This document shows positions 1 through 44,026 of a stretch of DNA of 44,026 nucleotides, piece after piece (positions within the stretch are counted from its first letter, which is position 1; each line of letters opens with the position of its first letter). The stretch lies in the IMG/VR virus record IMGVR_UViG_3300032258_000005, positions 1 to 44,026 of that record; one strand, given 5' to 3'. Origin of the DNA: a virus. Its lineage: Duplodnaviria > Caudoviricetes. The notes under the pieces are model-generated. The model did no database searches, was not told the origin of the DNA, and worked only from the letters and a program-made list of their open reading frames with translations. The position numbers were made by a program, and so were the translations under genes.

Positions 1-240
1 GCTGCAGCAACCGCCGAGGCAGCAACCGCCGATGCAGCAACCGCCGATGCAGCAACCGCCGATGCAGCAACCGCCGATGCAGCAACCGCCGATGCAGCAA
101 CCGCCGATGCAGCAACCGCCGATGCAGCCGCACACGGATTTCGTAACCGGCGCGGGCCAGCAGCAACCGCCGATGCAGCAACCGCCAATGCAGCCGCACA
201 CGGATTTCGTAACCGGCGCGGGCCAGCAGCAACCGCCCCG
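1..240 (+). repeat. 15-nt tandem repeat (ATGCAGCAACCGCCG, encoding MQQPP) plus a duplicated block at 66-nt spacing
   Basis: Directly visible. The block ATGCAGCCGCACACGGATTTCGTAACC... starts at 122 and at 188. Confidence 0.97.
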
Positions 241-403
241 GGCACCATCCGCACGTGTAATGTTGCCCGCCGCGAATGGATGGACGTACGAGCAGTGCAT
301 CGGGAGTGGGTGGACAGACGCGGCGCTAGTCGCGGCGGGCATGATGTCGTCAGCGGCACCAAACCCCGGCTTCAACGATTTCGATGACGACATCCCGTTT
401 TAG
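1..403 (+). CDS. 3' part of ssDNA-binding protein (continues from 43341 across the contig junction); Q/P-rich linker and acidic tail
   Basis: Open frame from position 2 is in frame with the ORF running off the right end. Ends ...NDFDDDIPF, the bacterial SSB C-terminal motif. Confidence 0.85.
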   Translation, partial: LQQPPRQQPPMQQPPMQQPPMQQPPMQQPPMQQPPMQQPPMQPHTDFVTGAGQQQPPMQQPPMQPHTDFVTGAGQQQPPRAPSARVMLPAANGWTYEQCIGSGWTDAALVAAGMMSSAAPNPGFNDFDDDIPF

Positions 404-435
404 AGGTCACCTAACCGTTTTAAATTAATCTAACC

Positions 436-460
436 GCCGCGCACTGTTTCGGTGCGCGGC
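436..460. terminator. GC-rich hairpin downstream of SSB gene (terminator or stabiliser)
   Basis: GCCGCGCAC-tgtttcg-GTGCGCGGC inverted repeat; no clear U-tract on the + strand. Confidence 0.4.
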
Positions 461-477
461 TAACCGAGGGTACGAAT

Positions 478-810
478 ATGCCAGAAGATAAAAAGAAAGA
501 GTTGCGCGACGCGTTCGAAGAGTGGGCCGCCGGGGTGCTAGAGGACGAGCCAACAGAGACCCTATACGCGCTCGACACGTACGAGTGTTGCGCCTTGCCA
601 GTGATGGAATCGCACTGGCAAGCATTCCAAGCGGGCCACGCGATACAACCGCAACGCACGCCCGACCGTGCCGCGTTTGAGAAGTGGGTGGGTAGTCGCT
701 GCGCCGAGCACGAAGCGCGCGACCTGTTCCGGCGTGAGGCGGGTAGCGGGTACATCGTTGTAGAGGTAGAAGCGATGCACCAAGCGTACCTGCTCGGCCA
801 AGGCGACTAG
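478..810 (+). CDS. Hypothetical protein
   Basis: ORF with GAGGG upstream, packed in operon before the polymerase. Confidence 0.75.
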   Translation: MPEDKKKELRDAFEEWAAGVLEDEPTETLYALDTYECCALPVMESHWQAFQAGHAIQPQRTPDRAAFEKWVGSRCAEHEARDLFRREAGSGYIVVEVEAMHQAYLLGQGD

Positions 811-813
811 CCC

Positions 814-3225
814 ATGAACCCCCGCTACCTGTACCTAGACACCGAGACGTTTAGCGAGATTGATTTAACGGAGTGCGGAACCTACCGCTACGCCGAAAAC
901 GCCGAGGTTATGTTAATGACGTGGGCGTTTGACGATGGCCCCGTGCAGCTATGGGACCACAACGACGGCACGCCCCCGCCCGCGCTCGCCGAGTACGTCG
1001 CGTCTAACCCCGATGTGGTCGTGGTGGCGCACAATGCTATGTTCGACCGTAACGTGCTGAAGCGGGGCAATCTGAAACTAAACATACCTATCGAGCGCTG
1101 GCAGTGTACCGCCGTACAGGCGATGCAACACGCGTTGCCCGCCGGACTTAGCCCGTTAGGCAAGCTGCTCGGCTTAGCATCCGACACGGCCAAAGACAAG
1201 GCCGGCAATGCGCTAATAAAAAGGTTCTGTATGCGCAGCACGCGCCGCTACAATCCGTTGCTCGAGGCGCTGAAAGCAGTACCGCTGGCCACGGCGGCCG
1301 ATATCGGCGCGCACGTTTATGTCGGCGCGAACGTGCGCAAGGTAGGCGGGGGGAACCGCGGGACGTTGGATGGCCTAGACGGCTCGCTAGCTCTACCGTA
1401 TTCCGTGCGCGGGAAGCGCGTTAAGTACGCACGCCGGGCCGACCTGGTCGACGCCGCACGCGCTACGCACCCCGACGAAATGGTGACAGAACGGGTGCGT
1501 TACGACGCCGCCACGCACCCGGAAGAGTGGGCGGCGTTCCGCGCGTACGCGGCACAGGACATCGAAGCGTTACGCGCGGTACATAAATTACTACCGACGG
1601 TGAATTGGCAACCGGACGACGTGGCCGACTGGCACCTAGACCAGCGGATAAACGACCGCGGGTTTCGAGTCGACATGGGGCTGGCCGAGGCGGGTATGCA
1701 CGCCGCCGCCATCGAGAAACAGGCCATCGCGAAACGGTTTAGCGAGATTACCGGCGGGCCCGTCCCCACACAGCGCGCCAAGGTGCAAGCGTACATAAAC
1801 GCGCGGTGGGGGTTGTCCCTCACTAGCACCGCTAAGGACGTGATACACCCCCTGCTCGGGGACGCCAGCCAGCCGGTCGAGCTGCGCGAATTGGTCGGCC
1901 TAATGTTGGCGGCCAATAAAACCAGCACTTCCAAATATGGAAAGATACTCTACGCCGCGTGCGCCGATGGTTGGTTCCGGGGCGGGCTACAGTTTTCCGG
2001 CGCGATGCGCACGCGCAGGTGGGCGGGTAGGATATTCCAGCCACAAAACCTACCCTCACGCGGGCTGCCTGAAGAGGCGTTAATAGACGCGTACATCGAG
2101 GCGCTTAAAGCAGGCTGTCACGTGGCCATGTTTAAGGACTTGATGCTGTACGGCGCGGCCGCCCTGCGCGGGCTGGTAATAGCGGGCGGGGGCAAGACGT
2201 TACACATTGCTGATCTATCCAATATTGAGGGCCGCATCTTAGCTTGGATAGCGGGCGAGCAATGGAAGCTCGACGCGTTCGTGGAGTACGACGAAGGGCG
2301 CGGGCCAGACCTGTACAACATAACCGCGACGGGCATACTCGGCGGCGATCCGTACGAAGTCAGCAAGGCGAACCGCAACGCATTCGGTAAGGTGCCCGAC
2401 CTAGCGTTAGGATTCGAGGGCGGCGTGGCGGCGTTGCAAACCTTCGCGGCGGCGTACGGGATCAAGATGGCGGACCACTGGGCCACGATACAGCAGAACG
2501 TAAGCGCCGAGCTAGTCGACCGCGCACACGGCAACCTACGCTTTGCGGGCGTGCGGCTACTGCGCGACGCTTACCCGGGCGTGGAGCGCGGGCACCAATG
2601 GCCCGAGCCGCAGATAACGTGGGCAGTAAGTGAGGTGCTGCGTAGCGCGGAGATAGACGAGACGGAGTGGCTGGCCAGCGAGGCGGTAAAACTTGCTTGG
2701 CGCGACCGACACCCCGCCACCCAACAACTTTGGAGAGCATGCAAAGACGCCGCCACCGATGCGATACGTAACCCCGGCGAAGTATTCCGCGCCGGTCCGC
2801 TGCTCTCGTTCGAAGTGCGCACGATGCCGTCGGGCAATTGGCTACTGTGCCGGCTGCCGTCGGGTAAGTACCTCACGTATTACGACCCGCAACTTTCCGG
2901 CGGGGGCGGGATCGCCTACCAGGGGTACGGACAGACAGACAGCACAACGCGCGTATGGGGCACGCAGTACACTTACGGCGGTAAGTTCGTGGAGAACGCG
3001 TGCCAAGCCATCGCGGGCGACATACTCAAGGCCACGCTGCCCGGCATCGAGCAAGCCGGTTACGAGATAGTTTTAACGGTGCACGACGAAGCCGTAACGC
3101 AAGCGCCGGCAGGCCCCGCACACAACGCGGACGACCTGAGCCGGCTGCTATCCATCCGACCCGCATGGGCAGGCGGGCTGCCACTCTCGGCGGCTGGCTT
3201 CTCAGCGGATCGATACCGTAAATAA
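814..3225 (+). CDS. polA: Family A DNA polymerase with 3'-5' exonuclease domain
   Basis: ExoI YLDTET, ExoII AHNAMFD, ExoIII YAAQD; polymerase motif A ADLSNIEGR, motif B KVPDLALGFEGG, motif C TVHDE. Confidence 0.95.
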   Translation: MNPRYLYLDTETFSEIDLTECGTYRYAENAEVMLMTWAFDDGPVQLWDHNDGTPPPALAEYVASNPDVVVVAHNAMFDRNVLKRGNLKLNIPIERWQCTAVQAMQHALPAGLSPLGKLLGLASDTAKDKAGNALIKRFCMRSTRRYNPLLEALKAVPLATAADIGAHVYVGANVRKVGGGNRGTLDGLDGSLALPYSVRGKRVKYARRADLVDAARATHPDEMVTERVRYDAATHPEEWAAFRAYAAQDIEALRAVHKLLPTVNWQPDDVADWHLDQRINDRGFRVDMGLAEAGMHAAAIEKQAIAKRFSEITGGPVPTQRAKVQAYINARWGLSLTSTAKDVIHPLLGDASQPVELRELVGLMLAANKTSTSKYGKILYAACADGWFRGGLQFSGAMRTRRWAGRIFQPQNLPSRGLPEEALIDAYIEALKAGCHVAMFKDLMLYGAAALRGLVIAGGGKTLHIADLSNIEGRILAWIAGEQWKLDAFVEYDEGRGPDLYNITATGILGGDPYEVSKANRNAFGKVPDLALGFEGGVAALQTFAAAYGIKMADHWATIQQNVSAELVDRAHGNLRFAGVRLLRDAYPGVERGHQWPEPQITWAVSEVLRSAEIDETEWLASEAVKLAWRDRHPATQQLWRACKDAATDAIRNPGEVFRAGPLLSFEVRTMPSGNWLLCRLPSGKYLTYYDPQLSGGGGIAYQGYGQTDSTTRVWGTQYTYGGKFVENACQAIAGDILKATLPGIEQAGYEIVLTVHDEAVTQAPAGPAHNADDLSRLLSIRPAWAGGLPLSAAGFSADRYRK

Positions 3226-3267
3226 TAGTTGACGACGGCCACCGCGCCGCACTGGAGAACAAAAACG

Positions 3268-3663
3268 ATGAACGGTTTTAACTGTAAACACTGCGTGGAC
3301 GCGGACGGCGCGCCACTTCTTCCGCGGCCCGCCCCCCGGCTCGTGAAGGCCAGTCCGCCAGGTTCGCTACTATGGCCCGATGAGCTGTGCGGATATACAC
3401 ATTGCTGCGACAAATGCGGTAACGGTATCGCGTCCATTAGCAGCGAGCAAGACGAACTAAACGGGCTCTTCTTGGAGCTGCGTAGGGATTGGCGCGCGGC
3501 GGTGGCTCAGTGTGGCCGATCTGAGGCGATGTTTATCGGGATGGGCGGGGGCGCGTCCATGATCCACCAGTGGGCGGAGGCGCGCGATATCGTCGAGGCG
3601 GAGGGCTACGCCATGCCGATATTGGTTAAGGGCTTAACGGCGGTCGTGGGTGAGAGCGAATGA
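3268..3663 (+). CDS. Hypothetical protein with CxxC pairs (possible Zn-binding)
   Basis: ATG at 3268 preceded by GGAG; CKHC and CDKC motifs; stop overlaps next ATG. Confidence 0.7.
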   Translation: MNGFNCKHCVDADGAPLLPRPAPRLVKASPPGSLLWPDELCGYTHCCDKCGNGIASISSEQDELNGLFLELRRDWRAAVAQCGRSEAMFIGMGGGASMIHQWAEARDIVEAEGYAMPILVKGLTAVVGESE

Positions 3664-4145
3664 ACCAATCGATACAACAATGGGCGTTAAAGTGGGGCGT
3701 GTCGCTTGCGGCGTTACAAGATTTGCAACAGCAACTAGGCACGTTAAGCCACCCGCCCGCCGCGCCGGATGCCGGCACGAGCGAGGCCGCCGTGCAGGCG
3801 CAGTTAAGGCTCACGATGTCTAAGGCGGGCGGCCACTTGTGGCGCAATAATAACGGCGCGGGGTACTTAGACGATAGGTCGTTCGTCCGCTGGGGCCTAG
3901 CTAACGACTCGCAGAAAATGAACGAGCGCTTTAAATCGTCTGACTTAATCGGCATCAAGCCCGTTATCATCCGCGCGGATATGGTCGGCACCTCAATTGG
4001 CCAATTCGTCGCGCGTGAGGTTAAGCCGACCGGCTGGGCGTACGGCGACACTGACCGCGAGCGCGCACAGCTGGCGTTCATTTCACTTGTGTCGGCCTTG
4101 GGCGGCGACGCTAAATTCTCAACGGTGGGGCACGACGTCGGATGA
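3660..4145 (+). CDS. VRR-NUC-like endonuclease
   Basis: SEAAVQ...LWRNNNG...SSDLIG...FVAREVK, a PD-(D/E)xK pattern typical of phage VRR-NUC proteins. Confidence 0.8.
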   Translation: MNQSIQQWALKWGVSLAALQDLQQQLGTLSHPPAAPDAGTSEAAVQAQLRLTMSKAGGHLWRNNNGAGYLDDRSFVRWGLANDSQKMNERFKSSDLIGIKPVIIRADMVGTSIGQFVAREVKPTGWAYGDTDRERAQLAFISLVSALGGDAKFSTVGHDVG

Positions 4146-5141
4146 GCGGCGCTTACTATAACGAAATTGACCCGTTCGCCGCGCAGTGGTTGAGAGAACT
4201 AATAGCGGCGGGGCATATCGCACCCGGCGAAGTTGACGAGAGGAGCATAGAAGATGTTGAGCCGGAAGACTTGCGAGAGTTTACACAGTGCCACTTTTTC
4301 GCGGGAATTGGTGTCTGGAGCTACGCGCTTCGACGCGCTGGGTGGGCAGACGATACTCCAATTTGGACAGGTTCTTGCCCTTGCCAACCTTTCAGCGCGG
4401 CGGGCAAAGGCGATGGGTTTATTGATGAGCGGCATTTGTGGCCCGCATGGCACCACCTCATCAACGCGTGCCGACCGGAAGCCGTGTTGGGTGAGCAGGT
4501 TGCGAGCAAGGACGGACTTGCTTGGCTCGACCTTGTACAAACTGACTTGGCGGGATCGGGTTACGCCAGCGGGGCGGTCGATCTATGCGCTGCGGGCGTC
4601 GGTGCTCCGCACATCCGCCAACGACTTTGGTTCGTGGCCCACACCGACGACGCGGGACCACAAGGGCAAGAGCGGGGCGGGACGGCAAGAGCGGAAGGGG
4701 CACCCCCCCGGACACGCTGCCGAACGCGGCTCAGCTAACTACGTGGCCGACACCCCGAGCGAACGAGGGAGTAGGCGGGCCGCAGATCCCGGAGGGCAGA
4801 CAGGGCGGGATGGCCCTAAAATCGGCGGTACTGCTCGCCGCGTGGCCCACCCCGACCGCACAGGACTCGAGCAGGGGAGTGAAGCCCCCACGACCGCAGG
4901 ACACGGGCGTGCCACTGGGGCAACGGGTGGCAACGCTGGAACTCACGGCCCCGGCCCGACTAACGGCCACTGGCGAGAAGCTGACTGGCTTGGATGCAGG
5001 GATAATAAATGGCGGGCAGTTGAACCCGGCACATGCCCGCTGGTTGATGGCGCTCCCGCCCGAGTGGGACGATTGCGCGGTTACGGCAATGCAATTAACG
5101 CTGAGGCGGCGACGGAATTCATCCGGTCGTTAATTAGTTGA
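4142..5141 (+). CDS. DNA cytosine-C5 methyltransferase, large (alpha) polypeptide; frameshifted at C7 tract 4703-4709 as assembled
   Basis: Motif [32 protein letters not shown] in frame 4142-4738. Motif [10 protein letters not shown] lies in another frame ending at 5141. Removing one C joins them (332 aa). Confidence 0.85.
4425..5133 (+). CDS. Nested (beta) polypeptide of the C5 methyltransferase in an alternative frame; frameshifted at the same C7 tract
   Basis: Repeated WPTP motifs and motif IX-like [20 protein letters not shown] at 4425; removing one C gives a continuous 235-aa ORF. Confidence 0.7.
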
Positions 5142-5166
5142 CCACCGCAATAATAACGGATATCCT
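5138..5166 (+). promoter_or_regulatory. Sigma70-type promoter
   Basis: TTGACC-17nt-TATCCT, preceded by TAG as in the other phage promoters. Confidence 0.65.
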
Positions 5167-5193
5167 ACACGTCACACAATGGGAGTTTAAGGC

Positions 5194-5535
5194 ATGACAG
5201 AGCTAGACCGAATCGATAGGCGGTACCTACCCGCCGCTGAACGCGAGCGCAAGCGCGCGAACGTACTGGACGCCGCGATGCAAGAGGCGCGCCGGGTGGG
5301 GTGCCCCAACGTACAGCGCGAGCGTATCGCGCGTATCGCGAAGGTATCAACAGGCACCGTAAGTATTTACTTCGGTAACATGGCCGCGGTACGCCGATTG
5401 ATCATGCGTACCGCGATAGAAAGAGGGGACCTCGATATAATCGCGTCCGGGTTAGCCGCACGGGATCCGGCGGCCCTCGCGGCGCCCGCGGAGCTGCGCA
5501 GGCAGGCACTCGAACACATCACTCGCGAGGAGTAA
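5194..5535 (+). CDS. TetR-like helix-turn-helix DNA-binding protein
   Basis: VLDAAM...ERIARIAKVSTGTVSIYFG matches the TetR N-terminal HTH. Confidence 0.8.
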   Translation: MTELDRIDRRYLPAAERERKRANVLDAAMQEARRVGCPNVQRERIARIAKVSTGTVSIYFGNMAAVRRLIMRTAIERGDLDIIASGLAARDPAALAAPAELRRQALEHITREE

Positions 5536-5538
5536 ACC

Positions 5539-7986
5539 GTGCTAGAGCTGCCCCCCGCGTTCGCTGCACTGGCTGAATGGCCGCAGTTCATACCATACAA
5601 AATCGTCCCTAAACCGGACCGCCCCGGCAAGTCGGATAAAATACCCTTGGACCACCGCACCGCGTGCGCGTTCGATAAAGGGGCAGGATGGCAGGGCGAC
5701 CCGAACGCGTGGACCACGCACGCCGGAGCGGCGAAGGTTGCGGCGAGGCTGGGTGCGGGCCACGGCGTCGGGTTTCTTTTTACGCCCACCGACCCGTTTT
5801 ATTTTGTGGACATAGACGACTGCCTAGCCGAGGGCCAGTGGTCTCCAGGCTCCGTGCAGCTGGTGCAGGCGCTAGCGGGCGCGGCCGTCGAGGTCTCGCA
5901 ATCGGGCAAGGGTTTGCACATCATCGGCCGGTCATCGGGCGTCCCGCCCCACGGGTGTAAGAACGCCGCGCTGGGATTAGAGCTGTACCACGAAGGGCGC
6001 TTTGCGGCGCTAACGGGTACCGGCGCGACGGGCGATGCGGGACGGGACACCACCGAAGGTCTTAGTAACGTGATACGTGCGTATTTTCCGCCAAAAGTGT
6101 CCGGTCCGAAAGCGTCCGCGCCGGAGTGGACGAGCGGCCCCGCGGACGAGTGGTCAGGCCCTCTTGACGACGCCGAACTAATCCACCTGGCGTGCAACAC
6201 GCGCTTGACCGCTGAGCAGGCGTTCGGAGGCAAAGCGACATTTGCCGACCTCTGGGCCGCTAACGCGGACGCGCTGCACCAGTCGTACCCGGACAACTAC
6301 GGCGACCGGATGTACGACGAGAGTAGCGCCGATGCCGCGCTTGCTGCCCGGCTAGCATTTTGGACGGGGTGCGACTGCGACCGCATCGAATCGCTCATGC
6401 GGGGCTCGGCGCTCATGAGGGACAAGTGGGACACGCACCCCGACTACGTACAGCGTACTATACTAGGCGCGGTGGGGTTGTGTGATAGTGTGTACGCGCA
6501 AGGCGCCATGCGAGTGGAGCAGCGCGTTGACCAGATACAGCCGGCCGCCGACCCCGCACCGGCCGCACGCCCCGAATTACTCGACGCGGTCGAGATGAGG
6601 GCGGGGTTTCAGCTACTAACCCCAACCCAGCAGGTCGCGCATTTTGAGGGGTGCGTGTACATAGTAGATGCGCACCGGGTGCTCGCGCCTAACGGCGCCC
6701 TGCTCAAGTCCGACCAGTTCCGCGCGGTGTACGGGGGCTACGTATTCGCCCTTGACTCAAGCAACGACAAGACCACAAAAAGCGCGTGGGAGGCGTTCAC
6801 GGAGTCGCAGGCGGTACGCTACCCGATGGCGGACAAGATGACGTTCCGGCCCGACCTGCCCGCAGGCGCGATACACAGCGAGGAGGGTTGTACGTTCGCC
6901 AACACGTATAGCCCGGCCAACGTGCGCCGCGTGGCGGGGGACGCCACGCCGTTTCTAGTGCACTTGGGCAAGATACTGCCCGACGAGAGCGACCGCGCCA
7001 TAGTGCTAGCGTATATGGCGGCCTGCGTGCAACACATCGGTGAGAAATTCCAGTGGTGCCCGTTGATACAGGGTGTGGAGGGCAACGGCAAAACGCTGCT
7101 CAGCAGGTGCGTTGCCCGGGCCGTAGGACTACGCTACAGCCATTTCCCAAGCGTCAAGGACATAGATAGTCAGTTCAACGCGTGGATGTACCAACGACTA
7201 TTTGTGGGCATTGAGGACGTATTTACCTCAGACCACAAAAACCACGTGATGGAGACGCTAAAACCGATGATCACTAACGAGATGCAGCCCATACAACCCA
7301 AGGGCATCGACCAGTTCAACGGCCACGTGTGCGCTAATTTTATGCTCAACAGCAACCACCTGGACGGACTGCGCAAAACGCCCAACGATAGACGGCTAGC
7401 GGTGTTTTACTGCCCCCAGCAAAAGAAGAGCGACAAGGCACGGGACGGGATGGATGGCGACTATTTCCCCCGGCTGTATAGATGGCTCAAAAACGAGGAC
7501 GGGTACGCCATCGTGGCCGGGTACCTCGCCGAGTACGAGATACCCGACGCGCTCAACCCGGCAACTATGCTGCAAGAAGCACCGATGACCACATCAACCG
7601 CCGCAGCTATCAAGTGCGGGCTCAGCACAGTTGAACAAGAGATAGAAGAGGCCATCGACGAGGGGCGTAAGGGCTTCGCGGGCGGGTGGGTCTCGTCCAT
7701 CGCGCTGGATAAGCTACTCGCTGATTTGCGCAAAACGGGCGCTGTGCCGCCCAACAAGCGCCGCGACATGATGCAGGCGCTAGGGTACGACTGGCACCCC
7801 GCACTCACTAACGGGCGCGTGAACAACAGGCTGACGATAGACGACGGCAAGCCCCGTCTATACGTGCGGGAGGGCCACATAGCTCTGAATCTAACCGCGC
7901 CCGCCGCCGTCGCCGCCGCGTACGTCGAGGCGCAGAATCGCACCGCCGGGCCGTCCGATGCGGAGCGGGCTTTCGGCGGTGGGTAA
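5539..7986 (+). CDS. Primase-polymerase/helicase (AEP-type primase, helix bundle, SF3-type helicase; NrS-1-like)
   Basis: FVDIDDC, EVSQSGKGLH, ELYHEGRF; DESSADAAL...LAFWTG...RDKWD; Walker A GVEGNGKT. Confidence 0.88.
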   Translation: MLELPPAFAALAEWPQFIPYKIVPKPDRPGKSDKIPLDHRTACAFDKGAGWQGDPNAWTTHAGAAKVAARLGAGHGVGFLFTPTDPFYFVDIDDCLAEGQWSPGSVQLVQALAGAAVEVSQSGKGLHIIGRSSGVPPHGCKNAALGLELYHEGRFAALTGTGATGDAGRDTTEGLSNVIRAYFPPKVSGPKASAPEWTSGPADEWSGPLDDAELIHLACNTRLTAEQAFGGKATFADLWAANADALHQSYPDNYGDRMYDESSADAALAARLAFWTGCDCDRIESLMRGSALMRDKWDTHPDYVQRTILGAVGLCDSVYAQGAMRVEQRVDQIQPAADPAPAARPELLDAVEMRAGFQLLTPTQQVAHFEGCVYIVDAHRVLAPNGALLKSDQFRAVYGGYVFALDSSNDKTTKSAWEAFTESQAVRYPMADKMTFRPDLPAGAIHSEEGCTFANTYSPANVRRVAGDATPFLVHLGKILPDESDRAIVLAYMAACVQHIGEKFQWCPLIQGVEGNGKTLLSRCVARAVGLRYSHFPSVKDIDSQFNAWMYQRLFVGIEDVFTSDHKNHVMETLKPMITNEMQPIQPKGIDQFNGHVCANFMLNSNHLDGLRKTPNDRRLAVFYCPQQKKSDKARDGMDGDYFPRLYRWLKNEDGYAIVAGYLAEYEIPDALNPATMLQEAPMTTSTAAAIKCGLSTVEQEIEEAIDEGRKGFAGGWVSSIALDKLLADLRKTGAVPPNKRRDMMQALGYDWHPALTNGRVNNRLTIDDGKPRLYVREGHIALNLTAPAAVAAAYVEAQNRTAGPSDAERAFGGG

Positions 7987-8059
7987 AATAATAGTTGACG
8001 CACGCGATAGTTAGTTTATAATAGCTACAACATCAACGTAACGAGAGACTAAGACAATG
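7983..8059 (+). promoter_or_regulatory. 77-bp promoter + leader + start codon module, copy 1
   Basis: TTGACG (7995-8000)-16nt-TATAAT (8017-8022); one mismatch to 27561-27637. Confidence 0.9.
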
Positions 8060-8272
8060 GATATCGAATTAAAAGAAGTTGAGCAAATTTGGACCGACGA
8101 GACTACGCGCTACTGGTTCGATGTGGACGGCGTTAACTACTGCATTTCTGATTGCGCCGGGGAGCTTAGTTTGCTTGATAGCGATGGCCACCCAATCGAG
8201 CCGCGTAACGACCATGCAGGCATCGAAGATGCGTTGGCGCCGCACTACCAAGAAGCAAAGCTAGCGGACTAG
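8057..8272 (+). CDS. Small acidic hypothetical protein
   Basis: ATG is the last codon of the promoter module. Confidence 0.8.
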   Translation: MDIELKEVEQIWTDETTRYWFDVDGVNYCISDCAGELSLLDSDGHPIEPRNDHAGIEDALAPHYQEAKLAD

Positions 8273-8309
8273 TGCGCTCGCAACATCAACGAAATGAGGA
8301 GTTAATCGA

Positions 8310-8558
8310 ATGACAGCCGAAATGCTAGAAGCGCTTTTATACCACCATCTCGCTATGGACCCGCGTTCCGGACGCGACGCGCCGCCGGGCCACGCGAAAG
8401 CGATGGGACAACTATTGGCCGCAGGTCTCTTGGTCCCCGACAACGAGCCCAGTATGTTCTTGCCTACCGAAAAAGGCGTGGCGCATATTAAGCAACTATG
8501 CGCGTTAGAGTTGCCGACAGCCGTGTGGCTGAACAAGGCGGGGGACGTAATCGAATGA
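8310..8558 (+). CDS. Hypothetical protein
   Basis: GAGGAG RBS upstream; operon packing. Confidence 0.75.
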   Translation: MTAEMLEALLYHHLAMDPRSGRDAPPGHAKAMGQLLAAGLLVPDNEPSMFLPTEKGVAHIKQLCALELPTAVWLNKAGDVIE

Positions 8559-8704
8559 TCGCACAACACGGGGATATGATCGCCTGCTATTTTTCTATCT
8601 TAATACTAGGGGTGGGGGTGCTGGTTTGGCTGCTCCCTTCCGACGCCGCGCCGCGCTGCACCCGGAACAGCAGACGGCGCAAATATTACAAACGAAGAGG
8701 GTAA
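8555..8704 (+). CDS. Small membrane protein
   Basis: ATGA overlap with previous stop; hydrophobic IACYFSILILGVGVLVWLL followed by a basic tail. Confidence 0.55.
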   Translation: MIAQHGDMIACYFSILILGVGVLVWLLPSDAAPRCTRNSRRRKYYKRRG

Positions 8705-8711
8705 AACAGTT

Positions 8712-9023
8712 ATGAGCGGCAAACAAATTTTCAACGGCCCCGCGTCTTTCCGCATGCAGGTGCACGTAACAAACGACGCGACCGAGCAGTCAGGTAAAGT
8801 TACTATAAGCCTCGGCCACTGCGAGTACCCGACCCCTGCGGACATCGCGGCACGCATCACAAAGTTCGAAACGGAGGAGCTAACCGGCGCGCTTGCGGGC
8901 TTCCGCCTAATGACCAAGAAGGAGACGTTCGACGTCCTAACGTACGAGGCCACGGGACAGTGTTTCGCACTACCGGGCGGCGAAGAGTGGGACCAAATAA
9001 CTGAAGGGGTAAACCAGCGATGA
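8712..9023 (+). CDS. Hypothetical protein
   Basis: GAGGGG RBS; stop overlaps next ATG. Confidence 0.75.
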   Translation: MSGKQIFNGPASFRMQVHVTNDATEQSGKVTISLGHCEYPTPADIAARITKFETEELTGALAGFRLMTKKETFDVLTYEATGQCFALPGGEEWDQITEGVNQR

Positions 9024-9316
9024 AAAAGACTGAAACTATTTTTACGTGTGATCTGTGTGGAACTGAGCAGAGGTACCAGGACGGGGAGCCCCGTGTCGCG
9101 CCCGATCTGTGGGTGAGCATGTCCACGCAGGTCGTTGAGAAGGACGCCGCGCCTGCTCCCGCCACTGCCCCCGTTTGTGTGGTCTGCGCGAGACATATCT
9201 ACCACGAGTACCAGCGTCGGCGGTACATACCTGCCGCGAGTACCAGCGTCGGCGGCAGCCAGCACCAGCGCCTTCCTAGCGCGCCGGGGGCGTCGGCCCC
9301 TTCGCTACGCACGTAG
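9020..9316 (+). CDS. Hypothetical Zn-ribbon-like protein
   Basis: CDLC and CVVC motifs; ATGA coupling. Confidence 0.65.
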   Translation: MKKTETIFTCDLCGTEQRYQDGEPRVAPDLWVSMSTQVVEKDAAPAPATAPVCVVCARHIYHEYQRRRYIPAASTSVGGSQHQRLPSAPGASAPSLRT

Positions 9317-9593
9317 CGCAATCGGTGCGCCGCCGGTTTAGTAGTCGGCGCACCTCTTTTACGTCCTCATCGGACAAGTCCCGCATACCCGCCCCGCCGT
9401 CCCGCATCGCCAGCACCAACCGCTTGCAGTTAAGCCGGTAGTTTAGTATGTAAAATGTTAGAGCTATTATTAGCGAGAGCGCGGTTAGTGAGAGCGCTAT
9501 AACAGGTGCGTGGCTCGTGAGGTACGCATACGTAGCCGACCCCGCACCCCCCGCCGCCGTCAAGCCGGTGGCTGTGTTTGCTACGTTTTGCAT
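9276..9593 (-). CDS. Putative holin
   Basis: Hydrophobic helices with a charged C-terminus, directly after the endolysin. ATG 9593 has GGAG upstream (alternative GTG at 9605). Confidence 0.65.
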   Translation of the reverse strand: MQNVANTATGLTAAGGAGSATYAYLTSHAPVIALSLTALSLIIALTFYILNYRLNCKRLVLAMRDGGAGMRDLSDEDVKEVRRLLNRRRTDCATCVAKGPTPPAR

Positions 9594-9612
9594 CGCGTTA
9601 GACACTCCTCGC

Positions 9613-10029
9613 TTACTCCCCTGGGCCTAGGTACCGGATGTGCGGCATATCCCAGCCGTAAAGCCCCCCGCGCTCGCCACGCCACAGGCCGCCCCACTCC
9701 ACGCGGTGGCCTAGTAGGCTAGCTGCCTGCAAGAATGCGCACGCGACCATGGCGAGGTGCTCGGGCTCCCATGAAGCGCGCCCGTCCACGAATGCGAAAA
9801 AGTCCAACGCGTTGCCGCTTTGGTGGTCGCTCTTGTCCCCGTACCCGTCCGCACGACTGCGGCCCGAGTCGAATAGCTCGCGCTGCTCGTCCGCGTCGCG
9901 TAGCCCAGAGTGTGGGCCGTGCCCGAAGTCGACAAGGGATATCTGTATGGCTAGATCACTAATCGCGATTAGTGCGGGGTTGATGCCCTCGCGGCGCTCT
10001 TTGGATCGACTGCTTAATTTAAAACACAT
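9613..10029 (-). CDS. Endolysin, M15 family L-Ala-D-Glu peptidase
   Basis: FKLSSRS, GLR...EQ, SDHQSGNALD (SxHxxGxAxD), WGGLW, DMPH. Confidence 0.92.
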   Translation of the reverse strand: MCFKLSSRSKERREGINPALIAISDLAIQISLVDFGHGPHSGLRDADEQRELFDSGRSRADGYGDKSDHQSGNALDFFAFVDGRASWEPEHLAMVACAFLQAASLLGHRVEWGGLWRGERGGLYGWDMPHIRYLGPGE

Positions 10030-10411
10030 CGGGTACGTCTCCTAGTTTGAGAGTTAGGCTAACGGCCACGGTTGCAGGGCCGTCTCCGTGGGGTGGCGCT
10101 ACGCTAAAGGTTAGCACACCCGCGCGCAGATAGGAAAGGACGGCGGGGGTTGGATCGCCCACATATCCCGACACCGCACCGGCCATCACGCCCGCGCTGA
10201 AATCGTCGGACAGCTGCCAGCCCAGCCCGGCCAACGCGTAAACGCTGCGCCGATCGTAGCTGTTCCGGTACGCGCCGACAAGGGCGGACAACAGCCGCCC
10301 GTCTTTCATCCGTTCGTAGCGCAGCCCCGCGCCGGGGTTGTCCTGCCGGTACTCTTGGCCGCCGCCAGCGTGGTGCGACAGGCCGTGTATGTCGGCAGAT
10401 ATCTCGGCCAT
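10019..10411 (-). CDS. Hypothetical beta-strand-rich protein, PagP-like beta-barrel resemblance
   Basis: SHH...NPGAGLRY...GAYRNSY...SVY...GAVSGY pattern with alternating hydrophobic strands. Confidence 0.6.
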   Translation of the reverse strand: MAEISADIHGLSHHAGGGQEYRQDNPGAGLRYERMKDGRLLSALVGAYRNSYDRRSVYALAGLGWQLSDDFSAGVMAGAVSGYVGDPTPAVLSYLRAGVLTFSVAPPHGDGPATVAVSLTLKLGDVPDVF

Positions 10412-12795
10412 CAGAGAGTGCGCATCACGCGGTTAGTGCCGTCCTGCGCCACAGCGCAGAACACGCCAAGTTCGGGCGCCCACGTTACCGCGCGCCAGTT
10501 GTTGGCCTCCGCCGGCGCGCGCGCGCCCCAGTCGATACCGTTGGCGGATACCATAACGCGGCTGGTGCCCGACGCAGCCACCGCGCAAAACATGCCAAGT
10601 TCGGGCGCCCACGCTACCGCCTCCCAGGCGCCCACGCCGCCGGCAGTGCGTGCCGTCCATGTTATTCCGTCGTCGGATGTCATGACCTGGTTGGTGCCGC
10701 CGCTGGACACTGCCACGAGTAATTCTATCTCGGGCGACCACGCCACCGCCTCCCAGCCGTTGGCCTCGGCGGCCGCCCGCGCCGTCCATGTTATTCCGTC
10801 GTCGGATGTCATGACGCGGTTGGTGCCCGTGTTGGACACCGCAACGAATAGTCCTGGCGCGGGCGCCCACGTGATGCCCTTCCACTGGTTGGCCTCGGCG
10901 GCCGCCCGCGCCGTCCATGTTATTCCGTCGTCGGATGTCATGACCTGGTTGGTGCCGTCCGACGACACTGCGGCGAACCGCCCCAGCTTTGGAGACCATG
11001 CGACCCGCTGCCACTGGTTGGCCTCGGCGGCCGCCCGCGCCGTCCATGTTATTCCGTCGTCGGATGTCATGACGCGGTTGGTGCCCGTGTTGGACACCGC
11101 AACGAATAGTCCTAGTTCGGGCGACCACGTAACAGCGCGCCAACTGTTAGCCTCGGGGGGCGTGCGCGCCGTCCATGTTATTCCGTCGTCGGATGTCATG
11201 ACCTGGTTGGTGCCGTCCGACGACACTGCGGCGAACCGCCCCAGCTTTGGAGACCATGCGACTTCCTGCCAGCCGTTAGCCTCCGCGGCCGACTCCGCCA
11301 CCCAATTACGCGTGACGATGGCGCCGAGCGTGCGCGCTGCTTTCGGGGCCGTTGCTATCTGGCGTTGGTAGCTCGCGACGGGGCGCGTAGTAGCGACAAG
11401 TGGCGCGCCCAGGGAGGGCACTGCGCAAAACACGCCCAGCTCTGGCGCCCACGTGACGCCGCTATAGTTAGTGGAGGAGGGCGGGGCCCGCGTGGCCCAG
11501 TTAACGCCGTCGGTCGACGTCATGAGGCGATCGGCGCCGCTGTTGGATACGGCGGCCAGCGCGCCTAACTCCGGCGACCACGCGACGCCCCGCCACGCAC
11601 TGCTGGGTGCCGACTGCGCGCTCCACGTAGTGCCGTCCGCCGACGTCATTACTCTATTCGTTCCGTCCGCCGACACGGCCACGAGTAACCCGTCGCCTGT
11701 GCCGGCCGCCCACGCCACCGACTCCCATTGGTTAGCCTCAGCGGCGCTACGCGCTGTCCAGTTTTCGCCGTCGGGGGACGTCATTACGCGGTTGGTGCCC
11801 GACGCGGCTACCGCGACGAACAAGCCTAACTTGGGCGACCAGGTAACCTCGCGCCACAAATTGCCCTCCGGCACTGAGTGCGTAGTCCAGTTGATACCGT
11901 CCGTCGACGTAGCTGCCCCCGACGGTGCGCTGCTGGTGCTGATCGCCACAAGTAACTCCAGCTCTGGCGACCACGCAACATCTACCCACGCGACGAGCAC
12001 GCTCAAGTCGCGTGCCGTCCAGTTGATGCCGTCGGGTGAGGTTTGGATGCGTTGCGATACCCCCGATGTGGTCGCAACGAATAAACTCAGCCCCGCCGCC
12101 CACACGATGCCGCCCCACGCAGAAGTCTCGGCGGTAGTGCGCGCCGTCCAGTTTTCGCCGTTGGTGGATGTCATGACCCGGCTTGCGCCGGATGGTGCGG
12201 TAGCCGCGAATAGCCGCAGCTCGGGTGACCATGCAATTTTCTTCCAACTGCTCGCGTCAGCAGCCTCACGCGCGCGCCAGTCGGCCAGCACTTCGCGCGC
12301 TTCGCGCGCGTTAACCGGGCTGTAATCGTACACGTTGTTGTTTAGCCGCGTATTGATCGTGGCGACGGTCGGTATGTCCGCGTCGCCCGTGCCGGTGTCC
12401 CGAAACGCCGCATCTCCCAGCCTACGCCAGTATTGCTGCGCCGTGTCGGTGACGGGGTCGTTGCCGATGTTGGCCGCAGTTTTTGACGTGTACCACTCGC
12501 CGTCACGGTTAGTCCACGCGTGCAGAGGGAATTCCTGCGCGTTGTCCCACTCGGGCACACCCATCTGGTGTAAGTACGCGATGAACTGCCCGTGCGTGAA
12601 GTCTATGGCGTTTAGGTCCTGAAGCTGGGGCGCGTCATTTACGCCCGTGATGCCTCTCCCCCGCAGAAAATCCGCGTTTACGTTGTCGTCCAGCGTGTCG
12701 GACTGCGTGACGTCGCCGAATACGGTGCGCTCGTTCGTTAGTTCGGCGGACGCGAACGCCTGCACGTTGCCAGTTTTGCGTGTGATTTTAGCCAT
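10411..12795 (-). CDS. Tail fibre / receptor-binding protein with two tandem 7-blade Asp-box (BNR) beta-propellers
   Basis: Follows baseplate genes; N-terminal anchor region then 14 repeats of ~43 aa (WSPELGLFVAV...VMTSxDGxxW). Confidence 0.88.
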   Translation of the reverse strand: MAKITRKTGNVQAFASAELTNERTVFGDVTQSDTLDDNVNADFLRGRGITGVNDAPQLQDLNAIDFTHGQFIAYLHQMGVPEWDNAQEFPLHAWTNRDGEWYTSKTAANIGNDPVTDTAQQYWRRLGDAAFRDTGTGDADIPTVATINTRLNNNVYDYSPVNAREAREVLADWRAREAADASSWKKIAWSPELRLFAATAPSGASRVMTSTNGENWTARTTAETSAWGGIVWAAGLSLFVATTSGVSQRIQTSPDGINWTARDLSVLVAWVDVAWSPELELLVAISTSSAPSGAATSTDGINWTTHSVPEGNLWREVTWSPKLGLFVAVAASGTNRVMTSPDGENWTARSAAEANQWESVAWAAGTGDGLLVAVSADGTNRVMTSADGTTWSAQSAPSSAWRGVAWSPELGALAAVSNSGADRLMTSTDGVNWATRAPPSSTNYSGVTWAPELGVFCAVPSLGAPLVATTRPVASYQRQIATAPKAARTLGAIVTRNWVAESAAEANGWQEVAWSPKLGRFAAVSSDGTNQVMTSDDGITWTARTPPEANSWRAVTWSPELGLFVAVSNTGTNRVMTSDDGITWTARAAAEANQWQRVAWSPKLGRFAAVSSDGTNQVMTSDDGITWTARAAAEANQWKGITWAPAPGLFVAVSNTGTNRVMTSDDGITWTARAAAEANGWEAVAWSPEIELLVAVSSGGTNQVMTSDDGITWTARTAGGVGAWEAVAWAPELGMFCAVAASGTSRVMVSANGIDWGARAPAEANNWRAVTWAPELGVFCAVAQDGTNRVMRTL
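10652..11300 (-). repeat. 129-nt period near-identical repeats in distal propeller
   Basis: GCCGTCCATGTTATTCCGTCGTCGGATGTCATGAC starts at 10652, 10781, 10910, 11039 and 11168. Confidence 0.95.
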
Positions 12796-13391
12796 TAGGG
12801 AAGCACCTTTCTAGCGAGTATCCCGCCGATGCGGGAGGGGTCGAATTTATCACCATAACCGCGCGCGGTTAGGTTGGAGGAGTAGCCGTAAGGGGCGGCG
12901 CCCGCCACAGTGAACGAGCGGTACCGCACGCCTTGCGGCTTAGGTAGTAGGTCCAGTGCCACCAATGTGGTCAGCCGGGATATGTCGAAAGCGGGGTCTA
13001 CGATCAGCGTCATGGTCATGTCGTAGCTATCAGTGACGTACGCCAGCCCGCCGAACGCCAGTTCGATAACGTCTTGTATACTGTTCAGCGTGTCGGGGCG
13101 TATCATGTAGCCCGCGCCGGTGTTCTTTGCAATTTTAACTTTGAGGTAGAACCGGTATTCTGTGTCGTCCACAAATTCGGGGCGGCCACGGGGTAGCCCC
13201 ACCAGGTCGCCTATCACAGATAGTTGCGCGCCGACTGCGTTGTCAACGTCGTACGCGTCCGGCACGGACTCTATAACGTCTTTGATCGCTTCCCAGCCCG
13301 CCGCCTTGCCTGATATCTCGGCGACCGCTTGCGGCTGTTCCCGATAGAGTGCGGTCAGCAAACCGGCGTAGGCGTCGGTGTAGGCGGTCAT
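12795..13391 (-). CDS. Baseplate protein (DUF2612-like)
   Basis: DVDNAVGAQLSVIGDLVG, DDTEYRFYLKVKI, LLPKPQGV; located after baseplate J. Confidence 0.85.
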   Translation of the reverse strand: MTAYTDAYAGLLTALYREQPQAVAEISGKAAGWEAIKDVIESVPDAYDVDNAVGAQLSVIGDLVGLPRGRPEFVDDTEYRFYLKVKIAKNTGAGYMIRPDTLNSIQDVIELAFGGLAYVTDSYDMTMTLIVDPAFDISRLTTLVALDLLPKPQGVRYRSFTVAGAAPYGYSSNLTARGYGDKFDPSRIGGILARKVLP

Positions 13392-14557
13392 ATTACCGTG
13401 ACCACGATATCAGCTGCGTCGAGCGTAAAGCGCTCGTCGTAGTCCGACACCTCGCGCCCGCCAGTGTATGTGATACCGTCGCTCGACACCTCCAACAGCG
13501 TGGCGATGAAATTATCAGCAGCGGAGTACGCCAGCGCGTACAGCTCGGAAGCTAGCGCGTTCTCGGCGATCCGGTACGCGCGTGACGCCAGCGCCGCTTT
13601 GATGCTCGCGGTATCGATGCCCGACCCGTCGCGGCTTTCAACCGTGATATTAATGTACAACGGGGTGAGCGTGGGCCGGTCAAACTGCACTATGTGACTG
13701 AGTAGCAACGTGCTGCCGTCCGGGCGGGTGCGCTCCTCCACATAGGTGCCCGACACCGCGCCCTTTTTAGCCGTGCCGGCGTTCTTGGCGATGGCCAGCG
13801 CTTCGACGATGTCGTCCACCGCGCCACCCTCGACCACCGCCCATATGCTGTGCGGCACCATGTCGCGCGTCGCGTCGTGGGTTGACATGTCGTTCTCATA
13901 CGCGACCACATCGGTAACGCCCGCGACGCCCGCAACGGCGGAAAACAGGCCGCCCAGCGAGGAGGTGGCGGGAAGCGTTAAAAGCTGTTTGCGACGTACG
14001 CGCGCGGCGCCTATCGATTCCTCGGCGACCCCTATGGTCGCCTCGGCGGCGTTAGTGACGGACAGCACACCCAGAACGATAGTCGTCTGGGTCGTCACGG
14101 TGTTTATACCCGCCTCGACCGCCCCGAACGCCGCAGCGTGCAGCGTGACCGCGTTGGCCCCGGTTAGCGTTGCGGTTGGGTCGTCCAGCGCCCACCCTTG
14201 CCCGGTGTCGTCCTCTACGGTCCAGCCCGCCGGAAGTGTTAAGTCTCGGTCCGTTGTCACCGTAACGTCGACGGTGGAGCGGGTGGGCACAAGTAACGAG
14301 GTGCCCACCAGTTTCAGCAGGCTGTTGAAGGCGGTACCCGTGGCCAGTTCGGGGTCCATGCCGTTAAATATCTGGAGCACGGCGGATTGGATATCCATCC
14401 GGTGTTTGGCCTCGATGCCGATGCGCTGCCCGTCCGGGCTTTCGGGGTCGGTGTTAATGTCGGCCCCGTACGCGGCTTCGTACGCGGCGACCAGCTCGGC
14501 TACAATCTCATCGTAGGTTTGGGTGGTCATGCCGTCGTCGGTAATTGCGAATGTCAT
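13388..14557 (-). CDS. Baseplate J/gp47-like wedge protein
   Basis: SPDGQRIG, G..EES...R, PHSIWAVVEGG; size and position. Confidence 0.9.
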   Translation of the reverse strand: MTFAITDDGMTTQTYDEIVAELVAAYEAAYGADINTDPESPDGQRIGIEAKHRMDIQSAVLQIFNGMDPELATGTAFNSLLKLVGTSLLVPTRSTVDVTVTTDRDLTLPAGWTVEDDTGQGWALDDPTATLTGANAVTLHAAAFGAVEAGINTVTTQTTIVLGVLSVTNAAEATIGVAEESIGAARVRRKQLLTLPATSSLGGLFSAVAGVAGVTDVVAYENDMSTHDATRDMVPHSIWAVVEGGAVDDIVEALAIAKNAGTAKKGAVSGTYVEERTRPDGSTLLLSHIVQFDRPTLTPLYINITVESRDGSGIDTASIKAALASRAYRIAENALASELYALAYSAADNFIATLLEVSSDGITYTGGREVSDYDERFTLDAADIVVTVI

Positions 14558-14904
14558 AGCGTGACGGTCTCCGTAGTCTCTGTGTTGTATATGTCGCGGT
14601 ACGTGAGGGACACGGACACCGACCTGTCAGCCGCCCGCGTAGCTGTAACTCGCGTGACCTGCCTAACGCCCTGGGTGGCTAGCACTACGCGGCGCACTTC
14701 GGCGACCAGCCGGGTTTCGTCGCCGGGCTGGCCGAGTATGCCCCGCCACGGTGAGCCGTGCGACGTATCCAAAAACCAATCGCCGCGCATGGATTTAATG
14801 CGGGTCGACACCGTTTGTGTGATGGCCTCGGACCGCTGCGCGTAGTTCGCGCGGCCCTTGCCGAAGGTCCAGTCACCCGCGGGCGTTAGTCTTGATACAA
14901 TCAT
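14554..14904 (-). CDS. Baseplate wedge / sheath initiator (gp25/W-like)
   Basis: GDWTFG, RGDWFLDTSHG, VLATQGV; position. Confidence 0.8.
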   Translation of the reverse strand: MIVSRLTPAGDWTFGKGRANYAQRSEAITQTVSTRIKSMRGDWFLDTSHGSPWRGILGQPGDETRLVAEVRRVVLATQGVRQVTRVTATRAADRSVSVSLTYRDIYNTETTETVTL

Positions 14905-15494
14905 GCCACCCCCGTTACGATGCCGTTGACAAAAGTGATAGTGCCGCCGTTGCCCACGTAAGTGCCCGTAACGCCCGCCGTGCCCCCCACACTAAAAGTA
15001 GCCGCCTCGACGTTTCCGTTCACGTCAAGTGCGCCGGTTAGTGTCGTGTCGCCCGTGCGTTCCATGTTGCCCTCGTGCACTGCGTTCCCCACCCGTTTCA
15101 ACGTGTCGGGGATAGGTATGGCGCTGGCCAGGGGGTTAATGCCCACCAGCGCGAACCCGTCGCTGTAGTCGTGCATCCGGGCCGAGGGGGGCCGGGTACC
15201 GTCTTGGCCCGCGTACCACGCATCGAAGCACCGCTCCGTGATAAAAATTATACAGTAGTCGCCGGGGGCGATAGGGTACGCGTCGTAGCTGCCCCCGCCT
15301 TGTAAAAATATAGGCGGCACGTCCACAAATAACGGGAGCTGTACCGCCTCGCCGTCGACGATGCGTGGCACCACGGGCAAACACTCAAGCGTGGTTTCGT
15401 CGACCGTTTCCACGCGCGCAATCGTGGCGGTGTGCAGGTTGGAGAGCCCCTCCGCGAGTGCGATGGATAGTATCTCTAGTAGGTCCGCGGACAT
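14901..15494 (-). CDS. Baseplate central spike (Gp138/GpV-like)
   Basis: DVPPIFLQGGG...PIAPGDYC...ERCFDAW...RMHDYSDG, with a beta-helix-like C-terminus. Confidence 0.88.
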   Translation of the reverse strand: MSADLLEILSIALAEGLSNLHTATIARVETVDETTLECLPVVPRIVDGEAVQLPLFVDVPPIFLQGGGSYDAYPIAPGDYCIIFITERCFDAWYAGQDGTRPPSARMHDYSDGFALVGINPLASAIPIPDTLKRVGNAVHEGNMERTGDTTLTGALDVNGNVEAATFSVGGTAGVTGTYVGNGGTITFVNGIVTGVA

Positions 15495-16333
15495 TAAAGC
15501 ACCGTGTAATTAGGTAGTAACAATCCGTTGACGGTCTGCAACCAGTCCGCCCCGCGTGTATCCCCACTATAGCCCATCGAATCGATTTTATAAACACCGT
15601 TCAAATGGGGCGCGTTAGCGCTGCGCATTTCGAACCGCCCGCCAAGGCGTAGCAGGGGGTTAAAAAGCGTGCTGAATTCTATGCGCGATTGCTCGCGGCT
15701 CGGCGTGTTTAGCAGGCCTGTATCCGCGTCGACCACCGGTACCGACACGCCCACCACGTCGGACGCGCCCAGTATATACAGTTGCCCCTCGTCTATGTAG
15801 CACGACTCACCCGCGCCGGACTGCTCAGATAGCAGGCGGCTACTGGCCCCCAACAGTACGGTGGGGCGCGACAGCTGCGGGCGGGGCGCGACCCTACCGC
15901 GCGTGGTGTTAGGCATGTCCTGTAGTATGGCGGCGACCGGATCGGCCCCGCCACGAACGGTACGCGACGTGAACGCGGTCAAGTGGTCGAACCCGCCATC
16001 GATCACGTCAAGCGTGGTCACCATCTGTGGGCCTTCGCGCTCGCTCGACCCCCGCTGTAGTTGCCCCGTGAACACGCGGCGTAGGTTGCCCGCGTAGCCC
16101 ACGGATAGATTGACGCCTATCGGCCCGCGCGTGTTGTCCTCGTTGTCCTTAGCGAGCGCAGCGCGCGTGTCCTTGCCCATGCCTTCTATGCTGATCGTGG
16201 CGGTGTTAAGCCCGCCCGCCGTCGACTTGGACACGTCGAACGACATGCGGAACGGCGGCGTTATCGTGACGGCCTTGGTGGGCGACACCTGCACGACTAG
16301 TTCATAGTCGCGGTTAAATCGGGACGGGGGCAT
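15494..16333 (-). CDS. Baseplate hub protein
   Basis: F.V.KS...N.A.I.I, VGYAG...VFTGQ, TGLLNTP pattern; position. Confidence 0.8.
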   Translation of the reverse strand: MPPSRFNRDYELVVQVSPTKAVTITPPFRMSFDVSKSTAGGLNTATISIEGMGKDTRAALAKDNEDNTRGPIGVNLSVGYAGNLRRVFTGQLQRGSSEREGPQMVTTLDVIDGGFDHLTAFTSRTVRGGADPVAAILQDMPNTTRGRVAPRPQLSRPTVLLGASSRLLSEQSGAGESCYIDEGQLYILGASDVVGVSVPVVDADTGLLNTPSREQSRIEFSTLFNPLLRLGGRFEMRSANAPHLNGVYKIDSMGYSGDTRGADWLQTVNGLLLPNYTVL

Positions 16334-16655
16334 CGCGTACGACCTCCATGTCCGCCGCGTTCAGCATGAACAGCGCAACGCGGCCCGTCGCGAAATCGTC
16401 TAGGCGCATAGGGTCGAGGCCCGCGCCGGATGTGTCCAGCGCTTTAAAATCGAACGGAAAATTAAACGACCCTAGGCAGCTGGCGCTTGCACCGATCCGC
16501 ACGCCAAGCGCGCGCCGGTCTTTATACGTTGCGTCGATAGTCCACATCTGTGCCACGGGGTAGAAGCGCAACGAGATAATAACCTCGCTCTCGCCAAGCT
16601 TAACCGTGTGTTGCTGGTGCGGGTCGTCCGTAATGTTAATTATGCGTACTGGCAT
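16314..16655 (-). CDS. Baseplate-associated virion protein
   Basis: Position between Dit-like and hub genes; beta-rich. Confidence 0.7.
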   Translation of the reverse strand: MPVRIINITDDPHQQHTVKLGESEVIISLRFYPVAQMWTIDATYKDRRALGVRIGASASCLGSFNFPFDFKALDTSGAGLDPMRLDDFATGRVALFMLNAADMEVVRDAPVPI

Positions 16656-16658
16656 GGC

Positions 16659-17396
16659 CTACCCTAGTATTTGGCTAAGTAGCGACGTCGGGGCCGGTTC
16701 GCCCGCCTGCGTGCCCTGGTCGACGGGTGCGTCGGTTTGCCCCCCGAGCGCCGTACTTGGCGCGGCTACTACAGTTGTTTTAAGCTCGGACGTTAGGAAC
16801 TCTTGGGCCTCGATTGTAAATTCGGTCGTGTCGGTCCCGTTGTCCGTCGACGCCTCGAACATCGTCACGCGCATATTGTGCCGGGTTACGTGGGGCATCT
16901 CGATATCAATCAACGCCAGCGAGTAGTGCAGCGTCTCCATGTGCGAGAGAAATCGCTGTTGTATCGTTTTCGATTCGTCCTGGTCGCCGAATAGCTCAAG
17001 CAACTGCGTGCCGGTGTCGAGCAGGTTATCAAGCGCCCGCACCGCATCCGCTGCCTGGTTGGCCAGCGCGGAAAGCTGCTGCAACTGCGCCTGCGTCTGT
17101 GGGCCTGCGTACTGGCTTGCTACGTTCGACGCCTCCGCCTGCGCGCTTTGTATCGCCGCGATGGCAGGATTAGCCAGCAGCATTATGTCGGCCACACTAC
17201 CCGTGATAGTGAGCGTGAGCGGTTTTAAAATAATGTGGTCGTGCTGCTCGTTGCCGCTCTCGACCGTCGTGCTCGGTACCTCCGACTCTAGCTTGAAGCT
17301 GTCCGACACGCGCGCGAAAAGCGTAAAGCCCCCTATGCCTACAGGTACCCGATCGCCCGCGATGAGCGACCCCACATAGTCCGCTACTTGGCCCAT
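16659..17396 (-). CDS. Dit-like / tail tube initiator protein
   Basis: VESG...DHIILKPLTLTITG motif; follows the tape measure. Confidence 0.75.
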   Translation of the reverse strand: MGQVADYVGSLIAGDRVPVGIGGFTLFARVSDSFKLESEVPSTTVESGNEQHDHIILKPLTLTITGSVADIMLLANPAIAAIQSAQAEASNVASQYAGPQTQAQLQQLSALANQAADAVRALDNLLDTGTQLLELFGDQDESKTIQQRFLSHMETLHYSLALIDIEMPHVTRHNMRVTMFEASTDNGTDTTEFTIEAQEFLTSELKTTVVAAPSTALGGQTDAPVDQGTQAGEPAPTSLLSQILG

Positions 17397-18889
17397 TAGC
17401 GGCCCCCTACGTTAAGTTGTCGCGCGGCGTTGTCTAGCTGACGTTGGAGCCCGTCGCCCGCCACCCGCCCCGCGCGTACCGGGTCGGCCGTCGTGATGTT
17501 TTGGGTCACGTCTAAGTTAACGCTGCTTGATTGGTTGCGTGTTACGCTGCCCGCACCCGTGCCCACGGGTATCGAGTCGGGCGCGAAGCCGGGCACGAAG
17601 TCCACGGGCGCGGGTGCAGTCGCAGCGTCGTCGCCCAACCCGAAAAAGTCCGCTACGGTTGTTTGAAATTCACGCACCGGCCCCAGCATCTGGTCGAGGA
17701 GCGCGTTAACCTGCGCGCCCAATCCGCCGAACGCGGACAGAATGTGCGCGATAGCGGCGTCAAAGTCGCCCATCATAACCGCCGCGCCTGCGCTAAATAG
17801 GTCAGATAGGAAATTTTGCAGCGGAACGAGCGCAGACATGACCTGTGCGACCATGTCACGCATAAGCGCACCGGCGTCAACGCCGAAAGTATTGGCGAAA
17901 AAGTCAGCAATGACGGACTTGCCGCCCTGAAACGCCACGATTAGATCGTCGAAAATGAGGATCGCCGCCGCAACGCCCGCCGTCCACAGGACAATCGGGG
18001 ACAAAAGCAACGCGGCGACCCCAACGAACCCTAACGCGGCGACCTTTGCGGCAAGAAAACCCGCCGCCAGTACGCCGAACAGGGGCATTAATCGCCCCAG
18101 TGCATCGAATAGATTACCGATCCACTCCACCGTAGCGGCTAGCCCGCTTACGATCCACTCTTGGTTGTCCGCTATTAGCTGCGCCATGCCGTCGGACAGG
18201 CGCGCCATCTGCGGCGCAAGCCCTACGGCGGCTAGCTGCTTGACACTATTGAGCGAAAACCACAATGAATCGAGGCTTTTTGCGTAGTCTGCGGCCTGTT
18301 CTGTTTGTTCGTGGGTCAGCGTGCCGAGTTCCCGCGCGCGGTCCCTTAGCCCCGCGATCTCCCCGCTGGTTCTATTGAGCAGTTGGAGCAAACTGGAATC
18401 GATACCGATAGCGCCGGCTAGGCTTTCCTGCTCGCGCATCGTCAAACCCATGTCGGCGAACCGGCCGCGCACCTCGTCGAGCACCTTATCGGCGGTTTTT
18501 AGTTCGCCGTTTGCGTCGCGAACTGAGATACCAAGGCGCGCGAAATCGTCCGACCCCCGCAAAGAGGCCGCACCAATAGCGCTAGTTAGGTTTGATATAG
18601 TGGAGGTCATCGCGCCGACAGAACTTTGATTCTGTGTGGCCATGAAGTTTAATTCTTGGATGGTACTGACCGCAACGTCCGTACGTGCACTAAGCGCGTC
18701 GAGCGAGTCAACGCCGCCGAGTATGTTGTCCGCCCAGATAGCGACGCCCGCGCCGACAGCCGTAACACCCGCGAGCATACCGCCTAGCAGTTTGACGGAC
18801 GAGCTCAGCCCCTGGTTGAACTGGTCGAGCGGCGCGGTGGTGCCGTCATAGGAAAATTTGGTTACTAGGTCGTTTACAACTTCGGCCAC
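17396..18889 (-). CDS. Tail tape measure protein
   Basis: Ala/Gly-rich helical protein with hydrophobic segments; FARLGISVRDANG; follows the chaperones. Confidence 0.88.
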   Translation of the reverse strand: MAEVVNDLVTKFSYDGTTAPLDQFNQGLSSSVKLLGGMLAGVTAVGAGVAIWADNILGGVDSLDALSARTDVAVSTIQELNFMATQNQSSVGAMTSTISNLTSAIGAASLRGSDDFARLGISVRDANGELKTADKVLDEVRGRFADMGLTMREQESLAGAIGIDSSLLQLLNRTSGEIAGLRDRARELGTLTHEQTEQAADYAKSLDSLWFSLNSVKQLAAVGLAPQMARLSDGMAQLIADNQEWIVSGLAATVEWIGNLFDALGRLMPLFGVLAAGFLAAKVAALGFVGVAALLLSPIVLWTAGVAAAILIFDDLIVAFQGGKSVIADFFANTFGVDAGALMRDMVAQVMSALVPLQNFLSDLFSAGAAVMMGDFDAAIAHILSAFGGLGAQVNALLDQMLGPVREFQTTVADFFGLGDDAATAPAPVDFVPGFAPDSIPVGTGAGSVTRNQSSSVNLDVTQNITTADPVRAGRVAGDGLQRQLDNAARQLNVGGR

Positions 18890-18892
18890 TGG

Positions 18893-19030
18893 CTAGCCCT
18901 CCGGGTTGTCGTAGTGGTAGCGCTCCAGGTCGTTTTGGATGTGCTCGTACTCTATCAAGTCTAGCACGTCCGGCGTGTCTAGTTCGCGCATCTCAGCAAG
19001 CGAGCCGTAGCCCTTGCGCGCTAAGTACAT
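18893..19030 (-). CDS. Second tail assembly chaperone ORF (C-terminus of a G-T frameshift product); not in the ORF track
   Basis: MYLARKGYGSLAEMRELDTPDVLDLIEYEHIQNDLERYHYDNPEG*; frame stays open upstream to the slippery site. Confidence 0.75.
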   Translation of the reverse strand: MYLARKGYGSLAEMRELDTPDVLDLIEYEHIQNDLERYHYDNPEG

Positions 19031-19104
19031 CAGCGTTGCGTCGTCGTCGCCCACATTTGAGAACGCGACCAGCGCGCCGCCGCCTATGCGCCGTACGGGT
19101 ACGG

Positions 19105-19518
19105 TTAACTTGTAGGGGCGGCGCGTACGAAAGGGTAGCTAATCACCTGAAGCGCAGAGGTTAGCAAGGGGATGTAGTCCTCCGGGTAGCCCCCCTCGTC
19201 CTCCCAGTGCTTTGGTAGCTTGCTCAACTGCATGGCATTGAATGTGATGTGATCCGAGATAATGCGCTCGATAGGGGCGAACGCGTCGCCATCCAAAAAG
19301 CTCATATCATTGCGCTGCATCGCCGGGCCTACTGACGTCATGAACGCAAACACGGCGCGCCGGTCTCGGTGCACCATCGTCAAGAACTTGTAGTCACGCC
19401 CGTTAACGGTCGCTACCTTGTCCTCGTAAATCTGCTTAATCATCGCCCTGGCCGCGGCGGCTTTCTCCGCCGGGGTGCCATTGGCTGCTAAGTCGTGTAG
19501 CCCCTCGCTGCTCATCAT
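19105..19518 (-). CDS. Tail assembly chaperone
   Basis: Located between tube and tape measure; slippery site near the 3' end. Confidence 0.8.
   Translation of the reverse strand: MMSSEGLHDLAANGTPAEKAAAARAMIKQIYEDKVATVNGRDYKFLTMVHRDRRAVFAFMTSVGPAMQRNDMSFLDGDAFAPIERIISDHITFNAMQLSKLPKHWEDEGGYPEDYIPLLTSALQVISYPFVRAAPTS
19129..19135 (-). other. -1 ribosomal frameshift heptamer C CCT TTC
   Basis: X XXY YYZ pattern in the chaperone reading frame; the -1 frame is open into 18893-19030. Confidence 0.75.
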
Positions 19519-19943
19519 AGATTCCTCGACGCGTTGCGGAATCGAAACGTGTACTCCATCATCGCGTTGCCGTCGGTGTTGTTGTGCGTTTCAACGGGGC
19601 GCTTGGTGATAGTACCGTTCTCGAGGATGTAGGTCGCTACGCTGTCCACGCCGTCCTTGACGAACGCTGTCTTAGCCGACCCGTTAAGCACGACCGGCGT
19701 AGCCTGGTTGATGTGGCTGTTGAGGCGCACGTCGTCCGCGCCGAACTTGGACACGCGTGCGACCACGTCACACACGGAAGAATCAGCGCGCTTGTTAATA
19801 GATACCGCGTTGCCCGCGTGGTTAACGTGGCTCGTCAACTCGTTGGGGAACGTAAAAGTCAGGTAGTCCCCCGCCGCGAACGTCGTAAAAGGGGAGCCGT
19901 TTAGGATAAATGTAGTGTCGTCGGTCTGTACCATCTGTGCCAT
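19515..19943 (-). CDS. Tail tube protein
   Basis: 142-aa beta-rich ORF directly after the sheath. Confidence 0.82.
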   Translation of the reverse strand: MAQMVQTDDTTFILNGSPFTTFAAGDYLTFTFPNELTSHVNHAGNAVSINKRADSSVCDVVARVSKFGADDVRLNSHINQATPVVLNGSAKTAFVKDGVDSVATYILENGTITKRPVETHNNTDGNAMMEYTFRFRNASRNL

Positions 19944-19954
19944 TGTCCGCGCCC

Positions 19955-21451
19955 CTATACGTTAAAGTTGATAATGGTATCGGCGCTGTGTATCGCGCCC
20001 GCGCCTTTCACGGCCACCTGTATCACGGTCGACTTACGCGCTAAGCGGTCCGCGTCCGATTGGTTCTCCAGCAATCCGGCGAGCACGTAGTACCCTAGTG
20101 ACTCGACCGAGCGCTTGAGCGTTTCCACGTCCCCGAACGAGTCGGAGCTGGTCCACGTGCCTGGCGCAAATACCGCCGCGTTAACGAACCCGCGCGTAGT
20201 GCCCTCTATGCTGTCCACCAGCTCCTGCGTACCTGGGTCGGTCTGGTTGACCTTAGTGCTGGTGCCTTTCAGCACGTTGAACGTGTCTATCTTGACCGCG
20301 TTTATATACCCTAACAGGTTGTAACGCTCATCCGTAAAGCCATTCTCGCCGCTGCACAACACGGAGGGCGTGCCCCCTACGTCGGTGTACACATCCAGTC
20401 CGACGGCGAAAGCCTTGTCAAGCGTGGTGTCGTCGTACTCCTCGGAGGGTACCGACAGCGTTTTGAGGTGCATCGTTAGCGCCGAGTTAGCAGCGCCAAA
20501 ATTAACAGTGTGGGCGCGTGCCATGTACGACGCCGCTAGCGCGCGGTTCCCCGCCGCGCTATACAGCATCCGGTAGCTCGTTTGGCCCGCTAGCTTAATC
20601 GTCCACACCGGGTTAGCCGGGTCGATCTCGAGATTAGTCGGGTCGGTGAATACATCGTACCCCAGCACGCCGTTAGCCTGCGACCAAGAGGCGAGCGCCT
20701 CGCTTTCCGCGTCGCTCGTGGCGTCCACGAAACAAAATCCTTTGATAGCGACTTCGGCGGCCACCGCTGCAATAGCAGCCGATTTAGTTTCGAGCGCGAG
20801 CACGTCACTAGCCGCGCCCTGCACCGTCACCGCGCCCGTACCCGCCGCCCAGCCCAGCAACACGCCGAGGTATACGCCGGTGGCGGGGTCTGTGGTAAAC
20901 GTCATTAAACTTGTCGCGCCGGTCGTGTCGCTCGTCACGATTAAACGCTGGTCGACGTGCGTAACCGTGCCGCCCGTAATGGCCGCAGACAGTACAGTAG
21001 CTAGTCCGTCCATACTAGTCACCGTGCGCAAGTCCAACGCCGTTACGTTGGTCGTGGTGGCGTCGACGGTTATATCAAACGAACCGTCGGCGATGGCTTG
21101 CAGCTGCGGGATTAGTGACGCTTCGCTGAGCTGCGGGCTGGTGAGCGTTGCCGCCGTCGCCGCGACCGTTTCGGACGCGGCGCGGTAGAAGCCCACGACT
21201 AGTACCCCGCCCGCGTTAACCGGGTTAGGGGACGTACCGAAGTAAGCCTCCGCGAACGCGGTAACGCCCGCCGCGGAACCGAACGCGGTCGCCACGCTTG
21301 CGGAGTCGCGGTACAGCTCGTAGCGGTTCGCTGTGCTAATCGGCCCGGTTTGCTGCGACGTCATAATGGCCGTCACATTCATGTTGTCACGCGCGGCTAG
21401 CGGGCCGGCTTGCAACAACGATACGTTAATAACGCGGCTAGCGTCTGCCAT
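19955..21451 (-). CDS. Tail sheath protein (DUF3383-like)
   Basis: ~500 aa; SRVINVS start; KVNQTDPG; C-terminal GAIHSADTIIN. Confidence 0.9.
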   Translation of the reverse strand: MADASRVINVSLLQAGPLAARDNMNVTAIMTSQQTGPISTANRYELYRDSASVATAFGSAAGVTAFAEAYFGTSPNPVNAGGVLVVGFYRAASETVAATAATLTSPQLSEASLIPQLQAIADGSFDITVDATTTNVTALDLRTVTSMDGLATVLSAAITGGTVTHVDQRLIVTSDTTGATSLMTFTTDPATGVYLGVLLGWAAGTGAVTVQGAASDVLALETKSAAIAAVAAEVAIKGFCFVDATSDAESEALASWSQANGVLGYDVFTDPTNLEIDPANPVWTIKLAGQTSYRMLYSAAGNRALAASYMARAHTVNFGAANSALTMHLKTLSVPSEEYDDTTLDKAFAVGLDVYTDVGGTPSVLCSGENGFTDERYNLLGYINAVKIDTFNVLKGTSTKVNQTDPGTQELVDSIEGTTRGFVNAAVFAPGTWTSSDSFGDVETLKRSVESLGYYVLAGLLENQSDADRLARKSTVIQVAVKGAGAIHSADTIINFNV

Positions 21452-21942
21452 TACTCGATTCCTTTTTCGGTTTGTATCTCAATTTGAGCGGTGTCGATGC
21501 GTAACGCGTCGACCGTAACGCTCGTGCTGTAGGTAACGGTAACGGTTACCTGTACCCGCTCGCCGTACTGTTGGCCTGTAAGCGCTTTTAAATCTACTAT
21601 GCTACTCGGCTGGTTGATACCCAGCTTCAGCGCGCGCCGCAGTTCAAGCGCGGCCTGCGTGCGGTGCAGGCCCGCGAACAGCTCCGCCCTATCTTGCGCG
21701 CCCGTGCCGTAAAAATCAATCGTAACGGGGCCTTGCCACCGCGTGGAGTATGTAACTCGCTCCGCCACATCGTCAAAACGCGCACCCTGATCGATGCGCA
21801 ACGCGGCCCCGAGGTTGTCGACAACAATATAGCCAAGCGTGAAATCTTCGCGCTCGACGTTAAGCCGCCCCCGCACGATCAGCTGTTCGTCGTAGCCCAG
21901 CACGTCGCGTATGTACCGCGACACGTCGACCAGTACGCTCAT
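21451..21942 (-). CDS. Tail terminator / neck protein
   Basis: VTIDFYG motif; position before the sheath. Confidence 0.75.
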   Translation of the reverse strand: MSVLVDVSRYIRDVLGYDEQLIVRGRLNVEREDFTLGYIVVDNLGAALRIDQGARFDDVAERVTYSTRWQGPVTIDFYGTGAQDRAELFAGLHRTQAALELRRALKLGINQPSSIVDLKALTGQQYGERVQVTVTVTYSTSVTVDALRIDTAQIEIQTEKGIE

Positions 21943-22271
21943 TTAACTTGTTCCGCGACTGCGGACGTGAATCCGAATTGAGCGTACGGCCCTGCTTTAA
22001 CCACCTTGTAGTCAGCCCCGCCCCACTCGATGAGTTCGCCGTTGGACACGGTGTCCGGCGTCAATATGTGCGCGAGCTGATACGCCAGTTTATAATCGAC
22101 CTCCACGCCTTTTAGGTCGGTAGTCGTTGCGGGCTGCACGGTGCCGTACACCGTACGCGTTGCCGTCGTATCCGCGTTAACGAAATCAACAGTTTTACGC
22201 GTAACGGTCTTGACGACTATCGGCCCCGCGTCGTCCGCGATGGCGTCCTGCATGTCCATGTCGTCCCACAT
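21939..22271 (-). CDS. Head closure / head-tail adaptor
   Basis: GTVQP...IEWGGADYKVV; position. Confidence 0.7.
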   Translation of the reverse strand: MWDDMDMQDAIADDAGPIVVKTVTRKTVDFVNADTTATRTVYGTVQPATTTDLKGVEVDYKLAYQLAHILTPDTVSNGELIEWGGADYKVVKAGPYAQFGFTSAVAEQVK

Positions 22272-22272
22272 A

Positions 22273-22737
22273 CTAGCCCCTGATCGCCCATGTTATCGAG
22301 CCGCGCAGTATGCCGGTGTCAATAAGCGTCTGCGTGCTACCCTTGGCCGCGGCGGTTTCAGCCGCGATTGGTTGCCACTCGCCGTAACCCAGGGACGTAA
22401 AAGCGCCCTTGCTGATGTTGGTAGCCAGCGCGCCGATGCGCCCGAGTGCCGCGTCTGCGGATATCGTACCCGACGTAGCCCCCTCAAATTGCGCGGCTAT
22501 CCCTGCGTTTAATTCGGTGCGCTTAACGCGAAACGGGGTACGCAAAAAAGAGCGCTGCGGCAAACCGTCCACCCCGTACTCATGCCCCGCGCCTACCGAA
22601 ATTATAGTGTTACCGTCCCCGTAAACCTTGCCGCCCACCTCTTCTGCGGGTAGGCCCACAAACACTGCTTTGCTTTTCAGCGCGCGCATCTGCTCGGCCA
22701 TGTGTAAAGTCCGCTTGAGTGCGTCGGCTGGCTTCAT
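22273..22737 (-). CDS. Neck / tail completion protein
   Basis: VFVGLP, HEYG...PQRSFLR, KGS..TLIDTG.LR.SI. Confidence 0.82.
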   Translation of the reverse strand: MKPADALKRTLHMAEQMRALKSKAVFVGLPAEEVGGKVYGDGNTIISVGAGHEYGVDGLPQRSFLRTPFRVKRTELNAGIAAQFEGATSGTISADAALGRIGALATNISKGAFTSLGYGEWQPIAAETAAAKGSTQTLIDTGILRGSITWAIRG

Positions 22738-23090
22738 GCGGGCCGTGGCCCGTAGTTGCTGGCCGTGAGCAGTAAAAAGCGCTGCCCGTATGCCGTAGTG
22801 CTAAAAAATGCGTGCTGTACGTCCATAGCGCCGCCCGCCTCGTAACTGGTGGACACGCCGCCCACGCTGCGGCTCGACACATTGCGCACCGATGTTTTAG
22901 CGCGGCGTAGCTCTAGCATGATGAGGTGCGCGAGTAGGTTTAAAATTATCTCGCGCGTGGCGTCGTCGGCCGGATCGTACGGGCTGCCATAGTACCTCAG
23001 CAACTCCGGCTCGTAGATCAGCACAAACTTGTCTACGTCCGGCGCTGTAAACTCACTAAAGCGGCGCCTAAAATCGTTAGCTAGTGACAT
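22734..23090 (-). CDS. Head-tail connector (DUF4054-like)
   Basis: FRRRFSEF, LLAHL, SRSVGGVSTSY, TAYGQRFL. Confidence 0.85.
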   Translation of the reverse strand: MSLANDFRRRFSEFTAPDVDKFVLIYEPELLRYYGSPYDPADDATREIILNLLAHLIMLELRRAKTSVRNVSSRSVGGVSTSYEAGGAMDVQHAFFSTTAYGQRFLLLTASNYGPRPA

Positions 23091-23328
23091 GTGTCAGGAT
23101 TTTTAACTTGAGCATACGTGCAACCTGCGCCTGCACTTTCTTGTCGTCCTGCTCCAGCTGAGTAAGCGTGATACTCTTGCCCACAGGCACGACACGCGCG
23201 CCCACTTGTCGCGGGTTGCTGGACGCGTTAGTGTACGTGTGTTCCGCTGCTTTAGCGTCAACGGCGGTCGTGGCCGAGGCTGCCAACGCGTCTAGGTCTG
23301 TTTCGGGTGTCTTTTTAGGGGTAGCCAT
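23077..23328 (-). CDS. Hypothetical virion-associated protein
   Basis: GGAG RBS; directly after the capsid gene. Confidence 0.7.
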   Translation of the reverse strand: MATPKKTPETDLDALAASATTAVDAKAAEHTYTNASSNPRQVGARVVPVGKSITLTQLEQDDKKVQAQVARMLKLKILTHVTS

Positions 23329-23376
23329 GCGGCGAATCTCCAGTGATTAGGGTGGCCCGTCCGTGGGCCGAGGGAT

Positions 23377-24345
23377 TTATAGGTCTGTTACGATGTAGCC
23401 CGCCGAGTCCTCAAACACATCGAGGCCGGCGATCCGATACATCGAATCGAACGTGAACTTGAACGATGAAGGTTTGATCACCTCACCTAGCACTAGGGGC
23501 TGCGGGATGCGCATCTTCATGGCGTCGTCGCTGTTGTTGTAAAACACCGAGTGCGATACGCCCGCGCCGCCCGCGTCGCTAGCGCGAAAAGTGCCGTTGA
23601 ACGAGATGCCCGGGTAGTTGGATTTGAGCGCGGCCAGCACCGTTTTAGAGTCCGCCGCAGTGTTAAGCATCTTAGTGTTAAGCGCGTTAAGCACGTACAC
23701 CGGCATGTCCCAGCGCGTACCCATGTATTCGGGTGTGTTGTTGACTGCGTTATGCTGCGCGTTCATCGCCGCCGAAAACTCGTCATACATCTGTTGCCCG
23801 GTAAGTGTACCGATAGCGCCCGCCGCCGCAACCGCGGTAAAGCCGCCGTAGTTGAGCAGGCCAAACGACGTAGCGATGTCCGGATTGCCGAGCAAGCCGA
23901 TCAGATCGATCTCTTGCATGTACTTTTTGTTGTGCGCGCGTATGTACTCAGTCGGCAGATTGCGGTTCGCAAGGTTCGCCTGTGCGATCTGCGTGCTAGT
24001 CCATTCGGACGTTGCGGCGCGTTCGATTACGCCGATCAAAGAGTCTTCAGCGGTCAAGCTGATGATGCCCTTGGCGCCTGATTTGTCCTTGACGTTCTTG
24101 AACCCACCCTGATCGGCGGTTCGTAACGTCTGGATATGCTCAGCCGCGCCGCCCGAGTTATCGACCGAGATACCCGAATTCACAAAGATTAGTTCGGGGT
24201 ACTTCGCTTCTAGAATCTTCGGGTCGATGGCCGTTAACTGGCGCGCCAATAGTACGCCGGACTCGGCATCCGCAAAGCCCGGCGCGGTGCCCGACTGCAT
24301 AAACGCACTGATGTGCGGCTTACTGTACAAATTCTCTATCCGCAT
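23377..24345 (-). CDS. Major capsid protein (DUF2184-like, HK97 fold)
   Basis: LARQLTAIDPKILEAKYPEL, GLLN; 322 aa; position. Confidence 0.9.
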   Translation of the reverse strand: MRIENLYSKPHISAFMQSGTAPGFADAESGVLLARQLTAIDPKILEAKYPELIFVNSGISVDNSGGAAEHIQTLRTADQGGFKNVKDKSGAKGIISLTAEDSLIGVIERAATSEWTSTQIAQANLANRNLPTEYIRAHNKKYMQEIDLIGLLGNPDIATSFGLLNYGGFTAVAAAGAIGTLTGQQMYDEFSAAMNAQHNAVNNTPEYMGTRWDMPVYVLNALNTKMLNTAADSKTVLAALKSNYPGISFNGTFRASDAGGAGVSHSVFYNNSDDAMKMRIPQPLVLGEVIKPSSFKFTFDSMYRIAGLDVFEDSAGYIVTDL

Positions 24346-24349
24346 TTTG

Positions 24350-24805
24350 TTACACTCCGTTAAACAGGTTAACCAACCACACGTCGGTCTTAACCTCGTG
24401 TATAAACTCCGCGTTGACCGCTACGCCGCCGGTCGCCAGTGCTTTGCCTGCGTTCGCGTCCGCTACATTATGTACGGACACCGCACCGAACTGTACCGGC
24501 GTTTGGCCCGTGACGACCTCGACCGTTACCAGCCCTTCGCGCTTGTATTCGATTTGTTGATGGATCGACGCATCAATCGTGCCGCCCTCCTCGATTGCGC
24601 CCACTACGTTGCGCAGTACCACGCCCGCGATAACCGGCGTTACAGACGCGTCGAGGTTGTCGATGCTGCCCGCGTCGAGCTTGGCGAATCGGCCAACGAC
24701 TAGGCCGTCCTCGAATACGTCAGCGGTTAATGTCAGGCCGTCGGTGCCGCCTTGGCCGCCGCCGACGGGTGCAATTTCGTCTAGTCGTGGGTTAGTAAAT
24801 GACAC
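24350..24805 (-). CDS. Capsid decoration / cement protein
   Basis: Between scaffold/protease and MCP; beta-rich. Confidence 0.75.
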   Translation of the reverse strand: MSFTNPRLDEIAPVGGGQGGTDGLTLTADVFEDGLVVGRFAKLDAGSIDNLDASVTPVIAGVVLRNVVGAIEEGGTIDASIHQQIEYKREGLVTVEVVTGQTPVQFGAVSVHNVADANAGKALATGGVAVNAEFIHEVKTDVWLVNLFNGV

Positions 24806-24807
24806 CG

Positions 24808-25920
24808 TTATAGCTCCTTCTCAAATGTTTCGTCGAGTGATGATTTTGCGCCCTTATCTGCGAACTCTTTATATCGTGACTCCGCTTTACGCAGTAGTTT
24901 AAACGCCAGCGGCACCTCCGCGTCGCTGAACGTATCGCTGCACTGAGTAGCGAGCGCGGCGCGCATTACGCCCATCGTATCCACATCTTTGAACGAGTGG
25001 CCTGCCGGCATATACTCGCGCGCTTTTTCTATCGCTTCGCCGTGCAGTAGGATGGCCTTGGCGGTCGCCGCCGCGTCGGAGAACTTCTTATCGTCCTCCT
25101 CGGCCTTGGTGCTGGGTGACTCGTCCTCTAACTCCGGCGTAGTCGGATCGTCCGTCGGCTTTTCGTCCGACGCGGGTTCTTCCGGTGCCGGACTAGCGCC
25201 CGACACGGACTCAATGACAGCAGCGATTTTAGCGAGCGGCGCGCTAAGCGCGGAAAGCTGGTCTACCGGTATCTCTTTAAGCGCGTCCGGCAGGGATGCG
25301 ACTAGCGACACGATTTGCTGTATCGACAGTTTGCCCTCCGCGTCCGTAAACTCTTTGGGGTGCTTCATAGGGGGCTTATCCTCTTTGGTATTTGGTTCTT
25401 CGGGTAGTGCATCCAGAAACGAGCAGGACGAGCCGCAGCGCCCGCGCTGCACCACCGCTAGATGGTGGGGCACGATGTCGCGCTGCTCAAAGTCGTATTT
25501 CGGGTGTGGCACCAGCTGTGCGCGGTACCCTAGCGACAATTCGCGCTTGCCAGCGTCTACCACCGCGCGTAGCGTGTCGGCTATGTCGAGTTGATTTAGC
25601 ACAGCGACGGATGCGCCCGTGGAGTCGTCAAACGCGTCTATCATCTTACTAGACGAGACGACGCCGCCGCCCTCAGGCGCATCCGTGCCGATGTCGACAT
25701 GGTCATCCGTAACGGGCAGGCCCGACATGGCGTGCGCCACGTTAGCGATAGTCGCAGGGCTGCGGTACACGGTGTAGTATTGATCCGGGGCCAACGCGAC
25801 CATACTCGGGTCGAGTTCGCTGCCCAGGTATTTTATCGTGCCGTCGCGCACCGTCCGCGCTGTCTTAGCGACAGGGTCGAACGGTACCGCGTCGTTAAAA
25901 TGTCCGTTATACGTAGTCAT
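24808..25920 (-). CDS. Head maturation protease/scaffold (DUF2213-like)
   Basis: VYRSP, PVTDDH, GKRELSLGY, HHLAVVQRGRCG with an acidic C-terminal scaffold. Start at 25920 or 25926. Confidence 0.9.
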   Translation of the reverse strand: MTTYNGHFNDAVPFDPVAKTARTVRDGTIKYLGSELDPSMVALAPDQYYTVYRSPATIANVAHAMSGLPVTDDHVDIGTDAPEGGGVVSSSKMIDAFDDSTGASVAVLNQLDIADTLRAVVDAGKRELSLGYRAQLVPHPKYDFEQRDIVPHHLAVVQRGRCGSSCSFLDALPEEPNTKEDKPPMKHPKEFTDAEGKLSIQQIVSLVASLPDALKEIPVDQLSALSAPLAKIAAVIESVSGASPAPEEPASDEKPTDDPTTPELEDESPSTKAEEDDKKFSDAAATAKAILLHGEAIEKAREYMPAGHSFKDVDTMGVMRAALATQCSDTFSDAEVPLAFKLLRKAESRYKEFADKGAKSSLDETFEKEL

Positions 25921-25927
25921 ACGCATA

Positions 25928-25957
25928 ATGGTAGGCCCCGCGCCACGCGCTTGTCAA
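25928..25957 (-). promoter_or_regulatory. Promoter, probably leaderless, for protease/capsid genes
   Basis: TTGACA-18nt-TACCAT, 7 nt before ATG 25920; no SD. Confidence 0.6.
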
Positions 25958-25978
25958 CGCAACCGACTGACGCGCCCG

Positions 25979-27241
25979 TTAGAACTTCTCGACGGTGCTA
26001 ATCACGTAGCTCACGTCGGAGCCGCCCGCGCTCTGCGCGCATATAAGATACTCGTTGCCGGGGAACATCGCACGTCCCCGGCGATCTAGCGAGCGGGTGG
26101 TCTGCCCGACCTTGCTGAGCAGCACCGACGCGACGGGGTACTCCCCTGGGTTGGGTGTGAACACCTGCGTGGCGGTGCTGAACTCCATGACGCTCGATTC
26201 GGTGTCACGGTCCGCATACCCTGTAAGCGGCGCGTCGAGCACGCCTTGCGATGCTGACCACAGCGTCACCAGTACCGCTTTCGCACCGTCCGCGCCGAAC
26301 TGGCCGTACGTCGCTTCCACGACGATATGATTATTTTTGCCCTTGTACGTCGCCTTGCTGCGCAGCCCTAGCAGTGTCTGCAATGGCTGTGACTGGGTGC
26401 TCCCCGTGATGCTGGTCTCCACGCCAACGTACTCGAATACGCGGTCAGCTAAGTTGCGCTCCTCCGATCCGGACGCCGACCCGGCGCGCCACGATCCGAA
26501 TTTGCAGCGCGCGTCCGCGCCCGCGCCGGCGGTGCGCTCGATGCAAGCGCATATCGGTAGACTGGGGTTGCCCAGGTGCGGCGTGTCCTGTATGTTCGCC
26601 ACCTCTTTGACGTGCGCCAATATCCAGCCGCGCTGGTAGCCCGCCCACACTGACAGCATAAGCGGGAGGCTGCCGTGCCACCCGTACGAGAGTTTGTATA
26701 TATTGGCCTTTTGCGGGTTCAGCTCAAATCCGCTGTTTTCTCCCCGTCCGTCCAGCCGGTCCGCCGCGAAAGCCGTGGAGGGCGTGAACTCCCAATCGCC
26801 CCCGCTGGACTGGAACCACACGCCAAACGCGCTAAGGCCGTCGTACCCTATCGCCCACCCGTCGGCCCCGTTGATAAGTCCCACCCGCTGTACCAGGTTC
26901 GCCTCCGGTTCGGCGAACACGTGCGATACTGCGGCTTGCATCTCGTGCCCGGCGCGGTACCGCACCGCGTTGATGCTCCCGACCTGCGCGAACCCAACGC
27001 CCGCGCCGGGGGATATGTACCCCATCGACCCGTCACGGCCTGCGTGCCCAGTACCTGTGAACGAAGTAAGCGTGTCGTACTCGTTCGGCCCGTACAGGAA
27101 ATTAACCGATACATTGTCCTCACGCGTGGCAACCTGTAGCTCGCCCGATATGGTAGCCATCGCCGATTTACCCTCGTTATCGATGGGCACGCGGGGCGCT
27201 TGTTGTGAGAGCGCTAGTTCTAATATGTTGTGCGGGTCCAT
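25979..27241 (-). CDS. Hypothetical beta-rich protein, possibly virion-associated
   Basis: Long ORF inside the head module; ATG 27241 with GAGG upstream. Confidence 0.7.
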   Translation of the reverse strand: MDPHNILELALSQQAPRVPIDNEGKSAMATISGELQVATREDNVSVNFLYGPNEYDTLTSFTGTGHAGRDGSMGYISPGAGVGFAQVGSINAVRYRAGHEMQAAVSHVFAEPEANLVQRVGLINGADGWAIGYDGLSAFGVWFQSSGGDWEFTPSTAFAADRLDGRGENSGFELNPQKANIYKLSYGWHGSLPLMLSVWAGYQRGWILAHVKEVANIQDTPHLGNPSLPICACIERTAGAGADARCKFGSWRAGSASGSEERNLADRVFEYVGVETSITGSTQSQPLQTLLGLRSKATYKGKNNHIVVEATYGQFGADGAKAVLVTLWSASQGVLDAPLTGYADRDTESSVMEFSTATQVFTPNPGEYPVASVLLSKVGQTTRSLDRRGRAMFPGNEYLICAQSAGGSDVSYVISTVEKF

Positions 27242-27243
27242 GG

Positions 27244-27543
27244 CTAGCGCCTCATACCCCTGCACTCATCAGGTGCGCTCGCGAAGCAAAGTTCTTTCCG
27301 GCCGCTGGCGTGGGTCCGTATCGTTACCGCGTCCCCGAAATAGACAGACGTTACGCCGTGCACCACGAATACCCCTTTTTCGGTGGTTACCCGCATCTGC
27401 GCCCAGGTGGCAAACGAAGCTTCTACGTGCTCCACGCTTACCACTTCCCCGGCGTCGCGCGTTGTGTATTCCGCCGCTTGTGCGGTGCCGGCGCACTCTG
27501 TTAGTGCTATCGCTACGAGTGGCCATAGAATCGTGTTTCGCAT
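27244..27543 (-). CDS. Hypothetical exported protein
   Basis: AAGGAG RBS; N-terminal signal-like segment ending AQA. Confidence 0.7.
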   Translation of the reverse strand: MRNTILWPLVAIALTECAGTAQAAEYTTRDAGEVVSVEHVEASFATWAQMRVTTEKGVFVVHGVTSVYFGDAVTIRTHASGRKELCFASAPDECRGMRR

Positions 27544-27560
27544 GTTCGATGCTCCTTTGC

Positions 27561-27637
27561 GTAAAATAATAGTTGACGCACGCGATAGTTAGTTTATAAT
27601 AGCTACAACATCAACGCAACGAGAGACTAAGACAATG
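27561..27637 (+). promoter_or_regulatory. 77-bp promoter + leader + start codon module, copy 2
   Basis: TTGACG (27573-27578)-16nt-TATAAT (27595-27600); near-identical to 7983-8059. Confidence 0.9.
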
Positions 27638-27865
27638 ATCAATTACAACACCGCACTTATCGCACTGTCAAATCTATCCCGCCAGCTAGACGCGTACGCG
27701 CAAGAGGCGTACGAGGCCGACGACGCCGAGGCAATGGCGGGTATCTGGCGCGCCCAGGACGCTATCACCGCCGCAAGCGCCGAGCTGGTTAAGCTGGACA
27801 ATGCGGCACTCGCTGCTGGCAATGGCCCCGCACCTGACCTGCTCGCCGGTTTCAGGGAAGGCTAG
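27635..27865 (+). CDS. Small helical hypothetical protein (moron, antisense to the head operon)
   Basis: Starts at the ATG of the promoter module. Confidence 0.75.
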   Translation: MINYNTALIALSNLSRQLDAYAQEAYEADDAEAMAGIWRAQDAITAASAELVKLDNAALAAGNGPAPDLLAGFREG

Positions 27866-28626
27866 GGCGTTGGTATCACAAATTCGTACGTGCATCGGCA
27901 CCCGTAATCGACGCCGGGTAGTAGCCACTTACCGTCGAGCGCGGAGTACAGGCCCTTATCGAGTTTAAATGTCTTGCCGTCGCGGTCCTGGTGCGAAGGG
28001 CGTACGCGGTCGCCGTCGCTTGAGTCGCGCCATATAGCTTCGGTTATCCCGACCGACTCGGAGCGCAGCTTAGACGCTACGCTGTTAAAATTGGCGATCT
28101 GCCCGCGCGCCACGGATTTTGCGTGGCCTTTGCGCTGCTCCACCAGCCCGTCGAAATCTGATAGCACGTCCCTTAGTGACCGGCCACTTTTCACCGCGTC
28201 CAGGCTGCGCTCGGTGTACGCCGCTAGTGTGTCGTCTCGCAGCTCGATAACCCACTGGGTCGTTTCGTCCATCAGCCGGTCGATATTGTCAAGCAGCGGT
28301 TTGTCCTTGCCGATCTCGGTAGTAGATAGCCCGATGCTCTCCAATATCAATTTACCCATCTGCGACCGGTTGCGGCGGTCCGTCTTGCGCAGCACATCAC
28401 GCACTAGCTTGGTTATGCGCGCGTCGCTGTACCGCGTTATGAGCGCGCGTCGCGTCTTGTCGGCGAGCGCTTTGTTAGCTTTGCTCGGGCCTGCATCCGC
28501 GAACGCCAGCCCGTTAATTAGTCCCGACTTAACCCCCGCGCCCAGCCCCGCGACCATCTGGGACAGTATGGCGGAGAGTTCGCGGACGTGCGCGGCGGGC
28601 GCGCGCGGTGGTCTAAAGCTGGCCAT
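27862..28626 (-). CDS. Head morphogenesis protein (Mu gpF / SPP1 gp7-like)
   Basis: W..S.D.DRVRPSH...DGK.F...PG.DYGCRC. Confidence 0.92.
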   Translation of the reverse strand: MASFRPPRAPAAHVRELSAILSQMVAGLGAGVKSGLINGLAFADAGPSKANKALADKTRRALITRYSDARITKLVRDVLRKTDRRNRSQMGKLILESIGLSTTEIGKDKPLLDNIDRLMDETTQWVIELRDDTLAAYTERSLDAVKSGRSLRDVLSDFDGLVEQRKGHAKSVARGQIANFNSVASKLRSESVGITEAIWRDSSDGDRVRPSHQDRDGKTFKLDKGLYSALDGKWLLPGVDYGCRCTYEFVIPTP

Positions 28627-29803
28627 CGGTCTCGGGGAACAGATCAGCTATTGGGTCGGGCTTGGGCACGACGCCTTTGTCGTGCAGGTACGCCGCGCCG
28701 TCCTCGCCCATCGCGTCCAACTTAGTCGCTACGTCGGTCGCGGTGTTGTCGTATACTACACGCGTTGTGGCGGTCTCGCCCTGATTCTCTTTAAACTCCG
28801 GCGGCCCCATGCCCAGCGCGGCGAATAGTTGCTGTATGGGCGCGAGCAGGTAATCAGACTGCAAAGCCTCGATCATATCCTGAAATACTTGGCGCTCGTT
28901 CTCACCCGTCGCGTTTAGCCCGCGCACCGCCTCGCCCACAAGGACTGCTAAAGGGATGCCCGTAACCATCGCGAGGCGGCGTAGCGTGATCTGGTCCGCG
29001 TCGTTGAGGTTGGTCAGCGACTGCGTGACTACCTCCAGTTGGTCATCCCCATCGATGATGCCGGCACTAAGGATGCCGCGCACGTCCTCCATGTGCGATA
29101 CGTAATCGACCATGGGGCCGTCCTTGCCCTGCTGCATCGCCGCCTTAAATCCCTTGATCTTGTAAAACATGGACGACGCTTTTTCGACGACACGGGGTAC
29201 CGCGCGTTGCATTACGCCGTCATTTATGAGTTGGTCATACGCCAGCTCGAACTCGCTCATGCCACCGTATCTGTATTGGTGCGCCTCTAGCTCGGGCACC
29301 TCCACGTACGTAAAATCTATCACGCGCGTGTGGTGTATTTCGTGCCCCCGCACGTGGTATGTGAGGGGCATCTGGTAGCGCTCGCCTTGTAGGTCCGCGC
29401 CCACTTCACCCGGCACGACCATGTCCCCTGAAAACACCGACAAGCGCGCGCGGTGCGGGTCGAGCGAGCGGGCGCGCGGGTCGGAAAGGGTATCGCCCGT
29501 CTCATGCAGCACGATAATGCCACGGCCAAATGCGAGCATCCAGCGCGCAGCCTTTTTAACCGCTTGCTCGGGGCCGTTAGCGTACCGCACCTCGTCCGCC
29601 TTGCCGCCAAACTGTAACGTGTCGTCTAGCGCGTGGCCCGCCTTAATGCGTACGATCTTATTACCTACGCCGCTCTTGTAGAGGTCTCGGTGCTCTTGGT
29701 CGGTGAGCTTGCGGGCCTCGTACGTATTTTGCGCGGACGCGTTGCGCCGGTTCGCCAGACTACTGACCAGGCTAATCAACCCGTCCTTGAAACTCTTCAT
29801 CAT
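28613..29803 (-). CDS. Portal protein (DUF1073-like)
   Basis: Follows terL; IHHTRVI, GIPLAVLVG..GLNATGE. Confidence 0.9.
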   Translation of the reverse strand: MMKSFKDGLISLVSSLANRRNASAQNTYEARKLTDQEHRDLYKSGVGNKIVRIKAGHALDDTLQFGGKADEVRYANGPEQAVKKAARWMLAFGRGIIVLHETGDTLSDPRARSLDPHRARLSVFSGDMVVPGEVGADLQGERYQMPLTYHVRGHEIHHTRVIDFTYVEVPELEAHQYRYGGMSEFELAYDQLINDGVMQRAVPRVVEKASSMFYKIKGFKAAMQQGKDGPMVDYVSHMEDVRGILSAGIIDGDDQLEVVTQSLTNLNDADQITLRRLAMVTGIPLAVLVGEAVRGLNATGENERQVFQDMIEALQSDYLLAPIQQLFAALGMGPPEFKENQGETATTRVVYDNTATDVATKLDAMGEDGAAYLHDKGVVPKPDPIADLFPETDGQL

Positions 29804-29814
29804 GCCGCCCGCCC

Positions 29815-31176
29815 CTAGAGTAATTTACTGTAGTCTATCACTGAGCCGACCGCCGGGCTATACGCCTGAATAAATGCGTCGGCTACGTTGTGCGACGGTA
29901 TGCCGCGTTTTGCGAGGTCCGCCTTGCTCTCCACCTTGAGCTTGCCCGCCTCGTCGTACTTTTTCCGCGGCGTAGACAACTCGTCAATAAGTAGCTCGAG
30001 GTGGTCACAATTTGCGTCAATCGCGATCAAGTCGCCCTCTTCAAATTTCTGCCCGTGCTGCACCGCGTTGTGCGTGTTGAGCAGCCTGCGCGCGACGCCG
30101 CCCCAGGTTTGCGCCTTGAGGTTGAGGAAAAAATCTCGGTTCGTTACGCCGTGCTCCCACTCATCGTCGGGGTCCAGCACCGCGCCGCCCGCGATAAATG
30201 CGGAGTACGCGACACGCGCGCCGCTCTCCTCGTTAAGCTCCTTAAACTTACTGCCGCACGACGCGCCAACGCCGATACCGTCGTAGTGTATGTGCGCCCC
30301 TACGCGCCGCGCGTGCGCATACACGCGTGCGCAGCTGCCAAGGAGGTCGTCTTTCTCACCTTGCCACTGGTCGATGTGCACCGCGACAACGCCGCGCGCC
30401 TCCACCGTTGCATTCTTGTCGCCCCCGTCGTCCGCGACGTCGTTGCCGATGCGCACCGAACCCGACGTTGATAGCCCGAGTTTTATGTGGGCGTCGATAG
30501 CGGACAGGACCCATGAGCGCTTGATAATTACGGCCTCGTCGTCGGTGCGCGGCTCGCCCCCGTACACGTGGCCCGCTTCCGTTGCGTCCTCCTCGTATGC
30601 GGCGGCTATGACGTCCCGCATCGTGTCCGATAAAAATGGATTTTCGTCGTGGTTGATCCGTCGCACTACGGAGTTCGGAGGCGGCTTGAGCACAAAGCGC
30701 CGCCACGAATAATCCGAAACAAACCCAGGATTGAATATTAACCATATTTGACTTCCCTCCTTGCGTATCGTGGGTTCGAGGTCGCGCCATTGTTCCTTTG
30801 TGAGAAAGCGCGCCTCCTCGATCCAACAGATGTCGATACCCTCCAGTGATTTTATCTCTTCGAAGTTTCGCCACATGCCGTAGAATATAAACTCGCTGCC
30901 CGTGTAGCGGTGCGTAATGCGGTCACGCAGTATCGCGAAATCGTCTGTTAGCCCGAATTCCTCGATGCGGATTTTTAGCAGCGTGTAGACCGACTCGGCT
31001 ATCTTGTTCTGGAACTGGCGCGTGCAGAGAAAGCGCACCCTGCACGCCTGCGCTATGATGATTGCCACCCCGGCCGCGTCCCACGATTTAGAGCTAGAAC
31101 GCCCGCCGTACAGCGTGCGGATGCGCTTAGGTGCGGCCCAGAAATCACGCAACGCTGGATTAAGTTTCGGCGCCAT
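29815..31176 (-). CDS. terL: Terminase large subunit (PBSX-type)
   Basis: Walker A GGRSSSKS, IKSLEGIDICWIEEA, PTIRKEGS.IW..FNP; nuclease GNDVAD and SHNVADA. Confidence 0.96.
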   Translation of the reverse strand: MAPKLNPALRDFWAAPKRIRTLYGGRSSSKSWDAAGVAIIIAQACRVRFLCTRQFQNKIAESVYTLLKIRIEEFGLTDDFAILRDRITHRYTGSEFIFYGMWRNFEEIKSLEGIDICWIEEARFLTKEQWRDLEPTIRKEGSQIWLIFNPGFVSDYSWRRFVLKPPPNSVVRRINHDENPFLSDTMRDVIAAAYEEDATEAGHVYGGEPRTDDEAVIIKRSWVLSAIDAHIKLGLSTSGSVRIGNDVADDGGDKNATVEARGVVAVHIDQWQGEKDDLLGSCARVYAHARRVGAHIHYDGIGVGASCGSKFKELNEESGARVAYSAFIAGGAVLDPDDEWEHGVTNRDFFLNLKAQTWGGVARRLLNTHNAVQHGQKFEEGDLIAIDANCDHLELLIDELSTPRKKYDEAGKLKVESKADLAKRGIPSHNVADAFIQAYSPAVGSVIDYSKLL

Positions 31177-31888
31177 CGTCGACCCCGTAGAACTCGGCCA
31201 GCGACATGGGCTTAAACGCCGCGCCCGCGCTAGTCAGGTCGACCCGGTCGGTAAGCATACCTAAGTGGCGTGCGAGCATTTCGACGTTTTTGTCGCGATT
31301 GTGTGTGTGCACTTTGATGCCCGACTTAGTGCGCTCGGCCCCCGCGTACAGCCGCAGCGCTGCGGGCGAGAGCGTGCGGGTATCCATTAGGATCACATCT
31401 TCCTCGCCGTCGCCGTGGCACTCCGGGCACGACGGGTACGGTGGCAGCAGCTTGGTGTAGCCGATACCCCCGCACACATCCGGTTCAGGCGGCTCCTCTA
31501 TCCTACACGCCCTCGCAGTCCTCACCGCCGTGCGCCACTTAGCCAGCGCGGCGAGGTATTCGCCCTGCGTGTACTGGTACAGATGCGCGTCGCCGTAGCA
31601 GTAGCGGCACGCGAAACGCCGAACTTGTACAAGCTCGTTGGGGTTGGCGGTGGCTGTGTCGTATATCAGGTTAAGCACATCGTCCTGGGATATCTGCAAC
31701 CGCTCCCCGCGCTTAGCCATGAGATCGCGTATCAGAGCGCGCACGTTTGCGTTTGCCATGAGCCGCGACCCGCCGGAGCGTGCGCTATTCTCGCTCGACT
31801 CCGGGTACGCGCGGACGTATGCGGCCGTTTGGTTAAGGTCCGGATCATCCACATAGTAGTGGGCGAAAGCTATTTGTTGGTCGTTCAT
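31160..31888 (-). CDS. terS: Terminase small subunit with Cys-rich insertion
   Basis: FAHYY...NQTAAY.RA...SRLM HTH; CRYC and CPECHG; LARHLGM; upstream of terL. ATG 31888 preferred. Confidence 0.9.
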   Translation of the reverse strand: MNDQQIAFAHYYVDDPDLNQTAAYVRAYPESSENSARSGGSRLMANANVRALIRDLMAKRGERLQISQDDVLNLIYDTATANPNELVQVRRFACRYCYGDAHLYQYTQGEYLAALAKWRTAVRTARACRIEEPPEPDVCGGIGYTKLLPPYPSCPECHGDGEEDVILMDTRTLSPAALRLYAGAERTKSGIKVHTHNRDKNVEMLARHLGMLTDRVDLTSAGAAFKPMSLAEFYGVDDGAET

Positions 31889-31894
31889 GCCACA

Positions 31895-31923
31895 AGTATA
31901 GACGCGCACCGTGCGTGGCGCAA
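31895..31923 (-). promoter_or_regulatory. Leaderless promoter for terS and the morphogenesis operon
   Basis: TTGCGC-17nt-TATACT-6nt-ATG. Confidence 0.7.
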
Positions 31924-32210
31924 TACCCCGTAACACCCCGCACTTACCCCCTAGTACGGGGTGCCCGTAACTTACTGATTATACTACCCTTATATTACTA
32001 TTAACCCAATACCCTTAATAGAGTAGATATAGTATATAGTAATATAGGGTATATAGTAATACCCCCAGCACGGGGGTAGGAGCGGACTTGTCCGGGGTGT
32101 ACGGGGTGCGGGGTATTTTGCACGTAACGCGCTGATATTGCTGGTAAAGTTCAGTACCCCGTATGCACCCCCTATAAGGGGTATTCGGGGTGTCCGGGGT
32201 GCCCCGCACG
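31922..32210. other. Non-coding region with ACCCCG/CGGGGT iterons flanking an AT-rich core (candidate origin or pac region)
   Basis: ACCCC(G) repeats on the left, CGGGGT repeats on the right, AT-rich core at about 31975-32060. Confidence 0.55.
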
Positions 32211-32217
32211 CGCTCCT

Positions 32218-32316
32218 CAGCTCCCGCGCAGCTCCCGCGCAGCTCCCGCTCAGCTCCCGCGCAGCTCCCGCGCAGCTCCCGCTCAGCTCCCGCGCAGCTC
32301 CCGCGCAGCTCCGGCA
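32218..32316 (+). repeat. 11-bp tandem repeat CAGCTCCCGC(G/T), 8 full copies plus 1 degenerate
   Basis: Directly visible; final bases run G,G,T giving a 33-bp higher-order period. Confidence 0.97.
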
Positions 32317-32337
32317 CGGCTACCAACACGCGCTAAC

Positions 32338-32366
32338 TTGACTACCCGCCGCCCCGCGCCTACTAT
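32338..32366 (+). promoter_or_regulatory. Sigma70-type promoter for the accessory structural operon
   Basis: TTGACT-17nt-TACTAT. Confidence 0.7.
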
Positions 32367-32400
32367 ATTAGTTCACGTACCACGATGGAGACATGACACC

Positions 32401-32805
32401 ATGGCACTATTAATGCCCAACAACGGCGAGGGCGACGCGCTCGCCGCGATACTCGCCAAGGCCGCCGCCGAGAACCTAGTGGTAAGGCTGTACCAGAACA
32501 ACATCACGCCGGCGGAAACCGATGTGACTGCGACATACACCGAGTCCACTTTCACGGGCTACGCGGCGCACACCGCCACCCCGGCGAACTGGACTGTAGT
32601 AGAGGGCGCGCCCACGGAAGCGAGCTACCCCCTCACGTCGTTCACAAGTTCCGCCGACCAAACGTCCGAGCCTGCGTACGGGTACTACTTAACGCGCGTA
32701 ACGTCCGGCCGTATCGCCTGGTCTGAGCGCTTCCCCGCCGGCCCCTACAACATCGCGAACAACCTCGACAAGGTTGATCTAACCCCTAAAATCACACTGG
32801 ACTAA
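32401..32805 (+). CDS. Putative virion structural protein (beta-sandwich)
   Basis: GGAG RBS before ATG 32401; Thr/Ala-rich; RLY.N...E.TF.GYA pattern. Confidence 0.7.
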   Translation: MALLMPNNGEGDALAAILAKAAAENLVVRLYQNNITPAETDVTATYTESTFTGYAAHTATPANWTVVEGAPTEASYPLTSFTSSADQTSEPAYGYYLTRVTSGRIAWSERFPAGPYNIANNLDKVDLTPKITLD

Positions 32806-32809
32806 CGAC

Positions 32810-33088
32810 ATGACTAGACCACTGAAGCCTAAAATGTGGGTGCTCGCGGCTCTTGGGTTTGAGCACCCCAAGACACGCGAACTTATCGTCGCCGACCGCG
32901 TGTGCATACTATACCAACCGCGCAACCCGGACGCGCCGCAAGAGTTGCACGAAGTCCACCCCGAAACGGGCGAGACTGTCGCCGCGCATCCGATAGCCGG
33001 CGCAACGATGCGCCAAGCACTATTAAAAGAAATCCCAACTGTCCGCCGTCCAACGGCTGAAGTGGGCGCCGCGCTGGGGTATTTATAA
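32810..33088 (+). CDS. Hypothetical protein
   Basis: Tightly packed in operon. Confidence 0.7.
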   Translation: MTRPLKPKMWVLAALGFEHPKTRELIVADRVCILYQPRNPDAPQELHEVHPETGETVAAHPIAGATMRQALLKEIPTVRRPTAEVGAALGYL

Positions 33089-33663
33089 TGGCCGGCTTAG
33101 TGTCGCTACTGCGCGTGGAGATAGCGAACGACCCCGCCGCGCTCGGGTACACCGCGCCGCTGCTTACTGGGTACATCAGCGCCCAGTTGCAGGCGGACCA
33201 CGACGCGGCCCATACGGCCCACCTATCCGACCCGACGGACAAGGCGCTTAGACACGGGTGGGCGGTACTGCGCGACACCATCAAAGGGCTAACGGTGTCC
33301 GCTTACCTCGCCGATGAGGCTAATAACAACGCGATCGCCGAGCTCCTGAACGCGGCGACACGCCCGTTAGAGAACCACGCGGTCACCCGGGGTCAGGTCA
33401 TCGGCGCCATGAACCCGGCGGATATCGGCGCGGTGTCGGCGGCTGATGCAACAAAAATCGGGTGGGTTTTGTCCTTGGACAGCATCGACCTGTTTGATCC
33501 GTCCACGGTCCAGATACTGAAAACAGCGTTCGGGGTACCCTCGGCCACCGTAACTAATTTAATAGCGCTACGCACGGGCACGCAGTCCCGTGCGCAGGAA
33601 TTATCACTCCCGACGGGACGGGTGCTGCCCTCCCACGTCGCGATGGCGAGGGCCGGGTTATGA
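33088..33663 (+). CDS. Hypothetical protein
   Basis: Translationally coupled to neighbours; EIANDP..LGY and SRAQEL motifs. Confidence 0.75.
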   Translation: MAGLVSLLRVEIANDPAALGYTAPLLTGYISAQLQADHDAAHTAHLSDPTDKALRHGWAVLRDTIKGLTVSAYLADEANNNAIAELLNAATRPLENHAVTRGQVIGAMNPADIGAVSAADATKIGWVLSLDSIDLFDPSTVQILKTAFGVPSATVTNLIALRTGTQSRAQELSLPTGRVLPSHVAMARAGL

Positions 33664-34163
33664 GCGAGACAACGCAAGGCATAGTCATTGGCGCCCAGGT
33701 TAAGTTTGGGGGCACCGCGCCCGACGTTGCTTTCAGCTTTGAGGGCACCGCGAACGGGGCGGGCCGGGTGTCTACACAGTACGATACGGGCGCTGACCCC
33801 CGCGCCGACGAATACGGGTGGAAGTGCAGTGTTCAGTCACAAGCTACCCCAGTGCAGGGCAGCGTCTGGGAGGTGTGGGCCGCCGGCGCGCCCGACTACG
33901 ATTCTACTGAGGTTGACGGGCGCGTCGGTGTCGTCGACGCGGCGCTAGGAGACATTGACCAGACGCGCAACCTAAAGCGGCTAGGGTCCATCCGGGTCGA
34001 GGACGCGGACACAACCGTAATGACGGGGGGAGGTCGTTTCATCTGGACGCAGCAATACATGAGCATCGTTATGGTTAACAAGTCAGGAGCGGCGGTGGAC
34101 GCGGCGGCCGCCAACTTCAGCTTCCACGTGTGGTCCATCCGCCAGCACGGTAACACGGTCTAG
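33660..34163 (+). CDS. Hypothetical beta-sandwich structural protein
   Basis: Coupled ORF with alternating beta-strand pattern. Confidence 0.7.
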   Translation: MSETTQGIVIGAQVKFGGTAPDVAFSFEGTANGAGRVSTQYDTGADPRADEYGWKCSVQSQATPVQGSVWEVWAAGAPDYDSTEVDGRVGVVDAALGDIDQTRNLKRLGSIRVEDADTTVMTGGGRFIWTQQYMSIVMVNKSGAAVDAAAANFSFHVWSIRQHGNTV

Positions 34164-34165
34164 CC

Positions 34166-35620
34166 GTGGCGCTGCTACACAGGGCGCGCCCTGTCAATAG
34201 GAAGCCGGACTTCAACGAGGGGCCCTCGCTGGACCGCGAGAGCCCGATAAACCGTGGGCTGGCCATCCGGTACCTCGCGAACGAGGGCGGCGGGGCCACC
34301 CTCCACGACTTAATCGGCGATACGGACATACTCACCGGAGGGGCTGCGTTCAGCGCTGACGGGGTCACTTATGACGGTATTAATGATATATCAAAGATTA
34401 ACAGCTCTCTATTAGACTTATCGTTAATTCCTCAAAATGGTTTCTCAGTATCCGTTGGTATAAATTGCGCACCACAAAACGACAGACGATTTTTCGGTGT
34501 CGGGTCAACAGGGTCTACTATACTTGGATTGGGTTTAGATAACGCTAGTCCATACTCAAGACTGCGCGTGTACCAGACAGTGCCATACGCCAATAATATG
34601 TGGACGGGTGTTGGTGGCCCACCTATAGCTACGGGTCAGGATGTTAACCTCGTCTTGGTCTTTGTTCCCGGTGAAACGGCCAAGGTGTATATAAACGGCG
34701 TGCTTGAGTTCACGATAAATCGTGTGCTGGGTGGCGGCACCGTTGCCACTCCGTACTCCGCTATAGGCGCCGCGATACGGGGGACAAGTGTAGACGGGTT
34801 TTCGTTCTATGGGGGCGGGGTACTGCACTTTAGTTTCTACCATCGTGCTCTGTCCGCGGAGGAGGGGGCCGCCCTCTCCGCCAACCCTTACCTGGGGCTA
34901 GCGGACGACGTGCGCCGGCTCCCCTTGGGCACCACGCCATCAGGGGGCACCACGTACACCTACACCGGCGACGGCGGCTTACTTACTGGCGGCGTAGCGC
35001 CCCACGGCTTTACTGCTAATTACACCGGCGACGGCGGTTTACTTACTGGCGGCGTAGCGCCCCACCGCTTTACAGCTAATTACACCGGCGACGGCGGCCT
35101 ACTAACCAGCGGCGTAGCGCCCCACCGCTTTGCCGCTAACTACGCCGGAGATGGTGGACTACTCACCGGAGGTGTAGCGCCCCACAGCTTTACCGCTAAC
35201 CATACCTGCGACGGCGGCTTACTTACGGGCGGCGTAGCGCCCCACCGCTTTACAGCTAATTACGCCGGAGATGGTGGGCTACTCGCCGGCGGGGCGGCCG
35301 ATGTAGCATTCACCGGCGCGGGCACAACGTACACTTACATCGGTACCGGCGGCCTACTCACCGGAGGTGTAGCGCCCCACAGTTTTACTGCTAATTACGC
35401 GGCGGACGGTGGTATAATTTCGGGAGGCACGGCCGCATTGTCTGTTGCCGTCGCCCCGTCCAGCTCGGGCGGTTTGCTCCCGGGCGGTGCCGCAATAGTG
35501 TCCGGCCCTACTGATACCGTGTTAGGCTTTATGCAAGCAGCGCTATCACTAACGCCCGCGATGTCGGGCGCGATACGTGTTTACCCCGTAATGTCGGGCA
35601 GTGCTAAAATATTGGAGTAA
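34166..35620 (+). CDS. LamG/concanavalin-like lectin domain protein with Gly-rich 20-aa repeats (putative fibre/adhesin)
   Basis: NEGGG..L.D, YDGIND, KVYING, YHRALSAEE LamG hallmarks; YTGDGGLLTGGVAPHxFTAN repeats. Confidence 0.8.
   Translation: MALLHRARPVNRKPDFNEGPSLDRESPINRGLAIRYLANEGGGATLHDLIGDTDILTGGAAFSADGVTYDGINDISKINSSLLDLSLIPQNGFSVSVGINCAPQNDRRFFGVGSTGSTILGLGLDNASPYSRLRVYQTVPYANNMWTGVGGPPIATGQDVNLVLVFVPGETAKVYINGVLEFTINRVLGGGTVATPYSAIGAAIRGTSVDGFSFYGGGVLHFSFYHRALSAEEGAALSANPYLGLADDVRRLPLGTTPSGGTTYTYTGDGGLLTGGVAPHGFTANYTGDGGLLTGGVAPHRFTANYTGDGGLLTSGVAPHRFAANYAGDGGLLTGGVAPHSFTANHTCDGGLLTGGVAPHRFTANYAGDGGLLAGGAADVAFTGAGTTYTYIGTGGLLTGGVAPHSFTANYAADGGIISGGTAALSVAVAPSSSGGLLPGGAAIVSGPTDTVLGFMQAALSLTPAMSGAIRVYPVMSGSAKILE
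34961..35410 (+). repeat. 60-nt tandem repeats (20 aa)
   Basis: Successive 60-nt sequence lines align; five full units plus two partial ones. Confidence 0.93.
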
Positions 35621-35626
35621 TGCGAC

Positions 35627-35947
35627 ATGGCCACGTTATTAGTGGGTAACGATTTAGTATTTGAATTGCGCGACTACACGAACGTGCTGACCGGCGCGCT
35701 AGTATCCGACGCGACCGTAACGCTCGTAGTGCTGGACGGGGCGGGGGATGAGCTGACGGGCGAAACATGGCCCCTAGCTATACCGCCCGCATCAGGCGAG
35801 CCAGGTGTATACCGGGCAGAATTAACGGAGGCATTGGCCGCATTACGCGGCGCGCCTTACCTGGGATTGGTGTACGCCACGGGTGGGACGGGCGGCCGAA
35901 CCGCCCGGTGGGAGATCGATATGCCCGCCCGGGTTAGGACGGGATAG
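35627..35947 (+). CDS. Ig-like / BppU-N-like small structural protein
   Basis: TG.LVSDATVTLVV, G.Y.A pattern; GGAG RBS. Confidence 0.65.
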   Translation: MATLLVGNDLVFELRDYTNVLTGALVSDATVTLVVLDGAGDELTGETWPLAIPPASGEPGVYRAELTEALAALRGAPYLGLVYATGGTGGRTARWEIDMPARVRTG

Positions 35948-35972
35948 GCAGCACTTTGCGGTTAGGCCCTTG

Positions 35973-36614
35973 TTAGCAGGCAAGTTCAATCTTACATGCT
36001 TTCATTATCTGCTCACCTAAAAACTTAGTGTAAGCAGGCGGTATCGCTTGTGCTAATTCTTTCTGCCCTAGCCAATCGATACCCATTGCCTCCCTGGCAA
36101 ATTGCACTCCTGAAAAATGCCCCACTACTTGTATAAATTCACCGAGTACAGGTTTGCGCCCCATCTTTGTATTTTTTGCTACATGCTCCGGGTGTATCGG
36201 TACGTTTAATTTAATGTTACTTTCAAATAATCTATGCCTATATGTTTTTAAGCCAAACATTGATCCGCATAAAACAACCGGTTTAATTAATGGCGCATCC
36301 ATTGTGTTTTCAATTATAAACGGCTTGCCTATTTTTATTAAGGCTTCCCTGGTTCGCTCAATAAAGCACTCATAAACTTTGCCATTAGCCTTATGGGTTA
36401 ATGTTGCCTTTGTATTGTTCTGGCAAGGCGGGCTTGCGTGTATTGCATCGTACTTATCGTGGTTATTTAATAAATACTCAATAGCGTCGGCCTGTATAAA
36501 TTCAAACGGGTATTTTGGTTGCGGATTTATATCTATACCGGTTACTTCAAATCCTGCCTGGTGGTAACCCATGCCTGCACCACCTCCACAGCAAAATAAA
36601 TCTAAAATACGCAT
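35973..36614 (-). CDS. Compact DNA cytosine-C5 methyltransferase-like protein (cassette 1)
   Basis: ILDLFCCGGG, ASPPCQ, IIENT, RHRLFE, ELAQAIPPAY; AGGAG RBS; AT-rich codons. Confidence 0.9.
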   Translation of the reverse strand: MRILDLFCCGGGAGMGYHQAGFEVTGIDINPQPKYPFEFIQADAIEYLLNNHDKYDAIHASPPCQNNTKATLTHKANGKVYECFIERTREALIKIGKPFIIENTMDAPLIKPVVLCGSMFGLKTYRHRLFESNIKLNVPIHPEHVAKNTKMGRKPVLGEFIQVVGHFSGVQFAREAMGIDWLGQKELAQAIPPAYTKFLGEQIMKACKIELAC

Positions 36615-36639
36615 TCGTTGCTACTCCTGTGCTATTGCC

Positions 36640-36722
36640 TGCTAACAACAACTTCAAAATGATTGTCTACAGTTCGCTACGCTCTCAAAAACGTAGCCAA
36701 CATCTTAAGTTAAAGGTTATGT
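36640..36722 (+). other. attC recombination site
   Basis: R'' TGCTAAC-5nt-L'' CTTCAAAA ... L' TCTTAAG-6nt-R' GTTATGT; unpaired C and A on the left arm; inner stem GCTACG/CGTAGC. Confidence 0.85.
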
Positions 36723-36908
36723 GCTCGGTGGCGGCTTCAGCTTGTGCCGCTCCGTAAGAGCACTCTCGATCAGTAATGCCCGATTCGTGCCGGGCTGTTC
36801 ATCCATCCATTGCCATAGCCATTCCGGCAATCTGACAGAGCGGGCCGTTTTTTTGAGCAACGGCGGGGCAGGCTTCCGGCCTGCCCCTTCTCTTGCGCCC
36901 CCGCTCAT
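36717..36908 (-). CDS. Small DNA-binding protein, ribbon-helix-helix-like (cassette 2)
   Basis: GGAREGAGRKP followed by SVRLPEWLWQWM...RALLIESAL. Confidence 0.75.
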   Translation of the reverse strand: MSGGAREGAGRKPAPPLLKKTARSVRLPEWLWQWMDEQPGTNRALLIESALTERHKLKPPPST

Positions 36909-37078
36909 GCGTCCTCTGCGTCGAACCAGTCGCTCTCGGCCTGGGCCAGCTCTGTAGCGTAGGCTTCCAGTTCGTCAATCTCGGCCATCTCACCAAATGA
37001 CAGGTGGCTGTATTTTCCCCACAAGTCAACAGGGATCAGGTTTTGCATTTTTTCAATAATTTCGTTCTGAGTAGTCAT
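36905..37078 (-). CDS. Small acidic hypothetical protein (cassette 2)
   Basis: GAGGA RBS before ATG 37078; stop overlaps next ATG. Confidence 0.75.
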   Translation of the reverse strand: MTTQNEIIEKMQNLIPVDLWGKYSHLSFGEMAEIDELEAYATELAQAESDWFDAEDA

Positions 37079-37127
37079 GGTGTTTTCCTCATTTTCCGGT
37101 TTGAGCCATTCCCTAACCGTTGAATAC

Positions 37128-37156
37128 AGTATGTACATCATTCAGAATAATGTCAA
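37128..37156 (-). promoter_or_regulatory. Cassette-internal promoter
   Basis: TTGACA-17nt-CATACT with an A-rich upstream element. Confidence 0.75.
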
Positions 37157-37192
37157 TACGTTTTTCAAAATAAATCGCACATAGCCACCTCC

Positions 37193-37642
37193 TCACACCA
37201 CGCCCCTAGCGTGACGCACGAACTCGCACCAACAGTCCACCAGCCAGCCCGGCCCCGCCCCGTGCAGGTTGACGCCTTCAACCGTGGCGCCCGCCCCAGC
37301 CCGCACGAACTCCAGGCAGCCCACCTCCGCGCTCTTCAACGTCCAGCCTTTAAACGACCCGTTACGCACCATGACAGCATAATACAGTTCGCCCTCAAAG
37401 CCCTGCGTGCGCTTGCCCCGTTTGCGGTTCGGCTTACCGTCCGGCCCGTATCGATCTGGCCAAATTTCCTGCGGCGTTACGCCTATCGCCCCCGCAATGA
37501 GGCGTTCCATCCGCGGGTAGGGCTTATTTAGTGCCAGCTTGGGCGCGTGGCGGCTCAACCCCACCTCACGCGCCAAGCCCGCCAGCGAATAGCCTTTAAG
37601 CTTTAGCTGGTGTCTAACCCATGTTCTCGTTCCATCTTTCAT
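37193..37642 (-). CDS. Ner/Nlp-like HTH transcriptional regulator with C-terminal extension
   Basis: LKLKGYSLAGLARE.GLS...PYPRMERLIA.AIGV.PQEIWPDRY matches the Mu Ner family. ATG 37642 preferred. Confidence 0.85.
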   Translation of the reverse strand: MKDGTRTWVRHQLKLKGYSLAGLAREVGLSRHAPKLALNKPYPRMERLIAGAIGVTPQEIWPDRYGPDGKPNRKRGKRTQGFEGELYYAVMVRNGSFKGWTLKSAEVGCLEFVRAGAGATVEGVNLHGAGPGWLVDCWCEFVRHARGVV

Positions 37643-37872
37643 CGACCCACCCCCTCGGCAGCCACCACCACGCCATCCACGCGACAATAGCCAACCATCG
37701 TTATTTTACTTGTGGTCACATACTCCGCGTCGTGCGCCAAACAGTGCCCCTCATCTAGCGCGGAGAGCACCGACCAGACCACGACCCATGCGAGCGCGGC
37801 GCACGCCACCATGGCCAGCGCAAACGCCGCCCAGTCCGTTACGCGCCGCGTCCCATACCATGGGCGGCTCAT
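37639..37872 (-). CDS. Small membrane protein
   Basis: ATG 37872; one TM segment; ATGA coupling. Confidence 0.6.
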   Translation of the reverse strand: MSRPWYGTRRVTDWAAFALAMVACAALAWVVVWSVLSALDEGHCLAHDAEYVTTSKITMVGYCRVDGVVVAAEGVGR

Positions 37873-37970
37873 AGCCCTACCACCAAGCGGGCCACGTAAA
37901 ACAGGATCACGCCCGCCCCTACTACGGCCCCCGCCAAGCACCCCAGTACGCCAAACTCGCGGGGCGTCAC
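37869..37970 (-). CDS. 33-aa membrane peptide (not in the ORF track)
   Basis: MTPREFGVLGCLAGAVVGAGVILFYVARLVVGL*; 4-nt start/stop overlaps with both neighbours. Confidence 0.55.
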   Translation of the reverse strand: MTPREFGVLGCLAGAVVGAGVILFYVARLVVGL

Positions 37971-38320
37971 AATTCCGCCCCTTTCTCATAGAAGTCCAAA
38001 GCACGCCCCACGTCCTTAAAATGCGTGCGCTCAACCTCATGGCCGTTGACGGCCTCTTCTACAACGTAGTCACGCCCCGTCGGGAAGTGGTGCAACGACC
38101 AGTTACCCCTTGTGTGCAGTACGACCCCAGCCTGCATAACGTCGCGGGCGGTGCGCGTCGTACGGACCAAGCGCTCGCCCCTCGCGGCACTGCTCGCGGC
38201 CGCCAACATGTTAGACACCGCGTCCAGGCGGCGCCATAACACCGACTGCACAGGTACCCCGTCCATCTGGGCGTGTACCCGGCTGCTCAGCTGTACTAAA
38301 CTTTCCATTACTTCGTCCAT
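37967..38320 (-). CDS. Hypothetical protein
   Basis: GAGGG RBS; operon packing. Confidence 0.7.
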   Translation of the reverse strand: MDEVMESLVQLSSRVHAQMDGVPVQSVLWRRLDAVSNMLAAASSAARGERLVRTTRTARDVMQAGVVLHTRGNWSLHHFPTGRDYVVEEAVNGHEVERTHFKDVGRALDFYEKGAEL

Positions 38321-38459
38321 CTTTTAAGCCCTCTCTAATTTTATTAATTTCAACATCGTACACCGTGCGGCACGCGGGCGGGTCGGGGTCTTTTACGTCC
38401 CACGCCAGCCCACACTTTGCGCACTGCATTTCGTCCCCCTCCCTCCGCGCGTCACACAT
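38211..38459 (-). CDS. Hypothetical Cys-containing protein
   Basis: CAKC motif; coupled to the upstream stop; 3' part overlaps the next gene. Confidence 0.55.
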   Translation of the reverse strand: MCDARREGDEMQCAKCGLAWDVKDPDPPACRTVYDVEINKIREGLKDGRSNGKFSTAEQPGTRPDGRGTCAVGVMAPPGRGV

Positions 38460-38677
38460 CAGTCGGGTATGTCGTAGCTATAAACGCAGGTTGTCGCGCC
38501 CCACTGTACGTTTACTCGCTCGAAGCGGTCTTCGAGGGTGCGTAGCGCGCCGGTGGGTAGGAACGGGCTGATCTTCTCGCCCGACGAGATCAGCCGCACG
38601 GCGTCCCCCATATCCATAAACCGATCAGCGCGGGTAATCCTGTAATCGTACCGACCTATCTTAATTTTCACTGGCAT
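38459..38677 (-). CDS. Hypothetical protein
   Basis: GAGG RBS; operon packing. Confidence 0.65.
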   Translation of the reverse strand: MPVKIKIGRYDYRITRADRFMDMGDAVRLISSGEKISPFLPTGALRTLEDRFERVNVQWGATTCVYSYDIPD

Positions 38678-39077
38678 TGTCTAGCACCTCGCTAATCTCA
38701 AATTCGGGCCACTCTTTGCGCAGCCCCTCCCAATCCCCCTCGCGCCAAGCGGTAAGAAACGCCGCCGGTTCGTCGTCCAGAATCGCGAAGTCTATCGCGT
38801 CGTTAAAGTCTTGGCGCATTTGTTCAGCCTCCTCGGTCACCCATGCGGGCACGTCGTAGCTGTAGCCGCGCCCAGTCCTGAGCGCGTTTTGGGCTACCAC
38901 CTCCGATATCTCCGCGAGCCGGTAGCGCCTAACTAAGCCATCGCTGCAAAGCACGTCGATGTCGAACTCGCAGCCCTCGGCTATCAGTTTCCGCTCACGT
39001 CGCGTAACGCGTGTCCTACCCTCGCGGCCGCAAGGCAGAAGCACGCGGGTGTTGTTCTCTATCGCGTCGATTGCCAT
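38661..39077 (-). CDS. Hypothetical protein
   Basis: First gene after the promoter at 39113-39151; GAGGG RBS. Confidence 0.75.
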   Translation of the reverse strand: MAIDAIENNTRVLLPCGREGRTRVTRRERKLIAEGCEFDIDVLCSDGLVRRYRLAEISEVVAQNALRTGRGYSYDVPAWVTEEAEQMRQDFNDAIDFAILDDEPAAFLTAWREGDWEGLRKEWPEFEISEVLDNASEN

Positions 39078-39112
39078 ACCTTTTACCCTCTCATCTCGTT
39101 AATGTTGTAGAT

Positions 39113-39151
39113 AGCTTAGTATTAACTATCGCACGCGTCAACTATTATTTT
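39113..39151 (-). promoter_or_regulatory. Promoter, third member of the AAATAATAGTTGACG family
   Basis: AAAATAATAG-TTGACG-17nt-TAAGCT; shares GCGATAGTTA and CTACAACAT with copies 1 and 2. Confidence 0.8.
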
Positions 39152-40856
39152 CGATTGAGTCCCAGATGCGTCCAGCCAGCGTGCCGGCGTCCTTAGCGCC
39201 GAGCGCCTGCGCGGCTAGTGCGTCAATTTTAAACTCTCGGTAAAACCGTCGATAGGTCTCAGCGTCGCCCCGCCCCGCGTCGCGATGGTACGCCGCCCAC
39301 CATGCCATGCCGTCCCGTAACTCCGCCTGGGCTTCTTGTCGCTCCCCGTGCTTGCGTACGAGCATACCGATGCCGATAGCCGGCGCGTGCTTAGCGAGCA
39401 GCGAAGCCCGGTACGCTTCCGCGTCGAGGTCCACGCGCGCCACCTCCCCTCTCATTTGTGCCAGCATGTCCGGGTCTAGCTCGGTCAGATCGCCGTCGAC
39501 AAACTCCGGCGCGGAGCGTGACGCGTAGGCAGGCTTCGAGCCGCAGAACGGACAAGCGGGCAGCACGCGCTCATACACGTGCATACACAACACATTCAGG
39601 CACGCGGTCAGCGTCTCCACATCGTCCGGGGCTGCTCGGCTGCGCTTCTCCGCGGCGTCCAACGTCCACACCCTCCCCGCGTCGGGCAGGCCGTGGCGTA
39701 CGACGTTACCCACGTGGTCGATAATGATCGCGCGGGGTTTGCTGGATGCTGCAATCATTGCGCGCCGTGCGGGGCTATCGTCTCGGCCCTGCGGGGGCTG
39801 CACACCTTGCGCCAACATGAGCCGCAACGCCCGCCCGAATTGCTGGCAGAACAGCGCGAATGATTGAGTAGGGCGTGCCATGATAACGACCTCGATAGCG
39901 GGCAGGTCGAACCCCTCGCCGAACAGATCGACGTTAACCAGCACGGTGATATCACGGCGTGCATAGCGCCGCATAATCTCCGCGCGTACGTTGTCCGGTG
40001 TCTTAGCGCTTACCACTTCCGCGACGACGCCCGCCGCATTGAACGCGCCCGACATGTCGGAGGCGGTCTCAACGTCGGAGGCGAACACGACCGCCAACTT
40101 ACCGGGCGCTATGCGCCGGTAGTGGTCGACCACGTCCCCTATGATATGTGATTTACGCACCGCTTTTTTAAGCTGCGAGGGGCTAAAGTCGCCCGACGCT
40201 TTACTAATCGCCACTTCTGCGAGCTCGATATCGGACTGCGGGGCAAATATGCGGTAATCAGTCAGCCACCCGTCGTCGATCATCTCGCGCATAGTCGGCC
40301 CCTCGACCATCGTATCAAACAGACCCTGCGCGTGCGAGCCTAGCCCCTCCCCCGACGCCCGTATCGGCGTAGCAGTCACGCCCAGCCCTTTAGCGTTCGC
40401 GAACATCGCGACGGCCTTGCCCCACTTATTGGTTTTAAGCAGGTGGTGCGCCTCGTCTACGACCCACAGTCGCACACGGGACAGCCACATATTCAGCTCA
40501 ACGCTCTTATTAAGTATCGTGTCGACACCCGCCACCGCACACGGTGCGTTGGGGTCATAGTGTGATACACCTGTGTCGGTGCGGTGCGCCGCGCATATTC
40601 TCCGGACGGTTGCAGGGGGCGCTATGATGCGGTGACGCACTTGTGCCCGGTTGAGAGCGGCGGATATCTGACCCACCAACTCCTGGCGGTGCGCGATGGC
40701 TACCGAGGGCGCGCCGAAATCCGCGAGGATACCCGCAAACAGAACCGTTTTACCCGCCCCAGTAGGCAGCACCGCGAGCACATTATCACGCCCCGCCGCC
40801 CACGCCTCCTGTACCGCCGCCGCCGCGTCGGCTTGATAATATCTATAGGTCGGCAT
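39138..40856 (-). CDS. SF2 DEAH-box helicase with C-terminal Zn finger (RadD/YejH-like)
   Basis: PTGAGKT, DEAHH, TATP, EGFDLP, QQFGRALR, CPFCG. Confidence 0.93.
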   Translation of the reverse strand: MPTYRYYQADAAAAVQEAWAAGRDNVLAVLPTGAGKTVLFAGILADFGAPSVAIAHRQELVGQISAALNRAQVRHRIIAPPATVRRICAAHRTDTGVSHYDPNAPCAVAGVDTILNKSVELNMWLSRVRLWVVDEAHHLLKTNKWGKAVAMFANAKGLGVTATPIRASGEGLGSHAQGLFDTMVEGPTMREMIDDGWLTDYRIFAPQSDIELAEVAISKASGDFSPSQLKKAVRKSHIIGDVVDHYRRIAPGKLAVVFASDVETASDMSGAFNAAGVVAEVVSAKTPDNVRAEIMRRYARRDITVLVNVDLFGEGFDLPAIEVVIMARPTQSFALFCQQFGRALRLMLAQGVQPPQGRDDSPARRAMIAASSKPRAIIIDHVGNVVRHGLPDAGRVWTLDAAEKRSRAAPDDVETLTACLNVLCMHVYERVLPACPFCGSKPAYASRSAPEFVDGDLTELDPDMLAQMRGEVARVDLDAEAYRASLLAKHAPAIGIGMLVRKHGERQEAQAELRDGMAWWAAYHRDAGRGDAETYRRFYREFKIDALAAQALGAKDAGTLAGRIWDSIENNS

Positions 40857-41217
40857 GGTACGCCCCGCTCGTGGGGTACATCGCGCGGACCACGCCTAAC
40901 AGTACGGCTAGGTGATACGCGCCCACCTCGCCACCGTCGAGCAGAAACCTATGGCACGCTGCCACCGCGTGCGACCCCTTCGGCCGGTGCGTGGGTATCC
41001 GCCCTGATATGCGCGGCGCGCCCCGGTACCGCTTGGCCCACTGTTTACGCAGCTTGTCTGCGCGTGCGCGCATCTCGCCGGGCGTCATTGGGCGCCGGAA
41101 TGATATGGCCGACAGGCCCGCCTGTAGCGTTACGCCGCCCTCCGCGGGCCGAATCCCCGCCTCGTGCATCGTGGCGAGCCCGTCGAGTTGATCCGCTATT
41201 AATAAGTAGGGTTCCAT
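40843..41217 (-). CDS. Hypothetical protein
   Basis: GAGG RBS; first gene of the leftward unit. Confidence 0.7.
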   Translation of the reverse strand: MEPYLLIADQLDGLATMHEAGIRPAEGGVTLQAGLSAISFRRPMTPGEMRARADKLRKQWAKRYRGAPRISGRIPTHRPKGSHAVAACHRFLLDGGEVGAYHLAVLLGVVRAMYPTSGAYHADL

Positions 41218-41240
41218 GTGTGCACCTCGTGTGAAATAAA

Positions 41241-41287
41241 TAGTTGACGCGTCCGATATTAGCGTCTATTATCTCTCACGTCAACTA
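41241..41287. promoter_or_regulatory. Overlapping divergent promoters within an inverted repeat
   Basis: Plus strand TTGACG-17-TATTAT; minus strand TTGACG-17-TAATAT; arms TAGTTGACG / CGTCAACTA. Confidence 0.8.
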
Positions 41288-41308
41288 CTACACACGAGGA
41301 TAAAAGAC

Positions 41309-42184
41309 ATGGCTGGATCATTTGCATTTGATATAAACTTAGACGACGCGGACGGCCTCGCCGTCGCCGCGAGCATGCTGCAAGCCGGCGCAACGACCGC
41401 CGAGGCGCGGCGCGTGCTGGCTACCCCCGCGGTATCCCCCACCCCATACACCGCGCCAGGGGTTGCGGACAACGCCCCCGCTACGTTGGTCGGCGAAGAG
41501 CCCGTTGACGTGCCGGGGGTTACGAAAGCGTGGGCGGGCGAGGATTACCCCGAGGATTATGCCGAGTGGCGGCAGACCACGGCCGGCCCCGAGGAATATG
41601 CCGAGGCAGCAAAGGCGGCGGAAGCGCCGACCACCAGCGCAGCGGAGCTAAGCCCGGCCGGCCCAGGCGCCCACGACGGTGCAGCTACCGCGCCGCAGCT
41701 ACTAGCCGCCGCGGTAGCCGCGCCACCCACCCAAACGGGCGCGGTAGTTACCGATGCAGACGGACAGCCATGGGATGTGCGCATTCACGTGGGGAGCCGT
41801 GCGAAGGTAGCGGCGGGCACCTGGCGTCTGAAGCCAAAGGTAGACCCCGCGCTCGTCGATCAAGTGCGCGCCGAGAATACCGCGCTAATGGCACTACCCG
41901 TGCCGGACGCCACGCCGGCGGCGCAGGTGGCGCCGCCGGTAGTTAACCCTCCGTCGGCCGCAGGTGGTGTGCCAGCGGGCTACGTAATGCCCACGCCCCC
42001 CGTTAGCGTGCCGGACTTTTACCGCGCCGCCTCGCAGCTCCACAAAGACAACGTGTTGTCAGACGTAGCGATAACAGCCGTAGCGGCCGCCCACGGCGTG
42101 CCGTCTTTACAAGCCATCACGCAGCGCCCCGACTTGATACCGACGATCTGGGCCGCGATAGTCGACAAGGCCGGCCAGCAGTGA
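41309..42184 (+). CDS. Ala/Pro-rich hypothetical protein of the replication module
   Basis: GAGGA RBS; DADGQPWDVRIH...GTWR motif; upstream of the DUF2800-like gene. Confidence 0.75.
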   Translation: MAGSFAFDINLDDADGLAVAASMLQAGATTAEARRVLATPAVSPTPYTAPGVADNAPATLVGEEPVDVPGVTKAWAGEDYPEDYAEWRQTTAGPEEYAEAAKAAEAPTTSAAELSPAGPGAHDGAATAPQLLAAAVAAPPTQTGAVVTDADGQPWDVRIHVGSRAKVAAGTWRLKPKVDPALVDQVRAENTALMALPVPDATPAAQVAPPVVNPPSAAGGVPAGYVMPTPPVSVPDFYRAASQLHKDNVLSDVAITAVAAAHGVPSLQAITQRPDLIPTIWAAIVDKAGQQ

Positions 42185-43344
42185 GCGGCGCGCACAGTAT
42201 TCTAGCCCCGTCGCGCGCGTCGCGGCGGGTACAGTGCCGCGGGTCGTGCAGGTTAGAGGCGGCGCACCCTGAAACCGAAGAGCGCGAGGAGGCACGCGAG
42301 GGCACCGCCTCCCATGAGCTAGCCGAGATGATGATAGACGCACTGGTGCGCGGCGGTATCAACATGCCCACCCCCACCGACACGGTAGGCCAGCTGGCCG
42401 CGAACGATGTGGAGTGGACACGCGAGAGCTACGACGGGGCGTTGATGTACGCCGAGGACGTACAGCGCGTGGCGAGGCTCACGGGCGTATTCGGCGGGGA
42501 GCACTTTGGCACCGAACGCCGAGTGCACGCGGCACGCATCCACGAACTGAGCTGGGGTACGTTGGATCAGTTTATCTACGATGCGAAGCACAACCGTTTG
42601 TACATATGGGATTACAAATTCGGGAGGGTGTTAGTCGAGCCGGAGAACAACTGGCAGCTGATCATATACGCCGTTGCGTTGATAGACTGGCTGATCAGCA
42701 CGGGCGCGGACGAGCAGACGCTAACGCTTTGCTTGACCATAGTACAGCCCCGGGCGTACCACCCCGACGGGCCGGCGCGTGAATGGCGCCTGCGTGCTAC
42801 CGATCTACGCGCCTACTCTAATATAATGTCCGCCGTTGAGGTTGAGGCGCTGGGGGACAACCCGAGTTTTAGCACCGGTCCTGAGTGCAAGCACTGCTCG
42901 GGGCGTCACGTGTGCGAGACGATACAACGCACTGGCTACGCTATCGCCGAGTATGTCGCCTCACCTGTTAACGTGGCGCTGAGTCCAGCGGCGTTAGGGC
43001 TAGAGCTGTCTATCATGCGCCAAGCCGTCGCACTGGCTAAAGCGCGGTTGGAGGGGTTGGAGGGGCAGGCAATCGCGCACATCGCCACAGGTCCCTCGTT
43101 GCCGGGCTGGCAACTGCAACCGGGGCGCGGGTCAACAGTGTGGGTCGAGGATGACGAAACTGTAATAACTACTGGCGCGATGATGGGGCTCGACCTACGC
43201 CGGGGGGGCGCGTGCACGCCAAAACAGGCGCTAGACGCCGGCGCGCACCCCGAAACAATCTCAGCATTTAGCACCAAAAAACCGGGGGCGTTAAAACTCG
43301 TCCCATTCGCAGCAACTAAACTGACAGAGGTATTTTTCAAATGA
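42181..43344 (+). CDS. Cas4-like PD-(D/E)xK exonuclease (DUF2800-like)
   Basis: HSILAPS...C.GS, AREGTASH, GTLD...WDYKFG, QL..YA, IVQPR, C..C.....C. Confidence 0.88.
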   Translation: MSGAHSILAPSRASRRVQCRGSCRLEAAHPETEEREEAREGTASHELAEMMIDALVRGGINMPTPTDTVGQLAANDVEWTRESYDGALMYAEDVQRVARLTGVFGGEHFGTERRVHAARIHELSWGTLDQFIYDAKHNRLYIWDYKFGRVLVEPENNWQLIIYAVALIDWLISTGADEQTLTLCLTIVQPRAYHPDGPAREWRLRATDLRAYSNIMSAVEVEALGDNPSFSTGPECKHCSGRHVCETIQRTGYAIAEYVASPVNVALSPAALGLELSIMRQAVALAKARLEGLEGQAIAHIATGPSLPGWQLQPGRGSTVWVEDDETVITTGAMMGLDLRRGGACTPKQALDAGAHPETISAFSTKKPGALKLVPFAATKLTEVFFK

Positions 43345-44026
43345 CAGCAGAGGTAATGACACCCGTGGGCCGCATCGTCAACGGACACCCGATGGCACGC
43401 ACACCCGTGATAGATGAGCGTACACAGCAGCAAAAACTAAATCGCAACGGCGAGCCCCGTCTAAGCTCGTATTTCGCGCTAGCGATCCCCAAGCAGGGCG
43501 AGACGCATTGGAGTCAGACGGAGTGGGGGCGGGCCATCCACGCGCTCGGCGTCGCCGCGCACCCGAACGGCGAGACAAACAATTTGAGCTACTCCTGGAA
43601 AATAGCGGACGGTGATAGCTCGCTGCCGAACAAAAAAGGTAAAGTGCCTAATCAGCGCGAGGGGTGGCCGGGGCACTGGGTGCTACACCCGTCTACTGAC
43701 TTAGCGGTGCGCTGCTATCACGAAGGGCGCTTTGCTGAGCACGAGATAATACAGCGTAAGGAAGAGATCAAAACCGGCGACTACGTCCGCGTGCTCCTCT
43801 CGCTAAAAGGCAACGGGTCGTCAGACTCGCCGGGACTGTATATGACACCCGAGTTAGTCTCTCTGTTTCGTGCGGGTATCGAGATACAGACGGGCGGCGG
43901 CCCCTCCGCTGCGGATGCGTTCGGTGGTACAACCGGCGTACTCCCGCAAGGGGCTATGATCGACACGACCGTGCAGCAACCGCCGATGCAGCAACCGCCG
44001 ATGCAGCAACCGCCGATGCAGCAACC
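43341..44026 (+). CDS. ssDNA-binding protein (DUF2815-like), 5' part; continues at position 1; not in the ORF track
   Basis: ATGA overlap at 43341; MTAEVMTPVGRIVNG...KIADGD...GWPGHW...IKTGDYVRV...PGLY; open to the contig end; lies between the DUF2800-like gene and the polymerase. Confidence 0.82.
   Translation, partial: MTAEVMTPVGRIVNGHPMARTPVIDERTQQQKLNRNGEPRLSSYFALAIPKQGETHWSQTEWGRAIHALGVAAHPNGETNNLSYSWKIADGDSSLPNKKGKVPNQREGWPGHWVLHPSTDLAVRCYHEGRFAEHEIIQRKEEIKTGDYVRVLLSLKGNGSSDSPGLYMTPELVSLFRAGIEIQTGGGPSAADAFGGTTGVLPQGAMIDTTVQQPPMQQPPMQQPPMQQ

Follow-up and report, generated by a model that had tools for sequence, protein, structure and literature searches.

An intact attC site and antisense gene units of integron type in a phage genome

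How does a phage that encodes no integrase come to carry gene units of integron type, and does it still exchange them? Gene cassettes usually carry their gene on the attC top strand, with its end at R'', and the origin of such cassettes is a long-standing open question. This sense layout is not seen in the locus described here, where the genes lie on the bottom strand, whereas those of phage TJE1 are sense. The window, that is, the entire stretch of DNA analyzed, is a whole phage record of 44,026 bases (rated 100% complete; 60% GC) with genes for terminase, capsid, a PolA-type polymerase and a helicase; the same 15-base repeat encoding QQPPM is found at both of its ends (1-100 and 43970-44026), so that the record probably closes into a circle there. 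A preliminary description, made from the letters alone, had reported an integron-type cassette array in this genome. We consider it probable that the locus is a two-cassette piece of integron type, with antisense genes, one intact attC and decayed outer sites, likely assembled by IntI in trans and now probably largely frozen.

The methyltransferase cassette and its attC site

The locus lies at the junction where a plus-strand gene block (to 35947) meets a minus-strand block (from 37193). The flanking genes and the first cassette are arranged as follows.

35627..35947, plus strand: left flanking phage gene, 106 aa, from the list of open reading frames; last of the plus-strand block and convergent with the cassettes
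35973-36716: cassette 1, with its gene on the attC bottom strand
35972..35983, plus strand: core site (G|TT) of cassette 1; on the opposite strand it includes the stop codon of the methyltransferase
35973..36614, minus strand: C5-cytosine DNA methyltransferase-like gene, orphan, 213 aa (phrog_363, E 2e-37; PF00145, 22.2 bits with a cut-off of 22)
36624..36628, minus strand: Shine-Dalgarno-like AGGAG of the methyltransferase, read from the sequence, within cassette 1
36640..36722, plus (top) strand: intact attC, 83 bp, from covariance model, geometry detector and folds
36640-36646, 36652-36659 (8 nt), 36703-36709 (7 nt) and 36716-36722, plus strand: attC boxes R'', L'', L' and R', respectively
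37193..37642, minus strand: right flanking Ner-like HTH gene (PF13693, 65 bits; phrog_769), on the same strand as the cassette genes

The 106-aa gene belongs to no Pfam or PHROG family, and no viral relative of it was found; upstream of it, positions 34166-35620 encode a LamG-domain protein with Gly-rich repeats of about 20 residues (60-base units). A tyrosine recombinase domain (PF00589) was absent from the 44-kb genome and present in 14 of 14 control genomes, and a tblastn search of the genome with the IntI of an integron-bearing locus, L068, gave a best value of only E 0.018. The preliminary statement that the phage has no integrase is thus upheld.

The attC at 36640-36722 is real. Its boxes, separated by a 5-nt (R''-L'') and a 6-nt (L'-R') spacer and including the conserved AAC and GTT, lie where the preliminary description had put them, as does the core G|TT at 35972. 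A covariance model (R1) of 31 bottom strands from other loci, with the site of the window left out, matched 36640-36722 on the minus strand at 30.6 bits (E 2e-4), the runner-up place in the 44 kb reaching 12.8 bits; a search with an attC covariance model had been the first check proposed, and it came out in favor of the site. The same model found three sites in phage TJE1, the control (27.1-29.5 bits), two of which (27.1 and 29.5 bits) are given as IntI1-validated in the part of the PMC9892861 supplement that we consulted. It found none in phage P12002L (48,000 of 48,689 bases searched), so that its sensitivity is limited and divergent sites could escape. A geometry detector marked 36640-36722 as the sole site in the window, with a mean of 0 in 100 block shuffles and 0 matches across 1.45 Mb of shuffled loci, and Rfam returned nothing above the gathering score. 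Positions 36676-36687, in the terminal region of the attC, share a 12-base motif with the validated site PH101_attC1.

The site folds weakly. At minimum energy, the native bottom strand forms a short GC hairpin within the terminal region instead of the attC stem (z -1.07), with -9.2 kcal/mol vs -7.5 kcal/mol for the fold constrained to attC. In the constrained fold, an unpaired G and T lie opposite C36655 and A36662, the extrahelical positions, as had been predicted from the unpaired C and A of the left arm. The probability that the R and L boxes are paired is 0.02 for the native site and 0.18 for the circle form of cassette 1, which folds better and has a 10-bp R stem, compared with 0.56-0.84 for the TJE1 sites and 0.11-0.53 for five other sites. 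Paired R and L boxes, the two extrahelical bases (G and T) and a central spacer left unpaired can therefore all be found in this attC, weakly, and the proposed check by folding was answered only in part: the attC fold is available under constraint and is not the minimum-energy structure.

The core of cassette 1 agrees with the inverse core at 36635-36646 in 12 of 12 positions, a pairing unique in the genome; among the 659 plus-strand GTT sites of the genome, a single one has a perfect 11-base inverse 300-1200 nt downstream. The cassette is also distinct in composition, and the AT-rich block of the preliminary description is borne out, with 40% GC in cassette 1, 51% in unit 2 and 60% genome-wide. 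GC3 of the methyltransferase is 37%, vs 66-73% in five core phage genes; together with the 40% GC, this marks cassette 1 as foreign to this phage. The translation contains LFCCGG and SPPCQ, which we take to be the SAM-binding motif I and the catalytic Pro-Cys motif IV, and the gene product is predicted to be a phage-type C5 methyltransferase, short at 213 aa; PADLOC matched the methyltransferase alone. Elsewhere in the window, another C5 methyltransferase-like gene (PF00145) lies at 4142-5141 and is overlapped by long open reading frames in other frames.

A terminator-like hairpin beside an ordinary phage moron, resembling attC by chance and having no link to integrons, would also account for a short GC hairpin as the minimum-energy fold and for a methyltransferase, a typical phage gene. 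Given the model score, a complete set of boxes in attC geometry, the two extrahelical bases, a 12-base core pair that is unique in the genome and homologues that are cassettes beside IntI (see below), we consider this reading highly improbable.

Unit 2 and the outer ends of the locus

The second unit and the two ends of the locus comprise the following features.

36717 to about 37185: unit 2, all genes on the attC bottom strand
36717..36908, minus strand: RHH-like protein, 63 aa, with a GGxREGAGRKP N-terminus, a predicted regulator; its stop lies inside the core of cassette 2
36905..37078, minus strand: acidic protein, 57 aa (pI 4.05), occupying the slot of cassette 2 that varies between loci
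37079..37127, minus strand: conserved leader with ribosome-binding site, aligning with L144-L147, L206, L208 and L209
37128..37156, minus strand: predicted sigma-70-type promoter, TTGACA-17-CATACT, facing through both cassettes
35960..35972, plus strand: left boundary, in which an L'-like box is followed, after a spacer of 5 nt, by the G at the crossover point; upstream, the R''/L'' half is missing
37177..37185, plus strand: decayed inverse core (R'') of cassette 2, GCACATAGC, with AAC changed to AGC; 8/9 inverse of core 2
37186..37222, plus strand: what may be left of a second attC, with boxes resembling L'' and L' and no stem; this stretch overlaps the Ner-like open reading frame at its 3' end

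As had been noted before, the attC bottom strand carries all three genes of the two units, and the TAA stop at the end of each unit overlaps the core TTA. The RHH-like protein has 57 homologues, no Pfam or PHROG family and no Foldseek match at E<=0.001. Its structural model (pLDDT 84) shows an extended segment followed by two helices; the top rows of a VIA comparison were mostly RHH proteins (best Z 3.8, rmsd 3.2, 47 aligned), and an Atlas search led only to clusters without names, most of them viral, and to a weak hint of CcdA. Neither this protein nor the methyltransferase had a sequence match in the PDB. The 57-aa protein shows 52% identity to a protein of plasmid pEU30, has one other homologue, and matches no known anti-defense family, Acr or Aca. 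On the plasmid (L148:2226-2598), the 57-aa homologue is encoded directly upstream of a small RHH-like gene, with no attC match. The gene in this slot between promoter and RHH gene differs between loci, the occupants being non-homologous, with a pI below 5.2 in 12 of 17, the window counted. A pattern search for the leader yielded seven loci on six viral contigs. The promoter agrees with the consensus in 10 of 12 positions, which is no evidence alone (a scan found three sites vs 2.3 in shuffles), and it is kept in register in related cassettes.

Considered as a gene cassette, unit 2 has its core and an 8/9 inverse core with a broken AAC, and its closing attC is absent: the covariance model detected none after GCACATAGC (E<=5). 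The preliminary claim of a second unit extending to this point accordingly holds as far as the inverse core goes. The 8/9 match is weak alone, with 53 of 659 GTT sites having an equal one within 300-1200 nt and 5 of 656 in a fixed 40-nt slot, and is credible only because of the homologous cassettes. The R''-like sequence lies 29 nt from the -35 box, compared with 28 nt in L205 and 38-43 nt in L144-L147, L206, L208 and L209. MAFFT places the boxes at 37186-37222 roughly in register with complete cassettes, which may be chance, and the covariance model has no match there. On the minus strand of 37165-37192, GGAGG and ATG overlap the decayed R'', opening a 5-codon reading frame right after the Ner-like gene.

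On the left, the boundary has the register of L'-spacer-R' in the L145 and L146 sites. An L'-like box accompanies 26 of the 1276 GTT sites of the window, so that its presence is suggestive only, and the covariance model has no match at this boundary, which may be what remains of an attC (its 3' half) or a simple site resembling attI. By eye, we also considered the two outer half sites as one attC opened in its loop; their L boxes agree in 5 of 7 positions, and their stems do not pair. The array originally described is thus overstated: a single attC is intact, the left end amounts to a half site, and at the right end R'' has decayed.

A search for relatives with an empty site, also proposed in the preliminary description, was fruitless: neither such relatives nor close relatives were found via the left flanking gene, the helicase, the Ner-like gene or regional blastn. 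The helicase led to 27 loci (35-56% identity) with no shared flanking genes at the place of the cassettes and no attC, the Ner-like gene to three loci (40-49% over 65-77 residues), and in blastn of the region against phages and plasmids no record spanned 80% of it. The excision joint was absent from one DNA contig set, possibly the source of the genome, and contigs drop rare variants.

These results bear on whether the locus is a live exchange platform, at which the left end would act as a double-stranded attI-like site and cassettes would be swapped whenever IntI is present in the infected cell. The box-5 nt-G|TT spacing of the left site, the better fold of the circle form of cassette 1 (p 0.18, with its 10-bp R stem) and the long, varied arrays and duplicated cassette of related phages (L203, L206) would fit such a platform. 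We nevertheless regard it as quite unlikely, because the locus comprises two units only, one without attC, the searches for relatives brought up none that carries other cassettes here, and none of the 27 distant helicase relatives has a model match. With broken outer sites and with neither an empty-site relative nor an excision joint, a largely frozen two-cassette relic is likelier than an exchange platform. The two units can still be called cassettes of integron type with an external recombinase, whereas active exchange at this locus, the other part of the original proposal, is not borne out given the broken outer sites and the weak fold.

Related units in phage arrays and integrons

The nearest relatives of the promoter-RHH module, in 15 viral loci (L144-L147, L202-L211 and L268), were compared with unit 2. 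In 10 of the 15 (L144-L147, L203-L206, L208 and L209), a core and a matching R'' beyond the promoter delimit an antisense cassette, with the G|TT core at the RHH stop or at most 14 bases away. The other five lack one or both ends, L268 having only R''-attC and L202, L207, L210 and L211 neither. The promoter-RHH cassette of L204 (764-830) has a perfect core/R'' pair, and its core is preceded by a palindrome that is not an attC, an arrangement like that of an insertion at a secondary or attI-like site.

The comparison also allows a history with a single off-target insertion to be weighed. Here IntI would have placed the methyltransferase cassette alone at a GTT (attG-type) of the RHH stop, producing a SALIN; the RHH module would already have been resident as an ordinary phage block, and GCACATAGC would be chance or leftover promoter-flank sequence. 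One integrated circle yields exactly a core, an attC and then the TT of the target, IntI uses 5'-GWT-3' sites according to the portion available to us of the Loot preprint, the GC content of the two units differs (40% and 51%), letters similar to GCACATAGC stand just upstream of R'' in L146, and the module occurs without cassette ends in L202, L207, L210 and L211. Against this, G|TT of unit 2 falls at the RHH stop as in five complete cassettes (L146, L147, L203, L204 and L206), the R''-like sequence is the inverse of unit 2's own core at the spacing of L205, and an L'-like box stands in register on the left side. On balance, we judge a lone off-target insertion unlikely and retain the two-cassette reading.

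Model R1 was further run on 66 loci, including 35 RHH loci and 27 helicase loci. It gave 40 matches: 39 are spread over 11 of these RHH loci, and L150 holds the remaining one. In all 39 (25 training members and 14 new sites), the attC bottom strand is the strand of the RHH gene. Across the 28 cassettes of these loci, a core and the R'' of the same cassette agree at 4.9 of 6 variable positions, compared with 2.5 for cross pairs. Open reading frames led by a Shine-Dalgarno sequence occupy the bottom strand in 23 of the 28 cassettes and the top strand in 7 of 28; because few reading frames match a PHROG (1 of 27 on the bottom strand, 0 of 24 on the top strand), the coding strand of most neighboring cassettes rests on the calls of reading frames and Shine-Dalgarno sequences. 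The only PHROG-named frame is an N6-type methyltransferase cassette in L206; over 220 residues, it shares 69.5% identity with the cassette that comes first in L068. This identity is the clearest sign of traffic between phage arrays and IntI integrons. Duplications occur in these arrays: in L203, an identical 338-base cassette is present twice (1503-1840 and 2730-3067), flanking the promoter-RHH cassette, and L147 holds two copies of the promoter-leader (1431-1510 and about 2150-2240), each followed by a different small gene.

Two loci encode an integron integrase themselves. L068 (TIGR02249, 427 bits) has two antisense methyltransferase cassettes first and sense genes after; the methyltransferase of the second, 68% identical to that of the window and antisense, stops 40 bases from the core, so that its boundary differs from the one in the window. 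The chromosomal status of L068 was judged on 6.6 kb of a 72-kb contig. Within L068:2828-5635, the first open reading frame is readable from inside the attC on the bottom strand. The viral contig L209 encodes a divergent IntI (TIGR02249, 468 bits), and the promoter-RHH unit is its first cassette. In L209:2017-5133, this IntI lies beside an excisionase-like open reading frame and a phage integrase, with the antisense array on the other side, forming a phage-borne complete integron. An integrase used by a phage therefore need not be that of the host, which leaves the preliminary inference of a host integron integrase correct in that the recombinase must come from outside this genome and too narrow as to its source.

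The methyltransferase family presents a more mixed picture. Its homologue set comprises 142 loci (63 viral and 79 metagenomic, with duplicates; the contig of the window itself, L064, was left out), five of which have attC model matches (E<=0.5): L068, L023, L141, L130 and, weakly, L087. The last four are sense methyltransferase cassettes in phage-like surroundings, where open reading frames of the family run into the attC top strand, and antisense orientation is thus no rule for this family. No attC accompanies the closest relatives (77%; L001-L003 and L065-L067) or a Vibrio phage gene, all of them ordinary phage genes. In a quick tree of 44 of the 118 distinct rows, the methyltransferase of the window joins L003 and the Vibrio phage gene, apart from L068 (support 93-94), which suggests separate cassette origins of the two. 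The proposed comparison of cassette homologues hence had two outcomes, with homologous cassettes beside IntI in L068 and L209 and with bare phage genes as the closest methyltransferases. As the family exists bare (most loci), as an antisense phage cassette, antisense beside IntI and sense in phage-like loci, it points to repeated formation of cassettes from phage genes and to phage-integron traffic.

Two wider searches were made. A genome scan for similar attC sites returned two loci, a plausible one (L150) and one inside a coding region (L151); L150:1866-2587, from a gammaproteobacterial MAG, has an attC like that of the window followed by a sense pair of antitoxin-toxin-like genes. The promoter-plus-R'' pattern led to 50 viral loci, in which the geometry detector found no site; two of them overlap the site-bearing L146 and L147, whose sites the detector missed, and the null result for the 50 loci is uninformative, given this insensitivity.

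Proposed history and comparison with known systems

In the history that we favor, the two units would have been joined by IntI supplied in trans, by a host integron or by an IntI-carrying phage such as L209. IntI would cut the folded bottom strand at G|TT, and units would move between phage arrays and integrons; those found here may have reached the phage via IntI or by ordinary mosaic recombination, the outer sites being lost afterwards. The inner attC could still take new cassettes, whereas excision of either unit would require an outer site, which no longer folds. Related units in other phages and beside IntI make it likely that phages and integrons trade such genes, so that the notion of a vehicle or reservoir of cassettes, put forward in the preliminary description, fits the related phage group and applies less to this genome.

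The genes face away from an integron's Pc; we propose that they would go unexpressed in bacterial integrons and that a phage would express them. Starting at the promoter of cassette 2, a single early transcript would cover the genes for the small acidic and RHH-like proteins, cross the attC and include the methyltransferase, in line with the neighboring minus-strand genes, and the RHH-like protein may repress this promoter. The purpose would be counter-defense, with an orphan methyltransferase directed against restriction and a small protein in an acr-aca-like layout; this role is suggested by the orphan methyltransferase and by the likeness of the layout to acr-aca loci. A promoter-regulator cassette offers a concrete route of expression for antisense arrays and can serve as bait for anti-defense genes.

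A broader scheme, in our view somewhat less likely than not, is that phages run a mirror-image cassette system on integron machinery and act as a factory for integron cassettes carrying counter-defense genes. Halves of attC would come to frame ordinary phage genes on the coding strand, a promoter-repressor cassette like unit 2 would amount to a backward, mobile Pc, and the cassettes would pass via IntI into integrons, at first positions and facing away from Pc, as in L068. If so, phage counter-defense cassettes would mirror the anti-phage cassettes of bacterial integrons. Taken alone, the locus of the window is a small, decayed example, and its value lies in its links to L068, L206 and L209, which connect a family of phage genes with a cassette that brings its own promoter and with two integrons that have IntI.

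Arrays of attC in phages have been published before: in the parts of Qi et al. 2023 (PMC9892861) that we consulted, 17 CALINs in phages are reported, along with five cassettes for methyltransferases and activity of IntI1 on phage sites, a CALIN is defined by at least two attC sites close together, and the attC sites of P12002L are described as divergent in direction. The words antisense, opposite and reverse are absent from its main text, and its figures and Dryad annotation may show antisense examples. In the literature that we searched, which lay outside subscription journals, no paper on antisense phage cassette arrays was found, and the antisense layout is, within that literature, the new part.

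Compared with acr-aca operons and anti-defense clusters, the locus is similar in that a small gene of variable identity precedes a conserved small one for a predicted DNA-binding protein, close to an orphan methyltransferase gene. The likeness is one of layout only, as the regulator here is RHH-like whereas Aca proteins are HTH proteins in the sections of bioRxiv 10.1101/2020.05.22.110304 available to us.

In complete integrons, as outlined in the portion of PMC8191803 consulted, IntI binds folded attC bottom strands, excises cassettes by attC x attC recombination and inserts them by attI x attC recombination. The phage locus shares with them the attC anatomy and the core/inverse-core footprint, and homologous cassettes occur in the integrons L068 and L209. 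It differs in having no IntI and no demonstrable attI or Pc, and its expression would oppose the array, starting from a cassette-borne promoter. The phage CALINs of TJE1, PH101 and P12002L resemble it in their attC sites without integrase and in their methyltransferase cargo, and the site score is like that of TJE1; they differ from it in that it has one intact attC instead of at least two, and bottom-strand genes where those annotated in TJE1 are on the top strand.

In the part of the preprint by Loot et al. (bioRxiv 10.1101/2022.09.11.507474) that we consulted, IntI inserts cassettes at GWT sites, and loss of attC can domesticate a cassette. Like SALINs and attG insertions so described, the locus combines a single attC and a gene with the absence of an integrase, and arrival by IntI at a GWT is possible; unlike the SALINs of that part of the preprint, which are in bacterial genomes, it lies in a phage, includes a second cassette without its site, has antisense genes and carries a promoter in the downstream unit. 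Formally, the locus is a SALIN, and neither a CALIN nor an integron.
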